From Macrostomum hystrix (lineage: Eukaryota > Animalia > Platyhelminthes): DNA of 64,000 bases. The translations under genes were made by a program, and so were the position numbers. The notes below the pieces were generated by a model that worked only from the letters and a program-made list of their open reading frames with translations, was not told the DNA's origin and did not search any database. Positions 1 through 64,000 of the stretch are shown here, piece after piece. The DNA is taken from NCBI GenBank assembly GCA_950097015.1, contig CATNEN010000024.1, positions 6,944,001-7,008,000 on the forward strand, in the 5' to 3' direction. Numbering within the stretch: position 1 is the stretch's first letter; each line of letters opens with the position of its first letter.

Positions 1-362
1 CTCAATTGCCTACTTGCCCGGCCTGTCCTCAGATCCTACAGGCTATGAAAGGCAGGATTTTCCATGCGCATTCAATATGGGAAGACTTACTTGCGGCAGA
101 AAATCTCTGCTTAACTATAAGTTGTTGCAAGAAGAAGAAAAAGAAATGAATCAAAAAAACACTCCCTTTGAAATAAGATTTTTCTTTAAAGCAAGTGCTT
201 GTTTAAAATAATATTTTTACCATATTTCCTACTTTTGCCTCTACACAGACTATTAAATACTCCAATAGTTAATGAATATTTAAACGTCACTAGCCGTGGC
301 TCGCTGAATTATTAGGCCACAGAGAGAACCTAACAGACGACTGCCGCATTAAATAAAGGAAT

Positions 363-1915
363 ATGAGACAGGGGAGAGATGAGACAGGCGAGAGATGAGA
401 CAGGGGAGAGATGAGACAGGGGAGAGATGAGACGGAAGAGAGATGAGACAGGGGAGAGATGAGACAGAAGAGAGATGAGACAGGGGAGAGATGAGACAGG
501 GGAGAGATGAGACAGAAGAGAGATGAGACAGGGGAGAGATGAGACAGGGGAGAGATGAGACAGGGGAGAGATGAGACAGGGGAGAGATGAGACAGGGGAG
601 AGATGAGACAGAAGAGAGATGAGACAGGGGAGAGATGAGACGGAAGAGAGATGAGACAGGGGAGAGATGAGACAGAAGAGAGATGAGACAGGGTAGAGAT
701 GAGACGGAAGAGAGATGAGACAGGGGAGAGATGAGACGGAAGAGAGATGAGACAGGGGAGAGATGAGACAGGGGAGAGATGAGACAGGGGAGAGATGAGA
801 CAGAAGAGAGATGAGACAGGGGAGAGATGAGACAGGGGAGAGATGAGACAGGGGAGAGATGAGACACGGGAGAGATGAGACAGGGGAGAGATGAGACAGG
901 GGGAGATGAGACAGGGGAGAGATGAGACACGGAAGAGATGAGACGGAATAGATGAGACAGAAAAGAGATGAGACAGGGGAGAGATGAGACAGGGGGAGAT
1001 GAGACAGGGGAGAGATGAGACAGGGGGAGATGAGACAGGGGAGAGATGAGACAGGGGGAGATGAGACAGGGGAGAGATGAGACACGGAAGAGATGAGACG
1101 GAATAGATGAGACAGAAAAGAGATGAGACGGGGGAGAGAAATGGGAGATACGGGACAGATGAGACAGGGAGGGATAAAACAGGGGAGAGATGAAACAGGG
1201 GAGAGATGAGACACAGCAGAGATGAGACACGGGAGAGATGAGACAGGGGGAGATGAGACACGGGACAGATGAGACAGGGGAGAGATGAGACAGGGGGAGA
1301 TGAGACAGGGGAGAGATGAGACAGGGGGAGATGAGACAGGGGAGAGATGAGACAGGGGGAGATGAGACAGGGGAGAGATGAGACACGGAAGAGATGAGAC
1401 GGAATAGATGAGACAGAAAAGAGATGAGACGGGGGAGAGAAATGGGAGATACGGGACAGATGAGACAGGGAGGGATAAAACAGGGGAGAGATGAAACAGG
1501 GGAGAGATGAGACACAGCAGAGATGAGACACGGGAGAGATGAGACAGGGGGGAGATGAGACGGGGGAGAGAAACGGGAGACACGGGAGAGATGAAACAGG
1601 GAGGGATAAAACAGGGGAGAAATGAGACAGGGGAGAGATGAAACAGGGGAGAGATGAGACAGGGGAGAGATGAGACAGGGGAGAGATGAGACAGGGGAGA
1701 GATGAGACAGGGGAGAGATGAGACAGGGGAGAGATGAGACAGGGGAGAGATGAGACAGGGGAGAGATGAGACAGGGGAGAGATGAGACAGGAGAGAGATG
1801 AGACAGGGGAGAGATGAGACAGGGGAGAGATGAGACAGGGGAGAGATGAGACAGGGGAGAGATGAGACAGGGGAGAGATGAGACAGGGGAGAGATGAGAC
1901 AGGGGAGAGATGAGA
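363..1915 (+). repeat. Purine-rich minisatellite, 16-nt unit GAGATGAGACAGGGGA, roughly 95 copies, with variant blocks
   Basis: Directly visible tandem unit. It explains the low-complexity ORFs 290-1944 in three minus frames. Confidence 0.97.
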
Positions 1916-1949
1916 CAGGATACTATAGGCGTTGGAAGGGGCAACTGGC

Positions 1950-2008
1950 CGGACTTATGAGCTTCGAGGGCCGCATCTGGCCCGCGGGCCGGAGTTTGCC
2001 GACCCCTG
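1950..2008 (-). mobile_element. hAT-like DNA transposon terminus
   Basis: Reverse complement reads CAGGGGTCGGCAAACTCCGGCCCGCGGGCCAGATGCGGCCC, matching the terminal/subterminal pattern of hAT (Charlie/MER-type) elements. The partner end was not found. Confidence 0.6.
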
Positions 2009-2589
2009 TGTTAGATGATTATTGCAGATCAGTGAGACTGTGACAGACCAATTGAACTACCGTAAGGTAGCGAAGGCAAGATGCAGACCATTGCTCCTAT
2101 GCAAACAATACAGAAAACCCAGAATTCTATGAGCAAGTAAGTGGTCTTGACAACCAGAGCAAACACACAACTTGAGCTGCCAAACTTACATGCAACCAAG
2201 GCCAGTCTTATGCGCATGCCGATTTAGTTCGAAGCCGAACCTGGTCAAACGGTTGACCAACTCTAGGTATTGAATGTGTGCATTGAGTGAGATAAGAAAT
2301 CAGAGTAGAAAAAAGATGGACTTATCGGCAACTCAATCTCTTTCTCATTGGAGACGAGTTGAGAATGTAATATTGCCACGGTGATATGTGAGACTTATAA
2401 GAAATAATATTAAATTTATGTACCTACCAACATACTAAATAAACAGAAATATTGTGTGCAACAAAACACGAATTTTCTAACAAGCAGACACCCCCTAAAA
2501 CAGGTAGGTAGGTACTCCTTTCTAAGAGATGAACACCTCCTTAAAATATGGTGGACACCTCATTCTTATAAAGGTAGGCACCTCTATCT

Positions 2590-2870
2590 GATTAGGTGGA
2601 CAACTCTTTCTGACAAGGTAGATACCTCTTTCTGACAAGGTAGATACCTCTTTCTGACAAGGTAGATACCTCTTTCTGACAAGGTAGATACCTCTTTCTG
2701 ACAAGGTAGATACCTCTTTCTGACAAGGTAGATACCTCTTTCTGACAAGGTAGATACCTCTTTCTCACAAGGTAGATACCTCTTTCTGACATGGTAGATA
2801 CATCTTTCTGACATGGTAGATACCCTTTCTGACATGGTAGATACCTCTTTCTGACATGGTAGACACCCTT
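2590..2870 (+). repeat. 22-nt tandem repeat TCTTTCTGACAAGGTAGATACC, about 12 copies
   Basis: Directly visible. Confidence 0.95.
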
Positions 2871-4039
2871 TTAGAACAGACGGACAATATCTTTGGCAAG
2901 CAGACACCTCAATCTAATGAGCAGACACCTCTTTCACCTTCCTCCTATTTAAAAACGGCGGACACAACAATGCAGCAGGTATTGAAAGACAAGTGATAAT
3001 TACTAAGGTAGTTAGAAAACAATGCGATCAGTTTTTGCTGGCGCACAGCTCGGTCAGCCAATTAGCACACTGAAATTCGCGGTGTCTCGCATGAGTGCCA
3101 GATGAAGCGGCTGCGTTTGTAAGCTAGAAATTAATGAATGAATAGCAAAGCCCGCTTTGAATTCTATGAATTCAACACTATAAAGGAAGTGCTGACGGGC
3201 ACAAAGCTGAGAGAGAACCAGAGAGACAAAGAAATTCACAGCCGCGAAACTGACCAGCAGTCAGTTAAATTATCTCGCGCCAATCGGCCCTAAAAAAATG
3301 AATCTCGCTGTTAGATCCACCAGTGTCCCAGCCCTGGTAACAACGCATCAACAGGCTTCGGTGACTAAGCGGATAATTCGAAGGGTGTAGGGGATTCTTA
3401 AAAAATCACCTTTTGTTCCCCCCGTTCTGCCAGGCAAGTCGGAGATCTTTCAATCTCTGCTTGCAGGATGTTTCAGCCGGCGGACGCATCTACAGATTTT
3501 TTTGCATCAATTAACACTGGCCCGCCAGCCTCACTGCAAGGGGGGTCTCGGACGATAAGAGGGCCGTCCAGACAGGCGCCACCGAAGGCTAATGCTCCCC
3601 CAATTCCTTATTCTAATATTAGGAATTCAAGCGCTAGATGATGCCGCTACAGAGCTGGCCTAACTATCAGCTGCCGCCGCTGTTCAAATCTCATTGTGCC
3701 GGCATGGCAGACCGATGTCCGGCCAAAGTCTGACATTAGCGCAGTTGGCAGCCCCGTTGTCGGCCGTCTGTCGCTACAAATGGGCTATAAAAAGCAACGA
3801 AAGCAACGAAATGGCTGAAGGGCTCGCAGTCAATGTGTAAAAGTATCGGTCAAACCCGTATAAACTTCGCAATTCAACATTTGCTTCTTATACTATTGGA
3901 AGTAAGCTAAATATTTCAATCTAAAAAGGGATGTGCGATTGTATTTAGAGACAAATAAATATCTTTTTTGAATGAAAGTAAATTTAGGAGAAGTGTTGCT
4001 TGAGAACGTAAACACTCCTGAAGCACTCAGACACAATGT

Positions 4040-4380
4040 GGGGTTCAGTGGCAGAGCGGTCTAACGCGTTTGCCTCTCGCGCCAAGGTCCATGAGTTCGA
4101 TTCCGCGGCGAGGCCACATTCATTTAGAGCGCAGCCGCGGAGAGAAGGCTTTGGTGAGGGTCAACCTCAACGGCACATAAGAGAGTGTACACTGCCTGAC
4201 GATGATAAAGTCACTGCAGATGTTGCACCCCTGTGTGAGTGCCTGCGTACAGAATCTGTGTGCGTGTGTGTGCTCAGGAGTCAGCGAAATGGGCAGAATT
4301 GCTTCCTCGCTGGCTGCGGATCTATAGTGTCACCAAATGATGTGCCATTGCCCACAGCCCTCCTGCAATTACTATTATAA
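4040..4380 (+). mobile_element. tRNA-derived SINE, family A (reference copy)
   Basis: A-box TGGCAGAGCGG, B-box GTTCGATTC, body, 3' end GTGTCACCAAATGATGTGCCATTGCC plus (TAT/TAA)n tail. At least 7 other copies in the window. Confidence 0.9.
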
Positions 4381-4859
4381 TTCAGGCACAATGTTCGCCA
4401 TGCAAAAACACAACAGTAACAGTCTGGACCGAAATATCATAGGGAGGCTACGTTAGAGCGCAGATCATAATTCCACACCAAGAGAGTTGTTTGAGACCAT
4501 GCTCAATTCAAGGGATTATAGCTCTGGGAGTCAGGCACGACGAAGTCGCGGATCTTAACGCATTCGTGGCTAATCCTTCGGCCGATTAATGGGCAAGGTC
4601 AGGCGAGTTTTTTCTCTAGATACTTTAACCGGCAGAGCTAGCTCTGAGCTGATGGGCAAATCCTAGAGGTCACAGTAGAATAGCTTATAAGCCGACTGGT
4701 TGATGCGCCGTGTGGTAATGAACATAGAGATTAAACTCTCCATCATGGTTGCGAGACTAGGAACGAGAATTCTGGTTACGAAACGTCATCCAAAAATTAG
4801 TCAGGCTGCTGAGTAGGCGATAAATTGTTGAACTTCTAAGTAGATTAGAATTTTGTTGA

Positions 4860-7565
4860 AGCTGGGGTTCTATTAAGGTTTTGATGGAGCTGGGGTTCTA
4901 TTGTGGTTTTGATGGAGCTGGGGATCTATTGTGGTTTTGATGGAGCTGGGGTTCTATTGTGGTTTTGATGGAGCTGGGGATCTATTGGGGTTTTGATGAA
5001 GCTGGGGTTCTATTGTGGTTTTGATGGAGCTGGGGATCTATTGGGGTTTTGATGGAGCTGGGGTTCTATTGTGGTTTTGATGAAGCTGGGGTTCTATTGG
5101 AGTTTTGATGAAGCTGGGGTTCTATTGGAGTTTTGATGAAGCTGGGGTTCTATTGGAGTTTTGATGAAGCTGGGGTTCTATTGTGGTTTTGATGAAGCTG
5201 GGGTTCTATTGGAGTTTTGATGAAGCTGGGGTTCTATTGTGGTTTTGATGAAGCTGGGGTTCTATTGGAGTTTTGATGAAGCTGGGGTTCTATTGGAGTT
5301 TTGATGAAGCTGGGGTTCTATTGGAGTTTTGATGAAGCTGGGGTTCTATTGTGGTTTTGATGAAGCTGGGGTTCTATTAAGGTTTTGATGAAGCTGGGGT
5401 TCTATTGTGGTTTTGATGAAGCTGGGGTTCTATTAAGGTTTTGATGAAGCTGGGGTTCTATTGGAGTTTTGATGAAGCTGGGGTTCTATTAAGGTTTTGA
5501 TGAAGCTGGGGTTCTATTGGGGTTTTGATGAAGCTGGGGTTCTATTGGAGTTTTGATGAAGCTGGGGTTCTATTGGGGTTTTGATAAAGCTGGGGTTCTA
5601 TTGGGGTTTTGATGAAGCTGGGGTTCTATTGTGGTTTTGATGGAGCTGGGGTTCTATTGGGATTTTAATGAAGCTGGGGTTCTATTGGAGTTTTGATGAA
5701 GCTGGGGTTCTATTGGAGTTTTGATGAAGCTGGGGTTCTATTGGGATTTTAATGAAGCTGGGGTTCTATTGGAGTTTTGATGAAGCTGGGGTTCTATTGG
5801 AGTTTTAATGAAGCTGGGGTTCTTTTGGGGTTTTGATGAAGCTGGGGTTCTATTGAGGTTTTGATGAAGCTGGGGTTCTATTGAGGTTTTGATGAAGCTG
5901 GGGTTCTATTGGGGTTTTAATGAAGCTGGGGTTCTATTGTGGTTTCAATGAAGCTGGGGTTCTATTGTGGTTTCAATGAAGCTGGGGTTCTATTGTGGTT
6001 TTAATGAAGCTGGGGTTCTATTGGGGTTTCGATGAAGCTGGGGTTCTATTGTGGTTTCAATGAAGCTGGGGTTCTATTGTGGTTTTAATGAAGCTGGGGT
6101 TCTATTGGAGTTTTGATGAAGCTGGGGTTCTATTGTGGTTTCGATGAAGCTGGGGTTCTATTGGGATTTTAATAGAGCTGGGGTTCTGTTGGAGTTTTGA
6201 TGAAGCTGGGGTTCTATTGAGGTTTTGATGAAGCTGGGGTTCTATTGGGGTTTTGTTGAAGCTGGGGTTCTATTGGGGTTTTGTTGAATCTGGGGTTCTA
6301 TTGGGGTTTTGATGAAGCTGGGGTTCTATTGGGGTTTTGATGAAGCTGGGGTTCTTTTGGGGTTTTGATGAAGCTGGGGTTCTATTGAGGTTTTGATGAA
6401 GCTGGGGTTCTATTGGGGTTTTGTTGAAGCTGGGGTTCTATTAGGGTTTTGATGAAGCTGGGGTTCTATTGTGGTTTTGATGGAGCTGGGGTTCTTTTGG
6501 GGTTTTGATGAAGCTGGGGTTCTATTGAGGTTTTGATGAAGCTGGGGTTCTATTGGGGTTTTGTTGAAGCTGGGGTTCTATTGGAGTTTTGATGAAGCTG
6601 GGGTTCTATTGAGGTTTTGATGAAGCTGGGGTTCTATTGGGGTTTTGATGAAGCTGGGGTTCTATTGGGGTTTTGTTGAAGCTGGGGTTCTATTAGGGTT
6701 TTGTTGAATCTGGGGTTCTATTGAGGTTTTGATGAAGCTGGGGTTCTATTGGGGTTTTGTTGAAGCTGGGGTTCTATTGGGGTTTTGTTGAAGCTGGGGT
6801 TCTATTAGGGTTTTGTTGAATCTGGGGTTCTATTGAGGTTTTGATGAAGCTGGGGTTCTATTGGGGTTTTGTTGAAGCTGGGGTTCTATTAGGGTTTTGA
6901 TGGAGCTGGGGATCTATTGGGGTTTTAATGAAGCTGGGGTTCTTTTGGGGTTTTGATGAAGCTGGGGTTCTATTGGGGTTTTGTTGAAGCTGGGGTTCTA
7001 TTAGGGTTTTGTTGAATCTGGGGTTCTATTGAGGTTTCAATGAAGCTGGGGTTCTTTTGGGGTTTTGATGGAGCTGGGGATCTATTGGGGTTTTAATGAA
7101 GCTGGGGTTCTATTGAGGTTTTGATGAAGCTGGGGTTCTATTGGGATTTTAATGAAGCTGGGGTTCTATTGAGGTTTTGATGAAGCTGGGGTTCTATTGG
7201 GATTTAAATGAAGCTGGGGTTCTATTGGGGTTTCGATGAAGCTGGGGTTCTATTGTGGTTTCAATGAAGCTGGGGTTCTATTGTGGTTTTAATGAAGCTG
7301 GGGTTCTATTGGAGTTTTGATGAAGCTGGGGTTCTATTGTGGTTTCGATGAAGCTGGGGTTCTATTGGGATTTTAATGAAGCTGGGGTTCTATTGGAGTT
7401 TTGATGAAGCTGGGGTTCTATTGAGGTTTTGATGAAGCTGGGGTTCTATTGGGGTTTTGTTGAAGCTGGGGTTCTATTGGGGTTTTGTTGAATCTGGGGT
7501 TCTATTGGGGTTTTAATGAAGCTGGGGTTCTTTTGGGGTTTTGATGAAGCTGGGGTTCTATTGAG
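4860..7565 (+). repeat. G/T-rich minisatellite, 28-nt unit GAAGCTGGGGTTCTATTGGRGTTTTGAT, roughly 95 copies
   Basis: Directly visible, period 28. Confidence 0.97.
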
Positions 7566-7889
7566 GGTTGTGGTTTCAGAATTCACTTTTATTTTTAAGG
7601 TGCATAATTTTGACAAGGTTAATATGAGTAATTGTATTGAATTGAAATTAAGAAAATGTAACTTTCGTTAGACAAAAAGTAGCGGAGAATGAATAGAAAT
7701 TAAAATAAATGTATTTAATTATAAAGTTATAGTTGAAAAAAATAAAACAATGTATGACATTCTAGTAACTAAGTGAAACAAAAACGACTATAAAAACATG
7801 TCTTTAAAACGAAGAATTGAAAAAACCTTCAAAAAACACAACCACAACAAAACAGTAAAAAATCACCCGAAAATAGCAATTTAGCAACT

Positions 7890-8490
7890 TGACATTACAC
7901 CTTCAGAAACCTACATTACACCTTCAGAAACCTACATTACACCTTCAGAAACCTACATTGCACCTTCAGGAACTTGACGTTACACCTTCAGGAACTTGAC
8001 GTTACACCTTCAGGAACTTGACATTACACCTTCAGGAACTTGACATTTCACCTTCAGGAACTTGACATTACACCTTCAGGAACCTACATTACACCTTCAG
8101 GAACTTGACATTACACCTTCAGGAACTTGACATTACACCTTCAGGAACTTGAAATTACACTTTCAGGAACTTGACATTACACTTTCAGAAACTTGACATT
8201 ACACTTTCAGGAACTTGACATTAAACTTTCAGAAACTTGACATTACACTTTCAGGAACTTGACATTACACTTTCAGGAACTTGACATTACACTTTCAGGA
8301 ACTTGACATTACACCTTCAGGAACTTGACATTACACCTTCAGGAACTTGACATTACACTTTCAGGAACTTGACATTACACTTTCAGGAACTTGACATTAC
8401 ACCTTCAGGAACTTGACATTACACCTTCAGGAACTTGACATTACACTTTCAGGAACTTGACATTACACTTTCAGGAACTTGACATTACTC
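7890..8490 (+). repeat. 22-nt tandem repeat TTCAGGAACTTGACATTACACY, about 27 copies
   Basis: Directly visible. Confidence 0.95.
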
Positions 8491-9376
8491 TTTAAGCAGC
8501 AAGAAAATCAATCGAAGCTTTATTGCCAAAACAAAAAAAAAATTAGGCGTTTTAATTGTAATAATCAGCAAATGGAACAAGTCGAATAAAAAACACACTA
8601 AGATTCGCGACTAAAACAAAAAAATAGTTTAAAAAAAATGACAAACCAGAAACAAAATCAAAAGTCGAAAATTGACCACCACCAATAAAAACGTAGTTTT
8701 CTAGCATTTTTGAAGACACGACTCACACGAGTACACATGGAACACTCGTAGTACTCACGGGATAATAGCAAGTCTGGAATCTGTGGGATTATGAAGCTAT
8801 GTATAAATCCAGAAGTGAATTTTGTACTCGAGTACAATATTATTTCACTGGATATAAAACTAAGGTATTCCAAGATCTACTTATTCCGTAATCCCTAGCC
8901 CTAGTAACGCTTTTGCGTCCAAGGTGCCACGCGAAAAACAATGCTAGAAATGAAAAAGTAACGTTTTTAAAAATAAAACAAAAATACTAAGAATTGGCAA
9001 AACAGGACATGAAAAAAACATAATAATATAATTTGACATCAACTACTAACAGTAATGATGAGTACAGAACAACGAAAACTCGTGCAAAAAAGAAATATTC
9101 GCGCACACTTATTAATTATTCCGCCTAATCTACTTGCCAAAAACCAAAAGATCGCAATAGAACAAAACAAAAAAACATGACAGTTATAAAAAAACATTTT
9201 CGACATAATTCCGTCTTGTGAAAGTAAAATTAACTAATTCGAGAACGGGTGCCAGGTGATTGCAAACCATGCTCTCGTTGCATGAATTTAAATATCAGTG
9301 CGCAGGAAAACGAAACCATTAGTTTCCGAAAAGTTCTTCAGTTAAAGACACAAACATCGAGCTCGAAGCGCTGAGG

Positions 9377-12300
9377 CTACAGAGAGAATTGGCGGTCGGT
9401 AAATACCCGATAGAGCGGCATAATCTGGTCGGGATCGGAGATGACCAGCATAGCGCAGTACTCGGATTTAGTCGCATCTTCAACGCGAACGCAGTCGAAA
9501 TCGGCCGAGTCCGCTGGAGGCGGGTGGCTCACCTCTTTTCCTAGCAGAACTTTGCACAGAAGCAGAGCGTCGCCGTAATCCTTGGAGATACGAGTGAACT
9601 CTGAGAAGTAGATGCCTTCGCCGTAGGCCTTGCGAACGCATTTGTCTAAGCGAAAGTTCTCTTTGAAAATCGAATCCGCATTGGCCTTCTTAGTGCCGTG
9701 AAAGGCGTACACCCAGGCCGAGTTGTTGTATTTGTTCAGAAATTCAGTCTGCTTGGCCTGGAACTGGTACTCAAGCTGGGGGTTGCGGTTCACCCACACC
9801 TCTGTGATGCTGCCCAGATCGCTTGCGGTGCCATCGATGCGCAAGTACTCAGATTGCACAGAGGCAAAGTGAAGCGATTCGCAGCTATTGCCGTCAGTCT
9901 TGTATCTGCTTGGCCGGATCTTCAGAATTTGGTTGTGCGTGCTGGATGGTAGCGACAGGTTCGGCAGCTCTGTCTGGTTAGAATAGTGAATTACGTACTG
10001 CGGCACGGCTTGTCTGGGATCGAAGATCACGAATTCGTCAAACAGGACGCCACCGGAGGACTTGGTGTTTCTTGGCGCAAACAGTGAATCGTAGCCCTTC
10101 TGTTTAAGATCTGCGTGTGACCTGTATTCCTGAGTTGCCGAAGTGACTTTCAGGCTCTTCCCAATGAGCACGTCGCACAGCAATAGCATATTAGAGCCTT
10201 TGGTATAGATCGGCTGGCTGCTCTTAGACGAATTGGTTGCAAAGTAAATCCCGGCACCGTACATTCCAGCCTTGTTTGGTAGCTTGAAGCCTTCGTTTAA
10301 AATGCTTTGCAGTGCATCCGCCGAAGTTCCGTGGAATTTCTTTTCGCTACGGCCCGGCTCAACAGCCAACTTGGCTTTGAAGTCCAGATACTGCGAGGTG
10401 AGCTTGACACTTTCGACTTTCTCAATCTTTGTGATAGCCGGATGCCAGCCGTGCTCAGGCTGGATGAAATTCATGACCCGATCGTGTACATCAAGATATT
10501 CATCGAGGTCGTCAGCACAGGTTAAAGTGCGAACAGTTGGAAGCGAATCCTTCCTGGCTCTCAGTTTGGCCAGCTCTTGAAGTGCGCTTCTACGAATCGC
10601 CTGCTGCAGCATTAGCGTTTGCTCCTTCTCGGCGTCAGCTTGAACTTCCGCACAGATCTTGCAGCACTTAGAGTTGCAGGCCTGGCAGCACTGCAGCTGG
10701 CAAGGGTGGCCGCATCCTTCCAAAGGCTTTTTGCAAAGCGCCTCGCAAGAAACCTGACTTTCTGGAGTTGAACACGCTCTTTTAGCCGTGTGCGTGCATG
10801 GTAGCACGAACGAGATCTTGACTTGGCATGCGACGGAGGCGCAGTCAACTGAGCAGATAGACGGGCAGCTGTGTCCGCAAGTGAGCTTGCGCTCGCACTT
10901 TGCCTTGCAAACTAACTGCTGTTCACTGATGTAGCACGGAACCTGGATGCTGTGATCACAATCGCGAAATATTCTTACTGTCTGGACAAGGCACGGCTTT
11001 AAATTGCACAGCTCGCCACACTTGGACAAGCACGGATGACTGCAAGGCAGCTTCCGGTTGCAGGCAAGCTGGCAGGTCAGCGTCTGTCGATCCTCGTGAC
11101 ACTTTGTGTTAACGGTGTACCCGCATGGAAACTCAAATGGAATTTTTTCTTGACAAGCGCGGTTAGAGCAGAGCTCGTGACACTTTAGTAGGCATTTGTG
11201 GCCGCAGGCAAGCAGTCTCTCGCAAGGCTTTGTGCAGTTGAAGTAGCTGTCTGGAACTCCACACATCTTCTCAATGACATGAGAACAGTTCGCAAACTGC
11301 ATCGATACCTTTTCCTTGCAAGTTTTGCTGCTGATTGACTCAGAGCAAAACTTGGTATCGGAATGTCCACAGCCAGGGTGTTGAAATGGAACAACAACCT
11401 TGCAATTGTCATGCTCCAGGTCATGTGGCGGTTGACACAGCTGCTGACAATGGTGAAGCTCGCAGGACATCAGGATTCCGCAAGTCTCCTTGCAGAATGA
11501 TGACATTATCGGAATTTGTTCGTAGCTCTCAGACTGCACTACAGTCTGAGAATGATTAGGACAGCAAAGCGACAGCTTGGGCCCGACGCAACTAGCATTT
11601 TTCATACCGTCAAGTAGATAGCGCCACGTTTTGCCTTCAGGACTCTCATAGATGCAGTCGGCATTGCCAATGAAAATCATTGCCAACCTAGCCCTGGATT
11701 GGGCCACACAGCGCCGATTGAGCGCTCGGAGAAAACCGATTTTCTTAGATGGGTTCGAGCGAACCAGAGAAACGATCACTATATCGTTCTCGTCGCCTTG
11801 ATAAAGATCAATCGTAAAAATCTTCAGAGATATTTCCGCCTTCGACTCTACCATCGGCGCTTCATTGAACTCTTGTTCGTCAAAGTTCTGGTTCGATTGC
11901 CTCTTGAATAGAGTGGCTAGGAAGTCTGACTTGGCAGCAAACTCTTTGAACAACTGCCGTATTAGAGTAGTTTGGCGCCTGTAGGCCGACAAGATAGTGA
12001 TGCGAGCAGGAGGACATCCTTGGGTAATCAAGAACACAGCAAGGTGAATACAACGCTGAGCCTCTTCCATGTTAACTGCGCCGTGACCAAGTGCAGCAGT
12101 TTCCTGTTTGCTGTGTGTCCAGAAAAACATCGATCTAGTGAGGCACTGCGGGATGAGCTGTCTGGTACCAACAACGGCCAGATTGTCACGCAGGTTTGGA
12201 TAGATGTCTCGGAGTAGAAGACTGAATTCTGGTTTCATGCGACTTTGCAACTCAAGCTGGTCGTACTTGATACCTCTGGAAATAAGTCGCTCCATCATGG

Positions 12301-15300
12301 ACACGTCCAAGTGATAGTCCTTGGCTAGCGCGTAGCACTCAACCTGCGGTCTCAGTTGCATGTGATCGCCGATCAGAATTAGCTGCTCGGTTTGATGACC
12401 AATGCAGGCGAGGAGATGTGGCTCGGTAACTTCGGCGGCCTCCTCCACAAGCAGCACACCGGGCTGTACCAGATCAAGCAGCTCTTTGTGTATAGAGGCA
12501 CCGGTGATCGTCATGCCGATGATGCGCCTACGTCGAAGGATAGCCGCATCCGCTGTGACTTCAATAAGTCTTCTTTCGCTCTCAAGCGTCTGAATAATGT
12601 TAAAAGATTTCTTCACTTCCTCGCGCAGTTTGTTAACAGCTTTGTAAAAGGCCTGCTGAAAGAACAGCAACTGTTCGGTTGGTGTTAGACGAGTTGGATC
12701 CTGCTGGCTAAGATGGGCAATTAGGCCGGAGGTACAACACTTTTCTAAATCTGGGTCGTGAACTATGCGTGAACTGTTGATAAACTTAAGGTGGGTCTTG
12801 TCCACTGCAGAATTTCCACTTCTAGATTCGCGACTGGCTAGCGATGAGAGAATCTGGTTCTCTCTTTCTTTAATTTCATCCTCATCGACTTCATCGACTG
12901 CAGTTGCCGTCCTAGACTCAGGATTCGAGTTCGTGGCCGCCGCTGGCATAGCGGAGATTTTTAGCCTTCGGGGCTGGTTGGCATGCAGCTGGGCTGCAAT
13001 AGCCGGCATTGACCGATCCACGCAGGCAGACAGAATGGAGAACGCCTTGGAGTCACTCCAAATTAACTCACGCAATTCGTCCTTCGATGCGCGCTTGACC
13101 TTTAACTCAGTTTCCGGCTGGGCAACAGGATGAGATCCTCTACTCGTTGAGCTAGACGAGCTTCTGCCAATGTGCTTAGTAATTCTTGCTAGGTAGGTCG
13201 CATTGCATTCATCAAGAATGGCGACTGCAGGATGCGCGAACAGCCAGTCAAGCCTCTTCAGAGTACTTTCAAAGTTCTTGGAGGCCTCTGCTATTTGGGA
13301 ATTAATAAGATGCAGAGAGTGAGTCTTGCTCCGATCCGGGTTTCTGCGACGCAGTTCTAGCAGGTTCAGGTGCTCCAGTCTCGGATCTTTGCACCTGCCA
13401 CCAATTCTGGCAATGTCGTCCTCGTGCTCGGGCAGCAGGTGAGACAGGAACTCATCCAACGCGTGATTCTTGTAGCACAGGACTAAAATAGGTCGATCCT
13501 GGAGCACTTCCAACTTAAGCAGTTGTCTAGCAATGAGTACACCAAGCAGTGTCTTGCCAGTTCCAGGAGGACCTTGGCACACGTAGATTCGTCTGCGGAA
13601 AACATTTTCAAAGGCTGTCGTCTGGCATGAGTCTAGCAGCAGGTTGCCAGTGGAGATAAACGGCAGGTTTAGCGGGGACTCGCCCACCATGCCGCCAGCA
13701 TTGCTGTTTTCAGCTTCCAACTCTCCATAGTACCGTTTGACGTAGGCTGGCTGAGATTCGGCGGCCGACATGTCGCCAAGGACCAGAGCGTCTGCAAACG
13801 GAAACTTCTCGGCGTCGAAGGACTTCAGAGTTTCCAAGACTGGCTCAAATGCGCGAAACATAGTTGGCGACTCGAGCATAATGAAGCCGCCTGAGGCATT
13901 GGTTGAGTTGAGCAGAAGACTCACAAGCACATCGCCGGCAGTCAGCTCTGAATTGCTCATGTACTGGCGCAGTTCCAGCCATACCAACCTCTGGCTGTTC
14001 AAATCCTGGCAATCTCTTTCAGCCACTGTGGCCCAGTACTGCTCAGTGAACTGCTCATCCCTGGCCAGACAGAGCAGATTGCCAGTCATCAGGCGCATAG
14101 ATTTCGCCCAGTCTCTTGGCGCCCGATCACAATCGAGGAGGTCAAACGTCACGCCGATGCAGGACGCCCCGCCGCGGCACAGCCGAATGGATCTAACCTT
14201 GACGTTGCAGTAGATTCTGATGTCCAGCTTGTGATTAAGCGTGCCCGACTTCACTTGGTCCATGCACTGTTGAAACTGCTCGAAGCAGTCGGCCCGAAGT
14301 AGTCTGCAAAATTGAGCGCGTTGGCGATGCTTGCCTCAGTACATTACTCGTACTCAAAAGAGTTCGATTTTCGTTCGATATGCCGCATAAAGAATTGAGA
14401 AATTAGGATTGTTTGTCCCGATTTATTCATGACAGTAGATACTTGAAGTACTCGTACATGCGCGGCATGAATGATTTTAGACTAATTCTTACTGACAAGT
14501 ATCTACTCCTACTCCTATTCAGTATCCTCACATCCTACTCAGAATCCTGACATCCTACTCAGAATCCTGACATCCTACTCAGAATCCTGACATCCTACTC
14601 AGAATCATGACACCCTACTCAGAATCATGACACCCTTATTAGAATCCTGACATCCTACTCAGAATCCTGACATCCTACTCAGAATCCTGACATCCTACTC
14701 AGAATCATGACACCCTACTCAGAATCATGACACCCTAATTAGAATCCTGACATCCTATTCAGAATCCTGACATCCTACTCAGAATCCTGACATCCTACTC
14801 AGAATCCTGACATCCTGCTCAGAATCCTGACATCCTACTCAGAATCCTGACAAGAGATTTGAGTATTCTGATATACGAATCAATCAAAATCCTTTCATTC
14901 CCAACATGATCCAGACATGCTACTGAAGCATTAAGAATTCTGACTTTAACTGTAAGCGTGAGCCAGACGCACCTGAACATCGTGTCAAAGTAGTCCTCAA
15001 CGGACTGATAGGGCCCATCGATCCTGGCCGGCTTCAGGCCAGTCAGCATGGAGCTGCGGCCTGCCGAGACCTCCTTACTTGTTGGCATGATGCTGGTCGA
15101 CCTGCGACCATCGGGCCGCATATCGGCCACAGCGGTTAGCAGATCTAGCAAAAGGCCGTTGCTAGGCGACATCGGAGCGGCCCTTAGCAAAGGCAGCAGG
15201 CGGGACAGGCAGCCGGGATCGTGGGCCAGTAGGCAGCGCGCAAAGTCAATAAGAATCCTTCGGTGCATACTGACTAACGAAGACGAATTGGAGGATTCCG

Positions 15301-16119
15301 CGGCATCGGCTGCCAGCAGTGGAGTCAGAAATCTAGCCAAGGTGGTCTGCGTGTCATCAGGGGAGTATGATGTCGAATACGGAAATATTATACTCAAATA
15401 CTTAACAGCTATCTAGTTGCTACCTGTGAGCTGGCCGTCTCCATGACAACATTCCATTTGCCATGCGCACCCGGCCGACTAGCAAGCAGTCGCTCCAGTG
15501 CAGTCAGCAGGCGACAGACGGCGCCGCCTAACCTGGCGTCGACGCAAAGTCCACAGTCGCCTAGCAGAGCCATCGACCAGACGGCTTCCGGATCGCCAAA
15601 CTCGGCGATGAGCCGACCGCAGCCCGCCAGCCGATTGTTGATCTTGTCCGCAATCTCTAGTAGGTGTTCAACGAATTTCAACCACTCGGCGCAGTCACGC
15701 CTGCTCAGGCGCAACAGCTGACAGTTGGCGATGCTGGACGAATGATCGCGACGGACTATTAGGCGGAGCCTATCGCCGCACTTTGGCGCCAGGGCGCCGT
15801 AGGCGGCAGTAACATCGGCTTGCCGAAGCAGCAGAAGCCTGTTCCCAATGATCGGTGCCTCTCCGCCTCCCTGGACGTTCGATGGAAGAAGCACAGTGGC
15901 TATGCCGGAGGCGGCTGCACCTGGTGCTGTGGGCAGCATCCACAGCTTGATGACGGCGTCCAGCTGCTCGTCTGGCGCCACGTCGCCGAATGAGAGATGG
16001 CGACGCTGGTTAGTCGACACCTTCGCCGGTGGCGGAGTCGGAGCCGGAGACTGGGAGTTCCAAGGCTTCGATGAACATTGCCAGATTGAGTGCTGGCGCT
16101 TGCGGCCGCGCTTTGGGTA
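9377..16119 (-). CDS. ZNFX1: ZNFX1-like protein (SF1 Upf1-like helicase + NFX1-type Cys/His zinc-finger repeats) fused to two C-terminal PARP-type catalytic domains. Predicted exons 16119-15424, 15346-14973, 14303-9377; 5' end uncertain.
   Basis: Splicing 14973->14303 rebuilds the ZNFX1 motif YFDTMFR|LLRADCF. Helicase motifs GPPGTGKT, LVEEAAE, LIGDHMQLRP, YQGDENDIVIVSLVRSN, NRRCVAQSRAR. About 300 aa of C-x-H-x-C repeats. Two FHGT...GIYF ART motifs. GT-AG junctions are phase-consistent. Confidence 0.9.
14530..14850 (+). repeat. Intronic 20-nt tandem repeat AGAATCCTGACATCCTACTC, about 16 copies
   Basis: Visible; lies inside predicted ZNFX1 intron 14304-14972. Confidence 0.95.
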
Positions 16120-16657
16120 CTGCAGTGCGACGGTGCCAAAGGAAGCAGACAATTTACAAACCTATTTTAAACGCTAAAGGATTTCGGACACCTAGTCGCC
16201 CACAACTTCGTGTCTCTTCCTAGCCTCTTTACAGTAGAACTACCTAGGCCCTAGGGAATTTTTCCCGTAAGAGCTAGTGTATTTCATTCAGCCCTATTCA
16301 CGAATTTGCACTGCGCCTCAGTGCGGCCTCGCCAGGCCTTCAAACTTCATCACCTCGTCACCAGAATGTGCCTGCATCATCTTCGACTTTAGAGGTGACC
16401 GGACTTTATCTAGACGGAGCTGCTGGACCTTCAAAAGTTCAACAAGTACACAAATACACTTATGTACATAAAAGCTCTTATGGGAAAAATCAGACCTTCG
16501 GCTAGAACCGTTGAATATCTCGACGGTCTGAAGGTGGGGCAACCCTCTTGGCATAAAAACGGGCGGCAAAATGGCTTGCTTGGTAGTCCTACTGTTAACA
16601 ATTAAAACTCTACTGTAATGGTTAGTTTGACTGTAGTGATTAGATCATTAGCTAGAG

Positions 16658-16907
16658 GGTAGTGGCTATTCGTACGGCAGAATCTCCGATCTTGTAGTGC
16701 ATTTCCAAGAAATGATGAAACGAGTTATAACAAATCTAAAATGTAAACTGCGATGCTTGTCGATTTTTCTTATAAATAAAAACTGTTTGATAATTTTCTT
16801 AGATGATAGATGATAAAATTATACGTGTTCGCCAACCCGCGGCAAGCTTCCTCATGGTGATTTATTGGATTTTATATTTCCTGACTGCCGTACGAATAGC
16901 CACTTCC
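16658..16907. mobile_element. 250-bp MITE with 23-bp TIRs and 9-bp TSD (Merlin- or Mutator-like)
   Basis: TIRs GG(T/A)AGTGGCTATTCGTACGGCAG, 22/23 identical. TAGCTAGAG direct repeats at 16649-16657 and 16908-16916. Confidence 0.85.
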
Positions 16908-19900
16908 TAGCTAGAGTGTCAAGGGAAGATTGTCAAGCTCAGACTTCTTCCATTCACTAGCTAATGTAAGTAATAAACTGAACTAGGAATAAGCCCTTCG
17001 TAAATTTATAGGAAATCTACTATGAAAATAGTAAATTCCTGAACGAATTTTTTTATCGTTAAATTGTTCTCTTTTAGATGGCATGTGTTTATAAGAATGG
17101 AAGCTAAACTACGAGTAAAAAATAAACAAATCCTACTTTAAACTCAACCAAAATTGTGTCGAATCTTCTAGGATATGACGTCCATGACTAGGATATGAAT
17201 TATGAAGCTAAAACACAACATTTAGCCTGGAGTGAAGGTTAAAGCGTTCAGGGAGTTTGGTAGCCATAAGATCCCATGCTGAACCAAAATGGTCAGCTAT
17301 CTCGGAAACGACAGCTAAACCTGCATTTTTTCTGAAATGTCATGCAAAACTAACGAACAAACGTTTAAAAAGAGCAGAATTTTATAACAGCGAACTTACC
17401 ATTGCTTTAATAACAAAGCCGCCAAGCTGACGGTTCTCTATAGCAGCTCGTAGATGCTACACGCCTACAGCAATTGACTATTGATTTTCTCTATACTCGT
17501 AGCTAGGCCTTGAGGGCTCGAATAAGTTTCACTTAAAAGTGTTCAAAACAAAACAAAGATAGCCTGACTTCATTTTCGACAGCCCTTTATCTTTATTCAG
17601 TTTGGAGGGGTTGGGGCCGCTGCATTAAAAGTTCAGAAATATGTGAATGTACATTAGTCTGTTCTCGTTAAAGAGCAATGTACATAGGAGAAAGTGGCCT
17701 CCGCGTCAGCTAGCTAGCTTCTAGTCAGCTAGCTAGGGCGCCAGCTAGCTTGACACTTCCACTAGTAAAAAATAAAAAATCCGGTTGGACACATGGCGGG
17801 CTAGACATACTGGTGTGGCGTGGACTACTTAAAATAAGTTCTTTCCAAACATACAGGCGCATAGTAATTTAACTATCAGTGGAACTACTACTATAGTGGG
17901 GAATTGCCCCTTGACAATTTTTTTGTGCTGCACTTAAAAGGAACAACGCAAGCACACGAAACTCAAGAACACGGGTCAAATTTTTGTTGCGCATCTTCTG
18001 GAAAAATAATCAAGTTGCCAGTTGTCAGGCCTTCAACATTTATCAGCATGTCACCCGACGTCCCGACTGTGCCTGCATCACCTCTGTCTTCGGTAGTCAC
18101 CTACCTTTATCTAGACGGACTTGCTGGACCTTCAAGGGCTACAACAGGTGGAAATAGGTCACTGGGGACACCTTGACGTGAATTTCTCGATTTTCACTGA
18201 TCAAGCCTAAACATTAGTTTAATCCTGATCTTAAAACCAACCGGAACTCTACGACTATAGCATTAAACTTCGAACCCTCGACCATTTGCCACGTCAGCGC
18301 TAATAGATTATTAGATTAGCAATGCGCCATGTTAATCCAGAATACACAGTGATAAAAAGGTAAATTAATACAGGCTGTGGGAAGGATATCCACGTATAAT
18401 TAAGTATCGAGTCTTTGTTATTCTAAATTATCAGATTATGGTACCATTATTATTCTGAATTCATCTAAGCTATCATCAGATGAGCTCATGGATGCTGGAA
18501 AAGTGCAGCTCTGCTACGTTGCAAATTTCGCATCCGACTTCGTTATGATGAGAGTTTCGGAAGTCCAGAGATTGGTGACCAAAATTGGCGGTTGCATAAA
18601 GAAGGGATACAAAAAGAAGTAAGCCGAAAAAACGTAGCTACAAAGTCAGCATGATTGTGTAATTTTTGGGAGCTGCAAGTATGCGCATACAAAGGTGTAT
18701 TTGTTAATTATTTTATCGTAGTTCATTTAGGCAATGATATTATTGTCTGGCAAGCTGGACGTCGACTGCGGGCCCCCAGTTGCATGAAAAATACGCAACA
18801 TGAAACAAACAAACGAACTAATAATTAGCGCAGCATATAAATTACCAAATTCATGCGACACTAGCAAACAACAATAAGACTACACTTATAGTAGGACAAA
18901 ATTGCATTCATCAAAAGCATACATACACATACATATACATACATAGTCGCGACAAACGAGGCGGTGAAGTTTGGGTGCGGTTTCGGGGCCAAAGCCTGAG
19001 ACTCCAAGCAAAATAACAAACAGCGGGGAAATAACAAACGCTTGGCAGGCAGAATGCATCCGGAAATCCATTGAGAACAAACTGACACACAAAAGCGACG
19101 CCAACAAAAGCTACTCAACTCTTTATTAAAAAAGCATATAATTCAGAATTTAATTGTGCTGACAGTCAGCAACAGTGTCACATTTTAACGATTGGTGGTT
19201 GTTTATAAGAAAGTTATTTGACTAAATATTTTCATACGCAGCTTATAAAAATAACTAAAGATAGTTATCGATTACAAAGCGACCGCCTAATGCTGATTGG
19301 CTGGATCTATACTACCCCCAAATTCCTACCCCCAACTAGTAGACAATGTGGAGTGAAATATGCGGTTTCAACCAATCAGCATTCAGTAACTGCTTTCTCG
19401 TTAAATCTTCACAAGTCTATATTTATCCTTGAAAAAATCTTATGCAAATTGCAGAAAAGGACAGGAAGAAGCGGTACATGCTAAACAGGTTTGTAAAACG
19501 CAGCAGAACCTGAATAACACAAAATTAACTTACAAAAGATTGTTTAGACTTCTTACATAAAAGGTAACTGAACATAAGATAATCATTTTTCGAATACTAT
19601 TTTATCGTTAACCTAAACTATAAAGAGTTTAAACAAATATAAAGACTATAAACAAACCCGCGATACCACTAATAGTACATGCTCGACTGTCTTAATACGC
19701 GCGACACACACAGCATGTTCGCACACCTGCCTTTATTAGCGAACTAAAATTATAAACTTATTAGAATCGAAAAGGAAAATGGAATTAGGAATGCCCCCCG
19801 ACATAGCTAGGCAGCTATTTGGGAAAGGGATGGGTGAATCTATAAAAATATAACAGAGAAATCTAAAGCAGCTAAACTAGTGAGCAAGACAAGACGAACA

Positions 19901-20927
19901 CTCATTATATTGATGAGAAATAATCAAATTGAACACAACTACAATGGTTAGAACTATGCAAAAGTTTGGACTAATAGAATCCGACGAGTACATCGCTTTA
20001 AAGCAGAGAATATTGCGCCAATAGAAGAGTTGACATGTAAAGTTGTTCTAGAGGAGAGTTCGGATAGATAGGGAATAGAAACAAAAGGCATAAAAACCTA
20101 TGCTAACACTGACTACTCACAGTAAGTAATAAAGTTTTTCGCGCGCTTTTAAATTAAATAACTAGTTAAGAAATATAATTTATAAACATAATCACTTCTA
20201 AAATAAGAGAGGGCAAAAACTGAAATTTGAATGCTTGTTTGAGGCGAACAATGGTATGTGTGAGTGTGTGTGAGTGAGCATGAATGCATGACAGAGGGGA
20301 GGGAACAAAATAAATAGCGGGCAATAGAGATACTACTTTAAATTAACGGCGAGAAACGCTGCAGGTTGACTCGATAGACCATTATCTATAGCCTTTTTGG
20401 GGCGAAGCGGATCAGATACCTTTTAAAAGGTTTCTTAACAACGCACTAGATAATGGCTATCAAGTTTTCATATGAAGCATAAAAATTGAAACAAATAACA
20501 AATAACGCGAATCTAAAGGAGCAGCAATGCACAGGAGAAATCGGCAAAGAATTTGTAGTAAATTACGCAGCACACGGAAACAATCAGGGTTAAGGGTAAA
20601 AGTTCGAACCATTGAATAGTAGACAAAAAAAGAAATAGACAATGAAAATCATTCATTCATGAAGCTGTGCTACTTTTGTGTGTGTGTGTGCAAACAATTT
20701 AACAAAATTAAACTCTTCCCATACTGTGCACACACTACTATCCTGCCAAACCTCAATTTCAGTAGTATTATTAGGATTTGCCAACTTGTATAGGCAGGCG
20801 ATTAAGATGACGACTCGGTCTGTAATTTTAGCCCGAAGTGGCACCTGAAATAAAACAATACACGGATAATGCATTTTACATTGATTTTGACATACACGAC
20901 GCTGCTGCTGTTGTTATACCCGGATAT

Positions 20928-21080
20928 GAGTGGCCAAAATGCCTCTCGCACCGAGGTCCCTGAGTTCGATTCCGCGGTAAGGCTACATTTTTAGGGGCGC
21001 AGCCGCGGAGAGAAGGCTTGGGGGCTTGTCGTGCAATTTACGCCTTTGAGGGGCCAAACTCTAAGGCACAGCTCTCGTGT
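20928..21080 (+). mobile_element. SINE family A, partial copy
   Basis: GCCTCTCGCACCGAGGTCCCTGAGTTCGATTCCGCGG...GCAGCCGCGGAGAGAAGGCTT matches the copy at 4040. Confidence 0.85.
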
Positions 21081-21181
21081 AAATAGTATTATTAATAAGT
21101 TGTTAGAGCTTCCGTCTTCCGAATGAGAGGTCGGGAGTTCGAATCTCAACCCAAAGATAACTAAAAATGGCGTTGTCTCAC

Positions 21182-23440
21182 CTGAGCTGCCGGCAACATT
21201 CGGATTCGACTGCGGTAGGCCGCCTTGTGCCGAAACAACTGGCACTGGAATGATGCGGTCAGACAGAATGGCAGCGTAATTGACAGGACACGCCTACATA
21301 GCATGCAGACATGACATTGGTGGGAGCCCAGCTACCTAGTATACCTATACCCAGCTACCTATGGAAACTATCCATAGGAAGAGAGGGAAACTATCTATAG
21401 GAAGGGAGGGAAACTATCCATAGGAAGAGAGGGAAACTGTCCATAGGAAGGGACTGAAACTATCCATAGGAAGGGAGGAAACTATCCATAGGAAGAGAGG
21501 GAAACTAACCCTTGGAAGGGAGGGAAACTGTCCATATGAAGGGAAACTATCTATAGGAAGGGAGGGAAACTATCCATAGGAACAGAGGGAAACTGTCCAT
21601 AGGAAGTGAGGGAAACTAACCTTTGGAAGTGAGGGAAACTAACCTTTGGAAGGGAGGGAAACTATCCATAGGAAGGGAGGGAAACTAACCCTTGGAAGGG
21701 AGGGAAACTATCCATAGGAAGGGAGGGAAGTTTCCCAATAAAAATTTGAAGGACAACTAAAGCAATACACAAAATACTCCCAGTGCCCAGCCTAGCAGAG
21801 TGTGAAGCCAAGGCAACCAACCAAAGTAAGGATGATCCATAGCCTCCTTGGCTGTGAGCCGGTCATTGTGATCGTAGCGGAGCAGTCTGTCCAGGAAATC
21901 TAGCGCCTCCGGACTGACCAGGTACTGATTGCCGCTGTGCACGAATCTCTCCCAGCGCTTGCGGCTGTGCTTAGCCAGAATATCGTTGAAGCGCGGATCC
22001 AGCACAATCTGGTATTTGTGAATGTAGGCAAACAGATCATCCGTGCCAAGCACCTTGGCTATGCGAACTAGCTGGTCGTAGTTGTCCTGGCCGTGGAAGA
22101 ACGGCTCCTTCTTGAATATCATTGAGGCGAACATGCAGCCGAGGCTCCACATGTCCAGTGAGTAGTCGTACATCTGAAATAGGTATTTGGTGGATATTTA
22201 AGTCCCGATACTTTTTGTTTAGAATTCCGAAGAATCCACCAATTCTCACCTGGTAATCCAGCAGCAGTTCGGGTCCTTTGAAGTAGCGCGACGCCACGCG
22301 AACATTGTACTCCTGACCGGCATGATAGAACTCGGCCAGGCCCCAGTCAATGAGGCGAAGCTGGGGCGTTTGAAAAATTAACACGATATTATACTTCTAC
22401 TGTTGAGCTCTTTATTGGTCATGAGATTCTGTTGAAAACTAGGGTTTTAGCCTCAAATTTCTTAAATCGCTGATTCTTTTGGTTCCTTAGGATTCTTCAG
22501 TGATCCATCAGGATTCTTCAGTGATCCATCAGGATTCTTCAATGATCCATCAGGATTCTTCAATGATCCATCAGGATACTTCAGTGATCCATCAGGATTC
22601 TTCAGTGATCCATCAGGATTCTTCAATGATCCATCAGGATTCTTCAATGATCCATCAGGATACTTCAGTGATCCATCAGGATTCTTCAGTGATCCATCAG
22701 GATACTTCAGTGATCCATCAGGATTCTTCAGTGATACATCAGGATTCTTCAATGATCCATCAGGATACTTCAGTGATCCATCAGGATTCTTCAGTGATCC
22801 ATCAGGATTCTTCAATGATCCATCAGGATACTTCAGTGATCCATCAGGATACTTCTTCAGTGATCCATCAGGATACTTCAGTGATCCATCAGGATACTTC
22901 AGTAACTACTTCAATAGCACTTCGCTGCATTATTACCTTCCTGTGTTCGTGATCGATCATAACATTGTGCGGCTTAACATCTCGATGCATGATGCCCATG
23001 CTGTGGCAGTAGTCCAACGCCTTTAACAATTCGAACAGGTAGTAGCGAATATCGTAGTCCACCAAGGTCTGGTAAAGCTGTTTAAAGTCCGTATTGTTCA
23101 CGTGCTCAAATATGAGAGCTGGAGTGCGTGAGACCGGATCCTTTACAATGCCGTGCAGACTAATGATGTTAGTGCCGCCTTTCAGATTCTCTAGAATCTT
23201 AATTTCGCGCTTAATTTTGCGTTTCTTAACTGGCTTTAAGACTTTGATAACAACTTTCTCATTGTTGGAGATGTTGATACCTTCGAAGACCTCTGAGTAT
23301 TTGCCGCGACCAAGCTTGCGCACAATCTGGTAGTCGTCCTGATTGCCCCATTCCACAACCAGGGCCTCATAGTCCCAGTATTCGCGTTCACGGACTGCAT
23401 TTGCGTCAGCATAGACGCGAGCTTTACTAGGCAGGGGCAT
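21182..23440 (-). CDS. CSNK2A1: Casein kinase II catalytic subunit alpha. Exons 23440-22937, 22360-22250, 22173-21822, 21244-21182; last exon(s) not resolved.
   Basis: [49 protein letters not shown]. Junctions in phase; exon 4 gives HPYF|VPVVSAQ. Confidence 0.97.
21365..21730 (+). repeat. Intronic ~23-nt repeat AAACTATCCATAGGAAGGGAGGG, about 16 copies
   Basis: Visible, in CK2 intron 3. Confidence 0.9.
22490..22900 (+). repeat. Intronic 21-nt repeat TTCAGTGATCCATCAGGATTC, about 19 copies
   Basis: Visible, in CK2 intron 1; source of spurious ORFs 22462-22952. Confidence 0.95.
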
Positions 23441-25364
23441 CGCTTAGTGATGGTTGAGTTGACCGATGTCTAATAGTTTTGGCCCCCAATTTAACTTGAT
23501 GATTTTAAGGGCAGGTTAGGCTTATCAAATAAAGTTCAATGCAGACGATTGTCAATTCTTGGTGTATCAAATAGTTATGCTGAACTTTGTTGCAAACTAA
23601 CAGAAGAATTTGGACTTAAGTGTCGAGTTTAAGCACTTAACAGTAGTTTAAAATGCAGATAAGCTGAGGGAAAATGTTATCAGGAAGGAAAGAGGTAAGA
23701 AAATAATATGGTTTAACTAAGATGTACTGGGAATAAGGACAAAAAGTGCAGTATAAAAGACTTATTTAATATAACTATTTGTTCTAACAAAATATGTCTA
23801 GAAAATATAACTAAAATAACTTAAATTTGTGCTAAAAGTTACAAACAGTCAGGTCAGGCCAAACAATCATTTGCCAAAAAGTTTATATAAATCCTTAGGT
23901 ACTGGAATAGTAAGCAGTTCGCTACAGTTACAATTACTTTATTACTTTGCTTTGTTTTGTTAAAATGTTCAGTTATGTAATGAAACTCTTGTAAGTATAA
24001 TTTCTGTAACCATAATTTGAACTATAAGTGGTAGCCAAAATACACCATTTCTGTAACCCTAACAAAACTTACAGTGGAACACTAATCAAAGATAAAGTCA
24101 GTATAAATATATACTAAGGCACATACATGCATAACCTCCCAAATCCTAGCTGGCCGTGCAACTTAGTTTTTGCTCTCATTTGCAACTAAGTTCGTTTCAT
24201 AGCTCTATTTACAACTTAGTTTGCTCTCATTTGCTCTCCTTTTCTCTCCCCTTTTTCCTTTTCTTCACGCCTTCCTTTTTTGTCCCTTGGTTCCCCCTTT
24301 GATTTTTTTGCACTTGGTCGATTGGTTTTTGTGACTTACCTTGCTTGGCCCTTGTTTCACCTGGCCGGGAGTTGCGCATGTATGCTAAGGCAGTTATGTC
24401 AAGAGCCCATTAAGATAAATTTGTGCCAGGCCATTTTTTATTTAGCTATGCTAATTTTCTAGAGTAACAAAGGTTTTCCATACAATGGCATGGCTAGTTG
24501 TCCTACAGCACTTGCATTGTTCCTACAGCCAACCTACACAACAGGATCATCCTATTCAACATGTATGATGATAGTTTTATGCCTTATAAAAAAACTAAAC
24601 AGTGTGCTAGTACATGCTAGATGGCAGAACCTTAAAAAACCTTGAGTACTTTTCAAATTGTACTTATAACAATTCATTTAGTGCCATGCCTTCCAAGAAA
24701 ATCTACTGCCCAAGTTCTCTATTGAATTAATTGGCAATCCACTTGTTTAATTTAATTAAAAAAATTACTTTTAAAATTTTTAACAAGTAACTAATTAAAT
24801 GTGCGCAAGTTTTGAATATTCTGGCAGTGTGTAGGCCTACTGTGCATGGATATGTCTATGGTAGAATCCTTGCACTTGTGGGAGGTTTCAAATTATGTAG
24901 TAGGTTATGGCTATGACTATGTTTATAGTGAAAATGTACAAACATAATAAAAAGGGTAGGCCCTAGGAGGGACAGGGAGGGTTAAATGATTATTATGTTG
25001 GTAGCAATCATGGCTGGATGTAACACTGACAAAAAACATTCATATTGCTAGCCTACAGCCTACTGTAGATATATGCAACTTAAACCTCTGAGTGCAAGAG
25101 CTAAGACCTGAATGCAATACCGCTGTTGCAACCAGCAACAAATGAATCCATGACCTACTGAATCAGCATCTATTTGGACAAGTTTCTGTGGCATTGCTGC
25201 CACCCACACTTCACCCTTTGCAACATCTTTTTCTGGATGCAACACTACTATGCCATATGAGTGTACCATTGTCCATTATGATAACTGAGTTACTTGTTGG
25301 CTGTTTTTAGTTGTTTGTAAAAATGTTAAAAGGTTATTCTTTTGTAAAACAAGTAAACATGTGA

Positions 25365-25447
25365 AGCTTAGAAACTTTGTCCAACTCGGAATATTCAGAC
25401 ACTTATTTCGACTCGGAATATTCCGAGTTGGACAAAGTTTCTAAGCT
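25365..25447. repeat. Perfect 31-bp inverted repeat (83-bp foldback)
   Basis: AGCTTAGAAACTTTGTCCAACTCGGAATATT (25365-25395) and its exact reverse complement (25417-25447). Confidence 0.9.
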
Positions 25448-26150
25448 AACCTGTAAACTAGAGGATTGCTCATTATCTTTTCCTATTTGATGCTTGTTTT
25501 GATTTGAGTCGCTAAGCTAAAACAGGTAAAAAATAACTAAGATTCAGAATAGGAAACTAAAATATTGTCAAGTTTTAAACTGAAAGACATAATAGCTAAG
25601 GCAGTTGAAATAGATTGTGGCTTGAGCATAATTTAAATGTCAGTAAAACACCCAAAGCATAAAAAAATCATAAAGCATCAGTTAGAAATGATTGTTAAAC
25701 CACATTTATGAACTTCATGTTTAGATAATAGTTAATAATATGAAGCATATGTTTTCAGTCATACAGAGAACTAATAAATGTCGCTAAATCTCGACATGAT
25801 GATTTGCTAGTTCATTGCACCGGCTATGTCAATCGGGAAATTATTACGTTGGGTAAGCTACGATATTTGACGGAAATTATATTGATGAACACAGTCAAAC
25901 TTTCATTACCACTTAGTCATTAAAAATTTTTGTTCTCAAATATAGCAAAATGCTAGCAAATTTTACCAATATAATAGTCGAAATTCTTGCTAATTACAAC
26001 CTTTACATTCGCATATAAAGTATTTTGTTTTATAGTTGGACTTCTATGGTAACGCAGTTGAAAAAACGTTTAAATCTACATTTATTTCATCGAGATAATT
26101 TATCCGTCTGATTCTGTCATACGATCTGGCCTCGCATAAACAGATTCACC

Positions 26151-28294
26151 ATGGCAGATTCCGAATCAACAAGCGAATTCGAAAGTGAAAATGTCGAGGA
26201 TCCGATTCAGAATCTGAGCAATGAAAAGCTGTATGAGCTGCTACAAAATATACTGTGAGTATAAGAGAAACTAAAGCATTATTTTGATACAGTTAAAATG
26301 CATTTAAAAAAGCTGCTGAACCCCAGATATATTGTTTCATCACTCGAAATTAATTGCTGAAAAAATTAGAAACATTTTTGATTCAAAACAAAGGCTTTTG
26401 ATTCACCTGCCAATGTTTCAATTGTTAGGTTATGTGTTAAACATCATACATTCCAAAGGCCATATGAAAAGCTTCTTGATATAAGCTTGAAAGTAGCATT
26501 TAACTGTTATACCACATAGAAATGATTCATTTCTCGTTGAATCGTTATGTACTTCAGTACCATTAAATCTAAAACTGATGATATATTTTGTATCCTAAAA
26601 TAAAAAGACTTGTAGGCAATTGCGGCTATAGTCTAAAATTAGGCTGCATGCAAACCAAATAATGCCTGAGAGCCCAATTTATAGCAGGAAAAATCTAAAA
26701 TTAAAACATAAACACAAACAGGACAGAAAACGAGAAGCTGACGATGGAGAATGAGATGTTCGAAAAGTTTCTACGACGCGTCGAGCCAAACGCGCTGGGC
26801 GGCGGCGCCGGCCTGTTGTCATCGTCGGCGTCGCAGGCCTCGCAGCAGGAGGCGGCGCCAGCGCGCGGCGTGCGCAAGCGCAGCCGGAGCAAGGGCTCAG
26901 CCTCGGAGAGGACGCTGCGGCTAACTGCCGAGCAGAAATGCGACATTGCTCAGCGCGAGATTGAAGAGCTTCGCGAGGAACTCAAGCGAATGGAGGGCGA
27001 CTGCGAGAAGGTAAGAGAAAGAAGCAGTCAGATCGCTCTTAAAGCTGTCATGTTGACAAGTACTTTCGAGCTAAAACTGCACTAAAAACACTGAAATTCA
27101 TCTGGGATTTAAATACAATATTTCTATGTACTTCATCGACTAGATATAAAGATGGATCTAAAAGCGAAGTACAGCCCCTTCAATCCGAGGCTAAGGCGTA
27201 CCAAAATTTTTACCCCAGCTAATTCTAGAAATCCTTTAACTGCTGGGTGAACTGAAGCTTTAAGGAATTTAATATCTTTCTCCAGGACAATTCACTACCC
27301 TTTATGCTGAGATTCGAACTCCAGATCGCTCGGTCCGAAGTCCAAAGCTCTAAGCAGGCTACAAGCGCCATAGATTGAACAATCTTCAATCTACTACAAT
27401 CTTTGTACTTTTAAAGCTGCTAAAGCGGTTTAAAAGTTGCATTGAGTTCAACTGAATCACCCGCAGATCATTGACAAAAAGCTGGCGATGATCGAGGAGA
27501 CGCAGGTGCGCGCCATCGAGATAAAAAAGTTTGAGCACGAATTCCATCGCGACGTGATCGTCGGCGGCGTCAGCAAGCGGACCGGCAAGGTCGAATGCGA
27601 GAAATTCGAACGCCACCACCGCGACCTCATCAGCAAGCGGCACGCTCTAATCAACAAGCTGGTACTGAAGAATCAGGCCCTGAAGGTATCCCTGCGGAAG
27701 CTGAAGTCCCAGCTCCGCCAGAAGGAGGAGATGGGTGACGTCCTTTCCAAGGTGGACTTTGAGCAGCTGAAGATCGAGAACTCGCAGTACATGGACAAGA
27801 TCGACGAGAAGAATCAGGAGCTGCTCAAACTGAAGCTCATGGCCGGCCGAACTCTTCAGGTGCTGAATCAGCACAAGAAGAAGCTGGCCTTCCTAAACAA
27901 GGAGCTGGACCGCATCAAAGCGGACATCCAGCAGCGGAATGACTTGTACAGGCGAGTGGAGGCGGAGGCCACGGTGGCCGAGGAGGTAAGCGCACAGACT
28001 ATTTATAATTTAAGGAGCTCGCTTACTGTTTCCCAATTCATTTTCGACTGACAAAACTAATATCTGCAAATGCCGCAGGAGCGAGAAAAGGCGGAAGTGA
28101 TTAACAGGCGTCTACGCGAGCAGCTCTCCGACTACAAGGTGCCGGAGGTGCTGGAGTACGTCAACTGCATGGCCGACCTGTACGAGCTGCAGAAGAAAGA
28201 GAGCATCTGGGACCGGAAGGTTGACATAGCCAAAATGGCGGTGGATAGACACCAGAGAATCTGGAAGCAGATCGCCAAAGACAGTCAGAATTAG
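26151..28294 (+). CDS. CCDC113: Coiled-coil domain-containing protein 113 (ciliary). Exons 26151-26254, 26722-27010, 27467-27985, 28079-28294.
   Basis: ENEMFEKF, LTAEQKCDIAQRE, LRQKEEMGDVLSKVDFEQLKIEN, WDRKVDIAKM match the family from memory. Splice phases are consistent. Confidence 0.92.
27150..27365 (-). mobile_element. Decayed CORE-like SINE (family B-related)
   Basis: Reverse complement has a tRNA-like head (TTGTAGCCTG...GGAGTTCGAATCTC) and GCTTCAGTTCACCCAGCAGTTAAA. Confidence 0.6.
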
Positions 28295-28669
28295 GGAGAC
28301 GAACTGACAATGAGACTGCAGACAACGACTGATGTCGATAAAGCTATATTTAAGATTAAATTTCTAAGAAACATTCTCGAATACAAATACACTATCGTAA
28401 CTCGAAATTGGAGTCAGTTTTAGACTCGATTGTAAAATTAGCAGAGCTCGAGAATTATAAAACTAATCTCCTAAAGCCAGTCGTCAGCCTATAGAGGTTC
28501 TCTAGTTGCTCCTTCAGTTTCTACATTCAATTCAAGATAGAAAAGTTCTCAACTATTTATTACACAATTTAGTACAAATATGCTTCAAGCGCACACTAGA
28601 GCAGCAACAAATCAGACAGCAAATTGCAATTGCGCAATAACTTGAGAAATGCGTGACGAACAAGCAGGA

Positions 28670-29285
28670 AGCAAGAATGATTGGGTGGCAACCGGGGGAA
28701 GCATGGTTAGGGTGGCAACCGGGGGGAAGAATGGTTGGGGTGGCAACCGGGGGAAGTATGGTTAGGGTGGCAACCGGGGGAAGAATGGTTGGGGTGGCAG
28801 CCGGGGAAGAATGGTTAGGGTGGCGACCGGGGGAAGAATGGTTAGGGTGGCAACCGGGGAAAGAATGGTTGGGGTGGCAACCGGGAGAAGAATGGTTGGG
28901 GTGGCAACCGGGGAAAGCATGGTTGGGGTGGCAACCGGGGAAAGCATGGTTGGGGTGGCAACCGGGGGAAGAATGGTTGGGGTGGCAGCCAGGGAAGAAT
29001 GGTTGGGGTGGCAGCCGGGGAAGAATGGTTAGGGTGGCGACCGGGGGAAGAATGGTTAGGGTGGCAACCGGGGAAAGAATGGTTGGGGTGGCAACCGGGA
29101 GAAGAATGGTTGGGGTGGCAACCGGGGGAAGAATGGTTGGGGTGGCAGCCGGGGAAGAATGGTTGGGGTGGTAACTGGGAAGAATGGTTGGGGTGGTAAC
29201 TGGGAAGAATGGTTGGGGTGGCAACTGGGAAGAATGGTTGGGGTGGTAACTGGGAAGAATGGTTGGGGTGGTAACTGGGAAGAAT
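28670..29285 (+). repeat. G-rich 27-28-nt repeat GAAGAATGGTTGGGGTGGCAACCGGGG, about 22 copies
   Basis: Visible; lies between the convergent CCDC113 and EXOSC3 3' ends. Confidence 0.95.
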
Positions 29286-29343
29286 GAGTGGGTGGCTACT
29301 GTGTTGAAGTGTCGCTCGGTCATCTGTCAAATAGTCGAGCTGT

Positions 29344-30666
29344 CTAGCCCCGAACACCCAGTGTCTTCTGCATCTCAGTCACCAGCTGCTGGCAGGCGCT
29401 GTCTGGACGCTGGTGAAAAGCGGCCACAATGCCAGCCAGAGCCACCGTGTGCGGCCAGGAGGAGCCGCAGAGCCACAGGCGGCCATTCAGACCAACGGTG
29501 GCCTCGTAGGCTCCCAGCGGAGCAAGCATGGCCAGCAAGCTGCGCCGATTGGCCAGGAGGCGCCGGGCCAGGCCGGGCGGCACCACAACAAGCGTGCCAG
29601 AGTCGCGGCCGACAACGCCCAGACCGTCGGCCCGACCGGCGGAGTCGACGCAGGTTAGTTCAGGCACGAGGCCCGAATCGCAGCGGGTCAGGCGAGCGTA
29701 GACCAGGTCGCCTAGGCGGACATCAGGCCGGTTGCGCTTGGTGGCATTCTCGAAGCTCAGCAGGCTCAGACTGGCCGGCTCCGAGCTGCCGATGTCCACC
29801 TGAGTATTAAGGTGAGAACAGGTGTAAAGAAATGAGAATGAGACAGGTGTTAAGGTGTGCAGGAAAATAGAAAATAGTTTATATTTGCAGGAGGGCTGCG
29901 GGCACTGCTCATTATATTGTAGACTCTCAGCCAGCGAGGAGGCAAAGCGAATCGAAAGTTATATCTAATTACAGAAGCTGTTTATCTGCACAAGGGGGTC
30001 AGTGGCAGAGCGGTCCAATGCGTTTGCTTCTCGCACCAAAGTCCTTGAGCTCAATTCCGCAGCGAGACCACATTAATTTAGGGCGCCGCCGCGGAGAGAA
30101 GGCTTGGGGGCTTGTCGTGCAATTTACGCCCTTGAGGGCAGATGTACACACTTGTGTGAGAGTGTGCCTGCGTACAGTATCTGTGCGCGTGTGTGCTCAG
30201 CACCTCGCTGGCTGCGGGTCTAGTGCCACCAACTGATGTGCTAGTGTTTCACCTGCAGATATATATACTTTTTTACCTGCACAAAGTCGCCCATGGCCCG
30301 GCGCGCCACCACGCCAAGCACGCAGTCGCCGCGGGCCGGCTGATACCTGCCGCAGGGATAATCCAGCCAGTAGCTGCGGCCTCTGTGACGCAGGTAGCCC
30401 AGCCGGTTGGCGCGCACCTCCAGCCTGGCAGCGTTGTCAGCGTCAACACTGAATGCTTGCAGGCCGACGCCGAGGATACAGCTGAGGTTGCCGGCCGGCT
30501 CTGTGAAGGCCAGATCGCCGGGCAGCAGGAGACGCTCGGCTGCCGCGTTGTCCTGGTCGTCTTCGTCAAGTTCTTCGCCCTCCTCCATTGACGCCTCGCC
30601 GAAGTCTTCACCGTCGTCGCATTGTGGTAAATTAGATTTAGAGGTTTTGACCTGTTCAGTTTCCAT
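29344..30666 (-). CDS. EXOSC3: Exosome complex component Rrp40. Exons 30666-30277, 29799-29344.
   Basis: RYQPARGDCVLGVV, VDIGSSEPASLSLLSFENATKRNRPDVRLGDLVYARL, YEATVGLNGRLW; phase-0 intron. Confidence 0.95.
29994..30240 (+). mobile_element. SINE family A in the EXOSC3 intron
   Basis: Head GGGGTCAGTGGCAGAGCGG and body match the copy at 4040. Confidence 0.85.
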
Positions 30667-31511
30667 GGCAACCAAGATAGGCGCGGCCGATTGCTAGAGT
30701 TGTCCGAAATTTCTGGAATTAGAAGTGCTCCATAAAGTGCTCTTTGTATCGTCTATCTATCAATCTATCTATTTATCTACCTACGTATCTATCTATGCAC
30801 CCATCTAATTATTTCTCTACCTATCTGTTGCTATAAATATAGATATAGACACACATGTACAAATAGCGAATATTGAGTTTCCAGAAAGTTAGACATTTCT
30901 GACATTTAAAATGACAAATAAACAAATCGACTAATTTAGAAATATATTTTTCTAAGGGCTAAAATCGTGTTTATTGAATTAATTAAGGAATAAAATTCAG
31001 CAAAAATATGATATATAGAAAAATCATGCTTTGGAAAAGATTTCGGGCGCGGGTTAATAATATGAACGTAGTAGAAATACGATCAGGTATTGTTTGTAAA
31101 ATGCTTCTACAGTCTTCATCAGTTGGCACCATTGCAGTCCAATTAAAATATAATCACGAATCACACCTTAAATGGTGAATACTAGAGTGGAAAGCCGGTA
31201 TCAAAAAGCAAAATTACAATACTGTGTTCAAAGGACTGACTGCAATCAACAAATTTTATTTGATTGTATTTGCTAGAGGTATAAGTAAAAGTTAGTGCTA
31301 AAAATAGAAACCAAAATAAAATTAATCATTCACTCTGAGTCATCGCTAATGCACTCAGTAGGAGTCATACACCGATGACCATCAGCGTGCGTCATTCCCT
31401 ATAAATCTCAGAGTAAGTCATTTACTATGACTCCGAGAGTGAGTATTTCCCAATGACCACTAGAGTGAGTATTTCCCAATTCCGCAGCTGCGATGAGGAA
31501 GCAGTGGCATG

Positions 31512-33207
31512 CTAGTGCGGCTCGCAGCACACGAGGCCGCCGGCTGCTGTCAGCTCAAACTTGCGCAGCTCATCGGCGGCGAAGACCGGCAGTCGGCCGG
31601 CGGCAGCCTTGCGAGCTTCGTCCAGCAGCTGTTGAACCCCGGCCGAGTCCAGCAGCGGACTGAAATGTGTCAGCACTAGGCTTCGGGCGCCAACGCGTAG
31701 GGCAAATTCAACAGCCATGGCCGGAGTGGAATGCCCGCTGGCTACGCAGGACTCGCGCCGCGCATCGCAGACTGTGGCCTCGTGGACCAGGCAGTCGACG
31801 CCGCGGCAGAGCGCCTCGGCCTGGCTTGAGTCGCAGGTATCACCCAGTACGGCCAAACTGGGCCGCCGCCACTGCTCTTCGTCATTCCCATCGACGTCGG
31901 CTACGTCAGGCGGCAGGATTCTATAGCCAACGCAGGGAATGCGATGGCACAGTGCGGCTGCGGTCAGACGATCGCTGACTCGCCAGTTGCCTCCGGGTTC
32001 GGGCGGAGAGCGTAGGATCTGGAATGGGTGGGAGAAAGGAAATTAAGGAGAAAAACAAACCAAGGATCAGTGGGCCTGAAGTGTAGGAGAACCAACCTGA
32101 GGGTCTGAAGTGTAGGAGGAGAACCAACCTGAGGGTCTGAAGTGTAGGAGAACCAACCTAATGGGTCTGAAGTGTAGGAGAACCAACCTGAGGGTCTGAA
32201 GTGTAGGAGAACCAACCTGAGGGTCTGAAGTGTAGGAGAACCAACCTGAGGGTCTGAAGTGTAGGAGGAGAACCAACCTGAGGGTCTGAAGTGTAGGAGA
32301 ACCAACCTGAGGGTCTGAAGTGTAGGAGGAGAACCAACCTGAGGGTCTGAAGTGTAGGAGGAGAACCAACCTGAGGGTCTGAAGTGTAGGAGAACCAACC
32401 TAATGGGTCTGAAGTGTAGGAGAACCAACCAGAGGGTCTGAAGTGTAGGAGAACCAACCTGAGGGTCTGAAGTGTAGGAGAACCAACCTGAGGGTCTGAA
32501 GTGTAGGAGAACCAACCTGATGGGTCTAAATTGTAGGAGAACCAACTTAATGGGTCTGAAGTGTAGGAGAACCAACCTAATGGGTCTGAAGTGTAGGAGA
32601 ACCAACTTGAGGGTCTGAAGTGTAGGAGAACCAACCTGAGGGTCTGAAGTGTAGGAGAACCAACCTCAGGGTCTGAAGTGTAGGAGAACCAACCTGAGGG
32701 TCTGAAGTGTAGGAGAAGTACAATACTAACAGGTTCGACCACGTCCTCATACGGCAATCTTGGAAACTCCGGCGCCCGCTCAATGGTGGCCTCCAGCTCG
32801 GCGGCTGCCTCCGTCGATGCCGGCATCAGTGCGGGCACGCCGGCCAGTTCCTGCAGTCGCAGCCGGACGCCGTTGCGAGCGTCGCTCCTGGCCAAGGCCA
32901 GGCTGTTCCGCACCATCTGGCGGATGCCAGACGGGCCGACCACCTCGAGAACGCTCCCAGGCGCGGCACGGCCAGCCACGGTGCTGAGCAGGCCAGGCAG
33001 GCCGTAGGTGTGGTCGCCGTGCAGGTGTGTGACGGCCACCCGGCTCACCCGGCGCCTGTCCAATCCGGAGCGGGCCAGCTGAACCTGGGCGGATTCGCCG
33101 CAGTCTATCAGCCAGATATCGTTGTCGGCATGAAATCGGACGGCTAGACAGGACGTGTGTCGGTGCGGCGCCGGAAATGACGAGCCGCTGCCAAGGAAGA
33201 CCAGCTC
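31512..33207 (-). CDS. ELAC1: Short-form RNase Z (ELAC1/ElaC-like metallo-beta-lactamase). Exons 33207-32731, 32018-31512; initiator Met not found nearby in the genome.
   Basis: ELVFLGSGSSFP, WLIDCGE, THLHGDH, LCHRIPCVGY, VLGDT, HEAT, GHST, LTHFS. Confidence 0.88.
32075..32717 (+). repeat. Intronic ~29-nt repeat GAACCAACCTGAGGGTCTGAAGTGTAGGA, about 22 copies
   Basis: Visible; fills almost the whole RNase Z intron. Confidence 0.95.
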
Positions 33208-33860
33208 CTGCAGGTTGTGGGTTCGTGTCGCGATTCGGCTGTTATCTTGCGAATTTTTCAAGTTTTTCACTTCTTGCAAGAAAATATTGACAGTTTTACT
33301 ATAAGTAGTGTAAATAAAAAATTATTTTAATCTTGTTTAAGGTTCAAAAATGTTCAAAGGAAAGCTTAAATTTTGTTCTCTCGAAGTTAACAGCCACTAT
33401 TAGTTTTAACGGATGCTTTACTATAAATCGATGCTTCATTATTTTCATTTTCTGAGACCAGACACTTGTTTTATAAGCAACAGAAAGTAAAATAATGCAA
33501 AGCAAAAGGAATCAAAATCATAATTCTCCAATCAATCAATAATGTACACAAACTTCTTGGATCAAAGATCAAAGACAAAGACTTTATATTTTTAACGACA
33601 ATTTTTAAAGCTACATTTTTAGCATCGTCAACTCCAAGTCAAGCACGATCAAAGATATTCTGACCACAAAATGAATTGAAATGCATAGCAACAAAAGTAC
33701 AGTAACAAAAGTACGAGTACTTTTTTCCCGTTAGTGTAATTCAGTTACAGTTACAAAGTAACTGTCAGGTAACTGTCAGGTTAGTAGCGAATAGCAACGA
33801 TAAGAATCCCAGCCTTTTAATCCGTTTAATTTTTCGTGCTAAAGAAGACAGTCAGCGTCT

Positions 33861-36255
33861 CTACTCGTCCACGCCTCGTACGTGTCTATCTCTCTCTGGC
33901 ACAAACGGCTCCCTGGTCGCGCCGCCGCGATGCTCTCTCCTGTTGACCTCCTTCCGCCTCTGCTTGCCCCTGATAGCTTTCATCTCTAGTTGGGCCTGGT
34001 ACAGCCGCTTCGGCAGGTGCCGGTGCTGCACAATGCGCCTAACCATCGGATGATTGGCGAACTTCCGCTTCAAAGCCTCGGCCGTGTTGGCAGCAGCCCG
34101 CTCTCTGGGTGTCACGGCGCCCAGTTTCTCAGATGCGCGCGCCTTCCATAGGCGCAAATTGAAATCGGCGCTGGCTGTTACAATGAAACGCGAGTCAAGG
34201 CTATAGCGAGCGGCGAATGCGCGGTACATGCGCTTAGTGTGGTAGACGTCGCGAGATTGGCTGCGGCCCGACTGCCACAGGCGCACTGTGCAGTCGTAGC
34301 TAGCTGAGACTAACTCCCGGCCAGTTGGGGAATAGTCCACATCCATGGCCGCGTTGGTGTGGCCGCGATAAACGCAGGCCGGCGAGGTCAGATGGCGAGC
34401 GTCCCAGGCGTACAGATTGTAATCGTCTGACGCTGTGGCTAGCACGAAAGGCTCCTGGAAGCGGAGGAATTTGGAGAAAATAAGGAGGGATAGAGCTGGG
34501 ACTCAAATGGATGGTATAATTTATCCTTTTTGGGATCGAAGCTGGTGCTTTTGAAGATAATTTTTTATCAAACTGGATTCTAATAAGGCAATTTTTAAAA
34601 AAGGAGGGTTTTGGTAGGAAGTAGAAATGGTATTTTCACTTTAGCTGGGACTGTTGAGGAGATTGGGACAGGAACTGGGACTGTTGAGGAGATTGGGACA
34701 GGAACTGGGACTGTTGAGGAGATTGGGACAGGAACTGGGACTGTTGAGGAGATTGGGACAGGAACTGGGACTGTTGAGGAGATTGGGACAGGAACTGGGA
34801 CTGTTGAGGAGATTGGGACAGGAACTGGGACTGTTGAGGAGATTGGGACAGGAACTGGGACTGTTGAGGAGATTGGGACAGGAACTGGGACTGTTGAGAA
34901 GATTGGGACAGGAACTGGGACTGTTGAATGGCAAATACTTCAGAGGTGAGTCTCAGTTACCTGAGGATTCCAACAGACGGCATTCTGCCGAAACTCGCAT
35001 CTCACTCGGCGCAATGGCTCCCTCTGCCTGCTGTCAATTAGCAGTAGGGCGTTGTCCTTAGTTACGGCCGCCAACAGGTGCCACTCGGTGGGATTGAAGC
35101 GCGCCTGCAGCACGGAGTCCGAGCCCCAGCGCCACTGACCAACAGGGTCGGAGCGGCGGCTGTCGTACAAGTAGACTGCGTCGCCAGACAGAGCGAACAG
35201 ATCCTTGCTGACGTGATGGTCCAGATTTAGCGGCGCAAAGTCTAGCAGGCGCTGGCTAACCGGCCGACTAAATTCTGCCAGATCGTCGGCAACGCGCCAG
35301 GCTTTCAGGGTGCGATCAGTGTCGCAGCAGGAGTAGAACAGGTCCTGCTCCGGATGCCAGCAGAGACCCTGGCGAGCGATATTGTGGCGAATAAGACTGT
35401 AGTAAGCTTGAGAACTTAGGCACTGCTGACTGGCTATGCTGGATGTTAAAGCAAACATCTTTATCTAACACTAAGGTCAGGGTTCGATTCCCGACTCAAC
35501 TGGAACAATTTTGCCACTTCAGTAATAAGATTAACTAAACTTAGCTTTGATTAAGTTCAACCAGCTGTTAAATGGGTACCAGCATTAGCTGTGATAATTT
35601 AGGTTGGGTGTGGCATTCCCAGTCTATGGACTGAACAGCCGTACGCAGCCTTCAGATGCGCCGCGCAATAGCTGCTGTCGGCTGCACATCTGGACCCAAC
35701 TAGGGCAGGTGTAATCAAATATTGTTTATTTATTTTTGCATTAGACACATATCAGATGGTGTTAGACACGGATGTTAGATGAAGGCGTAAGACACGGATG
35801 TTAGACATGGATGTTAGATGAAGATGTTTGGACATGAATGTTAGATGAAGGTGTTAGATACGGATGTCAGCAGCCTTGTAAGACGCGTTGGTTAGTTACC
35901 AAAGGCAAACATGTACCTGAACACATCCGGAGTGGGCCTCTAGTTGCAGTACGCGACTCCGCTTCGGGATGTTCCAAAAAGCGACGCGACCATCGACGCA
36001 TCCGCTTAGGCAGAGGCTTAGCGCCCGCGGATGCATGCAGATTCGGCTGAGCTGGTCACCCTGATCACCGAAGCAGCCTAGGAAGGGCTTGGCAAACACT
36101 CGCTCCAGCTTGGCGGCATTCAGGGCGCGAATGTACTCAGTCTCGGCTGACATTGGATGGAGTTCTGGCGCCGGATTGCGGGCAACCTTGTAAATGTCGT
36201 CCGCTGTCTCGCGCTGATAATCCAGTGGATTTCGCAACAACAGCTTCACCTTCAT
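33861..36255 (-). CDS. DCAF13: DDB1- and CUL4-associated factor 13 / Sof1 (SSU processome WD40 protein). Exons 36255-35917, 35368-34961, 34454-33861.
   Basis: YIRALNAAKLERVFAKPF, RFNPTE, CWNPQ|EPFVLATASDD, YHTKRM, C-terminal Sof1 region with HRHLPK. Confidence 0.96.
34645..34927 (+). repeat. Intronic 30-nt repeat GATTGGGACAGGAACTGGGACTGTTGAGGA, about 9 copies
   Basis: Visible, nearly perfect copies. Confidence 0.95.
35470..35720 (+). mobile_element. SINE family B (CORE-like), in DCAF13 intron 1
   Basis: B-box GGTTCGATTCC, CAGCTGTTAAATGGGTACC, TGGACTGAACAGCCGTACGCAGCC shared with the copy at 42450. Confidence 0.8.
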
Positions 36256-36749
36256 TTTTCTGCCTCTGAATTAGTTTTTTACAACTTTGAGAGGCTCGGA
36301 CTAGCGAGTTTATTTGGCTGTGAAGAAAATAATGTAGCAGTAGTTAGAACTTTGAACTTGAGATGGGCGAGGGCTTTCTTTATTTGTTGCTTTTATTAAA
36401 TGTTGATAATAATGATAACTGAAAACTTGCATATATTTTTCAATCCCTGTTCAGCAGTCCTTGAGGACAAGTTTACTTTGCTTAGTCATCACTCTAGGAC
36501 ATAGGATTCTTGAATCTAAAAAACTGGGTATAAAGCTGGTCAACTACTTTTTGGGTAATTTAGTAAAACAGCAACATTTAGGTCCATGTTAGTTTTTGGG
36601 AACTTTTACTATCGACATAGCTCTGTTTATAATAGAAAAAAATGAATTAATATATTTAATATACATAGTATGCATTAAATAAATGACTAGAAATAGGTAT
36701 AACCCATCGTATAACTATATTAAATTGCTTTTTAATAAAAATGTATGTA

Positions 36750-36890
36750 ATAATAATAATAATAATAGCTGTAGGAGGGCTGTGGGTAATGGCACATCAT
36801 TTGGTGACACTAGACTTGCAGCAAGCAAGGAGGCAATTCTGCCTCACAGTGTGCTCACTCCTGAGCACACATGCACACAGATACTGTAAG
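36750..36890 (-). mobile_element. SINE family A, 3' part
   Basis: GGCACATCATTTGGTGACACTAGAC is the reverse complement of the family A 3' end. Confidence 0.8.
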
Positions 36891-38977
36891 CAGGCACTTA
36901 CTCAATCATCTGCCCTGATGTTCTCATCTTCAGGCCATGTACACTTCACTGTGCCTTGGGAAGTTGGGCCTAAAGGGAATAAATTACACAAGCCCCCAAG
37001 CCTTCTCTCCATGGGCACAACCAATGGTCTCGATGTGGATTGTGGCCTTACTGTGGAATAAAGCTCAGGCATATTGGTGCTAGAGGCAGACACTGCTTTG
37101 CCACCCATCCCTAATATATGTATGTAAATACAAAATAAATTATAGATATATCTACGAGCGTATATATCATATATGGATATATACTTTTGTCAACCAACAA
37201 CACTAGAAACTAGGAATAGAAAATAGGAAACTTAAGTCTTAAGAAAATCAGTCTAATCTAAGATATTAGTACAGAAGGTAGCATAATAAGTATGACCAAC
37301 AATAGACTTCAATATTCAAATTAATTAGGTATGATTATCTGTTTTGAATTAGCACATTTGTTAATTATAGAATTTCATTACACAATACATAAAAAAATTA
37401 TCTGTTACTGTAGGCCTAGCAAGTAGAAACTATATTTTAGGCCTACTTAAACTAAAGAAATAAAAAGCTGCCTAAAATACCTTTGTTTGGAATAAGAAAA
37501 AAATGTGTTCTAATTTGTTAAAAAACATAAAAATGAATATAAGCAAATCCTCATTTGAACAAAAATAATAGGTCTAAAAACATAAATCATAATATTAAGG
37601 TTAATAAATCTAGGTCCATTACCCATAATATTAGCAGTCAGTGAAAAATCATATAAATTTGATACAGATAGGTTTGTCAATTAGGTCCTGATATTGATAG
37701 ATTTAAAATAAGTTGTTTAAGACAATATCGGTCTTATAGAGAAGAAAAAACTCAGGCAGAGTATTTCTTATGGTACATTCATCCAGATGACGATCTGTCC
37801 AATATCTCAGAGGGTGGATGATGAAGAGACTTAGACTGGTGGACACTTTGTTATCTATAAAACAAAAGTTCTCAAAGTTAGAACAGAACCACCCCTCCTC
37901 ACCTCCTCACATCGTGTTGGCACCTATCTTTCAACTCTTATAATGAAATCAGTTCTGACACCTCTTTTTGACAATTTAGAGTGTGAAGTGTGTTCACACC
38001 ACTGCCCCACCACCCACCCTCACTTTATTGATGACGAACTTGATTGCTTGTTATTAGTAGATGACAAACTGACCAAACTTTAAAGCATGCCAATTGGCTG
38101 GATGACGAAGTGTCCTACCTTCCAAGTGGATGACAAAGTTGTAAGATGACGAAGTGTCTAGGAATATTCTTATTAATATTTAGTTGGCAATATGTTACTT
38201 TGTTTTGCGTACTTATTTTTATTTTCAAAATTGCACATCCTTATTATGGAATATTAGAAAACAAAAAAATAAACAAAGAACAACAAACAGCAATGAGTGA
38301 AAATGGTCATTTGGTCAGTCACTTCAGAAGAAAATCATAGTAGATAGTAATGAGCCACCCAGTAGAACATGGCTCTGAACTGGTTCTTTGGATGAGCAAC
38401 CTGGTCTCTTGTCTTGTTCTCCAGGGACCAAAAGTAGGTGAGCTCCACTATCTTGACCAGTAGTAAGTGGATCGAAGAAGAAACCCCATTAGATAGAATG
38501 TTGGTTCCAACAATTGTGGCTGTCCTATGTGTTCCCATCAATGTATTTGTCACCTAGTGAGCCTGCAGACACATGTCTGTTCCACAGCAGTTGCAGGTAT
38601 ATTGATTTCAAAAGGTGAATGTTGACATTGACAAATCCAGTAAGTCTGCTGCAACTTGTACCTCATTTGGTGGCACAATCCAAGATGCGGCAGCTGGCTA
38701 ACCAGCCATGGCATAGAAATATTGACAGTTAGGAGAATCAAGATGCACTTCAATATTTTGTCCCCAGTCATCCTCAGCCCCAGCACAGAAAGCCTGCATA
38801 TGTCTATTGTCTATGGTACTTATTCCCCCAAATCTACATCAGCACTTAAAACCTTGCAAAGCTATATCAGCATATGTCTGTGACCCTTGCCATGTCATAT
38901 TACACATCACTGTGGTCATGTGAGTTCGAATCAGTTTGAAAAATATTTAGGGGAAAATGAAACTAAGTAAAACAATG

Positions 38978-39492
38978 GGCAAACTCCTAGTTTGTTGTGT
39001 TAAACTATTTTACAACCTATCTTCACATTTCACATTGTCCCAAACCGTACTGCCGCGACACTGCTGCCAGTCATTCAGCAGTATGTCCTTCCAGGGACAC
39101 ACATAATAACTGATGGCTCGCAGGCCTACAATGGGCTACAGAATCATGTGTCAATAAATCACTGCCTGTACTTCGTGGACCCCAATGATCCCACCCTGCA
39201 CACTAATACCATTGAGGGATTGTGGGCACAAGTGAAGGACAAGTTCTGGAGAAAGCGTGGGTGGCACAAGTGACACACTATTCGAGACTCACCTGAACGA
39301 GTATCTCTGGCACCACCTGTTCCCAGAGAAGACCCTTGGCAACTTCCTCTACTTTTGCCCATTACTATTGATTGTTGACTACATCCTTTTCAAGCTTTTA
39401 ACTCTGTCATTTTAAATTCCACGCGTGCCATTTTAACTTTTAAAAGGTTTTAAGTGTAAAAATAATGTAACGCAACAAACTAGGAGTTTGCC
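38978..39492 (+). mobile_element. Internally deleted Merlin (IS1595/ISXO2-like) DNA transposon
   Basis: About 38-bp TIRs GGCAAACTCCTAGTTTGTTG; 8-bp TSD AAACAATG/AAACATTG; remnant reads VPNRTAATLLPVIQQYVLPGTHIITDG...HTNTIEGLWAQVK, then a stop/frameshift. Confidence 0.9.
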
Positions 39493-41359
39493 AAACATTG
39501 CCCTTTAGAGACAAGTAAACAACACTGTTTTCATATAGTATTGGATGCAATAGCTAATATTCGTATGGGTCTAATATGATAATGATAATTAATTGGGTGG
39601 CTCTGCCACAACAAACAAGACAGGACTGACTGATACTGTGATAGGTGGACTCAACGGCTTCATGCATGCATAGCTAGTATTTAGTATAGTTTTAGATTTA
39701 GATCCAGGGCACGTATAAGATCTATATATGTGGCGCACATGTATGTTTGATTTCTAAGTATGATATACATTTTTAATTAAAGATGCATAATACGTTGTAT
39801 TTGTACATGTACTTGGAAGTTGGTTGAAGTGCACGACACGATCACGAGGGCGAAAAATTATGCGATGAACGGCGATTGAATCGGCGCGAAAAGTTTATAC
39901 ATGGTCGAGACGCATAATTTACTGAACTTGCGTGTAACTGTTAGAAGTTTAAACATTGTTAACATCGTTAAGCTCTTCCTTACTGCTTTTTTGCGAAATT
40001 GATGAAGTGCACTACGAAAGAACGAGCCAATACGTTTTGTAGCCACTTTCTGACGAGGGTATTTTTAAGACATGTGTCGTAAATGCAATCAGAGAGTACA
40101 AAAAGTTGCAAAGATGTCTACATATACGCATAAACATGTACTCAAAGGTTCTTTAAAATATGTACTTTAAAGTTCGCAAAATTGCAAAAATGCATAGAAC
40201 AGGACCTAGGCATCCTGTATGAAAAATTGAGGCTAAAAAGTTGATTGATCAATTAATTAACTGACAAGTGAATCTAGGTACGCTTTTTTAATTCAAAGAA
40301 AAAATCGGAGTAGAATTTCGCCCAGGAGAATGTAGTCCGTAATCCGAGCATGTAGAGTGTTTCCAGCTCGCCGGGCTGTTATCTTCTTAGTATATATTCG
40401 TCGAAACAAAATAGAGAAGTTAACTTAAATTGAGGGGGCAATATTCTAAAGTTATTGTTTGCTTGTTCACACGCGTAGCCTTAGCAACCTCAAAGGTTAG
40501 AAGATTGACTGAAAAAAGTTTATAATTTTTCTATTTTTATTCATTATTGAAATACGAACAACTCGAAGCAGACTGAGCACAATTAAACAATCAGCATTCT
40601 CTTTTAGTTTCAAAGCCACTATATGCACTTTTATTTTAATTAAGATCGGCAAGTTGCCGCTCCCCAATTACTTGGTCATGAGCGTACATTTTCAGTTATT
40701 TGAAATTCAGCTAATTTTAATTTCGTAGTAGATACTGTATGCAGCAATTCTTTGTTTAATACCACAACTTAATTGTTATACAGATGTCGGCCTTCCTTGT
40801 TGCATGATAGCTGGTGTAGCTGCGTGCATGAGAAAAACTCCCAAACCATCGGGATGCCCAAGCAGATGTGCGCTGTCTCACAATTGCGGCCTTAGTTGTC
40901 ATAGTAACGCGACAGCGAAGTATCCTTGACAGACAATGGAATAACTTTGCGTCCCAATACAGGATATAGACCGCGAACAGAATTGGAGTGGGCCATAAGA
41001 ATACTCAAGCTGCTATAGAAGTTGTCAGAATTGCAGGGTCCTAGACTGAATTCAATTCTTTCGGATGAGTCAATAGTTTGACTTTCTGATTGGAAAAAAC
41101 ACCTGTACAAATTGACAGCTAGAGAAGGATTTAGTTGCAAAACAAAACAACACAACCAGGAAGTCGCCGACATGAACTACTCCACAAGGTACTTTTAGGG
41201 CTGGGTTTTGTGTAGCTTCATTTGGCAGAGAATCTTATAATGAATACTTCATTTACGTTTTTAAGTTTGGAACCATAATCTCGTTTTCAAATGAACTCAC
41301 AAGGCTAATGAAAAAGCGATTAAGTTTTTTTTGCGAGATCGTTTTTATCATCACCGCAG

Positions 41360-41744
41360 ATTCGGGCAGCTCAGCAGCAACCGCAGTCATGGCGCTGCAG
41401 TCAAGGCACGCGGCGATTCCGGCGGTGAGACGCACTGGCCCGAGTCCTGGCTGCAGCGGAGCCCCCAGGAGGCCGCGGGTCTCGCGGACCTCCTGGGGCC
41501 GAATCGATCAGAGTACACAGATCGCTTCCGGCCGCTTCCTCCTAGGGCTCAGAAAACTACTGGCGACTTCGTGATTAACCCGACACCTGAGTTTAATGGA
41601 TCAGCGGATAACGGAAAGTCCGCGACTCAGGATACCTCCCTGCCACTGGCCTCCGAGTATGGCACCAGGTACATGTGGCCTGACGGACGACACCTGCCGC
41701 CTACTCCGTGGACTAAGCCGAGCTCTGGTTCAAGAACCAACTGA
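41360..41744 (+). CDS. Probable terminal coding exon of an unidentified gene
   Basis: GC-rich island after a CCGCAG acceptor; frame with SEYTDRF and SEYGTRYMWP motifs; upstream exons not found. Confidence 0.35.
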
Positions 41745-42449
41745 ATACAGATGACTAAAGTCTGCTTTTGCAATAAACAAAATAACTACAATTACTTGAT
41801 GAGTTAATACACTAGCTGTGTGTAAAGCCTAGGTTTATCTACCAAGAACATAAAAGCACATCTTGAAAACTACCAATAATAGCTTCAGCAGTTAATAGTT
41901 CTTTAAATAAAAGAATAATTTAAACTGGTACATTGCTTTGAATATGCAATCCTATAGCAATTTCACGTTTGCGCTTCTAGATCACGCAGCGTAATTCTAT
42001 GTTGAGAAAAATGAGAGCCTGAAATGAAATAGAATGAGAAGATAAACTGGCATTGAAAAGCACCCACGTCTTTCAGTTTTCCGAAAGAAATCTCATCCAT
42101 CTAGACTTTGTTTGCACTGCAAGGGTTGCGGCTCTGAAAGACTTTGTTTTGCTGACTTTGCCTTTCGGCAGCAGAAATGTCCCGTAGGTTAGCTTTCAGC
42201 TGCTCAATTGTTAATATCAACTGTCTTTACTTGAAAACAGGGTGCGATTAACAGACAAGATAGAAATTGCATCTGTTGGGCCAGCCACAAAATCGCTCGG
42301 CGCTTCTAAATGTTGTGTACAACAATTCAGTCTATGGACAGGGAGCGCCACGCCACCCAAATTTCTGCCCATTTCACTGCTGGGTCAACTGAAGCAGTTG
42401 GAAGTCCGTGGGTCAAAGCCACTGGTACTAGAAGTTACACTGTACAACA

Positions 42450-42745
42450 GGGGTTGTAGCCTAGTGGTTAGAGCGTCGGACTCTCGACTTGAAGGTCGGG
42501 GGTTCGACTCCTGACTCCACTGGAATTTATATTCTCCAGCAAGGCACTTAACTCTGGATTGCTTCAGTTCACGCAGCCGTTAAATGGGTTCCAGGACTAG
42601 CTGGGGCAATTCAGGGTGGGTGTGGCGTCCCCCCAGTCCATGGACTGAACAGCCGTACGCAGCCCTCATATGCGACTCGCAATAGATGCGGCTGTGCTGT
42701 CGGCTGCACATCTGGCCCATTTGGGGCCAGGTGTAATCGATTACT
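42450..42745 (+). mobile_element. SINE family B (tRNA head + CORE-like domain), reference copy
   Basis: Head GGGGTTGTAGCCTAGTGG...GGTTCGACTCC. CAAGGCACTTAACTCTGGATTGCTTCAGTT...GTTAAATGGG resembles the MIR/CORE consensus as recalled. Confidence 0.85.
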
Positions 42746-43832
42746 AGGATTATTAAAAGGTAATATCTTTGAGCCAAAACATGATTAACATTGTTTGAAA
42801 TATTATGACGCATAATTTTCCATTAGTAACCTTAGTTACTAACGTAGACCAGTAAGCAGCTATTGCTTCGATCGGACAGAGTACTATAAGCATATTCGCA
42901 GTTTTTTTGCTTTTTTTCTACAGCTAGACTGTTTACAATGCGTGCGCCCGCGTTTGTTGAGTAGCGGCTTAATGGGCCTGACAACCAGCAGCTGCATTAG
43001 AGGCTCAGCTAAGAGATGAGAAATATGTTGAGCGCTGAGTAGTGTTAGTGAGTGGAACTGTGTTAGATGTGTGTATGTTTGTGTGTATGAGTTTGACAAT
43101 GGCTATATGTAGGAGTTCTTCTCTTTGCTTTCATTTCGGGTTTTATTTTTTATTTTGGTAAGACCTACTAGCCTAGTGTGTGTTGGCAGGTATTTTGGCA
43201 AGTCTAGCAGATACGGGTTTGTGAGATAGTGTGAGTAGTCTGAGCTTAGATACCAAGGGCTCTATCGCTGGAAATTAAGCAGGCAACATATCTGGAGGGT
43301 CATTGCAGAGATGCGCGGAGTTGCTGGGCGGACTGGCGAGGAAGAATGCTAACTCTAGGGCGAGACGCAACAATAATGGCCCGCATCGTCCTTTTCAGGG
43401 GCCTCCAGCCACCCCAGCCTTCGCTGCCCACCCCTGACGTGGCCAGCCTGAATAGCCACCGTTGAGCCCGCGGGAGCTTATTCAGACTGTCCCTCCACCC
43501 TCCTCCCTCCGCGCTCTCCGTCTCTTAATTCGCGGTTGCTGGGGACAAGGAAAGTGCAGCGCTGCCAGAGTCAGCTGCGTACAATGAAAAGGAGAAAGAA
43601 ATAGACATGTCGGGGGAGGCTGGCTGAGGGAGGGGGGTAGGGGCTGAGGCCGGTCCCAGGTAGGGCGCGGTAGAGTCGGGCCTAGCGACGGCATCTTTTT
43701 AAACAGAGAGTCTCCCGCGTCAGGTGTAAGAGGGCTAAGCAAAGGGTGGGCAGCTTTTGTATTTGAAAACAATCGTAAGCCGCAGGCAGTGCTCCGGCGG
43801 TTTTTCAATCAGCAACAGCAGCAGCAGCAGCA

Positions 43833-46800
43833 ATGCCTGGCAGCCATCGGAGCCGCTCGAAGTCCCCTGGCGGCGGTAGCCACCGCAGCCGGCGTTCGCG
43901 CTCAAAGTCCAAGTCAAGCCACAGCCGCAGCGGCAGCAGGAAGAGCCACAAGAGCAGCCGCAGCAGCTCCCGGTCCGGCTACTCGAAGGAGTTCGGAAAC
44001 AAGCGCCAGCCCATTGTGCTGGCCTATGCGCCACCAGAGAAGCCGACGGGCGGCGTCGGTAGGGGACGGGGTCGCGGGCGTGGACGAGCCGGCGTCCAGG
44101 TCGAGAAGAAAACTCCTGGGGCGCCTAGCCAGGTTAAGAAGGCCAAGAGCCACGGCAGCCGTAGCAGCAGCCGCAGCGGCAGTCGAGACGGCAAGAAGAA
44201 GGGCGACTCCGACTCCGAGAAGAAGTCGGACAAGGGCGAGAAGAAGGGCGAGAAAAAGGGCGGAGGCGGCGGCGGTCGTGGCGGAGCTGCTGGGGCCAGC
44301 CAGAAGAAGGACAAGAAGAAGGAGGACGAGGACAAGGGCGGCAAGAAGAAGAAGGGCGGCTCCCGCTCCCGCTCGGGCTCAAGGTCCAGCAGCAGCAGCA
44401 GCTCGAGCTCTTCGTCAAGCGATGAAGAGAGTGAGTCCCGTTTTTTATTTTACAGAAGAGCCATATCTCAGCGTTATCTCAGAGTATAGAAATTCTGAGT
44501 ACGTTTCTCTTAAACAAGTCGATTAAGTTCAACTTAAACTTCTAAACTTCTGTAACGTTTACTTCTATCGGATACTCGTAGATGATTCCACATCCATTCA
44601 CTAATATAGCCTCGCATCGATCCTTCAACACATTGTCAGACACAATCTATAAGGCGGAGCTCAAGGAGCTCAAGGTGGACCTGAAAGAGCTGCACGATAA
44701 GGCCAAGCAGCAGCAGAGCAGCCGACGAGGAGGCAAGCACAAGGACGACAAGGCCGGCAAGCCTGGAAAGGATAAGAAGGAAAAGGAATGCTCAGAAAAA
44801 TCTTTGCACCATCCAGACGTGTCAAACGACCTGGGACCGTACGCAAACACGCAGACGGTGGAATTTCTCATGAAGAAGGTGAATGATTCGCAGAATTAGT
44901 TATCCAGGACTAGCTTTGCTATCCACTTCAATCCCTCAATAATGTTAGACTCGAACCACTCACACCAAACCTTCTAGGACAAGAGCCGCAAGTACTATCC
45001 GGCGACCAAATTCACTGCCACTTCGCTAATCGATCCGTGGGACGAGATGGCGGACAAGAAGCCGACTAAGCGAGTCAAGAAGCCCAAACAGTGCGTTAGT
45101 GTTTGCCTTCTTGAGTACTTGACTAGCTTAGTCTATTGAATATTTTATGCTCCTAAACCAATAGTTTATTCACGACTTCGTTTTTGGTATAATGATAAAA
45201 AAGTTTACACTACCTTCAAACCTTAATCTAGCAAACGCGATACCAAGTCCAAGGACAAGAAGTCATCATCCTCGTCTTCGTCATCTGACAACGAGGACAA
45301 GAAGGACGACGACAAGAAAGAGGAAAATGAGGAGAAGAAGGAGGAGAAGGAGGAGAAGAAGGAGGAGAAGAAGGAGGAGAAGAAGAAGGACGAGAAAGAC
45401 AAGAGCGATAAGAAAGATGGCGCCAAGAAGACCCCTCGGCACGGCCCGATGCCCATCCTGGAGTTTGACACAAGCACGGAGTACTGGCGCAAACCGGTGC
45501 CGTTCACTGAGCTGCCGAAAATCAGGTGAGAGGCCATTGTCTGCACTGACAACAGTTGTCTAGGAGGAGACGTGAAGATGAGTGGAGTCAGGAGGCGTTG
45601 GCAGGAAGCGGGTCGGACAAAGGGTCCTGCAAGCCAGCGACCGGGAACTCCCTATTTACTGCTAATAAAGGCTGAACGCAGGGACTACTTAAACTACCGG
45701 CTACCTGGACGGAATTCTAAGCAAATCATGCAAAATTTCTTACTAAGCTGGCTTAATCTATGGCCATCTTTAAAGTAATATAGCTGGCTATTTTGTTGGC
45801 TGTAGTACGGAAGGTAGTTTAAGGCCAGACGGCCAGACAGATGGAAAGATTTGGACCCCTCTGTGTTGGGCAACGCCGTCTCACTGGCTGACCCCGTCGC
45901 GACCTTCCCTGTGATCTGCGCGTCCAGAGGTTGTACCCCGTCTCGTCTATATAGATTACCAACGTATCCAGTTGCAATCCCGCCATGAGTAGCGCATACT
46001 CGCGTCGCTTCTCTATCACCGCGGGAGAGTTCGCGCTCAATCGAATGTCTCAGTTCTTAGAGGCAATCTTAAATGTATACAGGGCTCCATCCAGAGCTCT
46101 GGCTATTGTCTTAATGGAGACCGGTGGCTTGTCTGGAAGCTGAGCAGCGAGATTAGTCTGCAATGCTTTTAGTGTCGCCATCGGATTTTCATTTAAGAGG
46201 CCGATGAGCACTTGGCGCATCTCGTCGTCCAGCTCGCAAGAGCCGATCTTCCGGCCTCCGCGCTAAAGAGCATCAATCCGACCTGTAGCTTCAAAAGTGG
46301 CAATGATGTGTCGAGCGGTTTTCAATTTGATGCCAAGAATTGTAGCGGCTAGACCAATATCCTGTCCTTCCGTCCACGCGGAGATCAAGCGTCTTCTATC
46401 AACGTTGCTGGTTGCCCTCATTTTGGCGGAACAGCTTCAAATGTTAACAAAACTATAGCCAGAATAACATAGAACTTATGTGTTGGCTGAGATTGCTCGT
46501 CCCAAGCTGAGACAGCATGGTCTTGAAATGCATGTCTATGGTAAAAATTAGCAGCTTCAGTAAAAAACCGCAGTGACAAGATGGGCTGGCTGAGTTTGAA
46601 TGCCCATTCGCTGAGATAGCCTGACAAAAGCAATAGTCGGACGCAGTTGATATAGCCATTTACGAATGGTTTGGACACTAGCTGAGACAAAATAATGCCC
46701 GGATTTACCATAGACAGCTTGCAATAAATACAATTATCCAACCGTCAGCGTGCAGATAATGGTGACTGGAGCATTATTGCACGCTGTCTATGGTAAATAT

Positions 46801-47942
46801 TGATGTCCAAACCATTCGTCAATGTGATAGAAGCCATCTCTTCATTGACGAACCCATTGTTATTAAAGTCTTTAAAGGCTATTTAAAAGCTGATAAATCT
46901 ATTTAAACATTTTAGCTTGAATTTTAGAAGTGCTACTTATAGACCTAATGATACGTTAAAGTATAATAATGTATAAAAATCAAAAGTCCAAACTCGAAAT
47001 TCAGACCTGCAGCCAAAGAGGAGAGAATGCTGACCATTCCGCTGGTCCTGGGCGCACTCGCACTCTTCTTGGATCTGGTCAGGGAGGTCAGGAGCTCGAG
47101 TCCCAGCCCAAATGAAGCTACTTGTGCTCTTAAACACGATAATTAATTGCCTAGTGCTTCGTTTCTCCCAGCTGTAAATTGGGTTCCATCGTCATCTAGA
47201 GCAAATAAGGGTGGGTTTGGTGGCATGGTCCACGGACTGAATGTTGTACACAACCTTTGGAAGCGCCTCGCAATAGCTGCGGCTGTGCCATTGGCTGTAC
47301 ATCTGGCCAATCTGAGGACTCGCGTGGGATAAGAACTCAGGACCTCAGAACTCAGGACTCGGTGCGGGAGTCGATTGCGCTAAGTATCAATTATAAGAAC
47401 GGGTCCTAAAAAGCATTCTGAACGCCAATTTCAGAGCTCAGATACGCGAGGAGTACATGGCCAACGGTTCTAAGAAGACCGAGAGTGATTACAACCGGAC
47501 CAAGGAGGACTTCCACAACTTGGAGCTCGACCGCATGGAGGAGGTGAAGAAGTCATCGAGGCGCAACCTGACCAAGACCTACAATGCCTACCTGACAAAC
47601 ACCCCCGGCTCCAAGAAGGCCCTGGACGAGTGCCTGAAGGAGGTGAAGACTCGCCTAGGCGACGAGTGGGAGTCCTCCAGCGACGAGGAGGGCCGGCGGA
47701 CTGTACGGGAGCAGGCCAAGAAGAACATGGAGTCGGAGCGGCGCAAGCAGCGCAGCGGACACGGCGGCGGCGGCGGCCGGTCCCGTTCAAACAGTCCGCA
47801 AGGCAAAGGTCGCGGCCGCGGTCGCGGACACCAGAGAGACGGCAGCGCCGGCAGCCGAGGCAGCGGCAGAGGTGGCAGGTCACGTTCCAACACGCCACCC
47901 GGACACGGCGGCTCTAGGAAGGGCAGTCCCGCCCGGGCCTGA
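43833..47942 (+). CDS. Unknown protein with RS/RG-rich ends, K/E-rich tracts and a short non-repetitive C-terminal domain. Exons 43833-44430, 44640-44878, 44978-45090, 45232-45525, 47435-47942.
   Basis: All four GT-AG introns are phase-consistent (1,0,2,2); GC-rich codon usage. Confidence 0.8.
45819..46421 (-). pseudogene. Decayed Tc1/IS630-like transposase in intron 4 of the unknown gene
   Basis: MRATSNVDRRRLI...HTH-like region with an in-frame TAG, a frameshift near 46040, then VIYIDETGYNLWTRRSQGRS...RGPNLSICLAV; truncated. Confidence 0.85.
47150..47320 (+). mobile_element. Diverged SINE family B body
   Basis: CCCAGCTGTAAATTGGGT...GGACTGAA...GCAATAGCTGCGGCTGTG...ACATCTGGCC. Confidence 0.65.
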
Positions 47943-49008
47943 GCAGCAGCTATCGAGTAAAGCATAGAGACCCATCGAGCGGAAAGCTTTGAAGCCACAA
48001 ATTTAATAAGACAATTTACAGAGGGTCTCTCTGGTTTAACTTTTGCTACTCAAATCTGACATGATGCAGTGTGAAGCTTTCAAAATATGCAGCCTGTTTG
48101 CCTGTTGCACCAATCTAACCTCCCTACCCAAATCTCTGCTCAAACGGCAAAGCCCTGCAGTTTTGAGATCTTATTTGAGTTGCGCGTATTCTGCCAATAA
48201 ATTCTATTTCCTATGTCCGTCCGTTTTATTTCTCAGTCTGTCTAAGTTGGCTCTCTGACTTCGAAGATTATAGTAAATGACTCTGATAAGTACTCTGCTG
48301 ACTTTATTTTTCCTAACTATATTTAAGCGTTTTTGCTTTCTAGGTAATAGATCCCTGGACGTGTACATTAATTGTCCGTAATCAATATAGAAAAGGTAAA
48401 CTAAGCCCTATTACGAGTATATATGCTGATTTAAAAAGGATTTGATACAGACAAAATAAATAGGAAAATATTTTGTAGCTGCTTTCATTTTTCAACGCTT
48501 ACACTGCACGATTTATATTTAAAGACATTTTAACAGCATATTTTGGTTGACAACTGTTTGCGACTCTTCATACAATTTATCACGGGTGCGAGCTGGTCAA
48601 TTTGTACAAAAAATATAATATCATATAATATCAAAATTGGCGCGACTGAAGCAACAATAAGCTATAATCACTACTGTCACATCACAAGTAGCATGAGTAG
48701 TATACGCGCAGACGTTGGCCACAAAAATTTGGGAAAATACATTTATTCAAAAGCTGGACAAAAGCACGACAGTAAAAATAGCAAAATAAGACAAATATCA
48801 ATGGCAGCAGAGACAGCCACAGAAAATCAATTAGTTTTTTAACCGTAACTAACACAGCACGGAGCAGACGTGACATTCGGATGAAACTTTTTCTCTAATT
48901 TAGCGGAGACCAGCCTTCAATACTGAAAACTGACAACGAAAATCGATAGTATAAGAGTTTTGTCATCATTTCGGTTTAGAATTGCAGCAGTCTGTTTTGT
49001 TTAAAGCG

Positions 49009-49182
49009 TCACAAAATTAGACAGAAGCGCGATTTGGCAGCAGTCGCAGCGGTTGCCGGCTCATTCTCTCGATCATTGTTCTGCTGCTGCCAGCTACTGT
49101 CACTGTCTAAATTTCCACCGTGAATTTCCACGGTAGCATTTGAAGCCTTGCTGCCATTCTTAGCTCCGTTCACTCTGCTAGT

Positions 49183-49234
<52 letters not shown>

Positions 49235-49500
49235 CTTCGTTTTAGACCCCTAACTGCCGAGCTGCCGACCCCGGTCGACCCTGTTGTGAAAGTAGCCAAG
49301 CTCTTCTGCTGGGCCTTCTTTCGGTCCTCCTGCAGCTGGAAGATTCTCGTCACCGTCAGCGGAGCGATGGTTCGTCTATGCGTAGGCGTTACGCCGCCTG
49401 CGCTGTTGCTGATTGCGTCTGGTGGGACTATCGAACCTTGGCGGTGACGGCGATTCGGGTGGATAAGATGTTCATTCAGGGACCATTGGGTAGAGGCAGT
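49009..49500 (-). CDS. Terminal exon with polyQ ending in CaaX motif CLIL; probably the 3' end of the NACHT-WD40 gene, together with an exon at about 50341-50610
   Basis: Open frame ...QQQQ...AKSRFCLIL*. Linkage to the upstream exons is inferred. Confidence 0.6.
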
Positions 49501-49512
49501 CTGTTGAGGGAC

Positions 49513-50224
49513 CATAATAGGGGTTGTAGCCCAGTAGGGGTTGTAGCCTAGTAGGGGTTGTAGCCTAGTAGGGGGTTGTAGCCTAGTAGGGGGTTGTAGC
49601 CTAGTAGGGGGTTATAGCCTAGTAGGGGTTGTAGCCTAGTAGGGGTTGTAGCCTAGTAGGGGTTGTAGCCTAGTAGGGGTTGTAGCCTAGTAGGGGGTTG
49701 TAGCCTAGTAGGGGTTGTAGCCTAGTAGGGGGTTGTAGCCTAGTAGGGGGTTGTAGCCTAGTAGGGGGTTATAGCCTAGTAGGGGTTGTAGCCTAGTAGG
49801 GGTTGTAGCCTAGTAGGGGTTGTAGCCTAGTAGGGGTTGTAGCCTAGTAGGGGGTTGTAGCCTAGTAGGGGTTGTAGCCTAGTAGGGTTTGTAGCCTAGT
49901 AGGGGTTGTAGCCTAGTAGGGGTTGTAGCCTAGTAGGGGTTGTAGCGTGGTTCGATTTCTTACTCCACTGGAATAATTATGTTTCATTTAGCTCGTAGCA
50001 ACACACTTAACTCTGCATTGCACGCAGCTGTTAAATGGGTACCAGGATTAGCTGGGGACAATTCAGGGTGGGTGTGGCGTCCCCTCAGTCCATGGACTGA
50101 ACATCCGCACGCAGCGTTCAGATGCGCCGCGCAATGGCTGAAGCAGTGCAGTCGGCTGCACATCTGGCCCAGTCGGAGCAAGTGAAATAAATAAAAAATA
50201 TTTTTTTCCTTTTATTGGTTGGAA
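49513..50224 (+). mobile_element. SINE family B insertion with tandemly amplified head, flanked by a 17-bp TSD
   Basis: GCAGTCTGTTGAGGGAC at 49496-49512 and 50225-50241; body 49947-50180 matches the copy at 42450. Confidence 0.88.
49520..49946 (+). repeat. 17-18-nt repeat GGGGTTGTAGCCTAGTA, about 24-25 copies
   Basis: Visible; matches the first 16 nt of the family B head. Confidence 0.95.
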
Positions 50225-51432
50225 GCAGTCTGTTGAGGGACTCTTGGGCATGGTCCTCATGGGGTGCTTACTAGTGAAATCCAACGATGATCATAAATCT
50301 GATCAAAAACAGAGGCGTCTACAAATTGCATTAACCAAACCTGCGGGAGTTGCCTTTGATCCTTTGCTACCGCTGCTGCCGTTGCTGCCTCCCCCAGCTC
50401 CGCCAGGGCCGCAGATGCCACCGCCAGCGCCGCCGCTGTGAGAAAAAGCAACTGGTAGATCGACGAATCGCTGATCGATGCTGCTGCCCAGCTCGTTGTT
50501 GAATCCGCCGGCAATGGTGGTGCCGAAGCCGTTGCCGATGCCGAGCTCGCCAGCCCGTCTCTGCTGCAGGCAGGCGCCCCTGATTGTTTGAGCAGGTGGG
50601 AAAGACGCTTTTTTCGCAATTATTTTCTTTTCAGTAAAAAGAGCACGCTATTTTTCCACCGGAGAACGACCGTTTCAACTACACAATGCCTACTACACGA
50701 TAGTTCCTAAACTAAATGACCGATTTTCTTAAACGTTAACCCTTTAGACCAAAATTTTCCACTTACGATTTACGATTATCGTAAGTTACAATTAACTAAC
50801 TACCTTCCAGAATGACAAAACATCAGCATCGTCGAAATATTCAGCAATTCTTGTCGAAGGCCCCGGTGACAAGGACAACAAGCCCTGCACACCGTTGCAG
50901 TCTGTACAGCGCCGACTGCAGAGGCGGACCTGTATGATGAAGCAGCTCTGCTGGACGTCCGCGCACAATGCCGACTGCACTCGGTGCAATTTCTAACGAC
51001 TGCAAGGAACCCGGATTATCCATGTCACGATCTGACTCGGCAACCTCCCCCGCGGCGCCTGCTGAAGTTGACGGTTTTCAGCAGACGTCACCACGACCGC
51101 CTCTGGGGCGAGGCTGGTGATCTGCTGATTCTGCTCGAGGCAGCCTCGATTCAGCAGGAGCTGCATGCTAACCATGCCCGGGTGGTCGCGCAAGTGCTGG
51201 AAGCGCGGCCCCGAACAGAGTGATCGGCGACCGTCCGAAAATCAAAAGCGAAGAATTTCGGCCGTCACGCGAGGCACGCTGCCGCCTCGCTCAGCTCCGC
51301 TAAGGATTCTGTCCGTTACTGACAGACTTTTAGCACCGCCTGAATCCCCAGGTTGAAGACCGCTGCGGTGACTGCGGGCAGTTGGGCCACAGCACGCGGC
51401 ATCTCTTCGTTTGCCCGGCCAGACCGACAACC

Positions 51433-54400
51433 CTAACGGCCTTTGTCTCTGGGAGCTGGGAGCGGCCGGTCGGCGTGGCCCGGCGTCAAGCTAACCTCTG
51501 CATCTCTGCTAACGCTGTTCCTAAGGGTACCACGGAGTATTTTAAATGCCCCGTGGTCCTTCTACTTTTAAAATAATATTGTCAGTATAGTAGTACACTC
51601 TAATTAACCCTTTGTGAGATCTAGGCAGTTTAACGCAGTAAAACCTACCTGTGCAGGCTCAGCAGTGTAAGCCTCTCGCACAGCTCCAGCCTCGCAGCGA
51701 TGCGTCTGCCGTCGTGTGTCATGAAAAACTCGCTCACCGGCGCGTGCGTACTCAAGGACGTCACCTTGGTGAAGTCCGTGAGGCTCCACACGAAGAACGT
51801 TCCGTCCATGCCGCTGCTGATTGAGTGCTGATCATCGGCCGTCAGCCGCAGCCCGGTGACCAGGGCGTCGTGAGCCTGACAGTTCGCCAGCTGACACCCG
51901 GACACGTAGTTCCACAGCACCAGGCGGCCGTCTTGGCCACCGGACACAACGCGCCGCAGGCTGGCTGTCATGCGGACTTGACTCACCATGTCGGAGTGAC
52001 CGTCCACTAGCACCTAAAAATGCATTTGAAACCATTTCGGCTCTTAGCGCTAAGCTGTTTTGCTGATTGCTTCAATAAATTGCTGATTGTTCCACTCAGA
52101 TTCATGAATGTAAGCTATTCAACTCGACTGTATAGTTCGCTCCGCCCCTATTCCACTGATTTCTCATCTGTGATTGGCTGGCTTACTTCCATCACAGGCA
52201 TAGGCCCAACCGAACCCACCCTCCTCCTCTGTCTGATTGGCTAGCGTTCGACGTGCACCACACTCTCTTACCCAAGTTCCTTAGTTTAATTTCATTGGTA
52301 AGTCATATACTCAACTCACTTGGGTCAGGGAGCCGTCAGCAGCGCGCCACACCTTCAAGGAAGAATCCTGGCCACCGGTGATCACGAAGCTGCCATCGGG
52401 ACTGAAGGCCAGACAGCCGATGCCCTCCTGGCCGTGGCTCAGCGTGTTCAACAGGCGTCCGTCGGCGGCGTCCCAGAGGTAGGCCAGCCGGTCATCGCCG
52501 CTCAGGACCAACCGGCTGGAGGGAAAGCACTTCAATAGGCTGGTGTTGCACCTGCAGGGCACAGGAGAGTGAACCGGGTCATTGATTCCTTGATAGTAGA
52601 AAGACCACGGGGTATATCGAGATACTCAACGATTCTCGTCGGGGTGTTAGTTGACAAAAATATGGGCATAAAGTTTCTGCTGAAAAAGTTGCATCATGGA
52701 ACTATGTCGACTCCACAAACTGTCATTTTTTCTTTTTTCTTTTTTTTCTTGAAAGTACCCTATCGGCATCTTAAATACCGCTGCTTTTGTTGAAGATCCC
52801 GATGGTCGCCGCCGATGCTCTCGAGACGGCGATGAAGGGGACTTTGGCGCCTGAGATGATGAGAAAAAAGGTCCCTATTATAAGGATCCATCTATAAGTG
52901 CTTGGAATCTGCACTTTAGAATGTATTTCAAAAGCTATCCAACAAAGAACAGTACAATTTGACACAATGTCTATAAGCGGGATTTTGTTAATGTTGACCG
53001 ACCAACTTCGGCAATCTGATGCCTAAATGATCTGTTGAGCAAACAGAAGCTTCGTGCCTGAAGTCAAGGCTATCAGTGCAACATCTGGATAATGGAAAAA
53101 TTAATATTGACGTGCTCCTGTCTTATGTCCGAGCGAAATAATCCCTTTATCATAAAGCGGATTTCCTTTGTCGTCTCACTCACTCTTTCAATCACCGTGC
53201 AACTGCGCTAAGCTATAGAAACTAAGCACAAGAATATAAATTCCAATCTTGGGGAGTCCATGGCGTTTCGCAAAGATGTCTTATCCGGCTGTACTTTTTG
53301 CAACTAGGCAGTTAAACCTGTGGCACAGAAGTCTTTGCAAAGTAAATAAAGAGAGCGGGGTTCAGTGGAGGAGCGGTTAACGCGTTTGCCTCTCGCACCA
53401 AGGTCTTTGAGCTCGATTCCGCGGCGAGGCCACATTCATTTGAGGAGCAGCCGCGGAGAGAAGGCTTTGGGTTTCTCATGCAATTTACGCCCTTGAGGGC
53501 CAACCTCCAATGTACAGTGAGAGTGTACACTGCCTGACTATGAGAAAGTTAGGGCAGATGTACACACCAGTGTGAGTGTGTGCCTGCGTACAGTATATGT
53601 GTGCGTGTGTGCTCAGGAGTCAGCGAAATGGGCATAATTACTTCGCTGGCTGCAGGTCTAGTGTCACCGAATGATGTGCCTATGCCCGAGCCCTCAAGCA
53701 ATTAAAATTGTTATTATTATTATTTTTTTTTTATTTATTTATTATTATTACAGAGAGCTTTAAAGAGTTGGTCATTGACGGGTTACAAAAAATGTCTGTA
53801 TGCCACTTTCAATTCAAGTTTGCTCACTTAATAATAAGCAGAATTTCTGCAGACTCCAGCTTATGCTTTGATTTTTCATCCTTGGAAGCCGCAGCAGCAG
53901 CAGCTCTAGTCGATCTCAAAGACCAAATCCTGACCTCATCGCCTGAGTCGGCGGTGAGCACGGAGGCGTCATTCGAAGCTCCGGTTCCAGCGCTGCCGCC
54001 GTTCTTAATAAAGTAGGCAGCCCGCACAGGTCTGCGGTGGCCCGCCAGCTGCATTGCAGGTCGCAGCGCCTCACCGGCCAGCCGCCACAGCCAGCAGGCA
54101 TTGTCTGTGCCAGCCGATAGCAGCCAGCGGGCGTCGCCACCGAGCCGAACGCAGGAGATGCTGGCCGGATGCGCCCGCACCGACTCGAGGAGAGCGGCGC
54201 TCTCCAGCTGCCAGAGCTGCAGGAGGCCGTCAACGCTGCCGGTGACCGCTAGCTGACCATTGTGGCTGAGGTGACAGCAGGTGATGGGTGAGTCTGGACA
54301 CTCCGGACTGGAGGGCGGCTCGGATGATGAAGACGCGGCCGCGGCGGCAGCCTCAGCGACGCGCTGATCAATCTCCAGGTTCCAGTAGCGCACGGAATGC

Positions 54401-57400
54401 TTTTTGAAAAAAAGATTATTTTTTAACATGAAGTTTCGCCTGATTATTATTATATTAACATTTGAAGATTTGTAGGTACTGGCACATTATTTTGTAACCT
54501 GAGCACACTAGCATACAGATACAGTAAGCAAGCACACAATCACAAGTGTGTTCATTTGTCTTTTAAGGGCGTAGATTGCACAAACATACCCCAAAACTTT
54601 CTCTCTGCGGCTGCACCCCAAATGAATTTAGCCTGACTGCGGAATCGAGCTCAGGGACCTTGGTGCGAGAGGCAAACGCGTTAACCGCTCTGCCACTCAC
54701 CTTCTAGTAATTTCGAATTATAATATATACGCACATACTACTGACGCTGGCGATCCTATTAGGCCAACTTATTTAGCGTTACAAAGCATCCTACTCACCT
54801 TCTGTCCAACAATGATATAGTTGCCGTCGGGCGTGGCCTTGACGGATAGCACTGGTCCGCTGTGTTCGCCAGGAAAGTGGCACTGAGTCTCCTTAGTAAA
54901 GATATTCACAACCAGGGTTTGCCCATCCGCGCAGCCCAACACGGTGTGCTTGGAGTCCGTTGTGACTGTCATCGCGGTGACCTTGTCACTGACGCTGTCC
55001 ATCTCGTGGATGTGAGCTCCTGTGGCGATTGATTTGACTAGGACGCGCCCGTCCGCGCAGGCCACTAGCAGGAAGGTGGATTCGGCGCTGAGGCAGACGC
55101 AGCTCACTGGGCTGATCAAATCGTCGAACGTCATCATGAGGCTCATGTCGCTGAAGTACCAGACTTTCACTTTGAAGTCGTCGGCGCCACTGATGAGAAG
55201 CGAGCAGCTGGAGTTGAGTGTGGCCGCTCGGACCCGACCAGTGTGACAGGTGGAGTTGAATTCCACAGAGAGGCCAGCGACCCGAATCTTGGCGAGGCTG
55301 CCATCAGCTGAACCGGAGACCAGGTAGCGACCGCAGCGGCTCAGATGCAGTGTCAGCACAGGCTTTGGGTGCAGTCTGAGAGTGTATGAGAATTAGAATC
55401 AGTGCGAATCGGTTGCAAAGCTGGATTTATTGGTCTTTAAAAGACGCTCGAAGATCATAGGTCATGAGGATGGTGTGCTCCTGTGGATGGTGTGCTCCTG
55501 TGGATGGTGTGCTCCTGTGGATGGTGTGCTCCTGTGGATGGTGTGCTCCTGTGGATGGTGTGCTCCTGAGGATGGTGTGCTCCTGTGGATGGTGTGCTCC
55601 TGTGGATGGTGTGCTCCTGTGGATGGTGTGCTCCTGTGGATGGTGTGCTCCTGTGGATGGTGTGCTCCTGTGGATGGTGTGCTCCTGTGGATGGTGTGCT
55701 CCTAATAATAGTGGTCTCATGAGGATGGTGTGCTCCTAATATAGTGGTCTCATTAGGATGGTGTGCTTCTAATAATAGTGGTCTCATGAGGATGGTGTGC
55801 TGCTGAAAAAAAATTAATGAGACTAAATCGCGATCTTGGTTGATCAACCAGAAAGTTTTTAAGTCTCACTTGATCAGTTGAGTCTCCTCAGTTCCATGGG
55901 TGTCGAATACAAGAACTTCGCCGTTCATATTTCCAACCGTCAGCAGATGGTTGTTCGGCGTGATGTCCAGACAAGTGACTGGCGTTGTGTTGTCTGTCCG
56001 AGTACATAATTATAGTGAGTACACGCACAGTGAGGAATCAATTTCCGCCAGTCTGAATGCCTGCTTCAACTTTACGAGCTATGCTGATCCCTCGATAATA
56101 AATTATGGCCACGGGAACCGAGAAAGGAAAAAATGATAGCAGCCGCATCAGGTGGGCGATGGCGTGCCCGTCGGATTAATTCGCTACTCGCGGGTCCGGA
56201 AAGAAAAAGTCGGGTAACTACGCTAGGCGGAGGGTGAGGCAATCGGTACGGTTGATTAGGTCCGAGAAGACTCCGATCTACGAGCTCCTGAAGGCAGGCC
56301 TTATTTGAGTTAAAAGTCCCTAAAAGCTTTGTCGCGTATGGGTTAGCGTGCGAGACATGTCTTTCTAAAAAAGCCCCAAACTTATCTAGCAAAAGAAAAT
56401 AATTCACCTAAAACTCATGCGATTCATGCACTTTCAAGTATTTTACCGAAGCATAAATAGATTTAGAGGTCATGTTTAAGCAATATCGTCACCAAAACAT
56501 CCCCCACAATGCTTTCTACTCCAGAGTCCTCACGATAGAGAGTGCAACATCACCAACAAACATCCCCCACAATGCTTTCTATTCCAGATTCCTCACGATA
56601 GAGAGTGCAGCATCACCAACAAACATACCCCACAATGCTTTCTATTCCAGAGTCCTCACGATAGAGAGTGCAGCATCACCAACAAACATCCCCCACAATG
56701 CTTTCTATTCCAGATTCCTCACGATAGAGAGTGCAGCATCACCAACAAACATCCCCCACAATGCTTTCTATTCCAGAGTCCTCACGATAGAGAGTGCAAC
56801 ATCACCAACAAACATCCCCCACAATGCTTTCTATTCCAGATTCCTCACGATAGAGAGTGCAGCATCACCAACAAACATCCCCCACAATGCTTTCTATTCC
56901 AGAGTCCTCACGATAGAACGATCGCACAAGCCGGCCAGACGCAGCGTGGAACATGCCGACGCTGTTCAGCTCGCCGATGACAAAGAAGTACTGGGCATCG
57001 TGTGTGCTGACCAGCTGGCCCTGAATCTCGTTGCTGTCAACTGTTAGACGCAGTCTGAGCTGCGGAACCGGCAGCCAGAAGCTGAGCGGTACAAGCAGCG
57101 GATAGGACACCAAGTCGCACCAGGCCATGCACTGCTGCACTAGCGACTGGAAGTAGGGCAGGCCCTCTATAGAGCGAAACGGTTTTGTAGGCCAGAATCG
57201 ATTAATAGCTAAAACCCTGCAGTAGGACGTGAAAACGTCCGAGAATGGTCCCAAACCATATAAATTTGTGGCACTGTCGCAATACAGGCTTGGGGCTTGT
57301 CGTGTAATTTACGCCCTTTAGGGCCAACTTCCAAGGCACAGTGAAACTGCACACTGCCAGTCAATGAGAAAGTCAGTGCAGATGTTGCACTCCTGTTTGA

Positions 57401-60400
57401 GTGCCTGCGTACAGTATCAGTGTGTGTGTGCTCAGGGGTCAGCGGAATGGGCAGAATTGCCTCCTCGCTGGCTGTGGGTCTAGTGTCTACAGGGCAACAG
57501 CCCTGCTGCGATTGTTATTAATCTTACTAATGTGGCAGTTCTTGCCCAGGAGTTTCTTTCATATGACAAGAACGATCTTCAACACCAAGTGGCTTGCGGG
57601 GAAATTTAACTCGTAAAAAAGTTAAAAAAATATAAAAGTTCGAAAGCATCATTCTTTAGTTCGGATTGGTACGAAGGAAGTGCTTTACATATATCACACG
57701 AAGGCCCATCTCCTACCTTGTTCTATTTCTTTTGTGAAATATAGGTCGCATTTTGAATGAAGCACTAGCATGGCTTTCAACATCGCCCCAATGAGAAAGG
57801 CTTCGCTGACCCTAAGCAATCGGGTTATTTGCACTTACTGCAACGACCTCGGAAGCGAGCAATCAGCTCGCAAGCCAGATGCAGCGGATCCTGCTTGAGC
57901 ACGTGTTGCCCGATTTTCAGGCACTCTTCCAGTAGTTGGATCTCGTGATCTACGTAAAATGTCATGGCTTCTTCTAATCGAAAGCTCAGGTGGACAGGCG
58001 AATAGGTGAGCAGGGTCAGCAGCAGGTGGTCAAAGTTGAACAGAACTCGCTCCTTGAATGCGTTCAGCTCGCCTGTGCAATTGTGTTTCGAAGAAAGGTA
58101 AAACTTTGCGACTTTTTGGCCATTTAAAATAAAACTTTGAGTTAAGTTTAATGCTAATAGGGGGTGAGTGGCAGTGACGCGTTTGCCTCTCGCACAAAGG
58201 TCCTTGAGCTCGATTCCCCGACAAGGCCGACCCCGACATTTATTTGGGGAGCAGCCATGCAATTTACGCCCCTGAGGTCCAACCTCCAATGCACAGTGAG
58301 AGTGTTCACTGCATGACTATGAGAAAGTCAGGGCAGATGTACACACCTGTGTGAGTGTATGCCTGCGTACAGTATCTGTGTGCGTGTGTGCTCAGGAGTC
58401 AGCGAAATGGGCAGAATTGCCTCCTCGCTGGCTGCGGGTCTAGTGTCTATCTATCTATTTGCAGGGGGCCCGGGGCACTTGTCGCACAAGCGACGGAGCG
58501 GCACGCCCCCAGACCGGCGAACTAGGCGGTTAGCGCCCATCGCGCCGCCTCCCCTGAGCAGGCACCACACACAGCAGCACAGACCAGCCGGGGAGGGCAG
58601 GAGGCACCCAGAATAGGCAGCAGTGTCCCCCACCCCAGCCCCACACGCACAGAGCATATCAAGCCGGGGCGGAAGGCTGATAAGAAATCAGTCCTGAGGG
58701 GGGGCCGGGTGATGAGTGTACACTTATCCAATCGCGCTGACGGAAGTCCAGATAGCGTGCGGCGTTGTACACCCGCCCCAAGCCACCCCCCGCAAGGCCT
58801 CACGCCCCAGCGCCAACGCACACAACTCACACAACGCAGAACAGGCACACAGAAGGTAGGAGCAAAGCTATTATTTCAAGCTTTGATTGCACGAAATATG
58901 GTGCACCTCCGCCGATCGCTACTGTCCTAACGCTCCAACAGGTCCCGAAATTAATCGTGCCTTGAAGGGAGAATCGAACTAGCGTCTATTGGAGTGCGAG
59001 GCAGCGACGCTAGCCGCTGACCCACTCGCCCCTCGGGTCTAGTGTCACCAAATGATGTGCCATTGCCCGCAGCCCTCCTGCGGTTATTATTACTCGTATT
59101 ATTATTATTAATAGATACGTGTAGGCGACGCGCCTCAAATGCAGGAAATTTCACTAGCGCACGGCATGTCCCGCATCCGTTGCCGGGTTTTTATTATCAA
59201 AAACAGCGTGGAAGGGAAGATGATATCGAATTAAGCCGATTCGCAAGCTGCCCATTGCCACCAACTCATCTTGGCTGATGCATGTATGAAGTATAATATG
59301 TACTCATTCCCTGCTCAACGAACTGAACTTTCGCAGTACTCGATGCGTGTATAGCAAAGTGCTGACAGGGCAGCAGGCCATCCCTTCCCCATCACATGAT
59401 TCCCACTGAGAATTTGCTCACAGGTGAAGCAAAGTCCCCCCCTGCAGAGGCAAGCGAAGATTCCCTACCTTTTCAAGCCTATTCTACGATTTCCTTATGA
59501 AATTAGCGGACTTTATCCATCTTGTGAGCAGGATTCCTAGCCGTATATTAATTAAATAGATTGGCCTCCTTCAGTATCTATGGATTGGGCGCTGAGCTCT
59601 GACCACGTGCCGCATTCACCTACCTCTGCAATCGCAGGTGTTTTTAGATCGTCCTTATGCAATCATCTTTTACTGTTTGTTGCTGCTTTTACCTCAAAGG
59701 AGCGCTATACTGTAAGAGGCTTTTCGGAAATCCTCCTGGCAGATTGTTTGTTTGATAATTGTTTTCAGTTTAATTTAAGACTCACCGCATCTTAGCAGGC
59801 AGTGCCACAGCATGTTAAGCCGCCTATAGTTGTAGACACCGTCACCGAACACCAAGGGCTGCGGCGTGAGCAGCAGTTTGGTGTGCTCAAATTTCGGCGG
59901 TATCGCTTTGCCGTCGCGCCAGCGCTCCAAGAAGAGGTCGCAGAGGCTCTGCTGCAGCTGAATTGCTGTTTGGTCAGAGCAGTATCTCTCGGACAGTACA
60001 GAGCACATCCACGCGCCGCCACTGAGGCTCAGGACCCACCGGTTGAAGCGGAACCGCGGCAGAAGGAAATATTCTGGCAGTTGTATTGAGGCATTGTTTA
60101 GTGTTTGTTCATTTTGAGAGAGGACTTTGGATAAGCTGTTTCTTACCTGGGAGTTTGTTCTTGGGTCTGGGAGCTTATTTTTAGTTGAGGAGACTGCTAC
60201 TTTGACCGTGAGTTTGTTTATTGGCAGATTTGGGAGTATGTTTACTGAATTGGGGATTGGTTGATTGATCTGGGAGTTAGTTGATTGATCTGGGAGTTAG
60301 TTGATTGATCCGGGAGTTAGTTGATTGATCTGGGAGTTAGTTGATTTATCTGGGAGTTAGTTGATTGATCTGGGAGTTAGTTGATTGATCTGGGAGTTAG

Positions 60401-63400
60401 TTGATTGATCTGGGAGTTAGTTGATTGATCTGGGAGTTAGTTGATTGATTTGGCAATTAGTTGATTGATCTGGGAGTTAGTTGATTGATCTGGGAGTTAG
60501 TTGATTGATCTGGGAGTTAGTTGATTGATCTGGGAGTGGGTTGATTGATCTGGGAGTTAGTTGATTGATCTGGGAGTGGGTTGATTGATCTGGGAGTTAG
60601 TTGATTGATCTGGGAGTGGGTTGATTGATCTGGGAGTTCGAAACATCATGGGCTGCTGTGTGAGCAGCAGAAGCGATCGAGCTACTTGAAGATCGTCGAA
60701 ATTTCTCGGCTCAATTTTAGAGCTTTTATTCAACGTAAAGTAACAATGCTCGCTCTAAGAAGATGCAAAATATTTTCTGCAACAAAGTGGCATTAAATTT
60801 TTAGGGAAATTTTTGACTCTGGCGAGCTTCTAAATTTAGTAGCTAGCTGCGCACACTGCTAGGGCTTTTATCTCTTTTATCTCCGCTAATACTGCAGAAA
60901 CCGCCTAAGTAACTATAAGGCCCACTCAAGCCCTTCCTCAGCTAATTATAACCCCTATCCGACAATTGACAGATCGCTTATAGGGAGCTCGCCTAAGCTT
61001 GCGGGGGTGGGAATGATTCAGGTTCGCGTTCGGCCCCCCTAAAAACGGGCGAATTCTGTGTGAGGATCAAATAACAAGGCAAAAATGGAGGAAGACTAGA
61101 AAATCCCGAACGCGCCGGAGATGCCGGAGATGCTGACTGATAGAATGGGATTAGATTTCTGAACAGGTCTGAGCAGTGCTCAGTGCAAATCAGTGTCTCT
61201 CTGGGCGTCTCTCTCTAATGAAAAGAAAAGACTGCTACTGATATCAGTAAAAAAATCAAATTTCTTTAAATAGGCTTCCTAGAGTCTCGTTTTGGTGAGT
61301 GTGTTGTAAAAACTGACGTCGCTTATTTGTGACTTGCGTGACATTCGCTGTCAATTCTGCATGGACTTTAGTAGCTGGGTACAGAGACTAACAAGGTGTA
61401 ATAGCAGGGCGCGAGACTCGTGGACGATTTGTGGATACGGCTTATGGGCCAATGGGCCAATCGTAAACAAATAATTCATAGAGAAGACAGCAATGTCAGC
61501 TTTTAATAAGATAAGAAAACAATTTGCCAGTTGTTTCGTTGTTCTATCATAGTTACGTCTAGTTACGAGCAATTAAATTAGCTCAGTTACGAAGGGGTCG
61601 TAGCCTACTAGTTGGAGCTTCGGACTCAAAACAATGTGAGTCATTTAGCAATCCACTTAATTCTACGTGGCTTCAGTCCACCCAGCTTTGACAATGGCCA
61701 CCAGCATGAGTGCTTTTTACAGTAAAAAGACAACGCTATTTTTCCCTCGGGAGAAAGACCACAAGGGTATTGTTGCGATTGTTGTCCTGCATGTTAAACC
61801 CTGCGTGTACGTTAACTATCTCTGTCTCTCTCACCTGCCCCAGCGCACGCTTTAATATCGATCGCTCTTACCCCCTCCATTTTGAGCCCCTTGCTGTCCT
61901 TTCGCCTCCATATCTTATCTAGTTCATGCCGGCTCGCTCGCTTGACCGCCAAACAATCAATAAAATAAACTGATAATGGACTTGTCGTCTCTCTTCGCAA
62001 ATTAGAACATTTTTCTCTACAGGTATTTCAATTACCCACTGCCTACTTCACGATAGCTCCCAAACCGAATGACCGAATTTCGTGAGAATCCGCCATTTAT
62101 CAGCCGCCTTTTACAATGAGAAAACTTTCAAAGCCATCCGACGTCAGCATCTTCAAGATATTCAACTATTTTTTCGGAGACCCTGGTGACAAGGACAACT
62201 AACATTGCACTGTATGAACCTCCTAGGCGATATTCTTGGTTCCGAAAGAAATTATATATATATTCCATTCAATATTGACGAGAGTCGTTGAATATCTCTG
62301 ATTCTGGAAGTTGTTTCATCGGATGGAGCGTAAAATTTTGACCCGTTTCTGGATTTGCATGGCGATTGGTTGAATATTTTAGGTGATGCATGAAAAGAAA
62401 AGTGTGGGTTTTTAAATGCCCCACTGAAAATGACGTACGGAGATGCATTTAAGAGTCTCATAAAATGCTTCACATACATACTTAAATTGTACCACTGCAG
62501 CTCTGTCCCGTTGCACACTAAGGCAGCATTTCATTGAAAGCAAGCTGCATGACATTTTGCCATCTTCTGAATGCATATATCGCTTAAAATTGGACCTCAA
62601 CTACTTATCTACGAGTTGGGCTCCCCGCACTGACCCAGGTCGGCCTTGAGACAAAGCCATGCAGTTGCCGAGAACCTATAGAATCCAGCCGCAGTGCCGT
62701 CCAGATCGCTGCGCCGACTCTCAGACGCTGGTGGCATCAGTCGGTCGTCCGAGGTGAGCAGGTCCAGCAGCTCTGTCTCAGTCAGGCCCCATTCAGAGGC
62801 CAGCAGGAGGCCCAGCACAATGGAAACCAGCTGACGGCCGTGCCGCAGCTCCAGGCCGTCCATGCAGAGCAGGAGGGCGGAGCGCAGGTCGCTAGGCGGT
62901 GCCGCAGCTCCGGCGCCCGCCACCACGCTGGTCATCAGGTGGCCGCATCTAGCCAGCAGGCGGGCCCGCTCGGCCGCCTCTGTCGGGCTGGGCAGACTCG
63001 ATGAAGCTGATTGCCTTGTGCCGGGCACGGAGGCACTGGCACCGGCGTCTGTGACAGCGGCGTCTCCCGCCTGCTCCCACCCGGTGATGCGCAGGCGGCT
63101 GTCGGTGCGCTGGGCGAAGACGTCGATGAAGGGCAGGCAGCGGCACTCCGGCTTGACCGTCACCAGCATGTGCACGTGCGGCGGCAGCCTCTCCAGCAGC
63201 CAGTGAAAGCGGGCCGCCACGGAGCCCCTGGAGCGGAGCATGACGCAGTCGAGATCGTCGACCAGCACAAGGCACTGGCGTCTGGCCCTGCCGCCCCGCG
63301 TTGGCAGGCGCGTCAGCTCGGCCAGCAGCGAGCGCAGAAGCGAGGCCAGGCTGTCCAGCGACATCGCTCGAGGCGGCGCCGGCTGTCGCTTCCGCGATCC

Positions 63401-63988
63401 TCCGCCGCCTCCATCGAGGGCTCCGCCGCTGCCGGGGGCCTGCAGTAAAAGCTGAGCCTGCCGACACAGCGACTGCAGCAGGTCGTGAGCTGACAGGACC
63501 AGGCCGCACTCCCTGAGGAAGCGGCAGATGACTAGGGTGTCCGGACTTGCTGCCAGAGCTCGGCGATGCACCCGAAGCAGCAGGCCAGTCTTGCCGGAGC
63601 CTGGCGGGCCCTCCACCATGATGGGATAGTGCAGTGCGGAGTTGCCCTGCTCCCACAGCCGGCCCAGGCGATCGTCCAGTTCGCGGCTGGACGAAGAGTC
63701 GGTGTCAACGAAGAGCTCGCGCTGCAGCTGCCGCTGCTCCAGCTGGCGCAGGAAGTGCTCGGAGTCGTAGATGTCGCACACCAACACCCGGCCAGTACAG
63801 GCCGTAGTCGCCGGCTCCGGCTCCATGTAGGCTGATGTCGTCGCGGCGGCGGCCGCAGCCGCCTCCTCGGCAGCGAAGAACTCCGCCCGCGCCGCCCGGA
63901 GCTCCTCGACACTCTGTCGCAGACGGCCGCGCACAAACCGGAGCAGTTCGTCGATGTAGTCCTTGTGCTCCGGAAAGTCGACGTCCAA
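51433..63988 (-). CDS. NACHT and WD40 repeat protein (NWD1/NWD2-like), 5' end beyond the window. Exons >63988-62637, 60073-59786, 58072-57839, 57166-56912, 55993-55870, 55375-54799, 54399-53828, (52850-52779?), 52551-52320, 52013-51649, 51520-(51496 or stop at 51433).
   Basis: Walker A EGPPGSGKT, Walker B LVLVDDLD, GLTETELLDLL, TPQPLVF...YNYRRL, LFNFDHL, many WD40 repeats; junction phases checked. Confidence 0.88.
53357..53730 (+). mobile_element. SINE family A, full length
   Basis: Head, body and (TAT)n tail match the copy at 4040. Confidence 0.9.
54530..54700 (-). mobile_element. SINE family A, 5' part
   Basis: GGCAAACGCGTTAACCGCTCTGCCACT is the reverse complement of the head. Confidence 0.8.
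55463..55700 (+). repeat. Intronic 17-nt repeat GGATGGTGTGCTCCTGT, about 14 copies
   Basis: Visible. Confidence 0.95.
56490..56915 (+). repeat. 63-nt tandem repeat (about 7 copies) spanning an exon/intron junction
   Basis: On the minus strand each unit contains TCTATC|GTGAGG. Confidence 0.93.
57285..57530 (+). mobile_element. SINE family A, 5'-truncated
   Basis: GGCTTGGGGCTTGTCG...TGCCTGCGTACAGTATC...GGGCAGAATTGCCTCCTCGCTGGC. Confidence 0.85.
58160..59110 (+). mobile_element. SINE family A interrupted by a nested insertion
   Basis: Body 58160-58447; 3' end resumes at 59047 (ACCAAATGATGTGCCATTGCC + TTA tail). Confidence 0.88.
58448..59033 (-). mobile_element. SINE family C (586 bp), nested, with 13-bp TSD
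   Basis: Minus-strand head GGGGCGAGTGGGTCAGCGG...GTTCGATTC; tail AAATAGATAGATA; TSD CGGGTCTAGTGTC at 58435-58447 and 59034-59046. Confidence 0.82.
60262..60637 (+). repeat. Intronic 20-nt repeat GTTGATTGATCTGGGAGTTA, about 19 copies
   Basis: Visible. Confidence 0.95.
61595..61700 (+). mobile_element. Old CORE-like SINE remnant
   Basis: GGGGTCGTAGCCTA head; CACTTAATT...GCTTCAGTCCACCCAGCT. Confidence 0.5.
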
Positions 63989-64000
63989 CTGTTGTCCTGC

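What the first reader, a model, noticed from the sequence alone, without database searches (positions are those of the whole stretch)
33190..33330. RNase Z has no local genomic start codon; the spliced-leader AUG could supply it
Seen: the upstream frame has no ATG and is closed by TAA near 33322; a CTGCAG acceptor falls exactly before GAG CTG GTC TTC CTT (ELVFL). Established: bacterial RNase Z proteins begin M-E-L-x-F-L-G; flatworm spliced leaders end in AUG that can serve as initiator (shown in Schistosoma). Inference: SL-AUG joined at 33207 yields the canonical N-terminus MELVFLG, making translation dependent on trans-splicing.
Basis: partly seen in the sequence, partly recalled or inferred. 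Interest (0 to 1): 0.7.

Follow-up and report, generated by a model that had tools for sequence, protein, structure and literature searches.

The report
Spliced leader supplies RNase Z start codon
In the flatworm Macrostomum hystrix an RNase Z (ELAC1-like) gene has no start codon of its own, and RNA assemblies show the AUG-ending spliced leader joined exactly in front of its second codon; this is a confirmed new example of a mechanism known in flatworms since 2006.

Summary
On the minus strand an AG acceptor (33209-33208) sits directly before GAG CTG GTC TTC CTT (exon 1 from 33207). The upstream frame is closed by TAA (33324-33322) without any ATG. The first in-frame Met downstream lies after the catalytic HxHxDH motif.

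Spliced RNA contigs from three samples of one study carry ...TTTATTGCATG joined at 33207, which reads AUG GAG CUG = MELVFLG. That leader is the genome's own SL RNA exon...GCATG|GTAAG, present in 28 copies. It is identical to the published M. lignano SL (PMC5173321).

The same layout, AG immediately before codon 2, is found at three other loci: a second near-identical copy, a 54%-identical paralog, and both M. lignano orthologs. Both ortholog models begin without Met; GenBank calls one 'partial'.

Exon 1 is under purifying selection (dN/dS 0.14). Translation from the SL AUG itself remains inferred.

The mechanism is known (Cheng et al. 2006). This scan has already confirmed it for several other genes of this genome, so this is a new member of a known kind.

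Two side points. The window gene is an RNase Z paralog that has lost the tRNA-binding flexible arm. A minor upstream acceptor would give a dead AUG-AAG-UGA reading frame.

The parts
33208..33209 (-). AG acceptor used for spliced-leader trans-splicing (productive site); the exon begins at 33207
   Evidence: contigs of X2, X3 and X4 end at 33208 with loose letters that are the reverse complement of ...TGCGAAGACTCAATTTATTGCAT. The SL's last G coincides with the genomic G at 33208. Sequence read.
32731..33207 (-). Exon 1, 159 codons (ELVFLG...EDVVEP), phase 0, with no ATG of its own. It holds the metallo-beta-lactamase motif HLHGDH.
   Evidence: contigs lie on 32731-33208 with 0 differences. Lactamase_B and Lactamase_B_2. 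TIGR02651 RNase_Z, 1.2e-33, model positions 1-107; human ELAC1 5e-23, B. subtilis RNase Z 1.4e-22.
32019..32730 (-). Only intron (GTTAGT...CCAG), filled with a ~30-nt tandem repeat
   Evidence: the loose end at 32731 equals the start of exon 2 (ATCCTACGCTC..., window 32018 downwards). One search gives the sequence.
31512..32018 (-). Exon 2 coding part, 168 codons plus TAG (31514-31512). It holds motif III His, GDT, HEAT, HST and motif V His. The flexible arm is reduced to about 15 residues.
   Evidence: (TIGR02651 2.7e-17, model positions 201-287).
33322..33324 (-). In-frame TAA that closes the upstream reading frame
33273..33274 (-). Minor alternative SL acceptor (tttcttgcaag|aagtga). The SL AUG would then read AUG AAG UGA, out of frame with the enzyme.
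   Evidence: run X4 record 12: 72 nt with 15 loose letters equal to the SL segment ACTGCGAAGACTCAA. The next 11 SL letters lie on 33283-33273 with 2 mismatches. The third mismatch fits the C6 copy. This reconstruction is my inference from the table, not a printed contig.
33210..33741 (-). AT-rich outron / intergenic stretch between the Sof1-like gene's transcript end and the acceptor. It has no in-frame ATG.
   Evidence: (upstream-gene contigs end at 33741 in X2 and X3, and reach 33571 in X4).

Best explanation
This is a two-exon ELAC1/RNase Z-family gene of Macrostomum hystrix on the minus strand: exon 1 at 33207-32731 and exon 2 at 32018-31512. The genome encodes the protein only from its second codon. 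The pre-mRNA is trans-spliced at the AG at 33209-33208 to the 44-nt spliced leader, whose last three bases are AUG. The mature mRNA therefore starts with a 41-nt leader followed by AUG GAG CUG GUC UUC CUU GGC, and the SL AUG is the only AUG ahead of the reading frame. Translation of the 328-residue enzyme (Met + 159 + 168) thus depends on trans-splicing at this exact site. Shown here: the SL gene, the RNA join, the frame, the lack of any genomic in-frame ATG, and conservation of the layout. Inferred: that ribosomes initiate at the SL AUG, as demonstrated for Schistosoma by Cheng et al. 2006.
For: RNA join: three samples. The contigs also cross the gene's intron, so they are RNA.

SL identity: searches found 28 exact genomic copies. 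The tandem-array copies read ...GCATG|GTAAG and are followed by a U-rich Sm-like site and hairpins (z = -4.35). The same SL is printed for M. lignano in PMC5173321. The SL contains no other ATG.

No genomic start.

N-terminus: E1 aligns to residue 2 or model position 1 of RNase Z.

Conservation of 'AG then codon 2':
- The C6 copy is 97.8% identical.
- In the C2 paralog...cttacag|GACCTAATCTTCCTGGGC has its upstream frame closed by TAG with no ATG.
- In the M. lignano ortholog P0001 (L012)...ttcaag|GATCTCGTATTC has an in-frame TGA two codons upstream.
- In the M. lignano ortholog of the paralog, P0121 (L014), the join is ...cctgcag|GACCTGATC.
- Both M. lignano protein models start with D, not M. 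GenBank names P0001 'partial'.

Functional gene: exon 1 against M. lignano gives dN 0.128, dS 0.925, dN/dS 0.14, while the upstream DNA is unalignable. All catalytic motifs are kept. The AlphaFold model of P0001 has pLDDT 85 and its best PDB match is human ELAC1, 3zwf.

Mechanism known: PMC9851317 and PMC12582326 cite Cheng et al. 2006. PMC10468722 notes that the Macrostomum SL likely contains the final ATG start codon.
Against: There is no direct evidence of translation initiation (no Ribo-seq, no N-terminal peptide). The RNA evidence consists of assembled contigs from a single study; the runs are not labelled as RNA on record, and their RNA nature is inferred from the spliced intron. In run X4 some short contigs run unspliced through 33207 (records 10 and 11), and one shows the SL at an upstream acceptor that puts the AUG out of frame, so not every transcript is productive. 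The productive acceptor has a weak polypyrimidine tract. In the M. lignano ortholog of the paralog, an in-frame genomic ATG lies 21 codons upstream inside a tandem repeat, so strict dependence is not demonstrated for every family member.
Confidence: 0.88

Rival explanations
1. A cis-spliced upstream micro-exon supplies the ATG, and the SL join is a minor or artefactual form.
For: The productive acceptor is an ordinary AG that could also serve cis-splicing. PMC12582326 reports extensive sharing of acceptors between cis- and trans-splicing in flatworms.
Against: One search reports no joint anywhere in 33208-34500 in four runs. The longest contigs of three samples carry the SL directly at 33207. 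No contig covers 33284-33570. Four homologous loci keep AG then codon 2 while their upstream sequence is unrelated.
Confidence: 0.03
2. The protein starts at a non-AUG codon on transcripts that keep the upstream sequence, such as the in-frame CUG at 33213-33211 or the UUG at 33279. SL addition would then be only 5'-end processing.
For: X4 records 10 and 11 run through the acceptor. The alternative SL site at 33272 produces mRNAs that contain these codons. The frame is open from 33321.
Against: In M. lignano an in-frame TGA lies two codons before the acceptor, so no N-terminal extension is possible there. The upstream sequence is not conserved. In the alternative form the SL AUG opens a two-codon ORF ahead of these codons. 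The dominant contigs are joined at 33207.
Confidence: 0.04
3. The locus is a 5'-truncated pseudogene, or the SL-exon join is an assembly chimera.
For: There is no ATG. The GenBank ortholog is labelled 'partial'. SL k-mers are shared by thousands of mRNAs.
Against: dN/dS is 0.14 at dS 0.93. All catalytic motifs are intact and the predicted fold is confident. The transcripts are correctly spliced. The same join appears in three separately assembled samples with 21-23 SL letters, as expected where a k=31 graph stops at the shared part of the leader.
Confidence: 0.02

Closest known systems
[quoted passage not shown]
   Same: The SL ends in AUG and is joined in frame directly before the first genome-encoded codon of a conserved protein. 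The gene has no usable ATG of its own. According to PMC9851317, more than 40 S. mansoni cDNAs were reported to need the SL AUG.
   Different: The organism is a free-living macrostomorph, not a parasite, and the gene family is different (ELAC1/RNase Z). Here only the RNA join is shown, not translation. The layout is shown here to be conserved across two paralogs and two species.
slORFs (ORFs created by SL-supplied start codons; slORFfinder, PMC9851317)
   Same: By definition this gene's ORF is an slORF: its start codon comes from the leader.
   Different: slORFfinder calls rest on ribosome footprints; none are available here. In this case the slORF is the main conserved protein, not an alternative ORF.
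Other SL-AUG-dependent genes noted by this scan in the same genome (CHMP6, NDUFA5, POP5, SFMBT, PPP2R3C, DPH7)
   Same: Same genome, same SL, same 'AG then codon 2' layout, and the same kind of RNA-contig evidence according to those notes.
   Different: I did not re-test those cases. The present case adds conservation across an old paralog pair and a non-productive alternative acceptor.
Short-form RNase Z / ELAC1 (human ELAC1 3zwf; B. subtilis RNase Z 1y44; NCBIfam TIGR02651)
   Same: It has the metallo-beta-lactamase fold, the HxHxDH motif, motif III-V residues, and the HEAT and HST motifs. Its N-terminus begins at the homologous position. The best fold match is human ELAC1.
   Different: The window gene and its M. 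lignano ortholog have only about 15 and 7 residues where RNase Z has the ~50-residue flexible arm (exosite) that holds the tRNA. The paralog on contig C2 keeps the arm.

Membership tests
SL-AUG-initiated flatworm genes (Cheng et al. 2006 type) | The organism's spliced leader ends in AUG immediately before the GU donor | tested here: met
   the SL RNA genes read ...TTTATTGCATG|GTAAG; the same SL is published for M. lignano. SL-RNA-like fold.
SL-AUG-initiated flatworm genes (Cheng et al. 2006 type) | The SL is trans-spliced to this mRNA at a site that puts its AUG in frame with the conserved ORF | tested here: met
   X2, X3 and X4 contigs join the SL at 33207, giving AUG GAG CUG GUC = MELV.
SL-AUG-initiated flatworm genes (Cheng et al. 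2006 type) | No genomic in-frame AUG that could start a functional protein | tested here: met
   TAA at 33324-33322, no in-frame ATG up to 33741, and the first internal Met lies after HxHxDH.
SL-AUG-initiated flatworm genes (Cheng et al. 2006 type) | Ribosomes actually initiate at the SL AUG | not testable with these tools
   This needs Ribo-seq, N-terminal proteomics or a reporter assay.
RNase Z short form / ELAC1 (TIGR02651) | Metallo-beta-lactamase fold with HxHxDH and motif III-V metal ligands, plus HEAT and HST motifs | tested here: met
   (columns H61-H66, H184, D205, H224, H241 and H263 of P0001 are kept). (best fold match 3zwf).
RNase Z short form / ELAC1 (TIGR02651) | Flexible arm (exosite) of about 50 residues between motif III and motif IV | tested here: not met
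   query residues 38-53 stand against E. coli residues 155-206; alignment columns 252-306 are empty in the window gene and P0001. The arm is present in the C2 paralog.
RNase Z short form / ELAC1 (TIGR02651) | Whole-protein score above the curated equivalog cut-off (292.95 bits) | tested here: inconclusive
   The exons were searched apart, as required: 116.5 and 62.8 bits. The joined protein was not searched.
RNase Z short form / ELAC1 (TIGR02651) | Endonucleolytic 3' processing of pre-tRNA | not testable with these tools
   This needs an enzyme assay.

The most novel reading that the evidence does not exclude
Obligate SL-AUG initiation was fixed in the ELAC1 family before the duplication that produced the arm-bearing and arm-less paralogs, and has been kept in both since. 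Choice between the productive acceptor (33207) and the upstream acceptor (33272, which gives AUG-AAG-UGA) would then act as a splice-level on/off switch for an arm-less RNase Z that has moved to a substrate other than pre-tRNA.
Probability: 0.1. Interest if true: 0.55.

Novelty: new member of a known kind. Interest (0 to 1): 0.3.

Why it matters
The case shows, with RNA evidence, that a conserved RNA-processing enzyme of a free-living flatworm can only be made after trans-splicing. It also shows that this layout has survived gene duplication and speciation. In practice it explains why database models of this gene start without Met or are flagged 'partial', and it argues that Macrostomum annotation pipelines should add the SL AUG. 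It does not change what is known about the mechanism, which was established in Schistosoma in 2006 and has been found repeatedly in this genome by this scan.

Tried and rejected
- Cheng et al. 2006 could not be read (not held), so it is cited only through PMC9851317 and PMC12582326.
- The look-up of sequencing runs found no run labelled RNA. The RNA nature of X2-X4 rests on their spliced contigs. The two X1 contigs (32952-33194 and 33843-34073) do not reach the junction and say nothing about it.
- Rfam has no model that matched the SL RNA; only a neighbouring U1 snRNA matched.
Exons were searched apart. For length matching the uninterrupted window frame 32158-33279 was given, with only residues 25-183 (exon 1) scored.
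Its SL dependence is inferred from genomic layout and from the Met-less M. lignano model P0121.
- A bacterial origin or contamination was considered because the first search listed bacterial RNase Z right after Macrostomum. I rejected it for three reasons: the gene has a spliceosomal intron and an SL; the exhaustive search with the paralog finds ELAC1-like proteins beginning MSMD[IV]TFLG at 55-59% identity (their animal origin is my inference, since that library carries no names); and the best fold match is human ELAC1.
- An operon with the Sof1-like gene was considered. The gap is 360-530 nt and no contig bridges it, so this is neither supported nor excluded.

Full report
**Observation.** The feature lies on the minus strand. 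The sequence ...aacctgcag|gagctggtcttccttggc places an AG at 33209-33208, and the first exon base is 33207. In that frame the upstream codons run back to a TAA at 33324-33322 without any ATG, and the mechanical ORF list can only start at a TTG. Between the acceptor and 33741, where the upstream gene's transcript contigs end, there are six ATGs, none in frame. The first in-frame Met downstream is residue 98 of exon 1, beyond H61-x-H63-x-D65-H66, so an internal start would remove the catalytic motif.

**Organism.** The window's assembly has 220,453,370 bases in 42 contigs. That is exactly the figure given for the Macrostomum hystrix assembly by Wiberg et al. 2023 (PMC10468722). Earlier notes of this scan gave the same name.

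**The gene.**
- Exon 1 (33207-32731, 159 codons) and exon 2 (32018-31512, 168 codons plus TAG) are separated by a GT...AG intron full of a ~30-nt tandem repeat.
- Searched apart, the two exons match RNase Z (TIGR02651) at 1.2e-33 and 2.7e-17. They also match Lactamase_B and Lactamase_B_2, and human ELAC1 and bacterial RNase Z structures.
- The joined protein was not built or searched.
- Residue E1 aligns to residue 2 of B. subtilis RNase Z and to model position 1. Many homologs begin MELVFLG, MELIFLG or MELHFLG.

**The spliced leader.**
- An exact search for the leader letters seen in the RNA contigs finds 28 copies in the genome.
- Copies in ~11.6-kb tandem arrays on C15, C17 and C42, and one on C1, read ...TTTATTGCATG followed by GTAAG. 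A U-rich Sm-like site and hairpins follow (fold z = -4.35).
- The 44-nt leader (L006:1501-1544, minus strand) is identical to the M. lignano leader printed in PMC5173321. It contains no ATG other than its last three bases.

**The RNA join.**
- Contigs of runs X2, X3 and X4 (three samples, one study) lie on 32731-33208 with no differences.
- At 32731 they continue with the first letters of exon 2, so they come from spliced RNA.
- At 33208 they continue with 21-23 letters that are the reverse complement of ...TGCGAAGACTCAATTTATTGCAT. The leader's final G coincides with the G of the genomic AG.
- Given the GT donor in the SL gene, the exon-exon junction is ...GCAUG|GAGCUG. The mRNA therefore reads AUG GAG CUG GUC UUC CUU GGC = MELVFLG.
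- No other joint was reported between 32690 and 34500.

**Conservation.**
- A 97.8%-identical copy on C6, possibly a residual haplotig, has the same acceptor. Variants of X4 record 11 (33199, 33218, 33226) match that copy, so it is transcribed too.
- A 54%-identical paralog on C2 has ...cttacag|GACCTAATCTTCCTGGGC (DLIFLG). Its upstream frame is closed by TAG and holds no ATG.
- The M. lignano ortholog of the window gene (P0001, 83% identical, GenBank 'partial') starts with DLVFLG. Its locus reads ...ttcaag|GATCTCGTA, with an in-frame TGA two codons upstream and only an out-of-frame ATG.
- The M. lignano ortholog of the paralog (P0121, 91% identical) starts with DLIFLG after ...cctgcag. That locus does have an in-frame ATG 21 codons upstream, inside a 25-nt tandem repeat.
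- Exon 1 compared with M. lignano gives dN 0.128, dS 0.925 and dN/dS 0.14, while the upstream DNA is unalignable.
- So the position of the acceptor, not the upstream sequence, is what selection has kept.

**Mechanism and what is inferred.** The following are shown:
- the SL gene;
- the in-frame join;
- the absence of a genomic start;
- conservation of the layout.

That ribosomes initiate at the SL AUG is inferred from precedent. Cheng et al. 2006 showed this for S. mansoni and listed more than 40 cDNAs that need the SL AUG, as summarised in PMC9851317 and PMC12582326. Wiberg et al. note that the Macrostomum SL likely contains the final ATG start codon. With no N-terminal extension, the protein has no room for a targeting presequence (inference).

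**Non-productive forms.**
- In X4 two 78-nt contigs run through 33207 unspliced.
- One 72-nt contig begins with the SL segment ACTGCGAAGACTCAA and then lies on 33283-33227 with three mismatches. The next 11 SL letters fit 33283-33273 with two mismatches, and the third mismatch fits the C6 copy.
- I read this as the SL joined at the AG at 33274-33273. That join gives AUG AAG UGA, out of frame with the enzyme. It is a minor form, seen in one run.

**Identity of the enzyme.**
- The window protein and P0001 keep all metal-binding and HEAT/HST motifs. The AlphaFold model of P0001 (pLDDT 85) matches human ELAC1 best.
- Between motif III and motif IV they have only about 15 and 7 residues, where E. 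coli, B. subtilis and human enzymes have about 50: the flexible arm that clamps the tRNA.
- The C2 paralog keeps the arm, including a GE..LLGELKRG segment. It is 55-59% identical to ELAC1-like proteins that begin MSMD[IV]TFLG. That search library carries no names, so their animal origin is my inference.
- Macrostomum therefore has a canonical ELAC1 and an arm-less derivative. The duplication predates the hystrix-lignano split.

**Context.** The gene sits between a Sof1/DCAF13-like WD40 gene (last exon 34445-33861) and RRP40 (about 30675-29344), all on the minus strand. The order is the same in M. lignano. The gap to the upstream transcript end is 360-530 nt and no contig bridges it, so an operon is neither supported nor excluded.

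**Verdict.** The mechanism is already known, and this scan has confirmed it for several other genes of the same genome (I did not re-test those notes). This is a new member of a known kind, of modest interest. The arm-less paralog and the conserved 'AG then codon 2' layout are the only added points.

Noticed in passing
window 31512-33207 (minus); compare L013:1501-4965: The window's RNase Z is an arm-less paralog. About 40 residues of the tRNA-binding flexible arm are missing, in M. lignano too. A second gene on contig C2 keeps the arm. The arm-less form is conserved (dN/dS 0.14) and transcribed, so it may have a substrate other than pre-tRNA.
   Followed up: partly
L006:1429-2000 (G000:C15), and arrays on C15, C17 and C42: SL RNA genes lie in tandem arrays with a period of about 11.6 kb. 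A U1 snRNA gene (Rfam RF00003, 151.7 bits) sits about 300 nt upstream on the same strand.
   Followed up: partly
L002, L003, L004, L005 (G000:C3, C7): These are exact copies of the spliced leader not followed by a GT donor but by unrelated sequence. L003 and L004 share the same continuation. They may be retrocopies of trans-spliced mRNAs or SL pseudogenes.
   Followed up: no
window 33273-33274 (minus): An upstream alternative SL acceptor with a better pyrimidine tract than the productive one. When it is used, the SL AUG opens a two-codon ORF (AUG AAG UGA). Seen in one run only.
   Followed up: partly
window 29344-34445 (minus); L012: Three RNA-processing genes lie in a row on one strand: Sof1/DCAF13-like, RNase Z, and exosome RRP40. 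The order is the same in M. lignano.
   Followed up: partly
window 32030-32720; window 34611-34950; L011:1880-2500; L013:4000-4460; L014:1260-1480: Introns and upstream regions of these genes are filled with short tandem repeats (about 30-nt units, a 21-nt unit, (CTGC)n, a 25-nt unit). Several stay open in one reading frame and create long spurious ORFs.
   Followed up: no
L010 (G000:C6:39741-40217): A second copy of the gene, 97.8% identical including non-coding DNA, lies near the start of contig C6. It may be a residual haplotig of the kind Wiberg et al. describe. Its variants appear in RNA contigs.
   Followed up: partly
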